The notes beneath the pieces are model-generated. The model saw only the letters and a program-made list of their open reading frames with translations, made no database searches and was not told where the DNA came from. Shown piece after piece: positions 1 through 64,000 of a DNA stretch of 64,000 bases (the first letter of the stretch is position 1; each line of letters begins with the position of its first letter). This stretch comes from Zygnema circumcarinatum SAG 698-1b. Taxonomy: Eukaryota; Plantae; Zygnematophyceae. The translations under genes were made by a program, and so were the position numbers. Location: assembly GCA_037447605.1 (NCBI GenBank), contig CM074805.1, forward strand, positions 4,993,361 to 5,057,360. The letters are read 5' to 3'.

Positions 1-1263
1 AAAGAAGCAGTTTTGAAGAAGCTTTTATCGAGATACTCTTCCATAGTGAGGGAGGAGTCAAAGAGACTCGCTGCTTGTTTAATTTCTCCATTTGCAAAAT
101 CCGCAATCACCTGCAGCTCGATAGGGGCGCTAAGCACGATAAGTAATAGTTCCCTGTAATTGGCCCTTAAGAATCTTATAGATTTATATCAGATCCAAAA
201 TGCGGACTGGCAGAGTCGATGGGTTTGAAAAAACAAAAAACTGTGTGCTATCTCGTACTTGGGGTTCCGACAAGACCGTGATCAGTCGAAATGGTAAAAC
301 ATCTAAACCCCATATTCGTCAAGTTCATTTAGGTCTACAAGAAGGTCCAGTGAGAAACGTTTGTTTTCTGAATAGGGTATCGGACGGCATGACTAACTCA
401 AGAAAATCACTGCAATTTGGAACATGATTGCCTCCTAGCATGATTTAAAAATCCCCTAATATACACGTCAATGAATAATCGCAACCACTAAAACAAAAGC
501 TGTCGAATTGACTTACTTTCACTGATCAAAGATCCCGCATTGTTCGATTTGCGGCTATATCATACCTGACTAATCAGCTTGATGACCTCCAAATTGTCGA
601 GATTGGCAAGGTACCACGAGGACTGTGCAAACATAAAGTCCCCTGCCAGGACAGCGACTCGGGTGCCGTACAACTGATGCACTGTCTTCTTCCCTGCAAA
701 CCCCCCCAGCTTCTAAAACATATTAGTTCTATCGCACTCTCACACTCTCTCCCGACATTTCCTGTTCTTTCCAGTCTCCTCTATCTGCCCTCCTCTCTTC
801 TCACACCACTCTTCAACCTCACTCCGCTGCAACCAATCGTTTAGGGCCCACCTCAACATCACGATACCGACAACATACCTCTGCGCACATCACTGTCGTC
901 GAGAACATCATCGTGGATGAGGCTGGCGGTGTGGATCATCTCTGTGATCTCTGCAAGCCTCCGATGCTGCGGCCGTATCCCTCTGCACATGCCCCGTTTG
1001 GGCTTGTCTATCAGCAGCGCGATAAGCAAAAGGGAGACGGGCAACGAAGGACAAAAAAAAATGGAATTATGGAGAGAAAGCGACGAGAGAAAGGACTGGC
1101 AGTGACAGATAAGAGCGTGGGGAAATAACAGCAGGTGGGAGAAAGAAATCAGAGGAGAGAGAGCGGAGAAGGGAGTGTAGCACGTGTAGCGAAACGAAGG
1201 GAGGGAGGGAGTGCGCGAGAAAGTTGGCGAGAGGACGAGGGGAGAGCACGTGCGCGCTCGCAG

Positions 1264-1334
<71 letters not shown>

Positions 1335-2514
1335 GTGGGAGGGAGAAGACTCACTCTAAGCCTGCGAGCTGCGCAGTTGCTCTCGATACTAGGAACACCA
1401 AGGCAGGTCGCATCCTCTTACCCCCAGCGCCAAAGATCTGCTCTGCAGCTGACATCAGCATCGGGTGGCGGGCACCGACCACCTGCATTTCCCCTCCTCT
1501 TCTGAGGCCAGGTCAACCGCATTGCAGAAATCGGGATAAACTATCTCATCACATCATGTGTGCGAGCATGAATGTGTTCGCAGACAAATAAGACTTCAAA
1601 TAGATGAATATGACACGAACTCTTCACTGTTTGCCTTGAGACTATTTTCAGTAGGCAGTGTAAAGATCCGTTCGAAATCAAGTTCACCAACCACTCTTCC
1701 AAAAAGGGCGCGTGATGTAAGCAAATGAATCTGTTGAAGTCCCAAACTAACTATTGAATCGAAATAAGCGCGATAATAAACAAGTAGTAACGATCCATAT
1801 AAAAAGTACGCAAATCCACCACACAAAAAAACGCGACGATAATAATGACAGCAGAATTTCACCCAAACAATCTAAGCACATTCAAAATAAAATTAGAATC
1901 CCAATACAATAAGCTACGTAGCACTATACCGTCTTCAAATTCTCGTTCAATGTGCGCAGATCCTCGGCCACTGGAGCGGTGAGTCCATTCAGAGACAAGC
2001 GCCCTGCCGGAATCGCTTTTGCGAAATCCGTTGGTTCCATGGCGCCGTTACTGTTAATCCTTTCATCTAACAACGTCGCCTCCTCTGCAAATCACAAACA
2101 AGCATGTGGCACCTCCGCAGCGGTAAGCATCTTCTCCAGTGAAGAGGCGAAACGAGGAGCATATTTCGGAACCCTAAAACTTTGCGAGTGGTAAAGCGGC
2201 CTACTGCCATCTCAAACATCAACAAACCGACTCCCTCTCCCTGCCGCCGCTGAGTTGGGAGTCTCCCCACCCGTCCTGACGGCTGTCGGACCATCTGAGG
2301 TTGCTTCCGCCGGCGCCATGGCGGCACACGCAGCTGCCACGTGTCGCTTGCTTGCGGTTCGCTGCATGGTGGAACAGAGAGAGGGCCTCCGTCTCCCGGT
2401 GAAAGAGAGATTCACACACACTCCCACCTCCTCCTCTCCTCTCCCACTTCCCGGGACCAGAAGCTTCTCCCGTCCGGCCATGGTGGTCCCCATCCTGACC
2501 GCAGCCATGGTCAT
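1..2514 (-). CDS. SPS: Solanesyl diphosphate synthase (trans-long-chain prenyl diphosphate synthase), multi-exon, 3' part runs off window
   Basis: Minus-strand exons (~1931-2085, 1355-1482, 879-984, 567-694, 1-111) splice GT-AG into [81 protein letters not shown] (first DDxxD)/[60 protein letters not shown], matching plant SPS. First exon and start codon (2514) uncertain. Confidence 0.93.
1266..1330. repeat. (AG)n microsatellite in SPS intron
   Basis: Uninterrupted GA dinucleotide run. Confidence 0.97.
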
Positions 2515-2865
2515 GGCTACGGCGGCAGCCCTTCTCTTTTAAAACCAACTCACCTCCCTCCTCCCTCTTCTCTCCCTCAGCGCCCTCAATCTGAACACCT
2601 CTCCCCCTGTCCCGCTCAACCACCAAGTCGCGCGACAGTAAGCGAGCGAGCTATGGAGGGAGGGCGAAGAGCGCAGGTCGGCGCGGAGGGCGACCGCCAT
2701 GGCGACAGAGGCGCCACGTGGCACGCTGCGCGCGGCCCGCGGGGGCCGCGACGTGGCCGGCGCAGGGCCTGTTTGTGCACGTGCCACAGACGGCCGCGAT
2801 CGCGCGCCCGCGCACTGCGCCGTGGCCCACAGAACGGCCGCCGCCCATGACCTCCGCGCGCCGGG

Positions 2866-2895
2866 CATGGCATGGCATGGCATGGCATGGCATGG
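2866..2895. repeat. (GGCAT)n pentanucleotide repeat
   Basis: ggcatggcatggcatggcatggcatggc; the same repeat recurs at ~43558-43597. Confidence 0.9.
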
Positions 2896-3324
2896 CAATT
2901 GCATGGCCCATGGCATGGATGGTGGCGGGCATGGCCATCGGCCAATGCCGAGGGTGCCTGTTGGGAGAGTCGAGCCATTGCTTGGAATGGTTCCAACCGT
3001 TGGCGCTGGATCGACTGCCCTCCAACCGCTGGTTCCAACCATGGCGGTCGCCTCACAGTCAAAGCGCTGCCTGCCGCGTCTCCCTCCCTCCGCGCTCCTC
3101 GGACGCGCCGCGCCGCGGCTGATGGCGGCCGTCCGCTTCTCCCTCCTCCTCGAGCGCGCGGGGTGGCCCAAGCCATGGCCGGGATGGCCTCCCCCACGGG
3201 GATGCTCCACCGGGCTGTCGGCGACCTTCGCGGCTGCTTCTAGAGCCGTGCTGTTGCTGGGCCGGGAAGCAGAGATCAGTTCATAACTTTTTCTTACGTC
3301 CGTAGGTAATTTTGACCGGTCTCC

Positions 3325-3390
3325 TTGGTTCTCCATGTTGTTTTTGTTCACGTACATTTGATAGCATCGCGAAGGTCAGATCAATGCCAA
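3325..3390 (+). repeat. Dispersed ~70-90 bp repeat ending GTsAGATCAATGCC, copy A
   Basis: Aligns by eye with 4865-4932 (+) and 26325-26412 (-): TGGTTYYCCATG...CATTTGATRGCAT...AGATCAATGCC. Confidence 0.7.
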
Positions 3391-3659
3391 ATCCATTGTT
3401 CGAGACTTTCAGCCATTCGGGCTTGTCAATCTTGAAACAAACGTTGAGGTTTTTATTGGAATGTTTGTTTTTTTAAAGTAGTACTCTTTACTCCCCTGTT
3501 GTGAATTGTATCGCGGGAACACGTGCTAGTTTCGAAGTATACTTTTCCCGAGTTCCCTATTTTCCATTTCCAAGATTGGCAAGCCCTCTCTATTAGAATT
3601 GAACTGGCTGGCAACTATTTCAATAGTTAATCCAATCAACCTGTTACCTAGGTGACCTG

Positions 3660-4330
3660 TCATGACCTAGACATCATTCGTCTATACTGTCGAAAAATGA
3701 ATGTATCAAAACTGTCAAAAAACCAACGGGGTGGTGGTGGCTGAGGTGGAGGGGATAGGGGAGGCAATGGGGGAGGGGATGGGGGAGGGTGTGAAGGTGG
3801 TGGGAGGGGGAATGGGGGAGGAGGGGAAGGGGGTGGAAATGGGGGGGTTGGAGATGGTTGGGGGGATGATGGGGGAGGAAATGGGGGGTTGGAGGATAGC
3901 GGGGGAGGGAGGAGATGGGGGAGGAAATGGGGGGAAAGGAGATGGTGGGAGCGGGGATGCGGGATGAGGGGAAGGGGGAGGAAGTGGAGGGGGCGAGGAT
4001 GGTGGGGGGGGGGGGGATGGGGGAGGAAATGGGGGTTGAGAAGGTGGTGCCTCCCCCATCTTCCCCCCCACCATCCGCCCCCCCCCCCATTTCTTCCCCC
4101 NNNNNNNNNNTGAGGTGGAGGGTTGGGGGTGGAGATGACGGAGGGGATAGGGGCGGCGATAGGGGAGGTGATGGGGGAGTTGATGGGGGAGGTGATGGGG
4201 GAGGGGATGGGGGAGGGGATGGGGGAGGGGATGGGGGAGGGGATGGAGGTGGTGGTGGCTGAGGTGGAGGGGATTGGTGGGGCGATGGGGGAGGCAATGG
4301 TGGAGGAGGCAGTGGCAGTGGCATCCTTCC
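3660..4330 (-). other. Degenerate Pro-rich (SPPP-type) coding-like low-complexity tract; possible HRGP gene fragment or pseudogene
   Basis: G-rich plus strand reads PPPSPPPS on the minus strand. Internal duplication (~3730-3790 vs ~4248-4300), N gap at 4101-4110, no supported start or splice structure. Confidence 0.35.
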
Positions 4331-4864
4331 CTCCCCCCGCGCACCTTCGTGCTCGCTCGGGCCACTGCCGACACCGCCTGTACGGCCCCGCTAGCTGGCA
4401 GGCCGAGACAGGGGCGGGGCGGGCGCCATGAACAACCGCCGCCTGAAATGCGAACAAGCGCCACGTGGACGGATCCATAATGTCAAGCGCAATTCCAACG
4501 GCCACGCGACCGCTGCCACCGTACGAGCCGACGGTACGACAGCGTCGGCTCTGCAATTGCGGCCAAGCTGTACGGATGGCGGGACGCGGGGCCGCGGCCG
4601 GGCGGGCGCTGGGTGCAATCAATTGTGTCTATCCGCAGGACAAGAGTTGCCGCCCGCAATCGGCCACGACACTAGCCAGCTGGGCCGCCGGGATCTGTTT
4701 CGACGAATGTTCGGGGATCGGGACTGTTGCGATCGGATACGATACGATGAGATACTTCCCGGAACGATCCCATACGATGTGGTCAAGGGCCTGCGGCTGC
4801 CTGGGCACGGGGGCACGGGGGCACGGGGGCACGGGGGCACGGGGGCACGGGGGCGCGGGCATCC

Positions 4865-4932
4865 TCGTGGTTCCCCATGATGACTTTGTCCATGTGCATT
4901 TGATGGCATCGCCATCGTGAGATCAATGCCAC
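4865..4932 (+). repeat. Dispersed repeat ending GTGAGATCAATGCC, copy B; preceded by (GGGCACGG)n at ~4803-4855
   Basis: Similar to 3325-3390 and to the reverse complement of 26325-26412; contains the GATGGC-ATC-GCCATC hairpin. Confidence 0.7.
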
Positions 4933-5523
4933 ATCTCGCCGAAAATCGTTCGTCAATTTAACTGAATGTTATTCTGGTTCAAACCTTTCCAGAATTTCTT
5001 TAATAATTTTGGGATTTCCGCAGTCTCTGCATATTTAGAAAATAGAGTGTGTAATTTATATTGAAGTACAAAGCATTTACAATTACAGCGAGTAAAGGTG
5101 GGGGCAAAGGAGGGTGAGAGGCGGGAGGCGGTATTGAGCACAGCTCCCAACAGAAGAACTCACACAGCAGGAGTGAGACCAATGCCGCATCTTCTTTTCA
5201 CTCAGCAGCAGTGAGCGCTCGACACTGAGGATCCAGTACAGCACAGCACAGCACAGCACAGCACAGCACAGCTTTTTATCTTTCAGTTCTCACCTCTCAA
5301 CTCTCCTTATGCCTCATATACCTCTCACTCTTACTACCTCTCCCAACTCTAGCGTACATTTCGTACAATAACTCGTACGTCTCGTACAATCCTTTGTACT
5401 TTCCGTACCCTCGTCCGTACCTTTTTAAAATGTTATATACTTTTTGGGGCCCAATTTTAAGGAAAATGATACAGTCTCCTGCTTGCTTTGCTTTGCTTCT
5501 TCTCTTTCTCTCTTCCCCTTTCT

Positions 5524-5524
<1 letters not shown>

Positions 5525-5587
<63 letters not shown>
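5525..5587. repeat. (CT)n microsatellite
   Basis: Uninterrupted CT run. Confidence 0.97.
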
Positions 5588-5590
<3 letters not shown>

Positions 5591-6286
5591 GAGAGAGAGA
5601 TTGGACATTGCGTTGATGTGTGAGAGGAGAAACAAAAAAAAAGGGGGGGGGAGAGATTAGCCAAAATGAAAGTACGAATTTTCCCGAAAGGGGGCGAGGA
5701 TATCCAAAAAGGGGGGAAACTGTATCATTTTCCAATTTTAATTGCTCAATGTAGTCACGTCAGGGGGCACGAAAAAGGGGCATGCCCCCCCCTGGGGGAG
5801 GGCGGCGCACGGGTCGGAGGGTGCCGTGGCCCCACCCCTCGCAGGCGGGCGGGCAGGCGGGCAGCCGCGCGGTTGGAGAGAACGACGCCGTGCGGACGAA
5901 GGGAAGCCGCCCGCCCTGCGCTGCGCTGCGCCCGCCCGCCCGCCCGCCCGCCCGCCCGCGGCCGTACGTACGCGCGGGACGGGACGGTACGGGACGGGGG
6001 GATCCGCCCGCTGCGGCGCGCGACTGCGCCCTTCGTTCGGAAGAAATATCTCGCGCGCCTCGGAGGGACCCGTGCGGCGTACGGCTTCTAGCCTAGAAGG
6101 GCGGGTCGCCTCGGCTGGCCGCGCGCCGCGGAAGCTTGAGTGCCAGCTGGCGGGCCACTGCCAGCGGCTGCCCGATCTGCAGAACGGACAAAAAAGGGCC
6201 CCACCGACCAGCAACCTGCGCAGTCCCAGCGCGCGGCTCGAACAAGCTTTAATTGAATTAAGTGTTCACTCGAATTCCTCAAAAAT

Positions 6287-6460
6287 AGGTGGAGTCAGAC
6301 CTTGACCATCGCTTACGAAATTCCCGAATTCCTTATGCCGGGTCGGGATCCGCGGCTCCGCCGTACCCAACCGTACCTAAATGCGTACTGTACCTAGCCA
6401 ATGCTTAATTTGCCCTACAGGCTTACGAAATTGATTTGGCAATGGTCAAGGTCTGACTCC
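6287..6460. mobile_element. Short MITE of the AGGGGGAGTCAGAC-TIR family (right TIR truncated)
   Basis: Left end AGGTGGAGTCAGACCTTGACCAT at 6287 (preceded by AAT); inverted ATGGTCAAGGTCTGACTCC ends at 6460. Both ends match the ends of the 7949-13619 element. Confidence 0.75.
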
Positions 6461-6685
6461 GCAGCGCCGGAACTGAACTGTGCTGCACCGGCCTGAACTG
6501 GACTGGAATAAACTGAACTGCGCTGCGGAAAACGCGCCGCAGACGGTCGACCCTCAGCCGAAGGTACGAATCCGCAAATATAAGCTGACGTCATTGGGTC
6601 CACGTCAGGAAGAAGTTGAAGTAAACCCTGCGAGCGCACCCTCACATGAATTCCGTATAGGTCGCGAGAATCTATAATTTGTGAA

Positions 6686-7547
6686 GGGGGCGACTATTTA
6701 CAGTGTACGTTTTCTGAATGTAGTGTACGTTTTCGGGGAGCAGAAAAAAAATCCTTTTTTTGGCTGCCCGGCGCTGTTTCATACTTTTCAGAATAGATAC
6801 AGACCTTTTTTCGTCGGATGTACGGATAGTGATTTGAAATGTACGAAGCGCGCGCGTCTACAAGGTATAAGGGCGCAACACGTGGAGCGACATGATTGGT
6901 CGCGGCAACATATGACGTGACAAGTATGTTTGGGACCGTGACGTGACGAAACGAGACGCGACAAAAGTGAAGTCCGCGGACGGCAGTCGGAAATGGCGGG
7001 AAAAAAACTGACAGATTTTTCCTGAAACACGCTACGTTATGTGCCCTATCTTTTTCTGTCAGTTTTAATCCCCGCCATTTCCGACTGCCGTCCGCGGACT
7101 CCACTTTTGTCGCGTCTCGTTTCGTCACGTCACGGTCCCAAACATACTTGTCGCGTCATATGTTGCCGCGACCAATCATGTCGCTCCACGTGTTGCGCCC
7201 TTATACCTTGTAGACGCGCGCGCTTCGTACATTTCAAATCACTATCCGTACATCCGACGAAAAAAGGTCTGTATCTATTCTGAAAAGTATGAAACAGCGC
7301 CGGGCAGCCAAAAAAATGATTTTTTTGCTGCCCCCCGAAAACGTACACTACATTCAGAAAACGTACACTAGGGGGTGTCAGACTTAAAAAATTTCAGTAC
7401 GCGTGTTCGTAAGTTTGACATCAGAACGAGTACTCCAGTATAATCAAGATCCTCCTGCGGCGGAGTACTTTCGTAACCTTTTTTTTCGTAACGCTTTTCG
7501 TAAGATTTTGTTAAGTCTGACACCCCCTACTGTAAATAGTCGCCCCC
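6686..7547. mobile_element. Mutator-like non-autonomous foldback element with ~335-bp TIRs
   Basis: 6686-7020 is a near-perfect reverse complement of 7050-7547 once the nested 7370-7528 insert is removed. Ends GGGGGCGACTATTTACAG...CTGTAAATAGTCGCCCCC. Flanks TTTGTGAA/TTTCTGAA form an 8-bp TSD with one mismatch. Confidence 0.88.
7370..7528. mobile_element. 159-bp MITE nested in the right TIR of the foldback; 3-bp TSD ACT
   Basis: TIRs AGGGGGTGTCAGACTTAA / TTAAGTCTGACACCCCCT. Removing the element and one ACT restores exact complementarity to the opposite arm (CGTACACTGTAAA). Confidence 0.92.
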
Positions 7548-8559
7548 TTTCTGAAGGGTTATATTTCTTGAACAGAAGAAATCTGAAATTTTTTACTCTC
7601 CTTTAAAGTACATTTTGGTGTTGCAGTACAGCCTGCGCAGCACCTAGGCCGTACCTCCGGACCTAGGCCTGACCCGCCCCCGCGTCGCAGCCCCATATCA
7701 AGATCGGATTCGTCGTATCCCCACAACCGCCGCCAGGCTGGCAGATCCGCCTGCTCTAGGCTGCGCGGGCCCACTGGCGGCGAGGGTGCCACGCGTTGGC
7801 CCGCACGCCACCAGAGAATGCAAGGTGGTACGGACACGTGTACGGTCAGTATGGACGAATGTACAGTACAGTAGTGAGTTTAGGGATTGCAAAAAGTATG
7901 TACAAGGGGCTTCTAGAGTTTTAGATTTCAGAACTAGAACGTTCGAATAGGGGGAGTCAGACCTTGACCATCGCCCGCGGAATTGCAAGATTTCGACCGC
8001 GGAAAGGTATTGATTTCGATTTCCGAATTCGGATCGGAAACCACGGCTCCCCCCGAACCTCTGTCACGTCCGTACGGCGGAATAGGTTACAAAAATGCCC
8101 CCAAATTTCAGAATTCCGCGCTCCCCGGGAGGCCCCCCGTTTCGAAATTCCAGCTTTCCGCCGATGAGGAATCGTGCCCCGCCTTGTCGCCATGCGCGTC
8201 ACGCACGTGCGAGCGTCTCTCTGCCGCCGCCCGGACGCCGCGACCCGCCGCCGCGCAGAGCAGCGTTTCAGTGCTGGCACAGGTTTAGGGTTTCGCTTCC
8301 CCCCGCACCAGCGTCCTCTTTCCGGCAACTGTGAGCACCACGGGAGAGCGGTGAGCGAAGACGCCAAGGCGACGAGGTACTCCCTCTCTATTCCCCTCTG
8401 TTGCTGTCTCCCTCGTCTCTCCCTCTCTGTTCCCTCTTTCTCTCTCTCTTGCTATCTCCCTCTATCACTCTCGCCCTGTTATCTCTCCCACATTCTCCCC
8501 GCCTGTGCCACTCTGCCCTGCCTCCCTCGGCCTGGCCCATGCCTCCCTCGTCTCCCTTG

Positions 8560-9250
8560 CTGCTGCTTTTCTCGCTGCTTCGTTTTCTGCTGCTGCTGCT
8601 GCTTTTTCTGCTGCTGCCCCTGCTGCTGCACCAGTTGCTTTTAGTGCTCCTTCTTTCTCTGCTTCTGCTTCTGCTGCTGCTGCTGCTGTTTCCTTTTCAG
8701 CTGGTTTTGCTATTGTTGTGCTGTTGCTGCTGCTGCTGTTGTTGCTCCTGCCGTCTTTTCTGCTGCTGCCGCTGCTTTTTTTTGCTGCTGCCGCTGCCAC
8801 TGCTGGTGCTCCTGCTTTTTTTGCTGCTTCTTGTCTGCTACTGCTGCTGCTTTTGCTTCTTTTTCTGCTACTGCTCTTTTTACTGCTTCTTTTTCTGTTG
8901 CATTTTTTGCTGTTTCTTTTCCTGTTGCTGTTGCTATTGTTGTTCTGCTGCTGCTGCTGCTGCTGATTTTTTTACTGCTTCTTTTTCTGTTGCTTTTGTT
9001 GTTGCTTCATTCTCTGCTGCTGCTGCTATTGTTGTTCTGTTGCTGCTAGTGCTGCTGGTGCTTTTTTTACTGCTTTTTTTTTCTGATGTTTTTTTTGCTG
9101 CTTCTTTTTCTGCTGTTGTTGTGTTGTTGTTGCTGTGTTGCTGCTGCTGCTGCTGCTGCTATTGCTGTGCTGCTGGTGCTGGTGCTGCTGTTGTCCTTCT
9201 GCTGCTGCTTTTTCTGCTACTGTTGCAGCATTCATTTTCTTTTTTGCTAC
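8560..9250. repeat. (TGC/TGT/TTT)n degenerate trinucleotide tract, left arm
   Basis: Dense ctgctgctg...tttttt arrays; mirrored as (GCA)n on the plus strand at ~11560-11770, 12060-12270 and 12570-12910. Confidence 0.9.
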
Positions 9251-9400
9251 TGCATTCTTCTTCCGCATTCCGCATTGCCCTGTCCTTGTGCTTCCCGTTC
9301 CTTATGCTTGTGTTGTGTGTATGATTGCATATAATTCCTCCCCTTCCTTGTGCTTGTGTTGTGTGTATGATTGCATATAATTCCTCCCCCTCCCCATTAA

Positions 9401-9470
9401 GTCGAAGTGGCGGATTGGTTACGCAACTGTTGCAAAACAGGAATAAAGGGGTTCAAATCCCCTCTTCGAC
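9401..9470 (+). ncRNA. tRNA-Cys(GCA)-like 70-nt cloverleaf with 6-nt anticodon loop, copy 1
   Basis: Acceptor stem GTCGAAG/CTTCGAC 7/7; D arm GCGG-ATTGGTT-ACGC; anticodon arm CTGT-TGCAAA-ACAG; T arm AGGGG-TTCAAAT-CCCCT; A-box-like TGGCGGATTGG and B-box GGTTCAAATCC. Confidence 0.75.
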
Positions 9471-10215
9471 CTGCACTGTTCATTCATTCTTCCATTTGTA
9501 TTCATTTATAGTTTTTGTGTTTGTGCTTCATGTCTTATATTTGTTGTTATTTTTCCTAGTTGTTTTTATTGCTTTTTGCCTTTTCCTTCAAAACTTTGAA
9601 TACGTTTTACATCATATTTTCTTTTGAGCATATATAGGTAGTTTGCTAACAAAATTATGCCGGCACACTCAGGAAAAACTGTCTTCTTTGGTTTTTGGAA
9701 ACCTTGGTGGTATAAGCAACCATATCAAGTGCGGCAATGGGCTGTATTTGATGCCATCAGTACAATTATAGAATCCCTTGTAACTACGTGTGCTCAAAAT
9801 CCAAAACGTCCGGACTTAGGAGAAACAAGCTGATAAAGGTGCAATTGATTCAACAACAATACAAAAAATATCATTAGAATGATTGACGTGTGGGCAAAGG
9901 AGGGACAAAGTGGGCGGGGGTGGGAAGACGAGGATCCACAAGAGAGACTGGAGAGGGTTGAGATCCACTAAAGAGGAGAGCGAGAGTGAGTCGGGGATAA
10001 GGCATAAGAGGGAGACAACAACAAGAAGACTGTAAGGGGCAAAGAACACAAGATGCTAAGATGTCACATACTAAGATGGGGAAGGAGACACACGGGGTGG
10101 AACAGGAAGGGAAGTGACAGAAAAAAGAGAGGGCAAGACACAGCAAGGTAAGCGAAAGAGAGATAAGAAGGGAGGGGACAGGAAAGGGGGGGGGGGGGGG
10201 GGGNNNNNNNNNNAA

Positions 10216-10285
10216 GTCGAAGTGGCGGATTGGTTACGCAACTGTTGCAAAACAGGAATAAAGGGGTTCAAATCCCCTCTTCGAC
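10216..10285 (+). ncRNA. tRNA-Cys-like element, copy 2
   Basis: Identical to 9401-9470; lies in an 815-bp duplication that spans an N gap, so it may be an assembly duplicate. Confidence 0.55.
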
Positions 10286-11421
10286 CTGCACTGTTCATTC
10301 ATTCTTCCATTTGTATTCATTTATAGTTTTTGTGTTTGTGCTTCATGTCTTATATTTGTTGTTATTTTTCCTAGTTGTTTTTATTGCTTTTTGCCTTTTC
10401 CTTCAAAACTTTGAATACGTTTTACATCATATTTTCTTTTGAGCATATATAGGTAGTTTGCTAACAAAATTATGCCGGCACACTCAGGAAAAACTGTCTT
10501 CTTTGGTTTTTGGAAACCTTGGTGGTATAAGCAACCATATCAAGTGCGGCAATGGGCTGTATTTGATGCCATCAGTACAATTATAGAATCCCTTGTAACT
10601 ACGTGTGCTCAAAATCCAAAACGTCCGGACTTAGGAGAAACAAGCTGATAAAGGTGCAATTGATTCAACAACAATACAAAAAATATCATTAGAATGATTG
10701 ACGTGTGGGCAAAGGAGGGACAAAGTGGGCGGGGGTGGGAAGACGAGGATCCACAAGAGAGACTGGAGAGGGTTGAGATCCACTAAAGAGGAGAGCGAGA
10801 GTGAGTCGGGGATAAGGCATAAGAGGGAGACAACAACAAGAAGACTGTAAGGGGCAAAGAACACAAGATGCTAAGATGTCACATACTAAGATGGGGAAGG
10901 AGACACACGGGGTGGAACAGGAAGGGAAGTGACAGAAAAAAGAGAGGGCAAGACACAGCAAGGTAAGCGAAAGAGAGATAAGAAGGGAGGGGACAGGAAA
11001 GGGGGGGGGGGGGGGGAAGGGAAGGGAAAAACAGAGAATGGAGCGTGAGAGGGAGAGAAGGCAGGAAAAACAGAGAATGGAGCGTGGAAGAGGCAGGGAA
11101 TAACAGAGAATGGAGCGTGAGAGGGAGAGAGAGTGGGAGGGAGGGAGCAAGTGAGCACACGGAGACAAACATGAGGAGAGATGGGCAAAAGAAAGGGTCG
11201 CAGGTGGCAAACTAGACGGACGTCTATATGAATAATCTTAACAGACAGGAAGACAGTCTGTCTGCAGACCAGCCGTTCAAATGGAGTTTCCAAACACCAA
11301 GCTGCGAAGAGAGTGAAAAACAAAAAACAACTAAGATAAATAACCACAAATATTTTACATCAAATGCACAAACACAAACACTATATATGAATCAAAATAA
11401 ACAAATGAAAAAATAGTACGA

Positions 11422-11491
11422 GTCGAAGAGGGGATTTGAACCCCTTTATTACTGTTTTGCAACAGTTGCATAACCAATCCGCCACTTCGAC
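11422..11491 (-). ncRNA. tRNA-Cys-like element, copy 3, with U discriminator and T6 terminator
   Basis: Reverse complement GTCGAAGTGGCGGATTGGTTATGCAACTGTTGCAAAACAGTAATAAAGGGGTTCAAATCCCCTCTTCGAC is followed by T (discriminator) and TTTTTT within about 8 nt. Confidence 0.75.
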
Positions 11492-11924
11492 ATAATGGGG
11501 AGGGGGAGGAATAACATGCAATCATACACAACACAAGCATAGGCAAAGGAACAGGCAGCAGAAGAAGAAGAAGAAGAGGCAGCAGCAACAGCAGAAAAAG
11601 CAAGAGCAAAAAAAGCAGCAGCATAGAAAGCAGCAGCAACACCAACAGCTGCAGCAGGTGCTGCAACAGCAGTAGCAGCAGAAATAGCAAAAGCAGGAAA
11701 AGAAACACCACAAAAAGCTGCAGCAGCATCAACAGCAGCAGCAGCAACAGCAGCAGAAACAGCAGCACAAAACAAAATATGGTATACAAGGTATTCAAAA
11801 TTTTGAAAGAAACTCAAAAAACAAAAAAAACAACTAAGATAAATAACCACAAATATTTTACATCAAATGCACAAACACAAACACTATATATGAATCAAAA
11901 TAAACAAATGAAAAAATAGTACGA

Positions 11925-11994
11925 GTCGAAGAGGGGATTTGAACCCCTTTATTACTGTTTTGCAACAGTTGCATAACCAATCCGCCACTTCGAC
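11925..11994 (-). ncRNA. tRNA-Cys-like element, copy 4
   Basis: Identical to copy 3; part of a 503-bp tandem repeat. Confidence 0.65.
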
Positions 11995-13947
11995 ATAATG
12001 GGGAGGGGGAGGAATAACATGCAATCATACACAACACAAGCATAGGCAAAGGAACAGGCAGCAGAAGAAGAAGAAGAAGAGGCAGCAGCAACAGCAGAAA
12101 AAGCAAGAGCAAAAAAAGCAGCAGCATAGAAAGCAGCAGCAACACCAACAGCTGCAGCAGGTGCTGCAACAGCAGTAGCAGCAGAAATAGCAAAAGCAGG
12201 AAAAGAAACACCACAAAAAGCTGCAGCAGCATCAACAGCAGCAGCAGCAACAGCAGCAGAAACAGCAGCACAAAACAAAATATGGTATACAAGGTATTCA
12301 AAATTTTGAAAGAAACTCAAAAAACAAAAAAAAAACAACTAAGATAAATAACCACAAATATTTTACATCAAATGCACAAACACAAACACTATATATGAAT
12401 CAAAATAAACAAATGAAAANNNNNNNNNNAGAAGACTGAGGCAAAGGCAACATAGCAAGGGGCAAAGGCAAAGGATGTCGGGGCAGGGGCAAGGGAGGTA
12501 AAATACGGAACGTGGAATGCGGAATGCGGAATGATGAATGAAGCAACAATACAAATAAAACAAAACCTACAGCAGCATTAGCATAAAAGCAAGAGCAAAA
12601 AAAGCAGCAGCATAAAAAGCAGCAGCGACATCAGCAACAGCAGCAGCAACATCAACAGCAGCAGCAGGAGCTGTAGCAGCAGCAGCAGGATAAGAAGCGG
12701 TTGGAGCTGCAGCAGTAGCAGCAGAAACAGCAGCAACAGCAGTAGCAGCGGCAGCAGCACAACACAAAAACAATAGCAGAAACAGCAGATGAAGAAGAAG
12801 AAGAGGCAGCAGCAGCAGCAAAAAAACCAAAAGAAAAAAAGCGCCAGCTTAAAAAGCAGGAGCAACATCAACAACAGCAGCATAAAAAGCAGCAGCAGCA
12901 GCAGTAGCAAAAAGAGCACCAATGGAGACAAGGGGGGCATGAGCAAAGGCGAGGGAGGCAGGGGCAGGTGCAAGAGCACAGGAGGCAGGGGCAAGGGAAA
13001 GGGAGGCAGGGGGAAGGGCAGAGAAGGCAGGTGCAGAGGCAAGGGCAAGGGAGGCAGGTGCAAGGGCACGGGAGGCAGGGGCAAGGGTAAGGGAGGCAGG
13101 GGCAAGGGCAAGGACTCACCGCTGCTCAAGTCCGCCGTCGTCCCTAAAAACCGATCGCGCTTTTGCCGTGGTCGACGGCACACCGCTCACCGTTCACCGT
13201 TCACTGGGGTGAGGCGAGAGGACGCTCTGCTCACTCCGCTGCAAGGATGGCGAGGGCGATGGCGAGGGAGGAGCCCTATACCCTAAACCCGAGCTGATCT
13301 GAGCTCGCAGCGAGCGAGCAGGTGGGCAGGCGGCGGCCGCGAGGCGCCGCGGCGGGACGCCGCTCGCGCGGTGGTGACGCGCATGGCGACAAAACGGAGG
13401 GCGGCGGGCGGCGGGCGGCGGAGGGAGCGCGTGGGGCCGAAAAGGGGGGAGTCAAACCTGGCCCGGAGATACGGAGGCAAAATAATTGCTCTCTGGAATT
13501 CGTGACGCCCGAGCCTGTCGAACGTCCACTTTTCGCGGAATTGGGCTGCCGTACAACGCGGAATTAGGGTCGGGGGTTTTCTGAATTGATTTGGCGCTGG
13601 TCTAAGTCTGACTCCCCCTATTGGTCTAAGATTCCGAGTTTTAGAAAATTTTTAGAACTTACGTACGACCAGTAAAATTGAACGACACGTACGGGCGGAC
13701 TGTCGGCAAATTGGCGCTGGCGATTGTAAAAGCGTTATAGAAAAGTTTAATAAAACGGCCAGACTTTTAGGACTTTTGGTTGGAATTCTCGTACACGACA
13801 CTGGGTTCTTATCCGCTAGCGAGAAAAACCGTATGGCGAAATTGGGGCCGGTGTTAACCAGATCCCTCGTGTTGCCCAGATCCGACGTGGCAAAACCTGA
13901 AATCCACACGTGTGACCGACCATATTGAGCCTTTGAAGTCATATTTT

Positions 13948-14888
13948 GGGTAGTGATATTTCCACCCCTTTTTTGGATCCAAACACCCCTTCCCGGCCGG
14001 GCAGATTTCAAAAAGGATTAAAAACGGAAAATGCTTTTTCACACCTTTTTGGAATCGATACCCACCCTCCATCGGCAGATTTTATTTTTGCGAAACAAGG
14101 AAAATGATAACCCGTCACCCCATTTTGAATATCCCGCCTACCTGAATTTTTTTCACGCTTGCGGTCAATCGCAGCCGTCGATTCCCTCGCAGATCGCAAC
14201 ACGGCAGATCACTATTTGATCTGCAGCCGGGCTCGGTCACAGCGAATGGCACGTGCCCACGTATCCCGCCAAACTCGTCTCAAAAGCTTGTCCGTACAAA
14301 TGTCGTACGGTCGCAACTTGAGAAACCCAAAATTTCGTACATTGAGACCAATCAAAATTTTCCACGTCAAAAATGTAACACGTGGCAAATGTTGATTGGC
14401 TGAGAGCTGACAATGAACGAGATCTCGGGCCGAGGGAAGCGCGCACTCGCTGTTGCGATCCGGCTTTGGCGGGACTCGTGGGCGCTTTCCATTCGCTGAG
14501 ATCGAGCCCGGCTGCAGATCGAACGGTGATCTGCAGTGGTGCGATCTGCGAGGGAATCGACAGCTGCGATTGACACACACGTGTGAACGACGGACACCCG
14601 CGAACGATCTCGTGGCGGACGGATCTTCCGCTCCGAGCGGATTCGGGCAGGCAGATATTTCTTTTCCTCAAAAAAAAAAATTTAGGGAGGCGGAATACAG
14701 TATTCAAAATGCGGTGACGGAGTATCATGTGCCTTGGTTAGCAAAAATAAAATCAGCCGACGGAAGAAGGTGGGTATCGATTCCAAAAAGATGTGAAAAA
14801 AGCATTTTCCGTTTTTAATCCCTTTTGAAATCTGCCCGGCCGGGAAGGGGTGTTTGGATCCAAAAAAGGGGTGGAAATATCACTACCC
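13948..14888. mobile_element. 941-bp Mutator-like non-autonomous element with long (~300 bp) imperfect TIRs and a perfect 8-bp TSD
   Basis: Ends GGGTAGTGATATTTCCACCCC...GGGGTGGAAATATCACTACCC; CATATTTT at 13940-13947 and 14889-14896; inverted similarity continues to ~14270/14470. Confidence 0.9.
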
Positions 14889-17800
14889 CATATTTTTACC
14901 TTTTTCGCTTTGTCAAATTGATTGTTCGGACCTCTCGTGTTCCCTGTTCAACCCCTCTGGGGCCGCGGCCGCCCTCGCTCGCTCGGCGGCCCGCGCCCTC
15001 GTCAAGATTCGTCAAGATTCGAAAGCGGTAGCGACTCTGACAGTGAGATCCTGTAAGCGAGGCCGATCTCGACCGTACAGCGCGCGGCTACGAAGGATGT
15101 CGGCGGGCAGTCGCGGGGCGGGCGCGGCGGCGCATGAAGGCGGCGGGTGGCGCGGACACAGCGGCTAACGTGCGGGGCGGAGCGGCGGCCATGGCCATGG
15201 CTCTGCGAGCGCTCGCTCTCCTCCTTGCCGCAGCGGCGGCGGCGGGGGTGGCGGCCGCAGGCGACAGGAAGGTAGGTTAGCAGAGCCGTTCTCAGCCACC
15301 GCTGCTTGCGGCTCCTCTCTTCCTCTTCACTTCTCGAGCAGGATGGAGGGCGGGGAGGGGCGAGGAGAGCAGAGGAGCAGCGGTCCATTGTAGTGTTGAA
15401 AGCTAGAAATAACTAGGCATATCTTGGTAGGAGAGCAGTGAGTGGCGAAATGTGCTCCGGCGAGGTAGGGAATGTGCGGCAAGCGGACCAACTGCGGGGG
15501 GGCGCCATCCATGGCGGGCACATGGCTGGGGGTGGGTGGGCGGCAGGTGTACATAGTGCGGCTGAACGGGCAGGCGGTGCCCCTAGCGGCTCGGCGCGAC
15601 CCCTCGCTGCGGACCTCCGCCGCGCGGAGGGAGGCGTACCGGAGGGGGCTCGTGGCGCGGCACGACCGCGTGCTGGCGGGGGTCGACGTCACGTCAGTGC
15701 CGGCCTGCCTGCCTGCCGCGCGCTCTCACTTGCTCATGCTTAATACTAGGCTCTCGTCTATGCCAATTTCCTTATAATTTTTTTCTTTTTTTTTTATTTG
15801 GGTTTTTACTCATATTTTTTTCATTGAATCGCGACACTTCGGGTAGCTTTGATTGAGAACCTATAATTCTCTATAATTAAATGAGGATAAATAATTTCTT
15901 TTTTTTTCGCAGTGCAAAGTCGAAGCTGTACAGTTACGACCACGCCATGGACGGCTTCGCGGCGGAGCTGACGGAGCAGCAGGCCAAAGCTCTCAAAGGT
16001 GAGAAATCATCGTCCGCTTTGCGGGCTTGCCAGGAGACATTTAAGGGCGTGCGAAAGGGCGCGAAAGGAAAAGAGATGAGTGCGAAAAAGCCTCCTTTGA
16101 TTCGTGTCAAGTGATCTGTCTTATTTTTTTCCTTGTATGAACCGCGCACGCGTGCAGGGGTTGCGGGGGTTCTGTCCGTGGCGGAGGACACTCACATTCA
16201 AGTCAACACGTTTTACAGTCCGACCTTCCTCGGCCTGACCCAGTCCGCCGCCAGCTCCCCGCCCGGCCTGTGGACCTCTTCCATGGGGAGTGGAGTCGTG
16301 GTCGGAATGATTGACACGGGTCAGCAGCTCGCCATAATTTTTTTTTTTTTTTTTTTTTTCAACACCGGATTCAGCCCGTCAAATCGATCAGTGTCACATA
16401 TGATTTTTTTTTTTTCTAACTTTCCTTCATGTTCGTTGAATGTTCGCCCGCCCTTCCAGGCATATGGCCGGAAGCCCCGAGCTTCAACGATACGGGTTTC
16501 CCTCCGCCTCCTGCAAAGTTCAAAGGCATCTGCCAAGCAGGATACAACTTCACTAACACCACTTGCAACAGGTGCGCGGTTGGAAGTCTCAGAAAACCAG
16601 CAAGTCCTCGAACAAAAGGTTGGGCTGAACTACTGAACAAGTGAGTGAATGCGCAGTAGGAGCTTACAAGGCTGTGAGCCTCGCCTCCGTTGGCAGGAAA
16701 ATTATCGGAGCTCGATTTTACTGTTCGGGCTACGAGAGCGGGAGGGGCCAAAACCTGAGCAACGGAGCATACGGCGAATTTCGATCCCCGCGGGACTCGC
16801 ACGGCCATGGCACCCACACGGCCTCGACCGCCGCCGGATCGACGGTGGACGCGATCGTTGGGAGCGCGAACTTTGGGAAGGCGCAGGGGCAGGCCCCCAT
16901 GGCGCAGATCTCCGTCTACAAGGTACGCGCGCAGCCAGCAGGCGGCGCGACGTGAACCGTGGCTCTCCGCACTAAGGGGACGTGCTTACTTTGATGGGTC
17001 CTGTGAATGGCGGAAAATTCTTGCCGGGAATTTCTGCAGGAGTATTTGGAGGTTGTGGTTTTAGAGTTTGTCAGTATAACAATGTCTTTTCCGTCTGTGC
17101 AGGTTTGCTTCGGCACATCTGCAAGTGGCGGGAACACTTGCTACGGCAGTGACATCACGGCGGGCATGAATGCGGCAATCAGTGACGGCGTGGATGTGAT
17201 CTCCGTCTCCTTGGGGGGCAGCAGCGCTCCCTATCCCTTATCGGACTCCATTTCAGCGGGGGCTCTTTCTGCAATCCAGGCCAACATAGTGACGGTCGTG
17301 TCGGCGGGAAACTCGGGCAGCGCGGTGAGGACAGTGGCGAATGTGGCCCCGTGGATGCTCGTGGTGGCGGCGGCGACATTCCCAAATGGCGGCGACGCTG
17401 TCGGGGGGCAGGGAGGCAGCGCAACCAAGACCATTGTTCTGGGTAATGGGGCGTCTTATAACGTGAGTTCGAAGCAGCACTCCACTCACTGTTTCCCCGT
17501 CGTAGACTAATGCTCGACCTTCTCATTTTGTGATGCTGATAATCTGGATGTACATGTTTTAGGGATTTCAAAAGCCTGTCTCTAAAACGAGGCTGTTTAT
17601 TTGTACGTTCCAGGGTTATGCGTATACTGCTGGAACTGGACCGGACCTCTTGCCCCTTATTTATGCCCAACAAGCAGGCCTTCCAGGCGTTGCAGCAACG
17701 GATGCCGGGTAATATTATACTCATCCACACTGTGCAAATGTGAACGTGTACTCTTTCTCTTCGAACATTCCTTTTCTTTACGTTGGTGATTGCATAAGAA

Positions 17801-18728
17801 TGGTGTGTGACCCGTTCCTTTTCATTCCTCTCGCAGCTTGTGCCAGAATGGCACACTCGACCCCGTTAAAGTGACTGGAAAGCTCATAATCTGCGACTTG
17901 GACTCTTCCAACACGATCCTTCTGGGCTATGTGGCGAAGCAGGCGGGGGCGGCTGGCTTGATCCTGCTAGGCGCTCCAAAATTGGAGTACCATCTGCTCC
18001 CAGCAATTCATACCCAATCTTATGCTGCATCGCCCATACTTATTTACGCAACAACGGTGGCGTGAGTTTGACCCGCCTTCCATTTTGTAGTCATTGTTTT
18101 CAAAGTTGACCTTTGTGCAGCCACGGAAGCCCTCCGGTGCTCAGTCTGAGTTGATCGTTCATTGTCACGTGTGTGATTTGATAATGAAATGGTCCTAATG
18201 AGAGGGCCATGCTTTCATGCCTTTTTGACAGGAATGCGAGTGTACGAATCAGTGAAATGACTGTGCCGGTGGGATCCCCCCCCAACTCACCACCTTCAGT
18301 GGCCGGCTTTTCATCGAGAGGCCCAAATCCTCTGGTTGATAATATGAAGGTACGCTTGCATGATTGAAGTGTGCACTGTCCGCTGTGTTCGAACCATCGT
18401 TGTTGCTACTGTGTGTGTGCTATGCGTGGCCCAACCACTCTGTCATCATTCGAAGTTCAAACTGTTGGTTCTATAAGCACAGCTTCTTCTCATCTGCCTC
18501 CAATGTCTCGTTTGTAGATACGAGTGTCTGCGGCTTAGTAGATACAGTTTCTTTTCTGTCATGGTGTGCGTGACTTATCTGTTGGTCAGCTTACCTGCCA
18601 AACTTGGACTTTCTTGAAGCTACAGACAGCATTCAGGCTTGGCGACTCATGGAGGACATGTGTTGTTGGCCGCAGCTAACACTCGTCGCTGTCGCGCTGT
18701 GCAGCCTGACGTGGCAGCACCAGGATCT

Positions 18729-19148
18729 TGTTAGTGTACATTAGTTAGTGGTACATAGTTAATGAGTGCATGTGTTTGTTTGGAGTCTAGAAGGGCTAGG
18801 CGGTAGAGCTAGGGTCGAGCTATCATCAAGCTAGGAGTTCAGAGGTGTACATGAGACACCTGAGGCGCGAGTCACGGGAGGCCGTCGGAACAAGAGTCCG
18901 TACCGAATGTGAACGGCCGGCTGTGTGGCGACGGAGTTCGAAATGACGCGCAGTGACGTGACGTGGCGCGGCGCGCAACTAAAGGCGTGTGACGTGACAG
19001 GCGCGAAACGAAGGCGCATGACGTGACAGACGCGTGGCGAAATCAGCGCTTAGTGTGTGCTAGTGCGCCCTTAGTGTGTGCTAGTGCGGGGTTGGTAGTC
19101 GCCCATGGTTGTTGCTTTGGGCGAAGTATAAGTTGAGAGGGAGAAATT
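18729..19148 (+). repeat. 5' LTR (visible 420 bp, truncated by gap)
   Basis: I find no differences from 20923-21342 by eye. Confidence 0.95.
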
Positions 19149-19158
19149 NNNNNNNNNN

Positions 19159-20906
19159 AAGAGAGACTGAGAAACCTTCTTACACAGGGCCATTGAGGAG
19201 GAGTGCTCGACCTACCAAGCAACCTGGCTGGTTGGCCGACTTCCACCAACAACCCTCTTGGAAGATGACGAGAAAGAAGAAGGTTAGGACACCTAGTGAC
19301 TCGGCTGATTTTGCAGGCATAGCAACCTGCATGATGGCGCACATTTCAGAACCTCAAAGCTATGGAGAAGCTGTGCAAGGTGAGGATTCTGAAAAGTGGA
19401 GGGTGGCCATTGATAGTGAACTTAGCAGCCTGGAGGAAAATGGAACGTGGAGATTAGAGGAGCTTCCTAAGGGTAGGAAAGCTATTGGCTGTAAATGGGT
19501 ATTCAAGGTGAAGCGCAAGGCGGATGGGAGCGTGGATCGCTTCAAGGCTAGGCTGGTGGCAAAGGGGTATAGTCAAAAGGAGGGGATAGATTACTCGGAA
19601 ACCTTTGCACCAGTGGTAAAGTTCAACTCTCTTCGCTCACTCATTTCCATTGCAGCAGCTGAGAAGATGCATGTCCATCAGCTTGATATTAAGACTGCAT
19701 TTCTCTATGGGGATCTTAGTGAAGAGATCTATATGGAGCAACCGGAGGGCACGGTAGTAGCAGGCAAGGAGCACCTTGCAGCGGTGGCCAGTGAAGAGCC
19801 TTGTACGGGCCTGCCAGGCACCCCGACTGGGTACCAAAGATCACATCTTTATGGAGGAGGGATACAAGCGCTTCCAATCGGACCACTCAGTCTACAGCAA
19901 AGGTACCGGGAGAGAGCTTTTGTATGTGGGCATTTACGTTGATGATCTGATCATTATTAGTTCTTCCATGGAAAGCATTCAGAGTCTGAAGGACTTGATG
20001 AAGAAGAACTTTCAGATGTCAGACTTAGGGGAGGCCCAATACTTATTAGGAATTCAGCTCAAGAGGGGGCCAGATGGCAGTTTGTTCCTTAGTCAAGAGA
20101 AGTATGCAAAGGATGTCTTGGCTAAATTCAGAATGGACAAGTGCACTCCATGCACAAGTCCCATGGACCCTTCCCAGAAACGGGCTTTTCACGCGTCACC
20201 CCAGTCACGCGAAGAAGGGNANNNNNNGNNNNCNNNNNNNNNNNNNNCNGCCATCGGAAGCTTAATGTACTTGATGATAGGCACAAGGCCAGACTTGGCT
20301 AAGGCAGTTAGCACAGCGAGCAGGTACATGGAATTTCCAGGGGAGAGGCATTGGGAGGCCGTCAAGAGGATCTTCAAGTTCCTGAGGGGAACTGTTGACT
20401 ATGGGATCAAGTTTGAAGCCGGGAATGGAAGTGAGGTATATGGTTATACGGATGCAGATTGGGGAGGCGACGTAGATACAGCGAGATCTACCTCTGGCTA
20501 TGCATTCATGAACAGCGGAGGAGTGGTGACTTGGAGCTCCAAGCTCCAGGATTCAGTGGCACTCTCAAGTACTGAAGCTGAGTACATGGCAGCGTGCCAT
20601 GCGGCCAAGGAAGCAGCTTGGTTGCAGCAGTTCTTTGAAGAGTGTGAGAGGAATCAAACTCCCTTGCAGCTGTTTACAGATAACCAGTCCTCAATGACTT
20701 TGATGCAAAATCCAGTTTTTCACAAGAGGTCAAAGCACATAAGAATTCAGTATCATTTTGTGCGTGAGCTTGTGGTTGAAGGAAGAATAGCTGTAGCTTA
20801 TGTTGGCACGAAAGACCAGGCAGCAGACATGCTCACAAAAGGGGTCAATGGAGAGACGTTGTGGAAAAACAGCATGCTCTTAGGATTGGGGCCTCAAAGG
20901 AACTAA
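19159..20906 (+). CDS. Copia pol fragment (RT + RNase H) with apparent frameshift(s) near 19770-19850
   Basis: ORFs 19109-19942 and 19776-20906 carry consecutive RT/RNase H motifs in different frames. Low-quality bases at 20220-20250 suggest that some indels could be sequencing errors. Confidence 0.93.
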
Positions 20907-20922
20907 GTACCAAGAGGGGGAG

Positions 20923-21690
20923 TGTTAGTGTACATTAGTTAGTGGTACATAGTTAATGAGTGCATGTGTTTGTTTGGAGTCTAGAAGGGCTAGGCGGTAG
21001 AGCTAGGGTCGAGCTATCATCAAGCTAGGAGTTCAGAGGTGTACATGAGACACCTGAGGCGCGAGTCACGGGAGGCCGTCGGAACAAGAGTCCGTACCGA
21101 ATGTGAACGGCCGGCTGTGTGGCGACGGAGTTCGAAATGACGCGCAGTGACGTGACGTGGCGCGGCGCGCAACTAAAGGCGTGTGACGTGACAGGCGCGA
21201 AACGAAGGCGCATGACGTGACAGACGCGTGGCGAAATCAGCGCTTAGTGTGTGCTAGTGCGCCCTTAGTGTGTGCTAGTGCGGGGTTGGTAGTCGCCCAT
21301 GGTTGTTGCTTTGGGCGAAGTATAAGTTGAGAGGGAGAAATTTGAGACTTAACCCTGAGTGTAGACTGCGAGAAGCAGTAGGTGTAGCTTGCCGGAATGT
21401 GGTGGAGCCTCACAGCTTGAGGGTGGTAGTCTTGTAGTGGAGTAGAGGTGCAGGGGAGGGGCTCTTGCTGCACGCTTGTACTTCAATCTGAAAGTTAAGA
21501 GTTTTAGGCCGTTGTGCTTTCTCTTAATTCATTTCTTTCTGTTCTGTCTTTCATTCTTTGCTTGGGGCTGTTTTAAGCTTTGTGAGTGAGATCTTGTGCT
21601 TCCGCAAAGGTGGCGTCTCCTAGTCCTAGGCGTGGAGAGATGTCCTCATCAGAGGCATCCTCCAGCAGGTCAGGGGGCACCGTTTCAACA
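20923..21690 (+). repeat. 3' LTR, 768 bp
   Basis: Starts TG immediately after the PPT and ends CA before the TSD. Confidence 0.95.
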
Positions 21691-22924
21691 GATCTCACGT
21701 CTTTGCTGCATACAAACCCCAACGCGTGTACGGCGCTCTCTCGACGGCCTTAGACCCGCGGCAAACAATGTGGACGTTCATGTCCGGCACATCCATGGCC
21801 TGCCCGCACGTGTCTGGAATTGCTCTGCTGCTGCGCTCAATACGGCCCACTTGGTCTGCTTCGGCCATCTCCTCCGCAATCTCAACCACCGGTAAATAAG
21901 GAACCCTAGTTGGAAGACGAGCAATCGTGAAATTCGTGATTTTTTCGGATCATTGAAAGGAACACATCGCTAGCAAGGATGATCATAGAGGATGGTCAAA
22001 ATGCGTTGCAGAGGTGGAGCCTTCTATCACCGTTCATGGCGGAAGACTTCTGAACGCATTCTCAAGACACTTTTAACGCATGTTGTTCATACTTGTTCAT
22101 CTTATCAGTTTGTTGCGTGCTATGTCACTCGCAGCTGCGGCGCTGAGCGGTAACACGAACGACTATGGCAGCGGGATGGTTCGCCCCAATTACGCAGCGA
22201 ACCCGGGACTCGTGTATGAGACAGGGCCATGCGACCACGCCCTTCACGTGTGTTCCTTTTACTCTAACTACACGGCATATTACTACACCGGCTGCTATTG
22301 TCCGTCCAAATTCGAGGCATTCGATTACAACGCCCCTTCTCTCATGATGACTGGTGTTACCAGCAGCGGATTCACCACAGTCCGGCGCGTCACAAACGTG
22401 GGCCCTGCTGTCTCAACCTACACAGTCTCCATCAGCCAGCCACGAGGAGCTGTTGTGACAATCACCCCCTCTGTACTTTCGTTCAATGCCAGCAACCAAG
22501 TGCTTTCATTCACCATCAGTGTCAAGGGAACAGTAAACACAAACGATTCCAGTACCGGTGAGTTAACACGTGCACAACGAGAACTCGTGTTGGTCCTGTT
22601 ATTTGTGCTCCATCCAAGTCAGTAGCTGTTCTTTGAGATCCATGAGTTTATTCTGAGGGAACATATCGTTCAAGTTTTATCATATAAGTCTATCCCCAAC
22701 CAAATACTTGTACTGCTTGCAAATTTAGCAGCTGATTTCCGGTTCATGATTGCCACTGTAGTCAACTTTGGAAAAGTACGTACTGGCCTCACTTCCTGAG
22801 CTGCGTCAAAACTCTTGACATCTGCAGGAGATTACGCACTGGGACTGTGGAATTGGACGTCAACAGATGGCCAGTACGTTGTCAAAAGTCCCATCTTGGT
22901 GAATGTCATTGGAATCACAGGCCA

Positions 22925-25250
22925 ACCACCGTCACCACCACCACCGTCACCTCCCCCAAGACCCCCGCCTAACCCTCCTCCATCCCCACCACCATCCCCG
23001 CCACCAAAACCTCCCCCACGACCGCCTCCTAATCCTCTTCCTTCCCCGCCACCATCACCTCCCCCAAGGCCTCCTCCCAATCCTCCTCCTTCCCCACCAC
23101 CATCACCTCCCCCAAGACCCCCGCCTAATCCTCCTCCTTCCCCACCACCATCCCCGCCACCAAAGCCTCCCCCAAGGCCGCCTCCTAATCCTCCTCCTTC
23201 CCCACCACCTTCACCTCCCCCAAGACCACCTCCTAATCCTCCTCCTTCCCCACCACCATCACCTCCCCCAAGACCCCCACCCAATCTTCCTCCTTCCCCA
23301 CCACCATCCCCGCCACCATCACCTCCTCCAAGGCCACCTCCTAATCCTCCTCCTTCCCCACCGCCATCACCTCCCCCCAGACCCCCACCTAATCCTCCTC
23401 CTTCCCCGCCACCATCACCTCCCCCAAGACCCCCACCTAATCCTCCTCCTTCCCCGCCACCATCACCTCCCCCAAGACCCCCACCTAATCCTCCTCCTTT
23501 CCCTCCACCATCCCCGCCACCATCACCTCCCCCAAGGCCACCTCCTAATCCTCCTCCTTCCCCACCACCGTCACCTCCCCCCAGACCCCCACCTAATCCT
23601 CCTCCTTCCCCACCACCATCACCTCCCCCAAGACCCCCACCTAATCCTCCTCCTTCCCCGCCACCATCACCTCCCCCAAGACCCCCACCTAATCCTCCTC
23701 CTTCCCCGCCACCATCCCCGCCACCATCACCTCCCCCAAGGCCACCTCCAAATCCTCCTCCTTCCCCACCACCGTCACCTCCCCCCAGACCCCCACCTAA
23801 TCCTCCTCCTTCCCCGCCACCATCACCTCCCCCAAGACCCCCACCTAATCCTCCTCCTTCCCCGCCACCTTCCCCACCACCATCACCTCCCCCACGGCCA
23901 CCTCCTAATCCTCCTCCTTCCCCACCACCATCACCTCCCCCAAGGCCACCTCCTAATCCTCCTCCTTCCCCACCACCATCACCTCCCCCACGGCCACCTC
24001 CTAATCCTCCTCCTTCCCCACCACCATCACCTCCCCCAAGACCCCCACCTAATCCTCCTCCTTCCCCGCCACCATCACCTCCCCCAAGTCCTCCACCACG
24101 CCCTCCTCCATCGCCGCCTCCTCCCCCCCCTCCTAGGCCTCCTCCACCTTCTCCTCCCAAATCACCCCCCTTCAAACCTCCACCACCATCTCCACCGTCA
24201 CCGCCTCCTGCACCTCCACCACCATCACCCCCTCCGTCTCCACCTCCTCTATCACCACCGGTGCCTTCGTTACCACCTCCTTCGCCACCCCCTCCTTCGC
24301 CACCCCCTCCTTCGCCATCACCCCCCACACCACCCCCACCTTTGCCACCACCCCCCACACCACCCCCTCCTTCGCCACCACCCCCCACACCACCCCCTCC
24401 TTCGCCACCACCCCCCACACCACCCCCTCCTTCGCCACCACCCCCCACACCACCCCCTCCTTCGCCACCACCCCCCACACCACCCCCTCCTTCGTCACCA
24501 CCCCCTCCTTCGCCATCACCCCTCACACCACCCCCTTCTCCATCACTTCCACCTCCTTCCCCATCTCCTCCATTGCCACCCCCTCTGTCACCATCGCCAC
24601 CCCTTCCGTCGCCACCCCCCCCATCACCACCCCCTCCGTCGCCACCCCCCCCATCACCACCCCCTCCTTCCTCATCGCCCCCATCACCACCCCTCCCTTC
24701 CCCATCGCCCCCATCATCACCCCTCCCTTCCCCATCGCCCCCATCACCACCCCTCCCTTCCCCATCGCCCCCATCACCACCCCCGCCTTCCCCATCGGCA
24801 CCATCGCCACTCCTTCCTTCGCCACCAGTTCTCTCACCTTCCCTACTTTCCCCACCCCCTCCTTCGCCACCCCCTCCGTCGCCCTCGCCCCCGACACCAC
24901 CCCAGTCTCCATCACCACCCCCTCCTTCCCCATCGCCCCCGTCGCCACCCCCATTGTCTCCATCGCCACCCCCTCTTTCGCCGCCCCCTCCTTCAGCTCC
25001 TCCGTTGCCACTCCCTCTGTCACCATTGTCACCCCCTCCTTCGCCACTTCCTCCTTCACCACCCGCCTCTTCTCCACCCCCTCCTTCGCCACCGCCTCCT
25101 TCGCCTCCCTCACAACCTTCTTTGCCCGCCCCTCCGTCGCCGTCGCCGTCGCCGCCCCCGCCTTCGCCTCCTCCTCCATCACCTCCCCCTCCATCAGACT
25201 CCTTTCCTCCACCAGAGGCTTCCCCTCCACCGAACGCTCCCCCTCCACTG
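22925..25250 (+). repeat. Coding tandem repeat: ~36-bp ([12 protein letters not shown])n followed by irregular SPn/TPPPPSPPP repeats
   Basis: Seen directly in ORF 22815-25268; synonymous third-position variation between units. Confidence 0.93.
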
Positions 25251-26324
25251 GACGCTGTTCCCCCATAACTTGCTTTACACTCTTTTCGATGCAGGTATCG
25301 TTCCACTTCCCCTCGCAACATGACATCATTCTATTTATCTCTAATATTGTCTTCTGCTTCTACGGGCTAACAGTTTTTATTTCGATAGGCAGATGTGTAA
25401 AATGCCTACTTGTTCCAACCTGCCTTGTCTGACTGTCGTTGTCTGAATTTCGTCTTTTGTGCAGATCTAGAAGCGCTTGAAAGCACACAATCCTCCATTT
25501 TAAAATAGGAGGGATCCTGAGGGAGTTGAGGGAGCCTTCAATTAAATGCGTAGCTCGGCATGTGCAGTTTCGAAATATCCATTGATTTCACGAGTGTGAC
25601 ATCCTTGATTTCTACCTAAGTGAAGGCTAGCAATGTATTGAGGAAGGCCTGAGCGATAAGGTTTGCCTTAGAGTTTTGAGTGTGCAATTTTTCTTTTTTT
25701 GTTTAGCCGGCAGGAATGGGACATTCGATGCTTGGGCAATGTGAAAAAAAAATTCATAACTATATAAAGTTAGTACAATGACAGGAATTGTCGTCATCGC
25801 TACAGATTGTCGATTTTCTGTAAAGCAAACTCATCTGCTCGTCTGTGCCTGCCAGAGTAGCAACCGACCGATAAAGTCGGGCGTTGCTGGCATTCTTGCT
25901 TTCCCACTTGCCCTCTCGCCTTCATCCATCCCATTTCCCCCTCTCCCTCACTCCCCTCCACTTCCCTGAGTTCCCTCTCCTCCCTTTCCTCTCCCCACTA
26001 CCTGACTACCTCCCGCGTCGTAAATCTTTTTGCTTCGAGACTGCGCAGTCGCCATGATGCTACACCATATGTAGCACACTGACGAGTTCAAAGCCTGCAA
26101 AGTAAACATGCAACACTATGTTTTATTACAGCAAAAGAATAGAGTTGTCCTGAATCTCGCAGACCTCTTTGTAAGGAAAAGTAGCAATTGAAAGACAGGA
26201 AGCGGAAGCAGGACCTCAGGGCAGCACGCGACAAGGACAGAGCTCAGACGGCCTCGACGAGGAGGGGAGAGGGGAGGTGCACAGGCCCCACAGGCGGCCG
26301 TGGGCCACAGGGCGACCGAATGAT

Positions 26325-26412
26325 GGGGCATTGATCTCACGCATGGCGATGGCCATGGCCATGCCATCAAATGTGCATGGCCAAAATCAACATCATGGGA
26401 AACCACCAGGAA
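26325..26412 (-). repeat. Dispersed repeat ending GTGAGATCAATGCC, copy C
   Basis: Reverse complement TGGTTTCCCATGATG...CATTTGATGGCATGGCCATGGCCATCGCCATGCGTGAGATCAATGCC. Confidence 0.7.
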
Positions 26413-26529
26413 CGAAATGGTCAGAAAGGACCCAAGGTCAAAAAGAAACAAGCTATGTGTGAAAATCCAGTTGTAGGCTCAACAACGCTTCAGGCCCTTC
26501 CTAAAAGCAGCAGCGCAAGGCGCCTGCCG

Positions 26530-26860
26530 ATGGGCCGATGGGCCGATGGGCCGATGGGCTTCCTTGCTCGCTTGCTTGCTTGCGGCGGAAGGCCACGCCG
26601 CGGAACCAACAACCAAGCAACAACCAACCAAGCAACCAAGCAACCAAGCAACCAAGCAGCCAAGCAACCCAGCAACCAACCAAGCAACCAGCCAGGCAAT
26701 CAACCAACCAATCAATAACCAACCAACAATCAGCCAACCAGCAACCAACCAGCAACCAACCAGTAGCCAATCAAGCAACCAACTAACCAACCAAGCAAAC
26801 AACCAACAACCAACCAACAACCAGCCAACCAACAACCAACCAACAACCAACCAAGCAACC
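26530..26860. repeat. (GATGGGCC)n followed by degenerate (CAAC/CAAG)n tract
   Basis: Seen directly. Confidence 0.9.
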
Positions 26861-27228
26861 GCCTCTGGGCTGTGGGCTCACGGCCGTGGCACGCCCGAGT
26901 ACCGTACGGCCACTTACGGCCGCAGCGAGAAGGAGGGCCGTTCGACTGGACCGGATCGACGGCTGCGAGTGATTGCGATGGTGGCGTCGCGTCCCATGCG
27001 TCGGGCGCTTGCGCAGTGTAACGAGCTGTTCAACTAGAACTGCGCATGTGACAGCCATCGTTTTAGCGCACAGGTATTCAGTAAAACAAGGCGCATGTAA
27101 CTGCGTACCCCAGCAAGTGGCGCAACTGCCGCCGTTTCCAGTCGCGCAACGCCCAGCTGCCTGCGCATGGAGCCCCACCCCTTCCCCTGGCGGGCGATAC
27201 AAGAGGCGGGCCCGCCCCTGAGTGGGTC

Positions 27229-30200
27229 GTGGAGGAGCGTGTGGGAGGGCTCCTCCGCCGCCTTGCCGCCATGGCGGAGGCAGGTGGGAGCTCTGCAGGG
27301 GAAGCTGCAGCTGGTCTCACCTTACCAACCAGACTGGCCATGGATGCCGAGAACCTTCCGGAGTCGTTGGACTTCAGTGTACATGTCGAGGCCACCCGGG
27401 CTCGAGCAGCTGTTGCTGCTGTTTCTTCCCCTCTGTCTATCTCTCCTTCCCCCTCTCCCGCTTCCGACCCCCTCCCGCGCTCATCGTCTCTAAGCAAGCT
27501 CAACGCTATGGCTCCGGAGTTCGTCCCAAAGGGCGTCCCTCATTCCGCTGACGGTGTCCTGACGCCCTCCTCCACCTCTCCCCCCTCCTTCCAGCCTCCG
27601 GCCCTCCCTCCAGCCCCTCCCGTTCCTGTTGTCGCTCCCCCGCTCCTTCCTAACGCCCCGCCTCTCATGGCCTACCCCCAACCCTATCCTCTCTACTCCC
27701 TGCCTCCCCCTGCGCACTACAACATGCAGATGCACGTTCAAATGCAATTGCAGAATAATTCACTGCACGGAATTCAGTTACAGGGAATTCCATTACCAGG
27801 AACTCGTGCTCAGCAAGGTCCCCGACCTCCCGCCTCGACATCCATGGCTGCCGGAGGCCACGCCTTTCCTCCCGGCATGCTTCCCGTCTCTTCTTCCTTT
27901 TCCCCCTCTCCGCCTCTTCCCCCGCCTCCTCTCCCACCCCCTAACTCTACCTTCACTCCGAGCCCTACTGCTACCCCTAATCCTTCTACTACTGCGGCTG
28001 CCCCTACCACTAACGACAGCCCTGCACCTGCATCCGCGTCAAAGCCGAGGAAAGGAAATGGATCAGAACAGCCGCAGATTAGCATAAGCGAACTCGCAGA
28101 AGTGAAGGCGAATATGGTCCAACAGGTGCAGCATGCGGCATGATGCATAATGATAACGTCGGCATGTTGTCTGTATGGAATCATGTCAATCGCCATTTTG
28201 GCTCAATCTCGGGGTGATGCATGTGAATTTCTAAACATCACAAAACTCTGAGTATCTAGAAACCCTAGAAGATTCGGAGCAGTCGAGCATCTGAAATTGT
28301 CAAGGACGTATCTTTAAGCCCGAATAGCCTCATGAGCTTGACAACTATTAGAAGTCCAATGGTAAAGTGGCTTCAGGCCCAGACTGTGTCTGCAGAATCT
28401 CTTGAATCCGACGAGCACTTTTTTTGCGAAAGGAAGGGTTTTGAAAGTGGTATACTCTTGAAGCAGGGAAGGAGAGAACTGCTCACAAACATGGATTGAG
28501 GACCTTCAGCAGTTAGTTAAAACAATTTTTCTATTTTTTGACATCTTATAATACAGGTGGAGTTTTATTTCAGTGATCAGAATCTTCCAACTGACAATTA
28601 TTTGATGAAGTTCGTGAGGAAAGATCCTGAAGGCTATGGTGAGTATCTCAGGCATAAAAAGATGGTTGGATAAGCCATTAGCCCTTCCCTCTCCGCCCCC
28701 GCTTCCCATCCCTGCTATCCTTCTGTCCCGCCTTTTTCACGCCTCGCTTGAGCTCCCGGTCTTCCTCTCCTTCTTATACCTGCTCTCATCCACTCTCTAT
28801 TGCTTACCTTTCCCTCCCCCATCCCATCCCTCCTCTCCATCCCTCGCCTCTCTCTTTCCTTTCCCTTTGTCCCTCTCTCCCTCCATCAAGAATCGGGTGC
28901 AGTGGAAGGATTTGCTTAGCAGGTGATGTGACGTGATATGACATGACGTTTCGGATTGTGATAATGAGTGTCTGTATATGTCTCCTGCAGTGCCGATTGG
29001 GGTGCTTGCTTCCTTCCGGAAGGTGAAGCACCTCATTCCCAAGTCCATTCCCCCTCCCACCGCTATCCCCCTTCTGGTGAACGCCCTCCGAGGCTCTTCT
29101 GCGCTGGTGAGCTCCATCGCTCTTAGTATATATCAGAGTTTGGTTTAGGAAATTAATGTTTCTAGGGCTTTAGATGTTCTTATACAAGTTATAGAATGCA
29201 GCTCACGCGGGTCTAGGTATTGTTTCTTGTCCGCAGTTGAGTTGGCAGTTGATTTTGGGTTAGTGGATTTTGCGTTTCCTGTCGATTGGCTGAATACGGG
29301 TGGCTTTGGCAGGTTGTCAGCGAAGATGGTAAGAGAGTGAAACGTGTACAGCCACTTCCCGAGGTTGACTACCAGGAAATTCAGGTTTGGGCATCGCACT
29401 ACCTATTTGATTCTAACGACTTTTATTGGGTGTACATAGTTTCAGTATAAGGGTGGCTGTGCCGCACTAGCGTTTCTATTATCACGAAGAAGAGAAAATG
29501 ATTCAAGTGTCTGTTATGCTCGGCCACCTTGCAAGTCGTATTGATCAATCAGCTCAAGAAGGTCACGGCCGAATGTTCGTTCCCTTAAAGTATGGCGCGC
29601 TTTCTCTGCAGGCCCGCACAGTCATTGGTGAAAATCTCCCTTCGGATCATTCAATTGAAGCTATGGAGGAGCTCTTCGGGAAAGTTGGCAAGTAAGCCCT
29701 TCTTATCGCCCCTGTTCCCCCCCCCCCTCTTCCCCAACTCTTCTCTCTCTTTCTCAGTCTGTGTTGGCCTATCTCTTCTCGTCTCAACCGCTTTCCACCT
29801 TACGTTTCTTTCGGATATCTCATTTCCCTCTTTTTTTTAACTTTCCCTCTCGCTATTCTCGTTATTTCAGTTTATCTCCCTGTCTTTCCATTGCTTTTAC
29901 TCATATCCTGGCCTCTCTCCTCGTTGTCTCTCCCCCGTTGACCATTGTGCACCTAACAAGTTGCATCTGCATTGCTACCATTTCGCTAGTATAGCCTGTG
30001 AATCTATGCACTACTTTTGTCAGATTTAGCCTAAATTTTACTCCTTCCTCTCTTATCTTGAACCCGTAGGCCTTTCACAATTTCGGGTTTTCTAAATGCA
30101 GAACGAAAGAGTAGAAAGTAGTTACTCTTGTGTCGGAGACTTGCGCCTCCACTTTTAGTCTTTATAACGTGTGATTAGAAATTTTGGGTTTTGAATGTGC

Positions 30201-32111
30201 AAGCAATGTCGAAGTATAATTCGTTTCGATGTTTCTCCTGAAAGCAGAGTGAAGATGCTAAGGATCTGTCAGCCTCAAGCTGCGAATTCTGTCAATCAGA
30301 CAGCCTCGAAAAACCCTCGGGCCGACATGGTTGTGAGCAACAAGGTGTGTGCCTCTCTCTCTCTCTCTATCATTCAAATGAAGCTTTAACGGCTGAAACT
30401 GTAGAATACTCGAACTCTTGAACTTTTTGAAGCTTATATGAAAGGGGAATTTGAAGGAAGAAAGGATCGCTTGCAACAAGCTAAAAGAAATGTTGTGCAG
30501 GGCTTTCCCTCCTAATCCGACCTCTTTTTATGACTCACGCAATAGAATCAGGTCCTTCAAGCCTAAAGCTTTCAATGTGTGTTTTTTTGCTTATTGGTTG
30601 GTTGGTATTGGTTTATTGAAATGGAGTTCAAGAATATGCAAAATCCATTTGTTTGTCGTTGGGGGGTGGCGGCCAGCTTCATGCTGTCGTGGAATACGAG
30701 ACTGTTGAGGAAGCCGAACGGGCGGTACGCATTTGAAACCTCCATAAATTTCCCTCCTATCTCTCCCCCGTTGCCCTCCTTGTTTCTTAAAACGTCCTTT
30801 TTTGGGGGGGGAGGGGGGAGGGGAGGGGGGCGGGCGCGCTCTGAATGCTGAGTCCCCTGTTCTCATTTTCTGATCTATCCTTCTCCACGTGTGTTAAATC
30901 AATGCAATCCACCTCATAAATTAGAACTGCGACGCGTTAGAAGTCTTTCTCACCTGAATCCTATCTTTCCGTCGTGTTCTCGCTGTAAGCAGGTGGCTGA
31001 AATGACGGATGCGAGCAATTGGCGGAGCGGTCTGCGAGTGCGCCTCCTAGTCCGACGAACGGTACGAGGGTTCAACTTATTCAAATTAACAAAATACAAA
31101 ATAGTGGTTAGGAGGGCTTAAGCTTCACACTTCCTTCTTTCCTAATTCTCTTTTCAGGTGCCAACTGAAATAGAAATGTCGATGTGGGTTTCATGCTGCA
31201 GGGCAAGGGGTCGTACCAGCAGTACCCGCAACACAGAGGGCGGAGAGGCGGAGAAGAAGGAGACAATGAAGGGATGACAGCAGAAGTGGCGGATGGAGAG
31301 GGAGAAGGTGGCAGCCACGGGCAGGAGGGAGAGGAAGCAGGGGTGAGGCTTCGGGGCTGCGGGAGCAGAGATGGGGTGTGATGTACTGATGCTTGGGGCC
31401 GTTCTCGAGTTTGAATTGTGTTTTCAGACAACTTGGCTTTGCTGCATTTACTCTTCCTCTGGGTTTGTCTGAGGACGGAGAGCGGGATTTGGACGTTGTG
31501 AGGTGGAGAGCAGTACACGGACAGGCCGAAACTGATTTGAGAGAGAAAGTGAGAGCAATAGAGGGTGATGGGAAAAAGTAGATAAATAGTGAGCAGGTGA
31601 GAGGAAAGAAAGCGGAGATATCGAGACGGACTGAGTGAGATGTGACAAAGGGGATAGAGGAGAGTGGGAGAGTGTGGGGGAGGGGTCCCTACAATGTTCC
31701 TTATGGTGTTAGAGTCCAGAGCAGGACGCTTTATCGCTTTGAATGGCCCTGCAAAGGTAATTTAGTGCAATTATTTTTTGTGTGTAACAGGGTCCTGACG
31801 GTAGCAGCGCCCCCCCTGACGGAGAGCGGCAGGTGCGGAAGGAGTTCAGCGGGCGGGGCCGCGGAGCAGGGGGGGGCAGAGGGAGGTACGGGGGGCGGGG
31901 CAGAGGACACGGGGTGTCAGGTGGCAGTCACCAGTTGGTCGGAACCCCTCCCAAAGGCGGCCAGGCTGCTGGCTCCTTCCCCGGGACGATCGCGCCGGGG
32001 AGCCTTCCGGACGGCGCTGCGCAGAAGGCGCCCCTCGGGCCCCGCATGCCGGACGGGACGCGAGGGTTTGCGGCGGGCAGGGGGAGGACCCTCCTGGCGC
32101 CGCAGGAGTGA
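27229..32111 (+). CDS. LARP6: La-related protein 6 (PAM2-like motif, La motif, RRM, C-terminal LSA motif)
   Basis: SKLNAMAPEFVPKG (PAM2-like); VEFYFSDQNLPTDNYLMKFVRKDPEGY/VPIGVLASFRKVK/VVSEDGKRVKR (La motif); RTVIGENLPSDHSIEAMEELFGKVG/LHAVVEYETVEEAERA/SNWRSGLRVRLL (RRM); GPRMPDGTRGFAAGRG (LSA); GT-AG junctions. Confidence 0.93.
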
Positions 32112-32254
32112 GTAGCAGACAGAGAGAGGGGTCCTCTTGTGCTCCACTGCTGCTGCCGCTGCTGTGTGTGCAACTCAGTGAGGCGAGGCAAGCTGAAACT
32201 ATTTTTTGCCTGCCGTGGTCTCGTGGCGGGTGTCCATCGTGTGCGTGCAAGGGC

Positions 32255-32255
32255 G

Positions 32256-32289
<34 letters not shown>

Positions 32290-32600
32290 CTGTCCGTTTG
32301 TGGTGTGGGCTCGCTCGCTCGTTCGTGGCTCTTTCCTTCCTTCCTTCCTTCCCATCCTTCCCTTCTTTTCCTTTCCTTCCCTTCCTTTCCTTTCCTTCCT
32401 TTCCTTCCCTTCCCTTCCTTTCCTTCCTTTCCTTTCCTTCCTTTCCTTGCCTTCCTTTCCTTCCTTTCCTTTCCTTCCTTTCCTTCCTTTCCTTCCTTTC
32501 CTTCATTTCTTTGCTTTCCTTTCCTTTCCTTCCTGCCTGCCTTCCTTGCCCTGCTGCCTGCCGCCTGCCGCCTGCCGCCTGCCGCCTGCCGCCTGCCGGG
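32255..32600. repeat. (TGA)n, (CCTTT/CCTT)n and (GCCTGCC)n simple repeats in the LARP6 3' region
   Basis: Seen directly. Confidence 0.9.
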
Positions 32601-32714
32601 AGGGGGACGGACTGTGCCTGGCGATGCGGAGGCTTGGCTTTGTACCGGCCCGAACCGAACGAAGCGATGCGAGGGGACGCGCGCGGGCGGGCGGCGGCAC
32701 CTACTAGCACTTGT

Positions 32715-32819
32715 GAGGGGCTCGCGTGATTGGCCGCACGCGTAAGAGGATCGCGTGATTGGTGTCACATTTGAGGGGCTCACGTGATTGGAAACACGTG
32801 TGAGGGTTCGCGTTACTGG
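32715..32819. promoter_or_regulatory. Four ~29-bp-spaced GAGGGGCTCRCGTGATTGG units (CCAAT box abutting CACGTG/CGCGTG)
   Basis: Units start at ~32715, 32746, 32773 and 32802 (the fourth is degenerate); about 900 bp upstream of the PGDH ATG. Function inferred only. Confidence 0.4.
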
Positions 32820-33709
32820 CCGCTTTACATCCCCGCGCGATTTGGGTTCCGTGAGGCGCGCGACCGAAAATATCCCTCTGGTCGGCGCGAGGGCGCGCCC
32901 CGAATCTGCCGCGCTGCCGACCGACGGGCCAGCGGCCGTACACCCCGGCCGCCGCTTGTCGTGTGAGCAGCCGGCCCGGGGCCTGGCTCTGAAAATTTAT
33001 GAATAGACCGTTTTCAGCGGGCAGGGCAGGCCCGGCGGGTGCGGAACATAAAGATGAAGGCCGTACGGCCTCGACCCGCGTCCTTTTCCGGAGTGTAAAA
33101 ATTACAAACCTGTATTCCAAGAGCTGATTTTTGCCCTTCTGCATCTCGAACGGAACTCACGCAGTCGACAAAAATGTCTGCTCGAGAAGTGCACAACATT
33201 GCACGGCCCCTCGAAAGCATTATCACGGGCAGGAAAAGTATTTCAAAAGTGGCCTAAAAGTTCCGCCCGTCCGCCCGCATCCAAAGGGAGGATCTCCCTA
33301 CCTCCCTCCCTCCCTCGGCCGCCGCCGCCCTTTGAACCCTCGCCAGCCGCCCGCCCGGCCCCCACCGACGCGCAGATCGCCGCGGCGAGCTGGCGGGACA
33401 CGACACGTGGCCCTCCCTTGGCCGTCGGATCGCCCGCGCCCCCCTCCGCCGCGACCAGTGACCGCCCGCCCCGCCCCCTGCAGCCCCCCTTGCTGAAGCT
33501 AGGCACTGCCGGCGCCGCGACTCGAACCCGGGTCTCGCCCCGCCTGCCCGCCCGCCCGCCCGCCCGCCCGCCCCGGCGCTCTCCCGCTGCCTGCCCGCCC
33601 GCGCAGAGAGCTGAAACTGGGAAGCCTCGCGTGGCGGCGGCCCCTCTCCCTCTCGCTCTCCCTCTCCCCTTCACTGCCTTCAGGCCTCCACCCAAATTCC
33701 TTCGACGCC

Positions 33710-36700
33710 ATGGCTGCCTCCTCCTCCTTTACGTCCTCCCTTCTCCCGGCGGCCGCCAAACTCCAAACGCCCGTACGCGCCGGCCCCTCCCCTTCCGCCT
33801 CCCTGAAGCCCCTCCCCACCCCCAGATCCTCGCCCCTCCTCGCCTCCTCCGCTTCCTCCCCCCTCTTCGGCTCCAAGCTCGCGCACTCCGCGCGCGCCCT
33901 CTCCTTCTCCCGCACGGTCGCAGTCCTCCAGAGCACCGCCCCCGCCCCCGCCAGCACTGCGGGCGCCGCGCGGGCCCAGGCCGGCGAGGTCTCCGGCAAG
34001 CCGACCGTGCTGGTGTCGGAGAAGCTGGGCGACGCGGGGCTCGAGCTGCTGCGCAAGTTCGCGAACGTGGACTGCTCGTACAACCTCACGCCGGAGGAGC
34101 TGGCCGCCAAGATCTCCCTCTGCGACGCGCTGGTCGTGCGCAGTGGCACCAAGGTGACGCGCGAGGTGTTCGAGGCGGCCAATGGGCGGCTCAAGGTGGT
34201 GGGCCGAGCGGGCGTGGGCATCGACAACGTGGACCTGCAGGCCGCCACGGAGGTCGGCTGCCTCGTCGTCAATGCGCCCACCGCCAACACCGTGGCCGCC
34301 GCCGAGCACGGCATCGCGCTGCTCTGCGCCATGGCGCGCAACGTGCCGCAGGCCAACGCCTCCATGAAGGCGGGTGAGTGCGGTCGGGGGGGAGAGGGGG
34401 AGAGGGAAGGAGGGGGAAGAGCGCTGAAGCAGAGGGGGAGCTGAAGGGAAAGGGGAGAGGCGAGGGTGGGCGGTTGGGATAGGAGAACTTTATTGGGGGC
34501 AGGTGAAGGGTGGGTTTACGGGGAAGAGGGGTAGGGGACTGGAAGGAGGCAAACATTTCCTAGATTTAACGGAGAATGGGAGAGGAGAGAGGGAATGGAA
34601 AAGGCACGAAGCACTGTCAGGGAGGGCAATGTTAGAGTTTTAGGAGTTGTGTCAGGAATTAAAAGGTATCTTGGGTTCAGGGCCTTCAGATCAGAAAGAA
34701 AAACCAATGTATTGAAGATCCCTGTCATCACGGTTAACTCTACCATTAGAACCAAAATGTCTAAAAGATGTACCCTCATCAAAAGTATCAGGTCCACTAA
34801 TGTCAAGTCAATCTCACTCTTCAAACCCCCCCGATCTGAACGCCATTTTTACAGCACCACGTTTCACCCTTCCATTATAAACCCTCCGTCAAAGCCCCTT
34901 CTCGTCCCCTACGCGCGTTGTGGCACCACCTTCCCTGATATGCGCCAATAGACGCAGTTTCTTGTGATTTCTGACCCCATCTTGGACTTCATTGCCTCTC
35001 CGCACGCAGGTGAGTGGAAGCGCAACAAATATGTGGGTACCTCCCTGGTTGACAAGACCCTCTCCGTAATGGGCTTTGGTAAAGTGGGCTCTGAAGTCGC
35101 TCGGCGGGCCAAGGGCCTGGGCATGCACGTGATCTCGCACGACCCCTACGCCCCCGCAGACCGAGCGCGCGCCATCGGCGTGGAGCTTGTGAGCTTCGAC
35201 GAGGCGCTCGCGCGCGGCGACTTTCTGTCGCTGCATATGCCGCTGACTCCCGCGACGGACAAAGTGTTCAACGACGAGAGCTTCGCGAAGATGAAGAAGG
35301 GCGCGAGGCTTGTGAATGTGGCGAGAGGGGGGGTCATCGATGAGCCGGCGCTGCTGAGGGCGCTGGAGAGCGGCCAGGTCGCGCAGGTGAGAGGGGAGGT
35401 AGGAGGGAGGGACAGAGGGAGGGCGGAAGGGAGGGAGGGAACGAGGGACGAGGGGGTGGTGGAGTCTCTGTTCGGGATGGGAAATGTGGATCCATCATGC
35501 TGAGTGCCGGTGTGTTGTGATTGAAAGAGATATCCTGTTTCAGTCAATGGATAAGTTTAATTGAACAGAAAGCACGTCGCTCTGTACCGTTTACGACGGT
35601 TGCCTTTTCCCTTGACTCACGCGCAAACGCTTGTTCCCTGTTTGTGGGGTCCACTAATTTCACATCGCGGCAATCTCAGTTACAGTTTAGTTGGATTTTG
35701 CAATTGTTGCACCCAAATTAGTAATCTTTCAGCAATTTCATGGTTGACTAATACCTTTTTTCGGCGTTCTTCAAATGTTTTTGCTGATAACTCCGGGTTC
35801 AGCTGGCAGTCTGAAAGGGACACTATTTGGCTGATGATTGCTAAATCATGAAGTGGCTCTTTCAAATGCTCCTTCTCTGCAGGCCGCGTTGGATGTCTTC
35901 ACGGAGGAGCCTCCTGCAAAGGACGATCCTCTTGTTATGCACCCCAACGTGATTGTGACGCCTCATCTTGGAGCAAGCACCACTGAAGCGCAGGTGTTTT
36001 CCTAATCTGGAATGATTGTCAGGATTTTTTGGTACCCTTTGTTGTGCGCTATTTTTTCTGGTTCCTTTTTGCTGATTTTACATCAAAGCAAGGCCAATCT
36101 ATCAAAGCCTGTGCATAAAGCATGGCGCCTTTGACGTCAAGAAGTGGCCTTTTTCCTTCTTTTCTAAAAACCCTAAAAACCCTAAAATATTGCGACTGGT
36201 CAATGCGGATGCTTCTCCTTGCAGGAGGGTGTTGCTTTGGAGATTGCCGAAGCAGTGGTGGGAGCACTGAAAGGGGAGTTGGCGGCAACAGCTGTTAATG
36301 CACCGATGGTTCCCGCAGAGGTGCTGCGCCCCTCTCTCTCTCACTCTCACACACACACACACACATTCTCACGCACACTTTCATTTCTTGCCTCTTTCTT
36401 GTCTTCTCACTACCTTCCCCTTTCTCTACCCTCCGTTCTCTCCTTCTCATGTTTCTCGCCCCTGGCTCTTCCTCTCCATGGTACACCATGCACCACATAT
36501 TCAAGACATGATGTTAGATTGCTAGTTTAGTGGGAGGACATTATTTTCAATATGAAAAATAGCAAGTATGCAAAAAATTGTGAGCGGAAACTTGATGCTT
36601 TGTTGAACCGAATGAAAGGGAGGCATGAGGACAAACGAACCTGAAACATGTCTCAAGTTATGTTTGCTCTCGAGAACATTGTATGCCACTTAAACTCCAA

Positions 36701-37507
36701 GAAAACCAAGTGCCCGAAAACCTATCAACACCCCAGAAGCTCAAAAAAGTTTCAACTGTAATTTTCGACGAGATTCAGAAACATTTGTAAATTTCGTGAG
36801 AATTCTTTTTCATGTGTTTGAATTGCTTCTTCCAGGTTCTTGTGGAGCTCGCCCCCTACGTCTCCCTCGCAGAGCGGTTGGGCCGCATGGCGGTGCAGTT
36901 GGTGAGCGGAGGCGGCGGTGTGAAGGACGTCAAAGTGACCTACCGCTCCGCGCGAAACGACGACGATCTTGACACGCGGCTGCTCCGCGCCATGATCACG
37001 AAGGGCATCATCGAGCCGGTCTCCTCTGCCTTCATCAACCTCGTCAATGCTGACTACGTTGCCCGGCAACGAGGCATTCGAATCAGCGAAGAGAGGCAGC
37101 CGGTTGACGGAGACGAAACCGTTCCCTTGGAGAGCATCCAAGTGCAAATCAGTCGCGTGGAGTCGAAGTTTGCGTCCGCAATTGGCGAGGTCGGCGACAT
37201 CACACTCGCAGGGAGAGTGAAGGAGGGGGTGCCCTACCTCTCCAAGGTGGGCAGTTTCAGCACAGACATCAGTTTGGAGGGCAGCATCATCTTGTGCCGC
37301 CAAGTGGACCAGCCGGGCATGATCGGAAAGGTGGGCTCTATTTTGGGAGAGCATAACGTGAACATCAGCTTTATGAGTGTGGGCCGTACAGGTCCCCGCA
37401 AGCAGGCGGTGATGGCCATTGGGGTGGACGAGAGGCCCGACAAGGAGGTGTTGCAGGCCATCGGCTCCGTTCCTGCCATTGATGAATTTGTGTTCCTTGA
37501 GCTGTAG
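33710..37507 (+). CDS. PGDH: D-3-phosphoglycerate dehydrogenase, chloroplastic
   Basis: Ser/Ala-rich transit peptide then [11 protein letters not shown]...[12 protein letters not shown]...NTVAAAEHG; [18 protein letters not shown]; [23 protein letters not shown]; ASB and ACT domains ([27 protein letters not shown]). Exons ~33710-34374, 35010-35386, 35882-35993, 36224-36319, 36836-37507. Confidence 0.97.
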
Positions 37508-38399
37508 GATTTTTTCTTAGGTTTTTTTCCTCCAATGGAAGGTTATTTTGGTGACAGAAAAAGAATAATTTTGTGGGCCCGCGTGGTACAACAGCAACTA
37601 AGAGCAGGTTGTGGTGCTGAGGTGGCAAAGGTTGCGGGGTAATTTTGGAGATAGGAGTTTATAGGTGCAGAACTTGAGGATTTTTTTGTTGGCAAAAGAA
37701 AGGGTTTTAGTCAGTGTAGAGGAGGTAAGGGGATGGCTACTGTGTACGAGCGGAGGGGAGGGAGAGTAGCGGGATCGATGTCCAATTGAGGGGGCCACAA
37801 TTTTGCAATATAAGTCTCCACTTGCTGATGGGGAGTGTAGGCGTAGGTCAACTTTGATTAGGCGAGCAGAGCAGAGCGAGGGGCACTCTCTGCCTAAGCG
37901 TTGGGTCGTTGGGGCTGAGCCTCTCATAACTCATGCGTCGCGTGGGTGTGGCAACTCAGCATGCGTGTGGGGGGCAGGGCAGTGCAGTGGCAAGGTCTCG
38001 CCAAAACTTATGGCGGATTATATGACAAAATTCACAAAGTTTCAATTTTGATGGGCCCCAACAGTTGAAGAGGTGGCCAGTCTTGCAACGAAGAGAATTG
38101 GCCTTTGCAACGCATCCAGAATGTCATATGTGGTTTGTAGTTTTGTGGTTTGTGGTTTGCGGGTTTTGGTTTGCTCATGGTTTTGGTTTTCTCTTCATGG
38201 CTCTGCACATTTCATGCGCATGTTCGTTGTGCTCATCTCGCCAAGACCGTACAGGCGGAGCTGTATAGAGAGTACGGATGTACGGATTGGGGGCGATGGT
38301 CAACTCGGTATATCGGGCGAGGCCGCTCGTCGATACCGTACCGACATTGCGCTGCGGCCGGCGGGCTGTGGCGCGCTCACGAGAGAGGCGTCCCCTCGC

Positions 38400-38520
38400 G
38401 GAGGGAGGAGGGAGGAGGGAGGAGGGAGGAGGGAGGAGGGAGNNNNNNNNNNAGGGAGGGAGGAGGGGGAGGAGGGAGGAGGGAGGAGGGAGGGAGGGAG
38501 GGAGGGAGGGAGAGCGGGAG
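38400..38520. repeat. (GGAG/GGA)n purine tract with N gap upstream of the TGT gene
   Basis: Seen directly. Confidence 0.85.
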
Positions 38521-38587
38521 AGCAGGAGAGCAAGGGTGGCGAGGGCGAGCGGGAGGGAGAACGAGAGGCGCGGCAGGAGAGAGTGCG

Positions 38588-41500
38588 ATGATCGCAGCGC
38601 CGCGCTTGCTCTCCCGCAGTGACTCCGCGGGCCCGCTGCTTCTTTCAGGCGCCGCTCGCTCGCGACCTCCGCGGCGCTCCCGCCCGCCTCCTCCTCCTCC
38701 TCCGGGGATTAGGCCCCCCTCCTGCGATTCGAGCAGCAGCGAAAACATGGCCCTTCGGTTTGAAGTAAGCTGCAAAGAAAGCTCAACCCGATGCATGCAT
38801 GCAGATAGAAAACGAACCCAGAGCCTCAAGATTTGGAAATTGCGAATGACACGAAACCCTCAACCTTGAAAACATGTGAAAGTCTTGCGGATGGCTAGAG
38901 GTTCCAGGTCGCATTCACTTCAGGCGTTTGTGACTGAGCAATGAGCAAATAAGTCATCAGTTTATTGCTGAGAACGTCGGCACAATTCTTTCAAGTTTGG
39001 CCTGTTCGGATTCATGAAACAAATGAGCAGAAATAAACGATTTTCTCTTGAAGTGAACCATAGCATTTGCATTATTTCAACACTGGTTGAAGTTAAGAAA
39101 ACGAGGATCTATGAAAACGATTAGAATAGAGTAAGTAATTTCGGTGTCTATTTAGGCGGACATCAAGATAGGGTACTCAATTTTGTGAATGCTTTCTTGT
39201 GTAGACTTCCAGCGCGACACTAATCCTGGGCAGTTCAATGCGGCTGTCCCAGTTGGAATGATTACATTTTCTTTTCTATATCCATCTTTGGTTTCTAATT
39301 TACCTATTTTAGGTGAATTAGAAACCAATTTGTGGGCACGCGGTATGCTCTCGCTCGCTAGCTCTCTGTGGACCAACGGGGGATATCTCGCCTCTGGTAT
39401 TGCGAGAGTCTGCTGCTGCTGTGGCAGCTGTGCGGAGGCTGACATGGCAGTGGGTCTGCAAGGTTTTGGCGCGTTACAAGCGAGCGCGCGCCTCGCGGCT
39501 CACCTTGCCGCACTTCGCGGCGCACACGCCCATGTTCATGCCTGTGGGGACGCAAGGTGCGCCCGCCCCTCGCGTGTACCCTCTCGGAGCCCTAATTTCT
39601 CACTTGCATTTTCTCTATCTCTCTCTCCCCCTCTCTCTTCCTTCCCTCTTCTCCTCTCCTCCCTTTTCTCTCCCGCAGCTCTCCGCATCTTCCTGCCGTC
39701 TGCCTTGCAACAAAGAAATGACCTGAGCAACAAAACCTGAGAGAGCACATAAAAAACTCGAATCCCATTGTAGGGAAAGGCCTATTTTTGTATGCAGGTA
39801 CAATAAAGGGATTGACCTCGGAGCAATTGCAGGAGCTAGGGTGCCAAGTCATTTTGGGGAATACTTATCATCTGGAAAACCGGCCGGGATCTGAGATCAT
39901 CTCTGAAATGGGGGGGCTCCATTCCTTTATGAATTGGCCTCGAGGCCTTCTCACGGATTCCGGAGGCTTCCAGATGGTAAAGTCTTATGAGTCTGAATAT
40001 GAGCGGTTTGGCTGAGTGTGGATAGGCTCTAATTTATTCCATCTCGAGTCTCCTTTGTCTCCACTGTTGTAATGTTTCAACCATAGCTTTTAAACATTCT
40101 AAACGTTGTTCTCTTGCACTTTATATGGCAGGTCTCTCTGCTTCACTTAGCAGACATCACGGAAGAAGGAGTAACTTTTCAGGTTGTCTGCTTTCCGGGC
40201 TCAAAACCCTAAACTCTTCAAAACTGCTGTAAACATCATGGATGCTTTGATTCATTTTGAGATCTTTGAGATATGGTTAACACGTGTTGATTCCATTGGT
40301 CGTCTTCTTTCGTGCCATTGCCATCGCAGTCCCCAGTAGACGGAACTCGCCTTCTTCTCACGCCGGAGGAGTCCATTCGCATTCAGGTGCGTGCGTGCTT
40401 GGCCCCTGTTTGCTTCGCGACCGCCATAGAAAGTGGGGCGACTGCGGCCGAAGCTGACGAGTTGAGAAGATGTGGAACGCGCGGGGGGTGGGAAAAGAGT
40501 GCAGAATAGGATCGGCGCTGACATCATCATGGCCCTTGATGATGTCGTCAGCAGTCTTGTGACAGGACCACGCATCGAAGAGGCGATGCACCGGACACTG
40601 AGATGGATCGACAGATGCATTCAAGGTTCGCACTCTCCCGAACCCCCCTCCTCGCTCTCTTTTTTACTCTCTCTCTACCTCCCGCTCACTTCGACTCCTC
40701 CCCTTCTCTCGGCCTCGGAACCACTTCCCTGAGTTTTATGATTCCCCTCAGTCTCCCTCCAATTTGCTACTTCTTCTTTCTCCCTCCGCTCCATACTAGC
40801 CCTCCTTTCTCTTGCGTTCCCTCGTTCTCCGCCCTCCTCGCCTGTCTGTTTCTTCTCCAACTTCTCTCCGCCGCATGTTTGGGTGCAGCCCATTCTCGCC
40901 CCCATGAGCAGAGTCTCTTTGGAATTGTTCAGGGGGGGTTGGATCCGAAAATTCGGTATGTATTTCTTTATCGTAAGCCGCTGATGGATTTGGAAGCTGG
41001 CAATAAAGTGTTTGTTGTCTGGCAAATGTGTGAGTTCCTTTTGGAGCTTAGAATATGTGGGTGCGATTATACTGGGTCGCTCCATTTTGCTCTCTATTTT
41101 CACGAGTCTGCGAAAACACCCTCGTTTTCATGGAAGTTCGCTTCATGTTGTTCGAATTCAAAAAGATAATCCCCTTGTCTCTATTGGGGTAAAATATTTT
41201 TTGTCAAAAAACTAACTTGTGTGCCTGTGTTTCTGCAGAGCTGAGTGTTTGGAAGGCCTCATAAAAAGAAACTTGCCGGGGTAAGAATGTCAAATAATTA
41301 CATTTGTCTACTTTGGTGACTGAGCCGTATTTCTTATGAAGGATCACGTGATCAATAGTGAGCAGCTATTTGTTTGCTTACTTCCTCAGGGTGGCATCTG
41401 ATCTTAAATGAAATGAGAGAACGGTAATGGAAACACGAGCAAGTGTATTTCTTTCCGAATTTCTCTCCTCTTGTTGGATCCAAGCTTGCATGCTGACAAT

Positions 41501-43187
41501 TAAATCCATTTTGGTGGGTGTGGGACGGTGTCTAAAGGGGTGTAGGTATGCCATTGGAGGGCTGGTTGGGGGTGAAAGTAAATTTGATTTTTGGCGCATT
41601 GTTTCACAATGCACTGCCAGGCTGCCCGACAATAAACCCCGTTACGTAATGGTACGTTTTTTTCCATTTCGTGGGACATGCCAGAGTATGTGAAAGTGCC
41701 TTCTTTAGAGGACGATAAAGTCCAAAACATGTGTGTTCTGCAGACATCGAACGCAGAAATGTTGCGAATTAGTCCCAACCCTGCCTGCAGCCTCACCCTG
41801 AACCCCGACGTTGCGCGCTGGCCCTTAACCCTGCTTCCACGTGGCGGGCGCGGATTGGCGCAGGGCGTGGGGTACCCTCTGGACGTGGTCGTGTGCAGCG
41901 CGCTCGGGGCGGACATGTACGACTGCGTCTACCCCACTCGCACCGCGCGCTTCGGGACCGCTCTCGTGCCGCATGTGAGAGGACTGGGAGGGGTAGAGGG
42001 AGGGGTAGAGAGAGTAAGGGTGGGGGGGAAGCTGGGGGAAGGGGGGGATACTGGGGGTGGTGTTGAGTAGGCGGTATCTGCACACTACAGTACTACTGTT
42101 GAGTGCTTGCTCGTCGTTTTGTGCTGTATGTAAAGATACATAAGAAAATTAAACGGCGACGACGACAGGAGCAGTGGTGGCGACTGCTTTGTCTTTGGTC
42201 CAGCTCTGGACCCACTTTTTAATGCGGTGCTGTTTAACCACTTCCCCATAAGCACACTCGTTGCTACTTTTGCGATTATTGAAACCCGTTATCTATGCAG
42301 GGTATGCTGAAGCTGAAGCAGGCGGCCATGGCGGAGGACTTTCGGCCCATTGATGAAAATTGCCCCTGCATGGTACGTTGCATTGGTAACATGTGCATGA
42401 TGAACATATCCATATGCGATAACAAAATTGTATTGTCTACATTGAGCATGCGATACGTGCTGCGCACACTATTGTAATCCGACATGCAGACATCTTCATC
42501 GATTTACTTTGTGAGCTGATTCAGGTCTGTCGAAGATATACCCGAGCCTATCTGCACTCCCTGGTGTCAAAAGATCCCATCGGCTCCCATCTTGTGTCGT
42601 ATCACAACATTGCCTATATGATGCAGGTAGGGCCCTGACGTCCACTTGAACGAAAGTTGATCTCATGTGCTTTAGTTTCAGTTCAGTTCCAGTTGAGCTT
42701 GCCACTGACACCAGAAGGTGGAGCTGTGAGGGTTGACAGCTTGGCCAGGGCATAAGGGACTCCATAACAGAGAACCGATTCAGCGAGTACCGTCCACTTT
42801 CCTTTCGCCTTGTTCGGTTTGTCGTTGAGGGCCTCTCTGCCATTTCCTTGTGAAGGCGTCAGTTGGATGCTTGTGTAGCTCAGAGATCTCTGCATCAATC
42901 ATTCAATTTTGTTTTTTTTCCGAAGCTGATGATCGAGGGGGGCGCATGATTTGCAGATTTGTGTGCGACTTTTTGCAAAAGCAGGTAAGCCTCTTGAGGC
43001 AGCTTTGCAAGACCGCGCCTGCTCCTCCCGCGCATGTCGGTCAGTTCTGAATACAGTGATTGTTGGGTGCTGTGGGCAGTTCCCTCGGGGAGATGTTCCG
43101 TTGTGGGTGCGGGAAGCCATGGAGGCGGCCGACATCGACATAAAGAGCGTCTGTGCAGCGCTTCCTGCGGAGAGCTGCGCTGCATAA
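38588..43187 (+). CDS. QTRT1: Queuine tRNA-ribosyltransferase catalytic subunit (eukaryotic TGT)
   Basis: [119 protein letters not shown] (Zn site)/[14 protein letters not shown]; multi-exon, GT-AG. Start could be 38588 or 38747. Confidence 0.96.
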
Positions 43188-43860
43188 GAGGTCCTCTGCA
43201 ATGGAGAGATCTGTTCGTGCGCCTTGCCGCCCTGCTCAGCAGTGGTAGTGGCTGCAGTCACTACCTATAGGTGTACGCTGGATGTTGGGTGAAATAGGAA
43301 CTAAAAGGAAGAGCGTTGTGCAGGGAGGTTGTAGCTACGATTGGTTACTGAAACGTGCCTTATGTTGCTGTCAGTGTATTTCCAATGAGCACCTCATTGC
43401 TACACATTACACTTCCTGCGGCCAGATCTGGCAAGAGCACCGCGCCCCGGTTTCGCATGTTCGCACGCGGTGCCATGCAAATGGGAGTGGCTCGGTCCTC
43501 CAGCTCGAGACCGGGGGCGGGGGAGGAGCGTTTTCAAGCGTTTTCTATCCTGGCGCGTATGGCATGGCATGGCATGGCATGGCATGGCATGGCATGGCAG
43601 TCGGCACATGCCCCGTCGCATCGCACGATGGAACACATCGAGACATGGCATGTACCTGGAGCCTACAAAGGGCCTTATCCCTTTTCCTGCGAATCAATCA
43701 CAAACAACACAGAGGACAGGAAAACAAGCCCCAACACAAGCTCCAACACACGGGCCCTCCGGCAGACAACAGCGGCACATGAAGCGAGCCTTGTCACATC
43801 CTCTCAATTCCAAATTGGAAGAACGGCCCGAATTCACACAGAAAAGGCACTCAACACAGA

Positions 43861-46800
43861 CTACTCCCGCTTCCATCCGGGGCGAACCGGATCAATGGCA
43901 GCGAAGCCTTGGGTCAACGACTTTGGTCGGTCCTGCTCGCGCTTTTCACTGAACCACTCCAAAATACGGCGTCTCGGCACATGTGTCAGCTCCACGAGAT
44001 TCTGCACCATGGCTCCCTGCAAGCCCGCGGTCCAAACAACAGTCATCAGCGCAGACACTCGCTGGTGCAGCCCCCCTCTTCTCTTCCCAGTCCACGTGGT
44101 CTTCCGTTTACTTGAAAGCAGAAAGAAAGATGTGTCTGCTTTGATTTGTACAGACGCTTTCATGGAAACCAGAAAACGCAAGGAAAGGGGAAGGCGTTGA
44201 GAGATTGAAATGTCGAGGAGCACTCACGGTGGGATAGCGACTGCTTTCATAAATTTTCTCAAAGGTCGCAATATGCTCCTTTCGCAGCCGCTTCCTTCCA
44301 TGCCATTCGCGTTGCAGGTTGGGATTCCATGGTCCAGACTTTGCCACCTGGTCCAAACTCGAATCCTCCTCCTCCTCTAGTTCTGCATTTTTTGTTTTCC
44401 GTCCACTATCATCACTATCTAACCGAGCGCCCTGCTTAATGGCCTCCCCCGTCTCATCCTCTTCCAAGCCGAGGTCCAAATCTTCAAGTCCAGGGGGAGG
44501 GTTGGCCAAGAATGCCAACACATCACGTCGATCAAGCTTCGATTCTCCAACAAGCGCACGGATCTGCACACCATTTAGGATAAGCAGGAGTCACAGTTGT
44601 AAGTGAACCTCCATCTAGCATCATGGAGACTGACCATGAATGACCTGGCAACACCAAGACCATTTTCGCTTTCATTTTCATTTATCGGAGTTAACGAAAG
44701 CGGATAGAGCATCATACTGGCTTACATTCACATTCCTCCGACCGAGTTTGACTGCCTTTGCAAGCTTGCGGAGCTGCCAGCGCGCTAAATGCACCCGCCT
44801 CCTAGTGTCATCCTCTTCTTCCACCTGCTCTGCTGGTGCTGACGCATTGATTTTTCCTTCCTCCCTCTCACTTTGCTGCCTTGCCATCTCCGTGGAAGGT
44901 CCTGCCGTTGCTGACGATAATGTCATTCCTTCTGCTGCAAATGATCGTTCTGATTTTGCGGACAGTGATGTTGCGGCTGCTGCTGATGATGTTGCCAATG
45001 CTGCCGCTCCTACAGCAAGTGTACTTGCTGCTTCCACTACTTCTTTGACTCCTTTCCACTCGTTTCCCTTCCTCCCACCCTCTCCATCCCTGCTGCTGAG
45101 CTCTGTGACCTTCAACCCGTCTTGGCCTCGGCCACTTACTCCCTCACTCGCTTCACTACCACTTCTCTCCTGCTCACCCATCTCCAATACAATCGCCTCC
45201 TCATCCTCCTCGTCCACATCCTCCGCTACCACATCCTCCTCGTCCTCTTCCTCGACCTCCTCCTCATCCTCCTCCTCCCCATTCAATTCATCGTCCTCAT
45301 CCATAATCTCTCGCAAAAATGCTGCTGTGGTCTCCAAATCATTCTGCTCCAGTTCCAAAAGCTTCAACAGACCTAATCCACGCTCCCCGTCCTCCTCACA
45401 AAATTCCAATATCCCGTCAACAACTTCCAGAGCTAGCTGCATTTCCTCTCCCTCCACTTCCACCTCACCTCCCTCCTCCACCTTCCCCTCCTCTGCCGCC
45501 GCATTCATCTCCTCCAAGTGATGCAGAAGGCCACTCATTCTCTTCACAATATTCTCCGTTTTCCTCGTCCACTCCAGCTCCTTTCCGACAATCATCAAAG
45601 CCTCTCCTCCCTGCTTCTTCCTCTCCTTCATTTTCAAGAACAGCTTATCAAAAACAAGTGCTGCAACAGCTATATCCTCAACGTTGTAATCCTCCACCTC
45701 GAAGTCCTCGTTCTCCTCCTCCAAATCACTAAGGACCTCAGTCTTTCCTTCATTTTCCAAGATACTCAGTTCCAACTCGCTCTCTACCTGGCTTCCAAGC
45801 TGCTCCTCTTTTCCCCCGGCTTCCACCTTCACATCGATCACATCCTCAAAATTTTCGCCTTCCGCATCACTTTCGTCTTCTTCATCTCCTGCCTCCATGA
45901 TCTGTTCCAATACGCTTCTTGATGCTTCCAAGTCTTTCAAGTCCACACCAAGCGCACGGAGAAGGTCGTCTCCTGTCCCTTGTTTCTGCTTCTCTCTCCC
46001 GTCATACACAATCTCCACTTGCTCAAGCACTTTCAACGCAATTTGAATCACACCTTCGTCAATCTCAAAAGGTCCGGCACTCTCACTCTCCTCGTGCTCT
46101 TCATCTGCTTCCTCCTCGTCTTGCAGAAAGAACTTGACATATGAGGCCGCATTCTCCACTGCCTTCAACTTTTTTGCTGTCCACCTCAGCTCTGACAAAG
46201 GCCCATTTTTTGCCGCATTTGCACCTTCTTTCACTACTTCGAGCATCTGTCCTTGCAAAGCAGCAAGGACATCCCTTGCGCGCCGGAGCTCGGCTTCGTC
46301 GAAATCGTCAAGGCTCACGTCAACATCTTCTAACTCATCTTCCGACTCCTCAAAAAGTGAAAAAAAATCCTCCTCATCTTCATCACCACTGAGACCGGCT
46401 GCAATCGCAGATGGGTCATCCTTTTCTCCTTCCACTTCTTCCTCGTCTTCTGCTTCCAAATCGCTGTCAGAATCAGCATCAAGGGCCCTTTTCCCGCCTG
46501 CTGCTACCAAAGCTGCATTCAGCTCTCGCTCAAACACCAGCATCTCCTCCTCTGTGAGTTCAGCATCCATGTCAATGTCTTCTTCACCTAAATCTTTCGC
46601 AAGCTGCTTGAACAAAGCATTCAAAGCTTTGTCTGACATTTCCTCGCTATCCTCGTCATCATCCTCCACTTCGTCTCGCCGCTTCTTTCCCTTCTGCAGC
46701 GACTGGGATACTTTATCAGATACCCTAATTAATCACCCTATATTCAAAACGCAAAGCAAAAGTAACCAAAATTATTAAAACACGCCCTAGACCAAAAGGA

Positions 46801-47143
46801 TGATTTCAATTCCACTTACACGCAGTCGCCTCGGAACCGCCGATTGCATTTCTCCAGAGCTCTCGGCCGTTGCAGCAACGGGCTGCTGACGTCTGAGGCC
46901 CACTACACGCAAGCCTCCCTCACTTTTGGTGCCGAAGACGTCAAGGACGAACGAGAATTTTCCTCCTGCAATACTGCTCCTACAAAAGACGTCAAATCGA
47001 GCACCTGGACTGCAGACTTTGACGCTTCTGGTGCCGCTCTTTGCAAACAATTGGACCGGAAGCAGCGAGCAAGAGCTCGCCCTGTCAGCGCAGGAGCCAT
47101 AGCTGACTCGCAGCGCCGCTCCGCGCTGCAGCGAGAAGGCCAT
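43861..47143 (-). CDS. OCP3: OCP3-like homeodomain protein with transit-peptide-like N-terminus and greatly expanded acidic region
   Basis: ALNALFKQLAKDL..EEEMLVFERELNAAL; HLARWQLRKLAKAVKLGRRNVN/IRALVGESKLDRRDVLAFLANPPP; KRLRKEHIATFEKIYESSRYPT/GAMVQNLVELTHVPRRRILEWFSEKR, matching OCP3 motifs as I recall them. Exons ~46819-47143, 44729-46695, 44229-44563, 43861-44030. Confidence 0.85.
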
Positions 47144-47448
47144 GGCGGGGGCAGCTCCGCTTGTTGCTGCTGCTGCGAGGAGGGGTTTTGAGTGCTTCTT
47201 TGCTCCTGCGACACCGAAATGGCCCTCAGCTCGCTAGTCAGTCAGTCAGTCACCATGTCTCAAGCCCTGCGCCAGTCAGCCAGCCAGCCAGCCTCCCTCC
47301 CGCACCCGTACGGCCGCTGACTGACTGCGGCACTCGCACGCAGCCGCCAGTACGGCCGCTCCGCGACGCGGACTGACTGTACTGTACGGCCGGCGAGCGG
47401 CGGACGTCGGGCGGGCCCGCAAAGGCGAGGGCGCAGCGCAGGGCCGCC

Positions 47449-50400
47449 ATGGCCACGGCGCTCGCGTGCTCGGCCTCCTCCTCCTCCGCCTTTGCCTTTG
47501 CCTCGCCGCCCGCCCTCGCCCTCGCAGGTGTGTCCCGTGGCCGCGGCCTCCGGAAGGCCCTCCGCCCCGCGCGTGCGTGCTGCGGCGGGGGGGAGTGCGC
47601 CCATGCAGGGGGGAAGGTGCAGGCGGACGGCCATGGCCGCTGGAGTGGGCGTGGGCCGTGCTTCGCGTATGGACCACTGCGCCGTGGGCTTGTGGGTCTT
47701 CACAGAATTGCATCACCGACGATGGGAGCATTTCCTGGCGGTAATGCTGTCAGTCTCGCTCATTTTATAGTTTAGCCACGCTTTCTGCAGACCTGCTGTA
47801 GTATGATCAAATAAACTACATTTTCGATATATGGTTAGTGCATCTGGATCCGGCCGGCCTTTCTCCTTCTTCTCCTCCCACTGCGCGTCTCCCTCGTCTC
47901 ACCCTCTCCCTTCCGTTCCCACACCTCGCAGAAAACTCGCCTCGGAAATATCTCCGCGCGCCGGGCAGAGTCCTCGCCCGGCGCGGCCTGAGGGCAGTGC
48001 GCTCCGGCCCGCGGGGCGAGGGCGCGGCGGGCCCTCCCCCTCTCTCGGCCCTGGACCTGGACGTGGCGGTGCTGTCGAACGGCCCCGGGGAGGTCGCGGC
48101 GTGGGTGCGGCCGGTCGCGCGCGCTCTGCGGCGCCGCTTCGGGGAGGACCGCGCGCAGCTGCGCATCTCGGTGCGGGCTCGCTCTGCGGTCGGGGCTGGC
48201 TGGGGCTGCTGGGGGGGAGGGTCGGGCTCTTGGACGCCCCTTTACAGAGAGAAGCGTGTGCGGCGTTCTCTGCTGTTGCAGGTCATCTTGGCGCCGTGTC
48301 CGCACGCATCCGGCCGAGAATTTGAACTCGTTCGCTCATTTCCGGAGGTGGACCGATGCCAGGTCCGCATCCTGTTTCTGATTTATTACCGCAAGAGTGT
48401 TTATCTCAGTTATTTGCCCGTAATTAAGCTGGAATTGTTCAAAAAGAGTCGGTATACTTATTGATCTCATGACTTCTTGCAGGCTCCCGCTGCTTTTTCT
48501 CGGCTACTTTTTTTCGGCAAAACAGCAGAAAACTGGGATTGGCGGAAGCGTGGCGTGTGCATTTTTCTGGGAGGAGATCAATTCAATGCCGTAAGTTGTT
48601 GTTTTTGTTCGTTCGTCTTTATCCAGCGTTGTAGAACGTGGTCTATACCAGATCTAAAGTGTGAAGCCAGCCAGTTATGCTTATGCCAGCATTGGTTCCT
48701 GCACTTAATGCATGCATGGGTGTGGGACGACTTTGAATAATGCTTTGGAGTTGTTATTGCAGTTGGTCGTTTCAAAATGGCTCAACTTTCGAGTTATTGT
48801 TTATGCGGAGGAGGCTGCGCGATGGATCAGGTGGAGAGTTCAATCCCCTTTTTTGGAGTTGCCTCACATGCATGGGATGCATGCCAGCTCCAGACTTGCT
48901 AGGATGGATGCATGTCCGTCTCCTCCCTTCTCCGACCTTTTCCCCCTCCCTCCTTCTCAGTGTCACCTTCCTTCCGCGCCTCTCCGTCTCGGGATGCGCC
49001 ACGTGGCAGATTTGCAGACCTCTACGCCCTCCGAAGCGCCGCTTTGTTGGAAGGTCTGCCCGCGGCCTCGCGCGCCACGTGTCAAGTTGTCGGAGACCTC
49101 TTTGCAGATGCTATTGCGGACGAGGGCCCCAATGAGAGGAGGGAGACGTTGGGAGAGGCGGGTGATGAAGGCGACGGCTGCTGCGCCCCCGCGAAAACTC
49201 ATGTCGTTGGCCTCCTCCCCGGCTCAAAGGTATGCTCACACAAACTACGCCATTTATTCGGAGTCTTTTTGCATAGCATTAAATGCACGAAGCCTGGCCT
49301 TTCGTGTATCTGTGTAAAGGCATCGACTATGGTGTGAAGCTGCAAAAATGACAAAATGTTTAATATCATTTTTCAATATTCGCACTGCCTTGATTAACAG
49401 TTGTTTTATTGGGTTTTGGTCGATTCAGAATGTAAAACTTATTCTTGGAGTACCTTTTCTTATGGCGGTTGCTGACGCCCTTCGCAAACGGTGATTTTGC
49501 ACACCCTAAAGGACGAGCTTTAAGGAAATTAAAAACAAATCAGTAAAGAAGGTTGATCTGGCCATGGCTGCCCTTCGTCAGATGCTCGATGGAAGCACAA
49601 CCATCGCGGGAACGAAACCGAAACCTGAATGAAAGCTAGATGTCTCCTGCGGGTGGGGCAGGGCAGGATGAACGAAAAAGTGCAATTCGTCCTTCTCATG
49701 GCGCCTACTGTTGATCTGGCAGAGTTGCAGATCCATGCATCTCCTTCCAGTAATCCTGTAATAAAGCGGCTGGGCTGGGCCATGGGAACGGTCTTTCCGA
49801 GGGAATCTGTGAAGGGAGAAAAGGGACTGGAAGGAGTGCTGGTGACAGAGGAGGAGACGGAGATTGAACTGTGGCGGAGATTTCCTCCGTATAGTCTTTT
49901 GCAGCAATGCAGCATGTGCATTACCACGGTGGGATTTTTCTCCCCGGGCTTTCTGCCTGTCCCGCTCCATGTTGCTTTCGGTTTTTCCTTTCCTCAGTCT
50001 CCCAAGGCCTACCGATATCTCCTTCCTATCTGCCGCCGCTTCCTCCTACCTGCTCATCCTGGTTTTCTCGCCCCCTCCTCTCTGCTTGCGTGCCACTGTC
50101 CTTCTTGTTAATCGGCAGGAAGGACAGTGAGAGAGGAAGCGTTGTTCACCAGTGGAAGGAGCAATGTCATAGAAAAGTCTATGCCGATGCCATGTTTTTG
50201 CTGCTTTGTGCTGAGGTGGCAGATTGGAACAAACACAGCTGAGCTGGGATGTCTGGGGGTCCCAATGGTGGTGGTTCTCCCCACCCAGAGGCTGGAGGTT
50301 GGTGGCGCAAGGCCTTTCTTTCTCTTTCCGATGCACGATTCCGATACCACACGGAAAAGCTTTATTTTTTAAGTAGTTCTGCCTTTCTTGTGCCCAACGT

Positions 50401-50987
50401 AACCTGGTTTGGGGTTTTGGGGTTCGGCATACGCAGGTTTTCAGAGGGGCCACAGGAGGTCTTTTGGGGCTGCTCGCGAGTGCTCCTGGCTGGCTTGGAG
50501 ATGTCGTGACGCGACAAGTGAATGCGTCCTTGTTGCGTTCCTCGGGCCACTTAGCGTGGCCGAACAGGTCAGCTGCAGCACAGTGAGGAACGGGAGGAGA
50601 GGGTAGCTGCATGTGATGAGGCTCTCTCCCTCTCCATCTCCCACTTCCTCCCCCCTCCCCCTTCCCCCCTTCCCCCCTTCCCCCCTTCCCCCTCACCTCT
50701 CCCATTTCTTTCTCTCTCGCTCTCTCTCTCTCTCACTCTCTCACGCACACACAAATCCAAGTTTCAAAGTTGGATGCAGATGGGCAGGCAAGGAGGTGGT
50801 GCCAGAGCTGGTGGGGCGCATCACTCCTGACGAAGTGGCGGCGGTGGTGGAGGGGTACCTGGCGAGGCCCGAGGCGCTGGCGGCCATGCGCGAGCAGCTT
50901 TTGGCGCTCAGTCAGGCGGGGGCGCGCGGGGGCGCGGCAGAGGCCATCGCGGCGCAGGTGCAGAGGCTGGCCCTCGACCCGCCGTGA
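47449..50987 (+). CDS. Cyanobacterial-type lipid-A-disaccharide synthase (LpxB)-like glycosyltransferase, probable plastid transit peptide
   Basis: Exons give VLSNGPGEVAAWVRPVARALR..LRIS/VILAPCPHASGRE..FPEVDRCQ/FGKTAENWDWRKRGVCIFLGGDQF/VVGDL/VGLLPGSK/LGVP/FVLLMAPTVDL..ELWRRFPPYSLLQQCSMCITTVG/TNTAELGCLGVPMVVVLPTQ/WPN/EVVPELVG..GAAEAIA, resembling cyanobacterial LpxB-like proteins. First-exon structure uncertain. Confidence 0.82.
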
Positions 50988-51097
50988 CGTCATATGCCGT
51001 GTGGCGTGGGCCTGGGCGGCACTCTGCAAGGCGTTCTCTGCGCGGGTGACGGCCCTCCCTCCCTCCCTCGGCAGGGCAGGACGCTGCCTCGTCCAAG

Positions 51098-51276
51098 CAG
51101 CGCCTCGTCTGCTGTGGAACGTTGGCTTGCCTTTGACAGACGTTTTGGCGACGGCATTCTCTGAGCAGATGCACTTTTTCCACTACAGCGCCTCGTCTGC
51201 TGTGGAACGTTGGCTTGCCTCTGACAGACGTTTTGGCGACGGCATTCTCTGAGCAGATGCACTTTTTCCACTACAG
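51098..51276. repeat. 88-bp direct tandem duplication
   Basis: CAGCGCCTCGTCTGCTGTGGAAC...CCACTA repeated with one mismatch (TTTGAC/TCTGAC). Confidence 0.92.
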
Positions 51277-51721
51277 ATCATTCGACATGACGAGCATGCC
51301 TTGTTTCACTAGGGTGAGATACATACTTTGGAATACAGAAGGCATTGCATGAGTCATTAGAGGTAGGCGGACAACCGTTGCATGCGGTGTCCTTTACTTT
51401 CTTTGGAGGAGGCATCCCGAAGGCCGATGTAAACAGTGCGAGTTTACTTCCAGTGCAATGCAACTCAATCAGACTCCAACTCTGCCCAACTTCTCGACCC
51501 TCGTACGCTACTAAAAATGGCATAAAACCAGACGTAAAAAGCGAGCTCGTATGGACTCAAAACCATGCACCATCCTATCCTGCTTACTACTGCTGCTTGC
51601 TCCGCCATCGCGTCAGCGCAGGGATGGGACCTTCGTGCTCTGAATCACAAACGAGCTCCGCGCTCTACTGCGAAGAAAGCTTTGCGTGTAAGCCTCCCAC
51701 GCGCACCACTCGTCTGAAGTC

Positions 51722-54700
51722 TCAGCGCTTCTTGGTGCTAGAGAGGGCGGCAGGCGGCTTGAAAGCGGCAATGCCTGTGACCTCGCGGCCCGTGACGAGT
51801 GCGTTGATGTCGTAGGTGCCTTCGTACGTGTAAATGGGCTCCAGGTCACAGAACGCCTGCGCACAGAAGGCGCATGGGAAAAAGCTCGTCGGATAGGATG
51901 ACACGCTTGTCGTCTCTTTCAGAATCTTTAGTCGAGTAACTTAAGAAGAAATTGTGAAAAGTCTTTGAAGTTAATTTTGCCCTCGGCATACACATGGAGA
52001 AAGGGAAGAGGGCCCGAGAAGCGAGGGTAAAGGGGATCAGAACGGGACACGAAGAAAACCACGGAGCGTTTCACTGAAGACACTCACTTTAGCCACTAGG
52101 TAGTCGCTGACGATGCCGTTGCCGCCCAGCAACTCGCGTCCAAGTGCCACCGTCTCCCTCGCACGCAGTGTGTTCCATGCCTGCACGGTTGCAGGAGATG
52201 AATCAAACAACTGACTCATCATCAAAATAATTGCAGACCATAAGAAGTGCAAAACAAGGCCGGATAAGAGCCGGAAGATGCGACGTTAGACCCTCGTTCC
52301 ACCACCTCTCCATCTTGATCATCCTGAAACTCCTACATCAATCAATCAATGGCAAACAGACCTTGGCCAATGACGCCTGCCCAGCCGTCATCTTCCCGCT
52401 ATCGTACAGCTGGCACAACCGCCACCCAAGAAGAAACATGGCCTGAATATTCCCCAACATTCTGACGAGCTTCTCCTGGTTTAGCTGCAGCGCTGCGAGA
52501 GGAGCGCCAAACTGCTTTCTCTCGAGAAGATATCTGCGAGACAAAGCGAGTAACTCAATACGCATGTACACCCTCTCCTCTCCTCTTGAGGCCCAAGCCT
52601 TCACCCGCTTACTTGGACACTATGCTCATGAAGAGTGCATTCACTCTGACGCTGATACCTTCAGTGTTAAGTGAAGGCATGAACACAAAGAGGGTGAAGA
52701 TAGGTGGGCCCCACCGATGGCATATGTCATACACTCCCATCACTATTCCGACCGGCTGCCACGCTACCATAATGCGTGAAATAGCCAGCACCTGCATAAG
52801 GTTTCTGCATAATTTTAGAGTCCATATTACAACGGCCGGCACACATCGACAATGATAACAATGGACAAAAACAAGACAACGGCATTCATGGAAGTACTCG
52901 ACGTGAATAGAGAACAAATGAGCTGAACAGGAAATATCACTGCAAGTTTCACCTTGGCTGTATCCTGAAATGAGTTAACTCCAGGGAGACGATCAGAGTC
53001 AGGGACAAATGCGTTGCTGAGAGTGATGTCCCCGTTTTGAACAATTCTAAGACCAATCTTGTTTTCCATTTTGACTGCCCTAAACCCTGGAGTGCTCTTA
53101 TGTACCAAAAACCTGCAAAACGCACAGTAAAGGCGTCAAGGTCGACTATGCCCGTCGAAAGGGGGGGTGAATGGCGGAAACACGATAACGAACCCATGAG
53201 AAACTTGGTACTAAAGGGCAAGGACTACTTCAAGAATAGCACTTACCCATTAATTTGATTGGTCGAAGTGTTTCGCGCAAAAACCACGATGACATCAGCA
53301 AATGTACTATTTCCAATCCATCTCTTCTGGCCGTCTAGTCTCCACCCGCCCTCGACCTATGCAAAAAACTAAAACGGAAAATTTCATTATAAAATACTCC
53401 TCCACGATTCCTTCTCATAAAGGTCCGGAAACTGCAATCAACACGCCTGAAGCTCGAAGCACTCCTCTACCTTACACCCAGTAATCTCTTCCTTCTCTTT
53501 TTCTCTTTCTCTTTCTGTAACACCGAAGGAAATGACGAAAGGTAGTAGTCTCTAGAAGCCACGGCGCAGCGCAGGCACATCAATTTTTTCCTCGTGAAGG
53601 AAAAAAGTAAAGAGACCACACCTTTGTAGCCGTCGTATCCAGGGAGCTCGCATCACTTCCATAATCCGGCTCGGTAAGGGCCTGCCAACCCGCCGTTTAG
53701 CCCAAGCTAAGTACTGATCCATTAACTTCCACAAACAAGACAAAAATGGAGGAGGAGGGGGGGGGGGGTGGGAAGGAGGGAGAAACCTCCTATCCTTATT
53801 TCCGACCTCTTCAGTGAACTTCTCTAATCTCTCCACTTTCAAAGTGATAAGCTGAGGAAAAATATATGCTACCTTGTTTTTGCCAGATCTCGATGTTTTC
53901 CTTTTCCATTGACCCTGAGAGGCAATAACTTACCCAACATCCAACAGTGTCGAGGCGGGCCAATGATGGCAGGTATCTTTGCTTCTGCTCTTCGTTACCA
54001 CACATGGCTGCAAAATATACGACAACATGAAAATAAAGTTTGCAGCAACAACACAAGGCGAGGCCAATGCGGCACTTCTCCCAGCCATGGCGCCAATCCC
54101 GAGTGCGTGACACGTGACGCACCGACAGTGAGCATAGCGAGGCACGAGTGGACCATGAGGAACGTCGAGCAGCTTGCGTCCACGCGCGCGGTCTCGGCCA
54201 CCACGATGGCGCTGCCCAGCACCGACAGGCCCGGGCAGCCGTACCCCTGCACGCGGCCCCTCACTCACGCGTGTGAGCGGGAGAGGAGAGTGGGAGGGCG
54301 GAGGAGATTGCTGAAAGAGATGGAGGAGTGGAGTTGAAAGAGGAAGAGAGAGAGAAAGAGGGGGGATACAGGAAAGGAAGGGAGAAGAATAGTGATAGGG
54401 GTAAGAAGCGAGTTGCACACAGACCTTAATGGTAGTTCCCGCAACTTTTAGCTCTGCGAATTTAGAAATAAGCGCATGGGGGAACTCTGCTTTCTCCCAA
54501 TACTGCAAGGACAAAGACCAAAAAAATAGATAGATTTCATTTTTTTGTTGCAAGGCAACACATGTGCAGCCGTTGGTGCAAGAGGAAATTAAGTATCAAC
54601 TTTGATTAAGAAAAAGGAAAAAACGAAGGGACGCGTACATTTGCAATTTCACAAACGTCGAAACGAAATTGAGAAATCACAGCGACGTCATGGAATGTCA

Positions 54701-55013
54701 ACAATGCACCTTGACAGTTAACAGTCCTTATTCTGAATCAGCGGAATGAGGGCCGCCCTGAGCACGAGTATGAGCGGAGGGGCGAGCACACCGGCACAAT
54801 AACGGGCGCCACCTCCTTCTCCATGAAGGCGCGCACGCGCTGCCGCAGCGCGAGCACGTCCGCCGGGAGCAGGTCCTCCAGGCCATAGAAGTCGGACCGG
54901 GAAGGAGGGAACCGCGCAGAGGTGGTCGCCTGCGGAAAGGTCGCCAGGACGCCACTCTTATTCTCATCTACCTCCGTCATAGCGTCCGAAGACGACGCTG
55001 GTGCTTCCGCCAC
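51722..55013 (-). CDS. ACX4: Short-chain acyl-CoA oxidase 4
   Basis: [157 protein letters not shown]. Confidence 0.95.
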
Positions 55014-55280
55014 TGCTCCTGCACCGCCCCTCCACCGCAGTCAGCAAATAGAGCAGTCTCCGTGCCTTACAGAAAGACGGGAGAGGGAGGGAGACGAGAG
55101 GAACGGCGCTCTCCAGGACGCCCTACCGGAGGCTCCATGGCTGCGACCTGCGGAATTCAAGTGGCGCGCAATGACTCGCATCCTGTCCATGGCCATGGCC
55201 GCGCCTCCCTCGCTCCTCCCTGCCTCGCTCCCTCGCTACCCGCTCCCGCTTCGGCGCGAGAGGGCGGGAGGGAGCCCGCG

Positions 55281-55325
55281 CCCACGTGGCGATGCCTGTG
55301 GCCACGTGGGACGATGCCACGTGGC
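55281..55325. promoter_or_regulatory. Three clustered G-boxes (CCACGTGG) in the ACX4/NCS1 divergent promoter
   Basis: CCCACGTGGC 55281, GCCACGTGGG 55301, GCCACGTGGC 55316; function inferred from the bZIP/bHLH consensus. Confidence 0.5.
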
Positions 55326-55566
55326 GTCCGGATGGGCCCGCACCGGGACCACCGACGCGCGGCACAGTTCCGTTCCACGCGACGGCGACAGCGCGCGGAC
55401 CCACGCGGTTCCATGCTCGCAGGTACGGCCGTACGATACCGCACTGGCATGCCGTACGGAGATCCGTGCACTTGCCATCCATTCGTACGGTAGTACGGCG
55501 GCGCGGGCCTCTGGCGAGTGATCGGCGGCGGCGGGCGCGGAGGGAGGGACGGACGGACGGCCGGCC

Positions 55567-56245
55567 ATGGCGGCCGCCGCGCGCCTCGTCCACCACCTTC
55601 CGCGCCCGCGCCTCTGGGGCGCGCCGCCCGGCGCCTCCTCTGCCTCTACGTCGCCGCTCCGCCGCCGCCATGGCCATAGCGAAGCGCTGCGGGCCGTCCC
55701 GCTGCGGAGGGTCGGTGCGAGGGCGCAGGCGGCGGGAGACGCCGCAGGAGCCGCTGCGGGGCTGCGCTCTGCGTGGGAGGCGCTGCTGGAGCCCATCGAG
55801 CCTGTGCGCCCCCTCAACGCGCATCCCTCGCTCATCAACGAGGAATTCTCGCCCACTCTCGCGGAGCAGCGCATTCTGTCGGTGTGGGATGTCGCGAGTC
55901 TCTGGATCGGGCTCGTCGTAGGTGCGTTCCTGCGCTCATCCTTGAGCTCGGCATGACTCCCTTCTTCCCTTGTTCACTGCTGCACCATGGTTTGGCTTCA
56001 CTCCACGTGCTGACAGCAGCCGAGCCGCGCGGGCCTACCAGGTGTCCCCACGTGGTACCTGGCGGGGAGCCTGGTGGAGCTGGGCATGGCGTGGTGGCAG
56101 GGCGTGCTGACGGTGCTGGTGGCGAACTGCGTGGTGCTGCTGCCGATGGTCCTCAACGGCCACCCCGGCTGCAAGTACGGCGTGCCCTTCCCGGTCCTCT
56201 CCCGCGCCGCCTTCGGCATCGCCGGCGCGCACGTCCCCTCGCTGC

Positions 56246-56282
<37 letters not shown>

Positions 56283-57691
56283 CACGTGGCTGGGCGGCCA
56301 GGCCGTCTTCCAGCTCGGGAACGCGCTCACAGCCGGCGCGCTGCAGGCCCCCGCCGCCGCCTGGCTGGGCATCAGCTACCCGGAGCTCGCGTGCTTTCTG
56401 GCTTTCTGGTCGCTCCAGGTGGCGATCATATGGAACGGAATCGAAAGCATTCGGGACCTGGAGGCGTACAGCGCTCCTATTTTGACATTGTAAGAGCGCC
56501 AACTCTTGGAAGCCGTCCCTTATCATGTTGCTCCTCCATCAGGTTCACCTTTCCGATTTACCTCCGTATTGGCACGCATGTGAGCGCAGGATGTGTGCGG
56601 CGCTTCTCTGGTGGGCGTATGCGAAGGCGGGCAGTTTCGGGGAAATGCTGTCCACGCCGTCTCAGTTCTGTATTGGGGGACCGAAAGAAGGTCAATTTTT
56701 CGCTACCTTCTGTCCGGCTCTCACAGCGAATATTAGTTTCTGGGCGACGCTGAGTCTCAATATTCCAGGTAAACACACCCCTCTCCCCTTCCCCCTCTCC
56801 CCTTCCCCCTCCCCCCCAGTTCTTTTTCATTCTGATCCTCTCCCTTTTGAAAACGTCCTAAAAGTGGACATGTTGAATACCTGTAGGCGAACAGACCTAG
56901 AAAATCCGTTGTTAATTCGTGGCCTTCTTTTTTTCTTTTCACATTCGGCAGATTTTACCCGTTATACTCGGAGCCAGGGGGACCAGCTGGCAGGGCAGGC
57001 CATCGGCCTCCCCCTCTTCATGGCGGCCTTCACCTTTGTGGGTCTGGCGGTGACGTCGGCAACAGTGGTGATCTTTGGACGAGTCATTTCGGACCCCATT
57101 GAGCTTCTGGGCCAAATAAAGGGCACCGCTCCGGTCCTCCTCTCCCTCCTGGGCCTCACCCTCGCCACCCTCACCACCAACATCGCCGCCAACGTGGTCG
57201 CGCCCGCGAACGCTCTCATCAATCTCAGCCCGGAAACGATTTCCTTCAGAACGGGCGGCCTCATTACGGCGCTCGCCGGGATCCTGCTCATGCCGTGGCG
57301 CCTCATCCAGTCGACGCAAGGCTTCATCTTCACGTGGCTCATCGGATACTCCGCTCTTTTGGGCCCGGTGGCCGGCATAGTCATTGTCGACTATTTCCTG
57401 CTTCGGGGTCGGAAGTTGGACATCGACGCCCTCTACTCCTTGGACGCCTCGGATCCCTATTGGTATGCAGGCGGCTACAACCCGGCGGCGCTTGCAGCCA
57501 TGGCGGTTGGGATCGCCCCCAACGTGCTGGGATTCCTGCAGGCAGCGGGCTTTGTTGCGTCCGTTGCTCCGATTTGGACTGCGATTTACAACAACGCGTG
57601 GCTCGTGGGCTTCGCGGTCGCCGCCGCCGTGTACGCCGCGCTCACGCTCATGCTGCGCCGCCCCGCCGGGACGCCGCAACCCGCCCTGTGA
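55567..57691 (+). CDS. NCS1: Nucleobase cation symporter 1 (plastid purine/uracil permease)
   Basis: Transit peptide; [70 protein letters not shown]; [23 protein letters not shown]; [14 protein letters not shown]; [20 protein letters not shown]. Exons ~55567-55921, 56019-56489, 56599-56768, 56951-57691. Confidence 0.96.
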
Positions 57692-58304
57692 GGGAGAGCG
57701 GGCGGACAGCTAGGACCTCGTTTGGTGCCTGTCTTCACCAACCTATCACATGAGCGAGTTGCACATTCGACAGCAAAGCCTGTACATAGCCAGTGTAGGG
57801 ATAGTGAACTTGAAAGACGCCATCTTAAATTATGCGAAAATTAATGAGTGCGCGAAAAATTAATGAGTGGCATTTAGTGCCAAGCCTACGTTAGGTTTTT
57901 TCTACACGAAATTGCTTGTACAACTGTTGGGCTTTTTTATATCAGCAAGGGCTGGTCCGTTTGTAATTTGCTCAACCGTTCGACATATTGCACCTTGCCT
58001 TGAATGCCTCACTTTCTGAAGTCACAAAGCTCCTCGACCAACGATTCCCATTTTTCAAATGAATCCAAGGTCAAAAGGAGCCGGCCAAACACGGTACGGA
58101 CTGCTTAGCATCTGCTGCCTATCCTCCCCCCCCCCCCCGTGAGCCGACGCCTCCAGCCGCACAACAGCCTCCTAGACCATTCTACACCGCACCCAAATAA
58201 GGGCGGCTGCTTATAGACAAATGCGGCTCAAGGTCTCCTGCCTCCTTCGTATGTCTCCTTCGGAGTGCGAATATCGTACAACCAAGCTCAGTCTGTGAGT
58301 ACCT

Positions 58305-60240
58305 TCAGCAGGGGTCCAGCAAGACTCCCTTCCTGTGCTCCCAGTAGTGTGCGCGTATCGGGTCCAGAGTCGTCAGCAGGTCGCAAAGCTGGCCGACTGC
58401 TTCGCCCGCTGTCGGATTCGTGCTGATGTGGAGGAGCTCGCACTGGAGCGGTTCCAGACGCAGCCCCGCGGGGAGCAGGTCCAGGCACAGGGCGAGGGCG
58501 TGCACGCACTGGGGGTGGCTCGCGAGGACTTCTCCGCACAGGGCCACCACTTGCGAGTCCTTCACCAGGAGGTGAAAGTCGTGTCCGTACAAACCTCGAA
58601 GGTATCGCCACGGACTCTCGTTAGACGGGGCTTTGCGAATGGCCGCAGCACAGAACTGGACCTCCGTTTTCCGTTCAACCGCCAGTCCTCCGAGGAGGGG
58701 GCTTTGTGTTATTACAAAGAAACGCTGGGACGACAACCACGAGTACCCAGACAAAAACAGAAACCGTGAGACCAGATTGTTGAATTCATCCCGCCCACTC
58801 TGCAATTTATTTCTCCTCTGCCTTTTTTACGGGTTTCGATTAGACAACGAATCACAAAACAATGTGGAACACGCACAAGGGTCAACATCATCAAGACCTT
58901 CAAGGTTGAAAGACATACAAAGTAAGCGAACAAAAAGGGATTTCCTATCACCACACACTCATGTCAATGACCACTTGCTGATGTGTCTCCACCTGATTCC
59001 AGGCTGAGTTGTTTCGGACATCCTTCTTGAGAAGTTCCTCGCAGAACAACAGCTCATTCTCCCAACCTCCGAGTTCACGCAGTACCCACTGAACCCGCCC
59101 GACATGCCGACAGAAATATATCAATAAACGGCAAGGAAAGGAGTCACTAAGTAAGCAAATGGAAGTACCAACGATACCTCATCTCATCCTGAGGTCGCAA
59201 CACAGTATGCGAAAACGTTAAATGACCAAAGACGCACCTGTCGGTGTGACCACGCATGATAGTTTTTCGCATCTAAGTTTAAGACCTCCGCAGTTAGCGC
59301 CAACTCTCCCTCTGCAGACGACTGACCCAATTTCTCCGCAACCCATCGACGATGGTACCTGGCAGATCCACTCAAAACTATAAAAAGCCAGAAAAAAGGG
59401 ATGTTATACTGTTCCCTTGATGCAATTCACAAGGGTGTTCTTCTTGCGAGTTTGACCTTAGAGAGTATGAAGTACTAATTAACTCTACTCGTGTTACAAA
59501 CCAAAATTTCCATAGGCTGGTGAGAAACGTGCAGGGGAACTAGGGGCCCTGAGACTTCTTGACTAAAAAAATAAAAGTCCCTTGCCACAGTGGCGGCTCT
59601 TGAAGCCATTAATTGCAATTAATCTTGTAAACCACAATAATTTCACAAAATCAGGTTTATCTTTCAGATTCGAAAAAAAAAATCGGCATAAATGTCAGTG
59701 TGCACACCACAGCTGATAATTTTTGGGCGTTTCTGTCGCCAGGGTATCCAAATACATCCGCTCCTGCTCCAAATCCGCGCTAATGCTTTCCAACACGAGC
59801 CGCCGGAAGTGCCAAACCTGAACCCTCTGCCGGCCAAGAGCCCCTTAGCCTCCGCATGGAACTCTCCAGTCGTCTGTTCGGGACTGCGCTCGCAAACAAC
59901 CCTGAAGGCGCCTCTTGGAGCGCGCTGCGAGGCATTCGAGAATTCAAGTGCAATGCAAAGCGGAGGTCACCGTGTAGTTCGCGGCGTTGAGACGGATGAC
60001 GTGCGTGGTGAGACGCAGAGCCCGCGCGCTCTTCTCCCCGCGCGCCATCACACCCCGGAAGTAGTCCATGGCGTCCCTGAACTCCGTCGAGTAGGCTATG
60101 GGCACCACCGGGTGCGGTCCATCGTCCTGGGGGATGGGCGTCACGTCGCGCCACTCCTCCCTCTCGCTGTACAGAAGCTCCGACTCACTTCCGGCCATCA
60201 CCCTCGGCCCTGAACCCTGCCCCCCCCCTGAACCCTGCAC
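58305..60240 (-). CDS. FTA: Protein farnesyltransferase/geranylgeranyltransferase type-1 subunit alpha
   Basis: [117 protein letters not shown] (PFTA repeats). Start at 60240 or 60198. Confidence 0.96.
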
Positions 60241-60908
60241 GCCTCGATGCCCTGAGGACCACCCCCACCACAGGCCGCGATGGGCTTGAATGGCGTCAGC
60301 GGGTGACGTCAGCGTCCGGGGGTGCGCTCCCTATCGCCGAGGTGGCTGCCAGGTGGCAGCGCGGAGCCGCGTAGAGCCACGCGTCCTCCTGTAGACGCCT
60401 CTCCTCGAGCCGGACGAACTCCAGAGAGCCCGCCTTCAGCGCTGCAGCACTCCACACCGCCCGCCCTCTTTCAACATGGAGAACCTCCTCCCTGAACCCT
60501 CAAACGCAATGGTCTAAACCCTCAACTTTGAGCAGTTCCGAGTCATCTGACGCTGAACCTGAACCCCCTCCCTCCCTCCCTCACCCTGTCTCGCCTCCTG
60601 CAGCCGCTCCTCCGCGCCCGCCGCCTCCTCCACCAACCGCAGGAGCTCCTCCTCCGGCGGCCCCGCGGGAAGGGCCACGTGTCGCCGCCCACCCGCCGCG
60701 GCCGTCTGCATGGAGCGAGCGCCACGTGGCGCCTCCCGCGGGGCCGAGGCGAGGTCCGTGTGGGGGGGGGGGGGGGGGGGGGGGGGGGNNNNNNNNNNGG
60801 GGGGGGGGGGGGGGGGGGGGGCGGGGGGGAGGGGGGGCTGGCGACTTGCGCCGCTGCGATGCGATACGATATATCACGACTCGGTTACGTCATTTACCGT
60901 ACATATCA

Positions 60909-60936
60909 TCACGTCACGTCACGTCACGTCACGTCT
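60909..60936. repeat. (CACGT)n repeat in the FTA/LysRS divergent promoter; G-boxes at ~60676 and 60723
   Basis: acgtcacgtcacgtcacgtcacgtc seen directly. Confidence 0.8.
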
Positions 60937-61153
60937 CTGTACGGCACTAATCGCGATACGATACTCGGGTAGTTACTTTAGGAAGTGGCCCTCTAAAAAG
61001 TCAGCGCCAATGCGCGGAATGTGGCAGCAGGGTAGGGGCGCTTCGTAAAGTCAGGGCGCTCTCTCTCCCTCGAGCAGGGCTCAACTGAACTGAACCCCTG
61101 AAAGGGCTGGCATTGCTGCTGCTGCTGCGAGGCGAGGCGAGGAGGGGCGAGCC

Positions 61154-64000
61154 ATGGCTGCTGTAGAGGAGATCTTAGCGCCTGAAGGCAGCGTAGACGC
61201 GCATGAGGATGGGGAGAAGCTCAGCAAAAGGTCGGCCCGCCTCCCTCGCTCTCGCCCGCTTGTCGCTGCCTTGCAAGTAAAGTAAGGAGGGCTTCATCTC
61301 ATTTGGCAGCAGGGGGAGTGTGGGGGCAGTGAGCTGAAGCGGAGAGCGAAGCTGGAACAGAAGGCGCGGGAGAAAGAGGAAAAGGAACGCCAAAAGGTCT
61401 TTCGGTTTGCTCCTTCCCATCGCCTTTCGTGGACCGTCTTTCGGATGTTTGCTTTTTTTTTTTTTTTGGGCTTCATTTCAATTCACTCTTTGTGGGGGGC
61501 TGCAATGTAAAGGCCAAATTTTCGATAGAAGCACCCTTTCTGTTAGGCCTCGTAGACTTAGCTATTCTCTTCCCTTTACAAGTAATTGATGATCCTCAAA
61601 CGAGTAAGAAGAAGTCTCTCTACTTTGTAGAAATAGAAACCGTACATACGTATCTATACGTGTTTAGTTAGAGGATTTTTTGGAAATAATCTCGAGTTAG
61701 TAGATGTTTTGTTTATCTTTTTTAGACATACATGCCGCAAGTTCATCTCGTCCATATGGGCATTAATCTGTTAATCGGGTTTTGTTTTTCAAGAATAGAA
61801 CTCTGGCTCTTGCTGTTCTTTTGCCAGCAACATACTTACGAATATAGTTGCAGATTGATTTGTAACTGATGCAGTACTGCGGACACATTTGAACACTCAT
61901 TAAAAGTTGAAATTTAGTTCGTCCCATTGACGGTTGACCATCGTGAACAATTGCAAATCATCTCTGGTAGCCTTGCGCTGATTACATGAATGTTTTTGTC
62001 TGAAAAAAAATAAGACATGCAGCTAGAGTACTTTTCTAGGGTCAAATTTGCTGTACTATTTGTCATTGTTTTTCAGTAATATTTTATATCGTTTTTACAA
62101 CAATTAGTGAAGTCTGTGTGCGAAACAAGGTGTGGAATCTTTCTTCGTTCTACAAATGTGCCAACAGTTTGGCATGGTCAATGGAATCAGAAATATAACA
62201 GGCCAGGCCAGGCTTGGCTAAAAATGAATGCCAGAATGCCAGTCTCCTCTAGGCTTGATTTGCAGCCAGGCTGCAAGTTTTTGTCTTGCGAGCGTTTACA
62301 TGTATTGATTGAAGATAAGCTTTTACTCCAGCAACCTTGTTTTTTTCTAGGGTGATGATTATTGTAGCTTCTTTTACGAACAATGTGGGAGTTATATTGT
62401 ACATTTGTGAAGCTTGTTGTTTATGCAGCCGGTGAAGATGCATTCGTTTCCACTGGCATTGCTGGCACAGTACACCGGGCCTGCCTTGAAACTGCTCCTC
62501 CTGTCTTCTTGCTTTTGACTTCCTATTTGTTTCGTGTTCTGTATAAGGATCACGATGTGGGCAATGTCCTTAAGAATTTCAAGCAGCGTAGACGTTTCTG
62601 TCTGACTGGTCGACCGTGGATGGTGCTGCTGCAGGCACTAAAAGAGGCGGAGACAAAGCCAAAGGCGGAGAAGGCCAAAGGAGGTGATGAGGATGACGAA
62701 GAGCTTGACCCGACGGTGTGTACAGGGTTGTTGTCTTTACAGCCTGAAATAGAGCGATGAACGCTATTCTAAGCATCATCTGTGATTCCTAGTTCTTGTA
62801 TTTTGCATGTAGGCTGTCTTCTTTGAATTTTTTGCTCGTGCAAACGGCATGTATACCTTGAATTGCAACAATTTGCTGCTAACTCCAAGCAGTGAAATGG
62901 ATTTTGTGATCTTTCAAGCATGGCGTGGTCCGATATTCTCCATGTTCCAGCTTGAATTATAAAGCAGATATGTAGTTTTTCGTTGTTGGATACCGTTGTT
63001 GGTTTGTTTAGACGTTGTCTTCGACGACGACTTGGCAGCGTAGGCGGCCCTTCTGTTGGATGATCTGTCTGCTATCTGGTGTTGGCAGCAATACTTCAAC
63101 AATCGGCTGCGCCAGGTGGATGGTGCAAAGAGCGGGGGAGGGAATCCGTACCCTCACAAGTTTCACACCTCGATCCGCATACCTGAATATGTGGCTCGTT
63201 ACACTGGGCTCGAAGCAGGGCAACAGCTGGAGGAGGAGGTCTCCCTTGCTGGTGAGCAGGAGCTGTGCACAGAGGCAGATTACAGAGCTTCTGACTTCTA
63301 ATTCTTAGTGTGGTGTAGACCTGGTCTCTTGTATTTATGGTATATTCAAGGTAACCATTCTCATATTCAAGTTCTTGGGAGTGATCTTTGCAGGAAGAGT
63401 AATGCGCAAGGCAGCATCTGGAACGAAACTTATATTTTATGATCTTCACGGGGAGGGTTGCAAGATTCAAGTTATGGCTGATGCGCGGTAAAGCACAGCA
63501 AGATGCCCTCCTCCCTGCCAAGCAGAGGGCCGGGCCACAGAGATGATGCATGCGGCTCCGCAGCAGCAGGGCGAGAGAGTAAGGAGGAGAGGGTCCAGCT
63601 GTCTGTCTGTCTGCCTGCCTGCCTGACTATTGGCGTGTACTTGAATGCTGCCCATAGTTGGTCTAGGGTATCTATTTTTTTTTTTGCTTCTCTTTCATTT
63701 TTTTGGTATGACGTTTTTGTGACTTTTTTTGTAGACTGAAGCCCGTTTCACGTGCGCATACAGTGGTCAATGATGTTGAGGCTGGCAGGGCAACAGCCAT
63801 TGCTTTGCATTAATATGCTTTGAAAAGCGTGCTTGCGGGAGATGGGGGCGATTGTAGGAATGCCGGACTGGAGGAAGTCGAGTTTGTGAAACTGCACTCG
63901 AGCATAAAGAGAGGCGACATTGTGGGTATTGTGGGACATCCAGGTGAGGTCCTTCACCAGTGGCTTGGTCATTGAAGCGCTGAACTCAAGCAAGGAGGGC
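61154..64000 (+). CDS. KARS: Lysyl-tRNA synthetase, cytosolic class II (5' part; runs off window)
   Basis: [111 protein letters not shown]. Confidence 0.95.

Follow-up and report, generated by a model that had tools for sequence, protein, structure and literature searches.

Within the 64-kb window of Zygnema circumcarinatum DNA analysed here (64,000 nucleotides, to whose numbering all coordinates refer), two long arms face each other at about 7950-9629 (left) and about 11316-13618 (right). They are joined by an inverted, colinear chain of five modules, with identities between 65 and 90%. In both arms the same order is read inward: a TA flank, a TIR, a GC-rich module, a pyrimidine-rich tract, an impure (CTG)n tract and lastly a tRNA-Cys-like cloverleaf with its AT-rich tail. 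The mirrored, TIR-bounded layout described in an earlier note on this DNA is thus directly visible, and the limited resemblance of the arms agrees with the view expressed there that this is not a fresh inverted duplication. As in foldback elements, long terminal inverted arms make up most of the 7950-13618 stretch, although at low identity, and the middle domain is unpaired. The first part of that domain (9630-10203), which closes with a run of 18 G, contains a 58-aa ORF as well as a purine-rich tract, and its second part (11017-11315) is purine-rich with 39-nt repeats (TRF repeats at 11021-11130); neither part has an inverted partner.

The dinucleotide TA, a candidate target-site duplication, is read from the sequence at both flanks (7948-7949 and 13619-13620). 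The TIRs are 26-30 nt long and 88-90% identical between the two ends. The left one (7950-7975, + strand) begins with GGGGGAGTCAGAC, and positions 7946-7975 agree with 13622-13593 at 27 of 30 nucleotides, including the flanking AATA. With at most one mismatch, the 14-mer core of the TIR occurs at only four sites of the window, 6288, 7950, 13445 and 13605, each at an element end or near one. The left flanking domain (7950-8128, + strand) is a MITE-like terminal unit, the first 49 columns of which match the left end of a 176-bp MITE at 6288-6463 (+ strand) with 82% identity. The right flanking domain (13445-13618, - strand) comprises the right TIR (13593-13618) and an inner, oppositely oriented TIR core (13445-13458), and over its last 41 columns it shows 80% identity with the right end of that MITE. 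Because this MITE, which has TA at one side only, carries left-specific and right-specific subterminal sequences in the same orientation, both ends belong to one family. Another MITE of 157 bp with the same TIR core and TA at both flanks (7371-7527, + strand) lies within one arm of a different hairpin element and is absent from the other arm of that palindrome; the TIR family has thus moved. In one comparison of the filled and empty sites of this MITE, three extra bases were found and not two, so a 3-bp duplication or a later indel is possible. More generally, small hairpin elements crowd this region.

The GC-rich module of the left arm (8179-8337, + strand) ends close to a donor-like GT at about 8379 and is 66.5% identical to positions 13397-13228. 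Its mirror image in the right arm (13228-13397, - strand) runs up to a donor-like GTGAGT on the minus strand. Both modules share an exact 19-mer (8184-8202 and 13374-13392) and an exact 10-mer containing TTTAGGG (8282-8291 and 13280-13289). Within the 64 kb, these words are confined to their mirrored positions; chance alone would give 0.02 matches for the 19-mer and 0.09 for the 10-mer. The term 'promoter-like' that has been used for the GC-rich module is a label only. Further inward, a low-complexity, pyrimidine (CT)-rich tract with TRF periods of 21 and 37 (8380-8560, + strand) mirrors an AG-rich tract of 21-nt G-rich repeats detected by TRF in the right arm (12920-13113, - strand), with 65% identity between 8380-8559 and 13095-12920. 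The left impure (CTG)n tract (8587-9209, + strand; TRF period 3, 208 copies, 65% matches) contains 30- and 92-nt higher-order repeats and has a composition of 50% T and 4% A. It mirrors the (AGC)n tracts of the right arm, the outer one of which (12560-12920, - strand; TRF period 3 at 12603-12759) is 70% complementary to it.

Directly upstream of the left tRNA-like gene, a 46-nt block is repeated 2.2 times (9293-9393, + strand; TRF, 94% matches), with a TATAA motif about 28 nt before the cloverleaf, and the last 50 nt of this region are 90% identical to the right arm. The inner domain of the right arm (11316-12419, - strand) consists of 2.2 tandem units of 503 nt, which are 99.3% identical and differ in A-run length only. 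Each unit is composed of an AT-rich tail, a tRNA-like gene, the upstream block and an (AGC)n tract. At least 2.2 copies of the unit are thus found in the right arm vs one in the left, i.e. the arms harbour variable-number tandem subrepeats, part of which could stem from assembly.

Four matches to the Rfam tRNA model, all of 46-47 bits, were detected in the window: 9401-9471 and 10216-10286 on the plus strand, and 11421-11491 and 11924-11994 on the minus strand. Each arm therefore has a tRNA-like gene, as the earlier note stated. Nevertheless, only two of these sequences are independent, because the 10216-10286 call is artefactual and both minus-strand copies lie in the near-identical 503-nt units. 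The left cloverleaf (RF00005, 46.4 bits) is tRNA-Cys(GCA)-like, and the two right-arm genes score 46.9 bits each. One base is missing from the anticodon arm: in the covariance-model alignment the fifth 5' position of the anticodon stem is gapped in every copy. This leaves an 8-nt loop on a stem of 4 bp (right) or 3 bp (left); if the stem is instead drawn with 5 bp, the loop shrinks to 4 nt. Neither form has the 5-bp stem and 7-nt loop of functional tRNA-Cys. The GCA triplet is present in the loop, and ARAGORN reports a 4-base 'anticodon' to which no amino acid can be assigned. Judging from its sequence, the cloverleaf should be incapable of normal decoding. Pol III promoter boxes can be recognized in the box A (TGGCGGATTGG) and box B (GGTTCAAATCC) regions, as judged against the consensus. 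Downstream runs of at least four T begin at +40 in the left copy, whose AT-rich tail (9472-9629, + strand) is 78% identical to that of the right arm, and at +7 in the right copy.

A search for other Rfam families in the inner region yielded none that is credible (SCARNA7 reaches 16.5 bits vs a threshold of 65), and the Rfam tRNA search revealed no solitary tRNA-like copy in the 64-kb window. Conservation upstream of the cloverleaf extends over 50 nt and the units are in tandem within mirrored arms, features that do not fit a tRNA-derived SINE. No exact match to the cloverleaf core, with or without the missing base, or to the T-arm plus acceptor was found in metagenome, bacterial and archaeal genome, and viral collections. 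These blanks lend no support to a bacterial origin of the tRNA, in what is a weak test as exact matches were required.

The element is shorter than it appears. Positions 9399-10201 are repeated at 10214-11016 with 100% identity over 803 nt, beginning directly after a first gap (10204-10213), and the same G-run has 18 G at the end of the contig that precedes the gap (contig X) vs 16 G in the contig that follows it (contig Y, 10214-12419). From these sequence features, gap 1 is a contig overlap left unmerged. The stretch 10204-11016 thus comprises a gap and an artefactual second copy, including the tRNA-like call at 10216-10286. The true span is about 4,856 nt (about 4.86 kb) vs 5,671 nt as assembled, the content of a second gap being extra, and about 815 nt of the 5.7 kb initially attributed to the element are an assembly artefact. 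Gap 2 (12420-12429) interrupts a 503-nt tandem unit. The AT-rich tail of the unit precedes it, and the sequence that follows it (12488-12597) mirrors left-arm positions 9200-9301, just outside the left tRNA block. It probably hides one further tRNA-like gene with its upstream block, about 130 nt being hidden if just one unit is absent. Continuity across gap 2 depends on scaffolding, and the mirrored order resumes after it exactly at the expected place. The convergence of the tRNA modules is independent of scaffolding, because facing plus- and minus-strand modules are both found within the single contig 10214-12419.

To assess coding capacity, ORFs of at least 50 aa were listed and ten of them were scanned against Pfam with E values up to 1, yielding no match (0 of 10). 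The sole non-repetitive ORF is the 58-aa one of the middle domain. Against 1.8 billion representative proteins it gave two weak matches only, one of which was inspected and proved to be a repetitive junk ORF; no credible relative was thus found. That no ORF of the element matches any protein family supports its earlier description as non-coding. We had considered a protein-coding cargo, which is ruled out by the lack of Pfam matches and of credible relatives of the 58-aa ORF. An ORF running across the tRNA module, used as a route to further copies, yielded no candidate. No transposase was present among the ten large ORFs scanned, and none matching the element was found in the window, where mobile-element proteins are represented by a Copia-type RT fragment alone.

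Altogether, the 7950-13618 stretch is most probably one copy of a non-autonomous, cut-and-paste DNA transposon of the foldback type, in which tRNA relics have been amplified as passengers. One module series, copied long ago in inverted orientation, makes up the long arms, whose length rises and falls as internal units are duplicated in tandem. From the one full copy read, we infer that the unit moves as a whole, which class of enzyme moves it and that the tRNA relics are passengers. A transposase encoded elsewhere would recognize the 26-30-nt TIR, excise the whole unit and reinsert it, and it may also recognize the inner TIR-core copy at 13445. The TA dinucleotides on both flanks hint at a Tc1/mariner-like enzyme. 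The tRNA-Cys-like cloverleaf would have been captured once, and then carried and multiplied as passenger DNA. As both arms share the defect, the loss of the anticodon-arm base would have preceded arm duplication. The cloverleaf may still be transcribed by Pol III.

It is improbable that the arms arose instead by a local segmental duplication in inverted orientation, flanked by two small and independent MITEs, with the unit never having moved whole. The right flanking domain resembles a small MITE that is complete: the TIR core is present at 13445 (+ strand) and at 13605 (- strand), and the domain is about as large as the nearby MITEs, so the right end could be a separate small element; small hairpin elements are crowded around it, and one full copy is visible. 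However, no clear partner core lies inward of the left end, TA is present at the outer ends and absent before the inner core at 13445, the MITE at 6288 unites left-type and right-type ends in one family, and homology between the arms runs on, weakly, from the TIR inward.

Plain passenger decay does not predict how much better the cloverleaf has been preserved than its tail. Over 281 nt, the left tRNA module (9351-9629) is 85% identical to the right one (12042-11765), but this identity is uneven: 95.8% for the cloverleaf and 90% for the 50-nt upstream block vs 78% for the adjacent tail and 65-68% for the outer modules. The arms differ at 3 of 71 positions in the cloverleaf vs 35 of 160 in the tail (Fisher p = 4.5e-4). 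Together with the A-box- and B-box-like motifs and the downstream T-runs, this pattern would be expected if the cloverleaf and its upstream block were a working Pol III unit of the transposon family kept by selection, whose facing copies feed small RNAs through convergent or hairpin transcripts or act as tDNA-type chromatin boundaries. The earlier note proposed that the element is able to give convergent Pol II and Pol III transcripts or long dsRNA; as far as the sequence goes, a read-through RNA could pair the two modules over about 190-240 bases, in a predicted duplex of about -280 to -320 kcal/mol vs about -64 to -73 kcal/mol for shuffled partners. We nevertheless consider such a function unlikely. 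Only two independent sequences are present in the window, one of the two substitutions inside the tRNA body disrupts base pairing in a stem, and the arms have different discriminator bases as well. The same pattern would result from conversion between the arms, from tandem-unit turnover or from AT-rich DNA decaying faster.

Lastly, a chimera of arms from different copies of a repeat family joined by scaffolding is very improbable: there are two gaps inside the element, the 803-nt artefactual duplication flanks the first and the tandem units beside the second are identical save for homopolymer lengths, but the perfect overlap places contigs X and Y at the same locus, contig Y alone has both facing tRNA modules, beyond gap 2 the mirrored order goes on where expected and the TA flanks match at the outer ends.

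With the locus read as a foldback-type transposon, the four tRNA calls of the window are transposon-borne relics, one of them an assembly duplicate, and none should be counted as a tRNA-Cys gene in annotation; both gaps can be closed or corrected. The element adds an algal case of a foldback element with a MITE partner and shows a route by which a captured tRNA gene multiplies inside transposon arms. A new direction might come only from how unevenly the cloverleaf is conserved. If this unevenness did reflect a selected Pol III unit, the 'dead tRNA' would turn out to be a non-coding module with a function, dispersed by a foldback element.

Similarly to Stowaway-like and Tc1/mariner MITEs, the element has short, conserved TIRs and small, 157-176-bp relatives, it is non-coding, and TA directly flanks both the large element and the MITE at 7371-7527. 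In contrast with them, the one empty-site comparison suggests three added bases and no matching transposase was found in the window; at about 4.9 kb, the element is also roughly ten times as large as a MITE. By eye, its TIR sequence looks unlike the Stowaway consensus.

The cloverleaves share with nuclear tRNA-Cys(GCA) genes their 46-47-bit scores in the Rfam tRNA search, GCA in the loop, box A- and B-like motifs and T-runs, but they lack an anticodon-arm base, are transposon-borne and are tandemly amplified. Large numbers of repeat-linked tRNA-like sequences have been reported in streptophyte algae and gymnosperms, reaching thousands in some streptophyte genomes (PlantRNA 2.0 preprint, 10.1101/2021.12.21.473619). 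The multiplication of tRNA genes in transposon arms could contribute to those counts.

Literature searches on foldback or DNA transposons with tRNA genes in algae yielded no account of the element's family. The architecture itself, for which the earlier note knew no described family, is that of foldback transposons: their long arms are inverted and contain tandem repeats next to a flanking domain, the middle is unpaired, ORFs are absent, and a MITE has both ends. The published Tetris element of Drosophila virilis and D. americana is a non-autonomous foldback transposon assigned to Mutator, with 8-10-bp target duplications and DAIBAM as its MITE partner (PMC4079207). Like our element, Tetris and DAIBAM are non-autonomous and have no conserved ORF. 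The arms of Tetris similarly comprise outer flanking, variable-copy tandem-repeat and inner domains around an unpaired middle, and DAIBAM is a short MITE with both terminal portions of Tetris, just as the MITE at 6288-6463 has both ends of the present element. Unlike Tetris, the element described here has TA, or possibly 3-bp, flanks and far more diverged arms (65-90%), and it resides in an alga, with a tandem unit built on a tRNA relic and a trinucleotide tract.

The element at 7950-13618 is real and most probably a mobile element of an ordinary kind, carrying an unusual putative passenger. Read inward from both ends, its left arm (approximately 7950-9629) and its right arm (approximately 11316-13618) show the same order of modules, the mirrored layout that the earlier note had described. 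The order is TA, terminal inverted repeat (TIR), flanking domain, GC-rich module, CT-rich tract, (CTG)n and tRNA-like block. The TIRs, just inside the TA, match at 27 of 30 positions counting the flanking AATA, and each is followed by a flanking domain of ~175 nt. The GC-rich modules of the two arms are 66.5% alike and share two perfect matches, a 19-mer and a 10-mer that includes TTTAGGG, found at no other place in the 64 kb. Next inward, a CT-rich tract precedes an impure (CTG)n tract (TRF period 3, 208 copies, 65% matches). The innermost tRNA-like block is 85% identical between arms over 281 nt; its cloverleaf of 71 nt is preceded by 50 nt of upstream sequence and followed by an AT-rich tail. 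The centre of the element (9630-10203 and 11017-11315) is without an inverted partner. We also observed approximately seven copies of a 21-nt G-rich repeat, GGCAGGGGCAAGGGCAAGGGA, at 12930-13113, mirrored by a C-rich tract in the left arm; its G runs could form G-quadruplexes.

The mirrored cassette proposed previously stands, but not its size of 5.7 kb, which is inflated by an 815-nt assembly artefact. The 803 nt directly after the first internal gap (10214-11016) are 100% identical to 9399-10201. Furthermore, the upstream contig stops inside a run of 18 G; at the corresponding position the downstream contig reads 16 G and continues beyond them. The length of the identity and the matching position of the G-run indicate that the contigs on either side represent the same locus. 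Judged from these sequences, the gap at 10204-10213 is an unmerged contig overlap, and 815 nt (one overlap copy plus the gap) should be removed from the assembly. The span of the element then decreases from 5,671 to ~4,856 nt, and the tRNA predicted at 10216-10286 duplicates the one at 9401-9471. The second gap (12420-12429) comes after 2.2 tandem units of 503 nt, which differ from one another only in the lengths of the A-runs at their junctions. To its left lies the AT-rich tail of the 503-nt unit, and to its right 12488-12597 mirrors the left-arm segment 9200-9301, just outside the left tRNA block. In the simplest reading, this gap would hide one further upstream block and cloverleaf, ~130 nt, or more whole units. 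Neither gap has a reading frame that would need to be kept.

Matches to the 14-nt TIR core with at most one mismatch were found at 6288, 7950, 13445 and 13605, and allowing two mismatches added 6450, 7371 and 7514. Such matches bound two small elements, of 176 bp (6288-6463) and 157 bp (7371-7527), the latter with TA on both flanks. The 176-bp element resembles the large one on both sides: its left side matches the subterminal sequence specific to the left end (82% over 49 columns), and its right side that specific to the right end (80% over 41 columns). The presence of both end types on one small element indicates that the left and right ends of the large element belong to one family, and argues against their being the ends of unrelated MITEs. 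The 157-bp element splits one arm of a distinct palindrome and is missing from the opposite arm; this is direct evidence of insertion by this TIR family. The filled site (7369-7529) differs from the empty one (6686-6705) by the 157-bp MITE and three extra bases. These allow two readings: ACT..ACT around termini A...T, or TA..TA and one added base. The target duplication, TA or 3 bp, is therefore ambiguous from this comparison.

Two hairpin-shaped elements neighbour these sequences. The one at 6686-7547 has arms (6702-7015 and 7369-7055) that are 97.5% alike, the right one being broken by the MITE at 7371-7527, and each arm harbours one CCAAT-N9-CCACG box (6881-6899, minus strand; 7172-7190, plus strand). 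The other, a non-coding element of 941 bp at 13948-14888, has arms 86-89% alike (13948-14273 versus 14888-14465) and is flanked by an exact 8-bp direct repeat, CATATTTT (13940-13947 and 14889-14896). Its centre contains convergent boxes of the same type (14348-14366, plus strand; 14381-14399, minus strand), and it looks like a foldback MULE with promoter boxes. Five such boxes were observed in the window versus 0.15 expected by chance, four of them in these two hairpins.

The tRNA-like copies score 46-47 bits with the Rfam tRNA model (threshold 29). In the model alignment, the UUGCAAA loop is intact, with GCA at the anticodon position, but the anticodon stem lacks the fifth base of its 5' strand. 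The stem that remains has 4 bp in the right arm or 3 bp in the left and closes an 8-nt loop; the alternative fold has 5 bp and a loop of 4 nt. ARAGORN assigns no amino acid and gives an anticodon of four bases. As the stem defect is common to both arms, the loss is presumably older than the arm duplication. Motifs resembling box A and box B are still present, as are T-runs downstream, and Pol III transcription of these copies is possible.

Conservation between the arms is uneven. Identity is about 90% in the TIRs, 65-68% in the outer modules, 90% in the block upstream of the tRNA-like gene, 95.8% in the cloverleaf and 78% in the adjoining AT-rich tail. Three of the 71 cloverleaf positions differ: one is a G-C to G-U change, another makes or breaks the outermost pair of the stem, and the third is the discriminator base. 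The contrast in divergence between cloverleaf and tail (Fisher p = 4.5e-4) comes from two sequences, the only independent versions within the window. This contrast would fit selection on a Pol III unit, arm-to-arm conversion or turnover of the tandem units, or quicker decay of AT-rich DNA. All three are compatible with the pattern, and two sequences cannot separate them. Computed pairing indicates that the left and right tRNA modules could pair strongly in one read-through RNA, which makes the dsRNA idea of the earlier note physically possible.

The previously noted absence of a convincing protein ORF was confirmed. In the full listing, the ORFs of the large element are all translations of low-complexity DNA, and the ten scanned against Pfam (E up to 1) matched no family. 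The sole non-repetitive ORF (58 aa) had two weak matches only, and the one inspected was a junk repeat protein. The surrounding DNA is eukaryotic nuclear and not human, with an NCS1 permease exon in the window besides a Copia-type reverse-transcriptase fragment. The ORF with the latter domain (19776-20906; RVT_2, E = 1.5e-22) is probably part of a retrotransposon and adjoins gaps at 19149 and 20220-20249. The assembly is scaffolded, as shown by six gaps of 10 N and a cluster of shorter ones. A long low-complexity or tandem-repeat region is probable at 22800-25330, where ORFs of ~800 aa occur on both strands and GC skew is extreme (-0.55 to -0.61).

We found no published description of the family of the large element in the literature, and searches for exact patterns in public metagenome, prokaryote and viral collections yielded no copies. 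Its layout matches that of foldback transposons, especially closely Tetris of Drosophila virilis. Tetris lacks ORFs and has a flanking domain, long inverted arms that contain tandem repeats, and a middle domain that is unpaired; DAIBAM is a MITE having both its ends in common with Tetris (PMC4079207). Unlike Tetris, the large element has short TA-type flanks, its arms are much more diverged, and its tandem unit is centred on a tRNA relic.

Follow-up and report, generated by a model that had tools for sequence, protein, structure and literature searches.

Foldback elements such as FB and Galileo of Drosophila and FARE and SoFT of plants have long mirror-image arms made of tandem subrepeats and no coding capacity, and they occur in multiple genomic copies with termini shared with MITE-sized relatives. 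The element described here resembles them in all of these respects. It lies in a stretch of 64,000 nucleotides of the Zygnema circumcarinatum genome, referred to below as the window. It differs from the known foldback elements in that its arm subrepeat holds a complete tRNA-shaped unit, and from FB also in its 2-bp TA flank, as compared to a 9-bp duplication. tRNA-derived SINEs are also mobile elements in which a unit of tRNA origin, complete with A and B boxes, is amplified; SINEs, however, are retroposed, whereas the present unit rides a cut-and-paste TIR element. Alignment of the copies showed inter-copy homology reaching 45-52 nt upstream of the unit and revealed neither a tail nor target-site duplications of its own. 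Pack-MULE and Pack-TIR elements similarly co-amplify captured non-transposon sequence between the TIRs of a non-autonomous element; their cargo consists of host protein gene fragments, while here it appears to be an organellar- or bacterial-type RNA gene that is now a tandem subrepeat. Cassandra TRIMs bear a Pol III-type module in each terminal repeat, but this is a 5S module in an LTR retrotransposon, as opposed to a putative tRNA module in a DNA transposon. A literature search returned no specific description of a transposon with a tRNA(-Cys) module.

A non-coding TIR element flanked by TA, at positions 7950-13618 of the window, carries the tRNA-like units in its two mirror-image arms (Table 1). 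Its two TIRs are ~83% identical, and TAGGGGGAGTCAGAC is present at 7948 (+) and again at 13620 (-), each side being flanked by TA; a 2-bp palindromic TA duplication is weak evidence when taken alone. Inverted pairs (I1-I25), tandems of 503 bp and 46 bp and arrays of (TGC)n make the foldback architecture evident. The family occupies several sites, as indicated by two MITEs in the window and by multi-copy depth and variant contigs in four public runs. No Pfam-bearing or otherwise convincing ORF was detected inside the element, and a 100-aa ORF spanning the unit had no word-sharing protein in a collection of 5.8 billion sequences. The first-pass annotation of this DNA had placed the feature inside a DNA transposon, a placement supported by the shared termini, the TA flanks and the related MITEs. 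As both MITEs are devoid of the tRNA module, elements with these termini need not carry it.

Table 1. Features of the foldback element and its surroundings; positions are those of the window.
Feature	Position	Strand	Basis
Short MITE with the same termini (GGTGGAGTCAGACCTTGACCATCGC ... GGTCAAGGTCTGACTCC), without tRNA module	6286-6463	+	Pattern match
MITE of 161 bp, TA-flanked, with related termini (TAGGGGGTGTCAGAC), without tRNA module	7369-7529	+	Pattern match
TA flank (7948-7949) and left terminal inverted repeat, beginning GGGGGAGTCAGACC	7948-7978	+	Pattern match, end alignment
Plant telomere-type motif GGTTTAGGGTTT in a GC-rich subterminal block kept in both arms	8282-8293	+	Alignment; mirror copy near 13279-13292
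(TGC)n/T-rich low-complexity subrepeats, left arm	8560-9290	+	Repeat families D3-D6
Upstream module kept in both arms, TATAA at -25..-21; preceded by a 46-nt tandem duplicate (9293-9338)	9339-9400	+	Repeat family D12, arm alignment
tRNA-Cys-like unit, left version (C23, G43, C73)	9401-9471	+	ARAGORN, RF00005, copy comparison
Downstream flank, homologous to right arm, 74% dropping to 62%	9472-9575	+	Arm alignment
Assembly gap, preceded by an 18-G run	10204-10213		805 nt per side, 803/805 identical
tRNA-Cys-like unit, same sequence as 9401-9471; probably the same copy assembled twice	10216-10286	+	ARAGORN, flank comparison
503-bp tandem subrepeat, right arm, 2.2 units; third cut by gap 12420-12429	11316-12419	-	Repeat families D9, D10
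Run of six T on the tRNA strand, beginning 8 nt past the discriminator; second at 11911-11916	11408-11413	-	Sequence
tRNA-Cys-like unit, right version (U23, U43, U73)	11421-11491	-	ARAGORN, RF00005
tRNA-Cys-like unit, right version, within the second 503-bp tandem unit	11924-11994	-	ARAGORN, RF00005, repeat family D9
Right terminal inverted repeat and TA flank (13619-13620)	13590-13620	-	Pattern match, end alignment

Using ARAGORN and RF00005, four tRNA-like units of 71 nt each were found in the assembled window. ARAGORN labelled every one of them 'tRNA-??? (gcaa)', and their covariance-model scores, 46.4 and 46.9 bits with E about 1e-6 over the full window, exceed the gathering score of Rfam family RF00005 (29) and place them in it. 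A count of base pairs reproduced the cloverleaf described in the first-pass annotation, with a 7-bp acceptor stem, a D loop containing GG, a variable loop of 5 nt and a 5-bp T stem closed by TTCAAAT. GCA lies in the anticodon loop, and the discriminator is U73 in the right copies and C73 in the left ones. In all four units the anticodon arm comprises 16 nt instead of the usual 17. Two readings are possible, a 6-nt loop on a 5-bp stem and an 8-nt loop on a 4-bp stem; the former had been proposed, correctly as regards the missing base, but the arm also permits the second, which is favoured by Infernal and ARAGORN (UUGCAAAA, position 31 absent). Since a normal 7-nt loop is impossible in a 16-nt arm, the units do not combine the 5-bp anticodon stem, 7-nt loop and U33 of a functional decoder, and the RNA, if made, would be unfit as a normal decoder, as had been suspected. 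Folding energies (-19.5 kcal/mol for the cloverleaf vs -25.5 for the non-cloverleaf fold preferred by the unmodified sequence; z = -4.5 against shuffles) decide nothing in this respect, because the unmodified sequences of real tRNAs commonly prefer a non-cloverleaf fold.

It could be argued that the unit nevertheless decodes, its 8-nt loop reading a quadruplet (GCAA) or serving an otherwise unusual tRNA, given the four-base anticodon gcaa reported by ARAGORN, the soundness of the remaining cloverleaf and the presence of U73, the Cys discriminator. We find this almost inconceivable: the stem is reduced to 4 bp, the unit is borne by a transposon in multiple, decaying copies, its body is of a bacterial type that nuclear-cytosolic CysRS and processing need not accept, and frameshift suppressors encoded by tens of genes would be harmful.

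The number of copies, in contrast to their form, is affected by the state of the assembly. The left pair of units makes up an 815-bp repeat across a gap of Ns, and the two mismatches between its sides fall at the gap-facing end of the poly-G run, which has 18 G in the first copy and 16 in the second. The poly-G joined to the tRNA start (AAGTCGAAG) was present in no contig of the four public runs, in the contigs of which the single loose end shown before 10214 continues into the normal upstream module. The left pair is most likely an unmerged contig overlap, and the two left copies are probably one. The four copies previously listed, as 70-nt sequences, were thus confirmed as units by ARAGORN and RF00005, but their independence had been overstated. 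Upon collapse of the left pair, an element of ~4.85 kb with three tRNA-like copies is obtained. An independent DNA run, X2, recovered the tandem junction of the right arm as a loose end at 11318. That the entire feature is an assembly artefact, as the proximity of the copies to two gaps and the 803/805-nt overlap across one of them might suggest, is very improbable: the short-armed unit occurs at high depth and in several sequence variants in contigs of four runs from four studies, and the right tandem junction has support of its own from the DNA run. As an account of the unit itself the artefact is already refuted, and the copy count alone is affected; the assembly needs correction around the two gaps.

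The type of tRNA represented by the units is indicated by several comparisons. When one T was added to the TT run, ARAGORN called tRNA-Cys(GCA) in both versions; among the other single insertions, 16 of 80 yielded Leu(CAA). Alignment to real tRNA-Cys locates the absent base at position 31. As in proteobacterial and mitochondrial tRNA-Cys, the D arm (UGGCNGANUGGUNANGC) is followed at the right spacing by a UUGCAAA loop. A search pattern combining D arm and loop, drawn from the present unit itself, matched no fewer than 120 loci in prokaryotes, those listed being mostly from Alpha- and Gammaproteobacteria, and at least 120 in IMG/VR; the extracted matches were all tRNA-Cys-shaped, T73 was found in 207 of 234, and the best identity to the unit was 55-56 of 71. 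The D arm GUGGCGGAxUGGUUACGCA of proteobacterial, mitochondrial and phage tRNA-Cys(GCA) is shared at 18 of 19 nt with phage and alphaproteobacterial examples, and the UUGCAAA loop, the U73 of the right copies and a length of 71-72 nt are common features too; the unit differs from these genes in its missing position, its shortened arm and its location in nuclear repeat DNA. Neither IMG/VR nor 185,579 prokaryotic species genomes contained the exact 3' half (T arm and acceptor), and three metagenome matches were all tRNA-Leu genes in AT-rich tRNA arrays. Descent from tRNA-Leu was considered and rejected: the resemblance (56/86) rests on the common T arm and acceptor, and loss of the long variable arm together with several anticodon-arm changes would be needed, so that a Cys gene with one deletion was preferred. 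We infer that the ancestor was a bacterial- or mitochondrial-type tRNA-Cys(GCA) gene, for which a mitochondrial source would be the simplest origin. The D arm and loop matches to proteobacterial and phage tRNA-Cys agree with the initial impression of a bacterial, organellar or viral style that is not plant cytosolic.

Data on the family were taken from Logan contigs of the four public runs, which stem from four different studies; statements on variants hold among the substitutions and indels listed. These contigs revealed a multi-copy family with the same short arm, the summed contig depth over the tRNA and its flank being roughly 10-30 times that of the element middle in two DNA runs from different studies. 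No variant with the additional T, by which a 7-nt loop would have been restored, was present among the best-supported indels of the four runs. The letters in the majority across the family, C23 (11470 A>G, 100% in runs X2 and X7), U43 (10256 G>T, all depth in the four runs) and U73 (three of the four runs), yield perfect stems, while each version in the window has one stem-weakening change. The left and right versions were confirmed to differ at two positions of the tRNA body, each difference being a single-sided weakening relative to the majority letters; they differ in addition at the discriminator. In other contigs, G>A changes with no listed partner change were found at 10244 in the anticodon stem, at 10263 in the T stem and at 10283 in the acceptor. 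Among the variants listed, C>T was the commonest change and the tRNA was about as variable as its flanks, and no B-box variant was listed in any of the four runs. Covariation across the window copies, of which there are only two distinct sequences, yielded no compensatory stem pair and no double-sided change.

Comparison of the two arms showed the tRNA to be clearly better kept (68/71) than the downstream sequence (46/62), and better kept also than sequence further upstream and than the TIRs. Identity between the arms was 74% at +1..+60 and 62% at +61..+120, and 82% over -60..-1, with 3 substitutions and one 2-nt indel in the proximal ~45 nt; the earlier estimates, of downstream flanks roughly 70% identical and about 50 bp well conserved upstream, are in line with these values. 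The tRNA together with the upstream block is the best-conserved portion of the arms. This well-conserved block spans about -45 to +71, and since it reaches -45, conservation is not confined to the tRNA. The view that the RNA is under selection was consequently not upheld: the conserved block exceeds the tRNA, there is no compensatory change, uncompensated G>A changes occur in three stems, the tRNA varies like its flanks among the variants listed, and MITEs with the same termini lack the module. The opposite outcome, copies that decay like their flanks and show no compensatory change, is approached but unproven.

We consider it probable that the units are relic (pseudo-)tRNA genes amplified by a non-coding foldback DNA transposon. 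According to this scenario, a proteobacterial-type tRNA-Cys(GCA) gene, most simply a mitochondrial one, would have entered the nucleus and lost one T at the anticodon stem/loop junction (TTT to TT), leaving a 16-nt arm. With ~45 nt of upstream and ~100 nt of downstream sequence it would have become the arm subrepeat of a non-autonomous, TA-flanked foldback-type TIR transposon, a single founder passing its defect to all copies. Transposon amplification and tandem expansion inside the arms would then have generated tens of near-identical copies, the apparent conservation of which would reflect youth and shared descent rather than selection on an RNA product, while individual copies would gather uncompensated changes, most commonly C>T. 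The units would be without function, and the feature is most likely a curiosity and not a new RNA system. Because the Pol III elements are intact, transcription or TFIIIC binding may persist in some copies as a by-product. Several observations count against a relic: the 68/71 identity of the tRNA between the arms vs 46/62 downstream, the lack of a listed B-box variant, the flawless family-consensus stems, and the fact that right-type copies still have a well-placed T6 and, at -25, a TATA-like motif. Neither such stems nor the terminator-like run and the TATA-like motif would have to persist in a purely neutral relic.

An additional scenario, possible although doubtful, is that the module is kept in cis for the transposon as a putative Pol III/TFIIIC-binding unit, providing a chromatin boundary, a nucleosome-free patch or transcription across the arm, with the anticodon defect tolerated or favoured. 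A and B boxes are present and intact in all four copies, with no B-box variant listed in the four runs; TATAA lies at -25..-21 within the conserved 45 nt upstream; and the U discriminator and T6 of the right copies, the latter 8 nt beyond the former, were confirmed as initially reported. The tRNA and its upstream block are, moreover, the best-kept part of the arms. The A and B boxes, however, are the universal D and T loops of any tRNA and are hence expected in a young relic as well. T6 at +8 is found in the right copies only, the first run of at least four T in the left ones being a T5 at about +55; moreover, MITEs with the same termini do without the module, variant copies have stem-breaking changes, and Pol III transcription and TFIIIC binding are predictions from sequence. 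It is unlikely that a captured bacterial- or mitochondrial-type tRNA-Cys, disabled as a decoder, has been kept as an active Pol III/TFIIIC module shaping the chromatin or transcription of the transposon. If true, the case would parallel, in a DNA transposon, the 5S module of Cassandra TRIMs, and an active module would extend the occurrence of Pol III promoters in transposons from LTR to cut-and-paste elements.

A different role for the cloverleaf is suggested by mascRNA, a tRNA-like RNA released from MALAT1 by RNase P and RNase Z. Like this and other non-decoding tRNA-like structures, the present unit combines a cloverleaf-like fold with a defective anticodon arm; mascRNA is a processed small RNA, whereas the unit is known from DNA sequence and contigs. 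By analogy, the unit might act as an RNase P/RNase Z processing tag embedded in a longer Pol II transcript; transcription would begin in the telobox/GC-rich, promoter-like module of each arm, and cleavage would free a small tRNA-like RNA. The inward order of each arm (GC-rich block with the telomere-type motif, CT-rich sequence, (TGC)n and tRNA, all on the same strand) is compatible with such a transcript, the two enzymes need just a tRNA-like fold and no working anticodon loop, and the tRNA and its flanks are covered by contigs of runs labelled 'RNA?' or '?'. We regard this explanation as improbable. The contigs are strandless and possibly derive from genomic DNA; they pass straight through the tRNA, as do those of 783 nt and 596 nt from a run labelled 'RNA?', which continue into both flanks, the opposite of efficient processing; contig ends show no accumulation at the borders of the tRNA, a pattern that contigs are in any case unable to reveal; and the promoter reading was made by eye.

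If the units are relics only, their value is mainly practical: tRNA-finding programs and annotators will report tens of units in this genome as unusual tRNAs or as decoders of quadruplets, and masking them as part of a transposon is advisable. They also offer a tidy case in which a DNA transposon has multiplied an RNA gene, apparently one of organellar or bacterial type. A contig break at 10834 was considered as a splice site and rejected, as neither strand has GT/AG at its borders; the contigs from RNA runs that share this break most likely stem from another copy of the element.

The 64-kb window was searched with ARAGORN, and exactly four tRNA-like genes were found, all labelled 'tRNA-???' with the four-base anticodon gcaa. 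The Rfam tRNA model scored the left pair at 46.4 bits and the right pair at 46.9 bits against a gathering score of 29 (E ~1e-6 over the whole window), and no Rfam family other than tRNA reached threshold in the 64 kb. The tRNA-like units are real, far beyond chance. Read directly, each consists of a 5' acceptor strand (GTCGAAG, then TG), a D arm (GCGG-ATTGGTT-AYGC, then A), an anticodon arm (ACTGT-TGCAAA-ACAGK), a variable loop (AATAA), a T arm (AGGGG-TTCAAAT-CCCCT) and a 3' acceptor strand (CTTCGAC) followed by the discriminator, which is C in the left version and T in the right. Of the 21 stem pairs, G13·A22 fails in both versions and A27·G43 only in the left one; all others can form. The anticodon arm measures 16 nt, against a normal 17. 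The 6-nt loop claimed for it can be drawn on a 5-bp stem, but Infernal and ARAGORN place an 8-nt loop (UUGCAAAA) on 4 bp, with stem position 31 deleted. That the unit is a quadruplet decoder is very unlikely.

With one T added to the TT run, both versions were called canonical tRNA-Cys(GCA) by ARAGORN; among 80 single-base insertions across the anticodon arm, 18 gave Cys(GCA) and 16 Leu(CAA). The exact 3' half of the unit had no match in IMG/VR or in 185,579 prokaryotic species (one genome each). A relation to tRNA-Leu was rejected: three metagenome matches of the 3' half are tRNA-Leu genes whose likeness is limited to the acceptor and T arm. A pattern built from the unit's D arm and loop (TGGCNGANTGGTNANGC, 5-6 nt, then TTGCAAA) recovered at least 120 prokaryotic and at least 120 IMG/VR loci, the prokaryotic matches listed being mostly from Alpha- and Gammaproteobacteria. 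All 234 units extracted among the matches listed have a tRNA-Cys shape (71 nt in 180, T73 in 207), with a best identity to the unit of 55-56/71, and 18/19 across GUGGCGGAAUGGUUACGCA; alignments to these units place the missing base at position 31. The bacterial or organellar style noted earlier is thus upheld. The cytosolic tRNA-Cys of plants looks different from the unit, and mitochondrial DNA would be the simplest origin for a tRNA-Cys of proteobacterial type in a nuclear genome. A separate metagenome contig (L001, 39% GC) holds a phage- or organelle-like array of 25 tRNA genes, with another 'tRNA-???' bearing a four-base anticodon (caac) at 5805-5876, between two tRNA-Leu genes.

The proposal that the units lie inside a DNA transposon is confirmed by shared terminal inverted repeats (TIRs), TA flanks, mirrored arms and MITEs with the same or related termini. 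Four features are common to both arms: at the terminus a repeat of ~30 nt (~83% identical between arms), next a GC-rich block that includes TTGTCGCCATGCGCGTCAC as well as a GGTTTAGGGT motif of plant telomere type, then long (TGC)n/T-rich subrepeats, and innermost the tRNA module, which is directed inward. Read by eye, the telomere-type motif and GC-rich block might be a captured promoter piece. ORFs in the 2-kb middle are low-complexity only, and the element is non-autonomous. Since both MITEs in the window lack the tRNA module, it is not carried by every element with these termini. The smaller MITE has inserted into the right arm of a palindromic element; at that site the right arm is 3 bases longer than the left, and the target duplication may be TA or 3 bp. 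DNA transposons are known to capture foreign sequence, and both tRNA-derived repeats and foldback elements whose arms are repetitive are known as well; a foldback element with a complete bacterial- or mitochondrial-type tRNA-Cys unit as arm subrepeat is an unusual combination.

Features located in the window, with positions in window coordinates
Feature	Position	Strand	Remarks
tRNA-like unit, left	9401-9471	+	ARAGORN
tRNA-like unit, left second	10216-10286	+	ARAGORN
tRNA-like unit, right	11420-11491	-	ARAGORN
tRNA-like unit, right second	11923-11994	-	ARAGORN
Terminal motif TAGGGGGAGTCAGAC	7948	+	TA outside the G-run
Terminal motif TAGGGGGAGTCAGAC	13620	-	TA outside the G-run
Telomere-type motif (GGTTTAGGGT / ACCCTAAACC)	8282-8293 and 13279-13292		Beside TTGTCGCCATGCGCGTCAC in the subterminal GC-rich block, both arms
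MITE, same termini as the element	6286-6463		~180 bp; no tRNA module
MITE, related termini	7369-7529		161 bp; TA-flanked; no tRNA module
Palindromic foldback-like element	6680-7560		~880 bp; arms mirror around 7020-7060
Inverted-repeat element	13943-14893		Directly right of the tRNA-bearing transposon; arms 13943-14039 and 14797-14893, 97% complementary; nested pairs 14068-14131/14701-14764 and 14164-14273/14465-14574
ORF, Ty1/copia-type reverse transcriptase domain	19776-20906		RVT_2, E 1.5e-22
Small-gap cluster	20220-20249		Adjoins the RVT_2 ORF
GC-skewed stretch	22800-25330		2.5 kb; skew -0.55 to -0.61; open frames >800 aa on both strands
Long exon-like ORF, cytosine/purine permease domain	56525-57691		NCS1, Transp_cyt_pur, E 3.8e-53

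The left assembly gap has 805 nt on either side (9399-10203 and 10214-11018) that are identical at 803 positions, so the contig after the gap starts 2 bases upstream of the tRNA and runs through the same sequence again as far as the poly-G. Both mismatches fall at the junction of an 18-G run with the N's; in the second copy the run is 16 G long and further sequence follows it. Such a repeat across an N gap is the usual signature of overlapping contig ends left unmerged through a homopolymer length difference. No listed contig of the four public runs joins the poly-G to the tRNA start, which is not proof, as k-mer contigs break at poly-G; just one loose end is shown ahead of 10214, in run X7, and it has the sequence of the normal upstream module (...CCTCCCCTCCCAATT). 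The four copies reported earlier stand in the assembly, but we counted the left pair as one, which reduces the element from 5,669 to ~4,854 bp with three tRNA units. The right pair forms a 503-bp tandem, differing by 2 substitutions and the length of an A-run, which is probably real, because a loose end at 11318 in X2, an independent DNA run, shows its junction. A third, partial right-arm unit ends at the second gap (12420-12429), exactly at the expected tRNA start.

When the left and right modules were aligned globally, identical positions numbered 68/71 in the tRNA, 49/60 upstream (-60 to -1), 46/62 downstream (+1 to +60) and 45/72 further on (+61 to +120), with no homology beyond +120. The proximal ~45 nt upstream, which include a TATAA at -25 to -21, differ between arms by only 3 substitutions and one 2-nt indel; the best-kept block thus runs from about -45 to +71 and is not the tRNA alone. 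Both differences in the tRNA body are single-sided (G12-C23 versus G12·U23; A27·G43 versus A27-U43), and no pair has changed on both sides between the two versions.

The units were then followed in public data. Part of the window is contained in 21 runs of one organism (three more, taken by species label, have next to none), all 24 seen as Logan contigs; contigs were placed on 9990-11545 at ≥85% likeness from X1 and X2 (DNA, different studies), X7 (untyped) and X19 ('RNA?'). In the DNA runs summed depth, which is not copy number, reaches 1,300-2,100 over the tRNA and near flanks versus ~50-120 over the element middle; the module is multi-copy, probably with tens of copies. A third T, suggested earlier as restoring a normal loop, did not appear: an insertion in the TT run is absent among the best-supported indels listed in all four runs, as contigs rather than reads, which shows that the short anticodon arm did not arise as an assembly error. 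The alternative letter at 11470, which reads C23 on the tRNA strand, accounts for 100% of the depth in X2 and X7 and for 95% in X19. At 10256 all depth in the four runs goes to the alternative, U43, and three runs have T73 as the majority letter at 10286. With C23 and U43 as majority letters, the stems of the family consensus are perfect, and the versions in the window each have one derived substitution that weakens a stem. The G43 of the left copies (9441 / 10256) occurs in no contig of the four runs, all depth being T; it must be a private variant that is rare, or else an error in the assembly consensus.

Uncompensated G>A changes are seen in other contigs in the anticodon stem (10244), the T stem (10263) and the acceptor (10283), none with a listed change of its partner; on the tRNA strand, G12>A (11480) and G4>C (11488) also occur. 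Among listed sites, 8 of the 142 nt of the two tRNA units vary, and the two downstream flanks of equal length have 8 substitutions and 5 indels. In all runs C>T changes outnumber every other kind, a bias that would be expected if the repeats are methylated. A defect common to all copies, stems that are perfect in the consensus, and private changes in single copies that are uncompensated and often C>T together argue for a repeat that is young and decaying neutrally. A founder effect is the account with the best support: one tRNA-Cys copy, already defective, would have become, with ~45 nt upstream and ~100 nt downstream, an arm subrepeat of a foldback transposon and then have been amplified. The main rival, a putative cis-acting Pol III/TFIIIC role for the module, appears unlikely; we retain it because the better preservation of the tRNA-plus-upstream block between arms than of the rest of the arms and TIRs, the intact B box and the well-placed T6 of right-type copies weigh against pure neutrality.

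Contigs of 783 and 596 nt from the 'RNA?' run extend across the tRNA and reach the flank on either side. Any RNA covering the tRNA is either part of longer molecules or genomic DNA carry-over, and a putative RNase P/Z tag within a longer transcript is a minor rival of quite low probability. These contigs diverge at 10398 and 10834 without splice signals, and so most likely come from other element copies.

Elsewhere in the window, the GC-skewed stretch probably consists of low-complexity repeat sequence rather than a gene.
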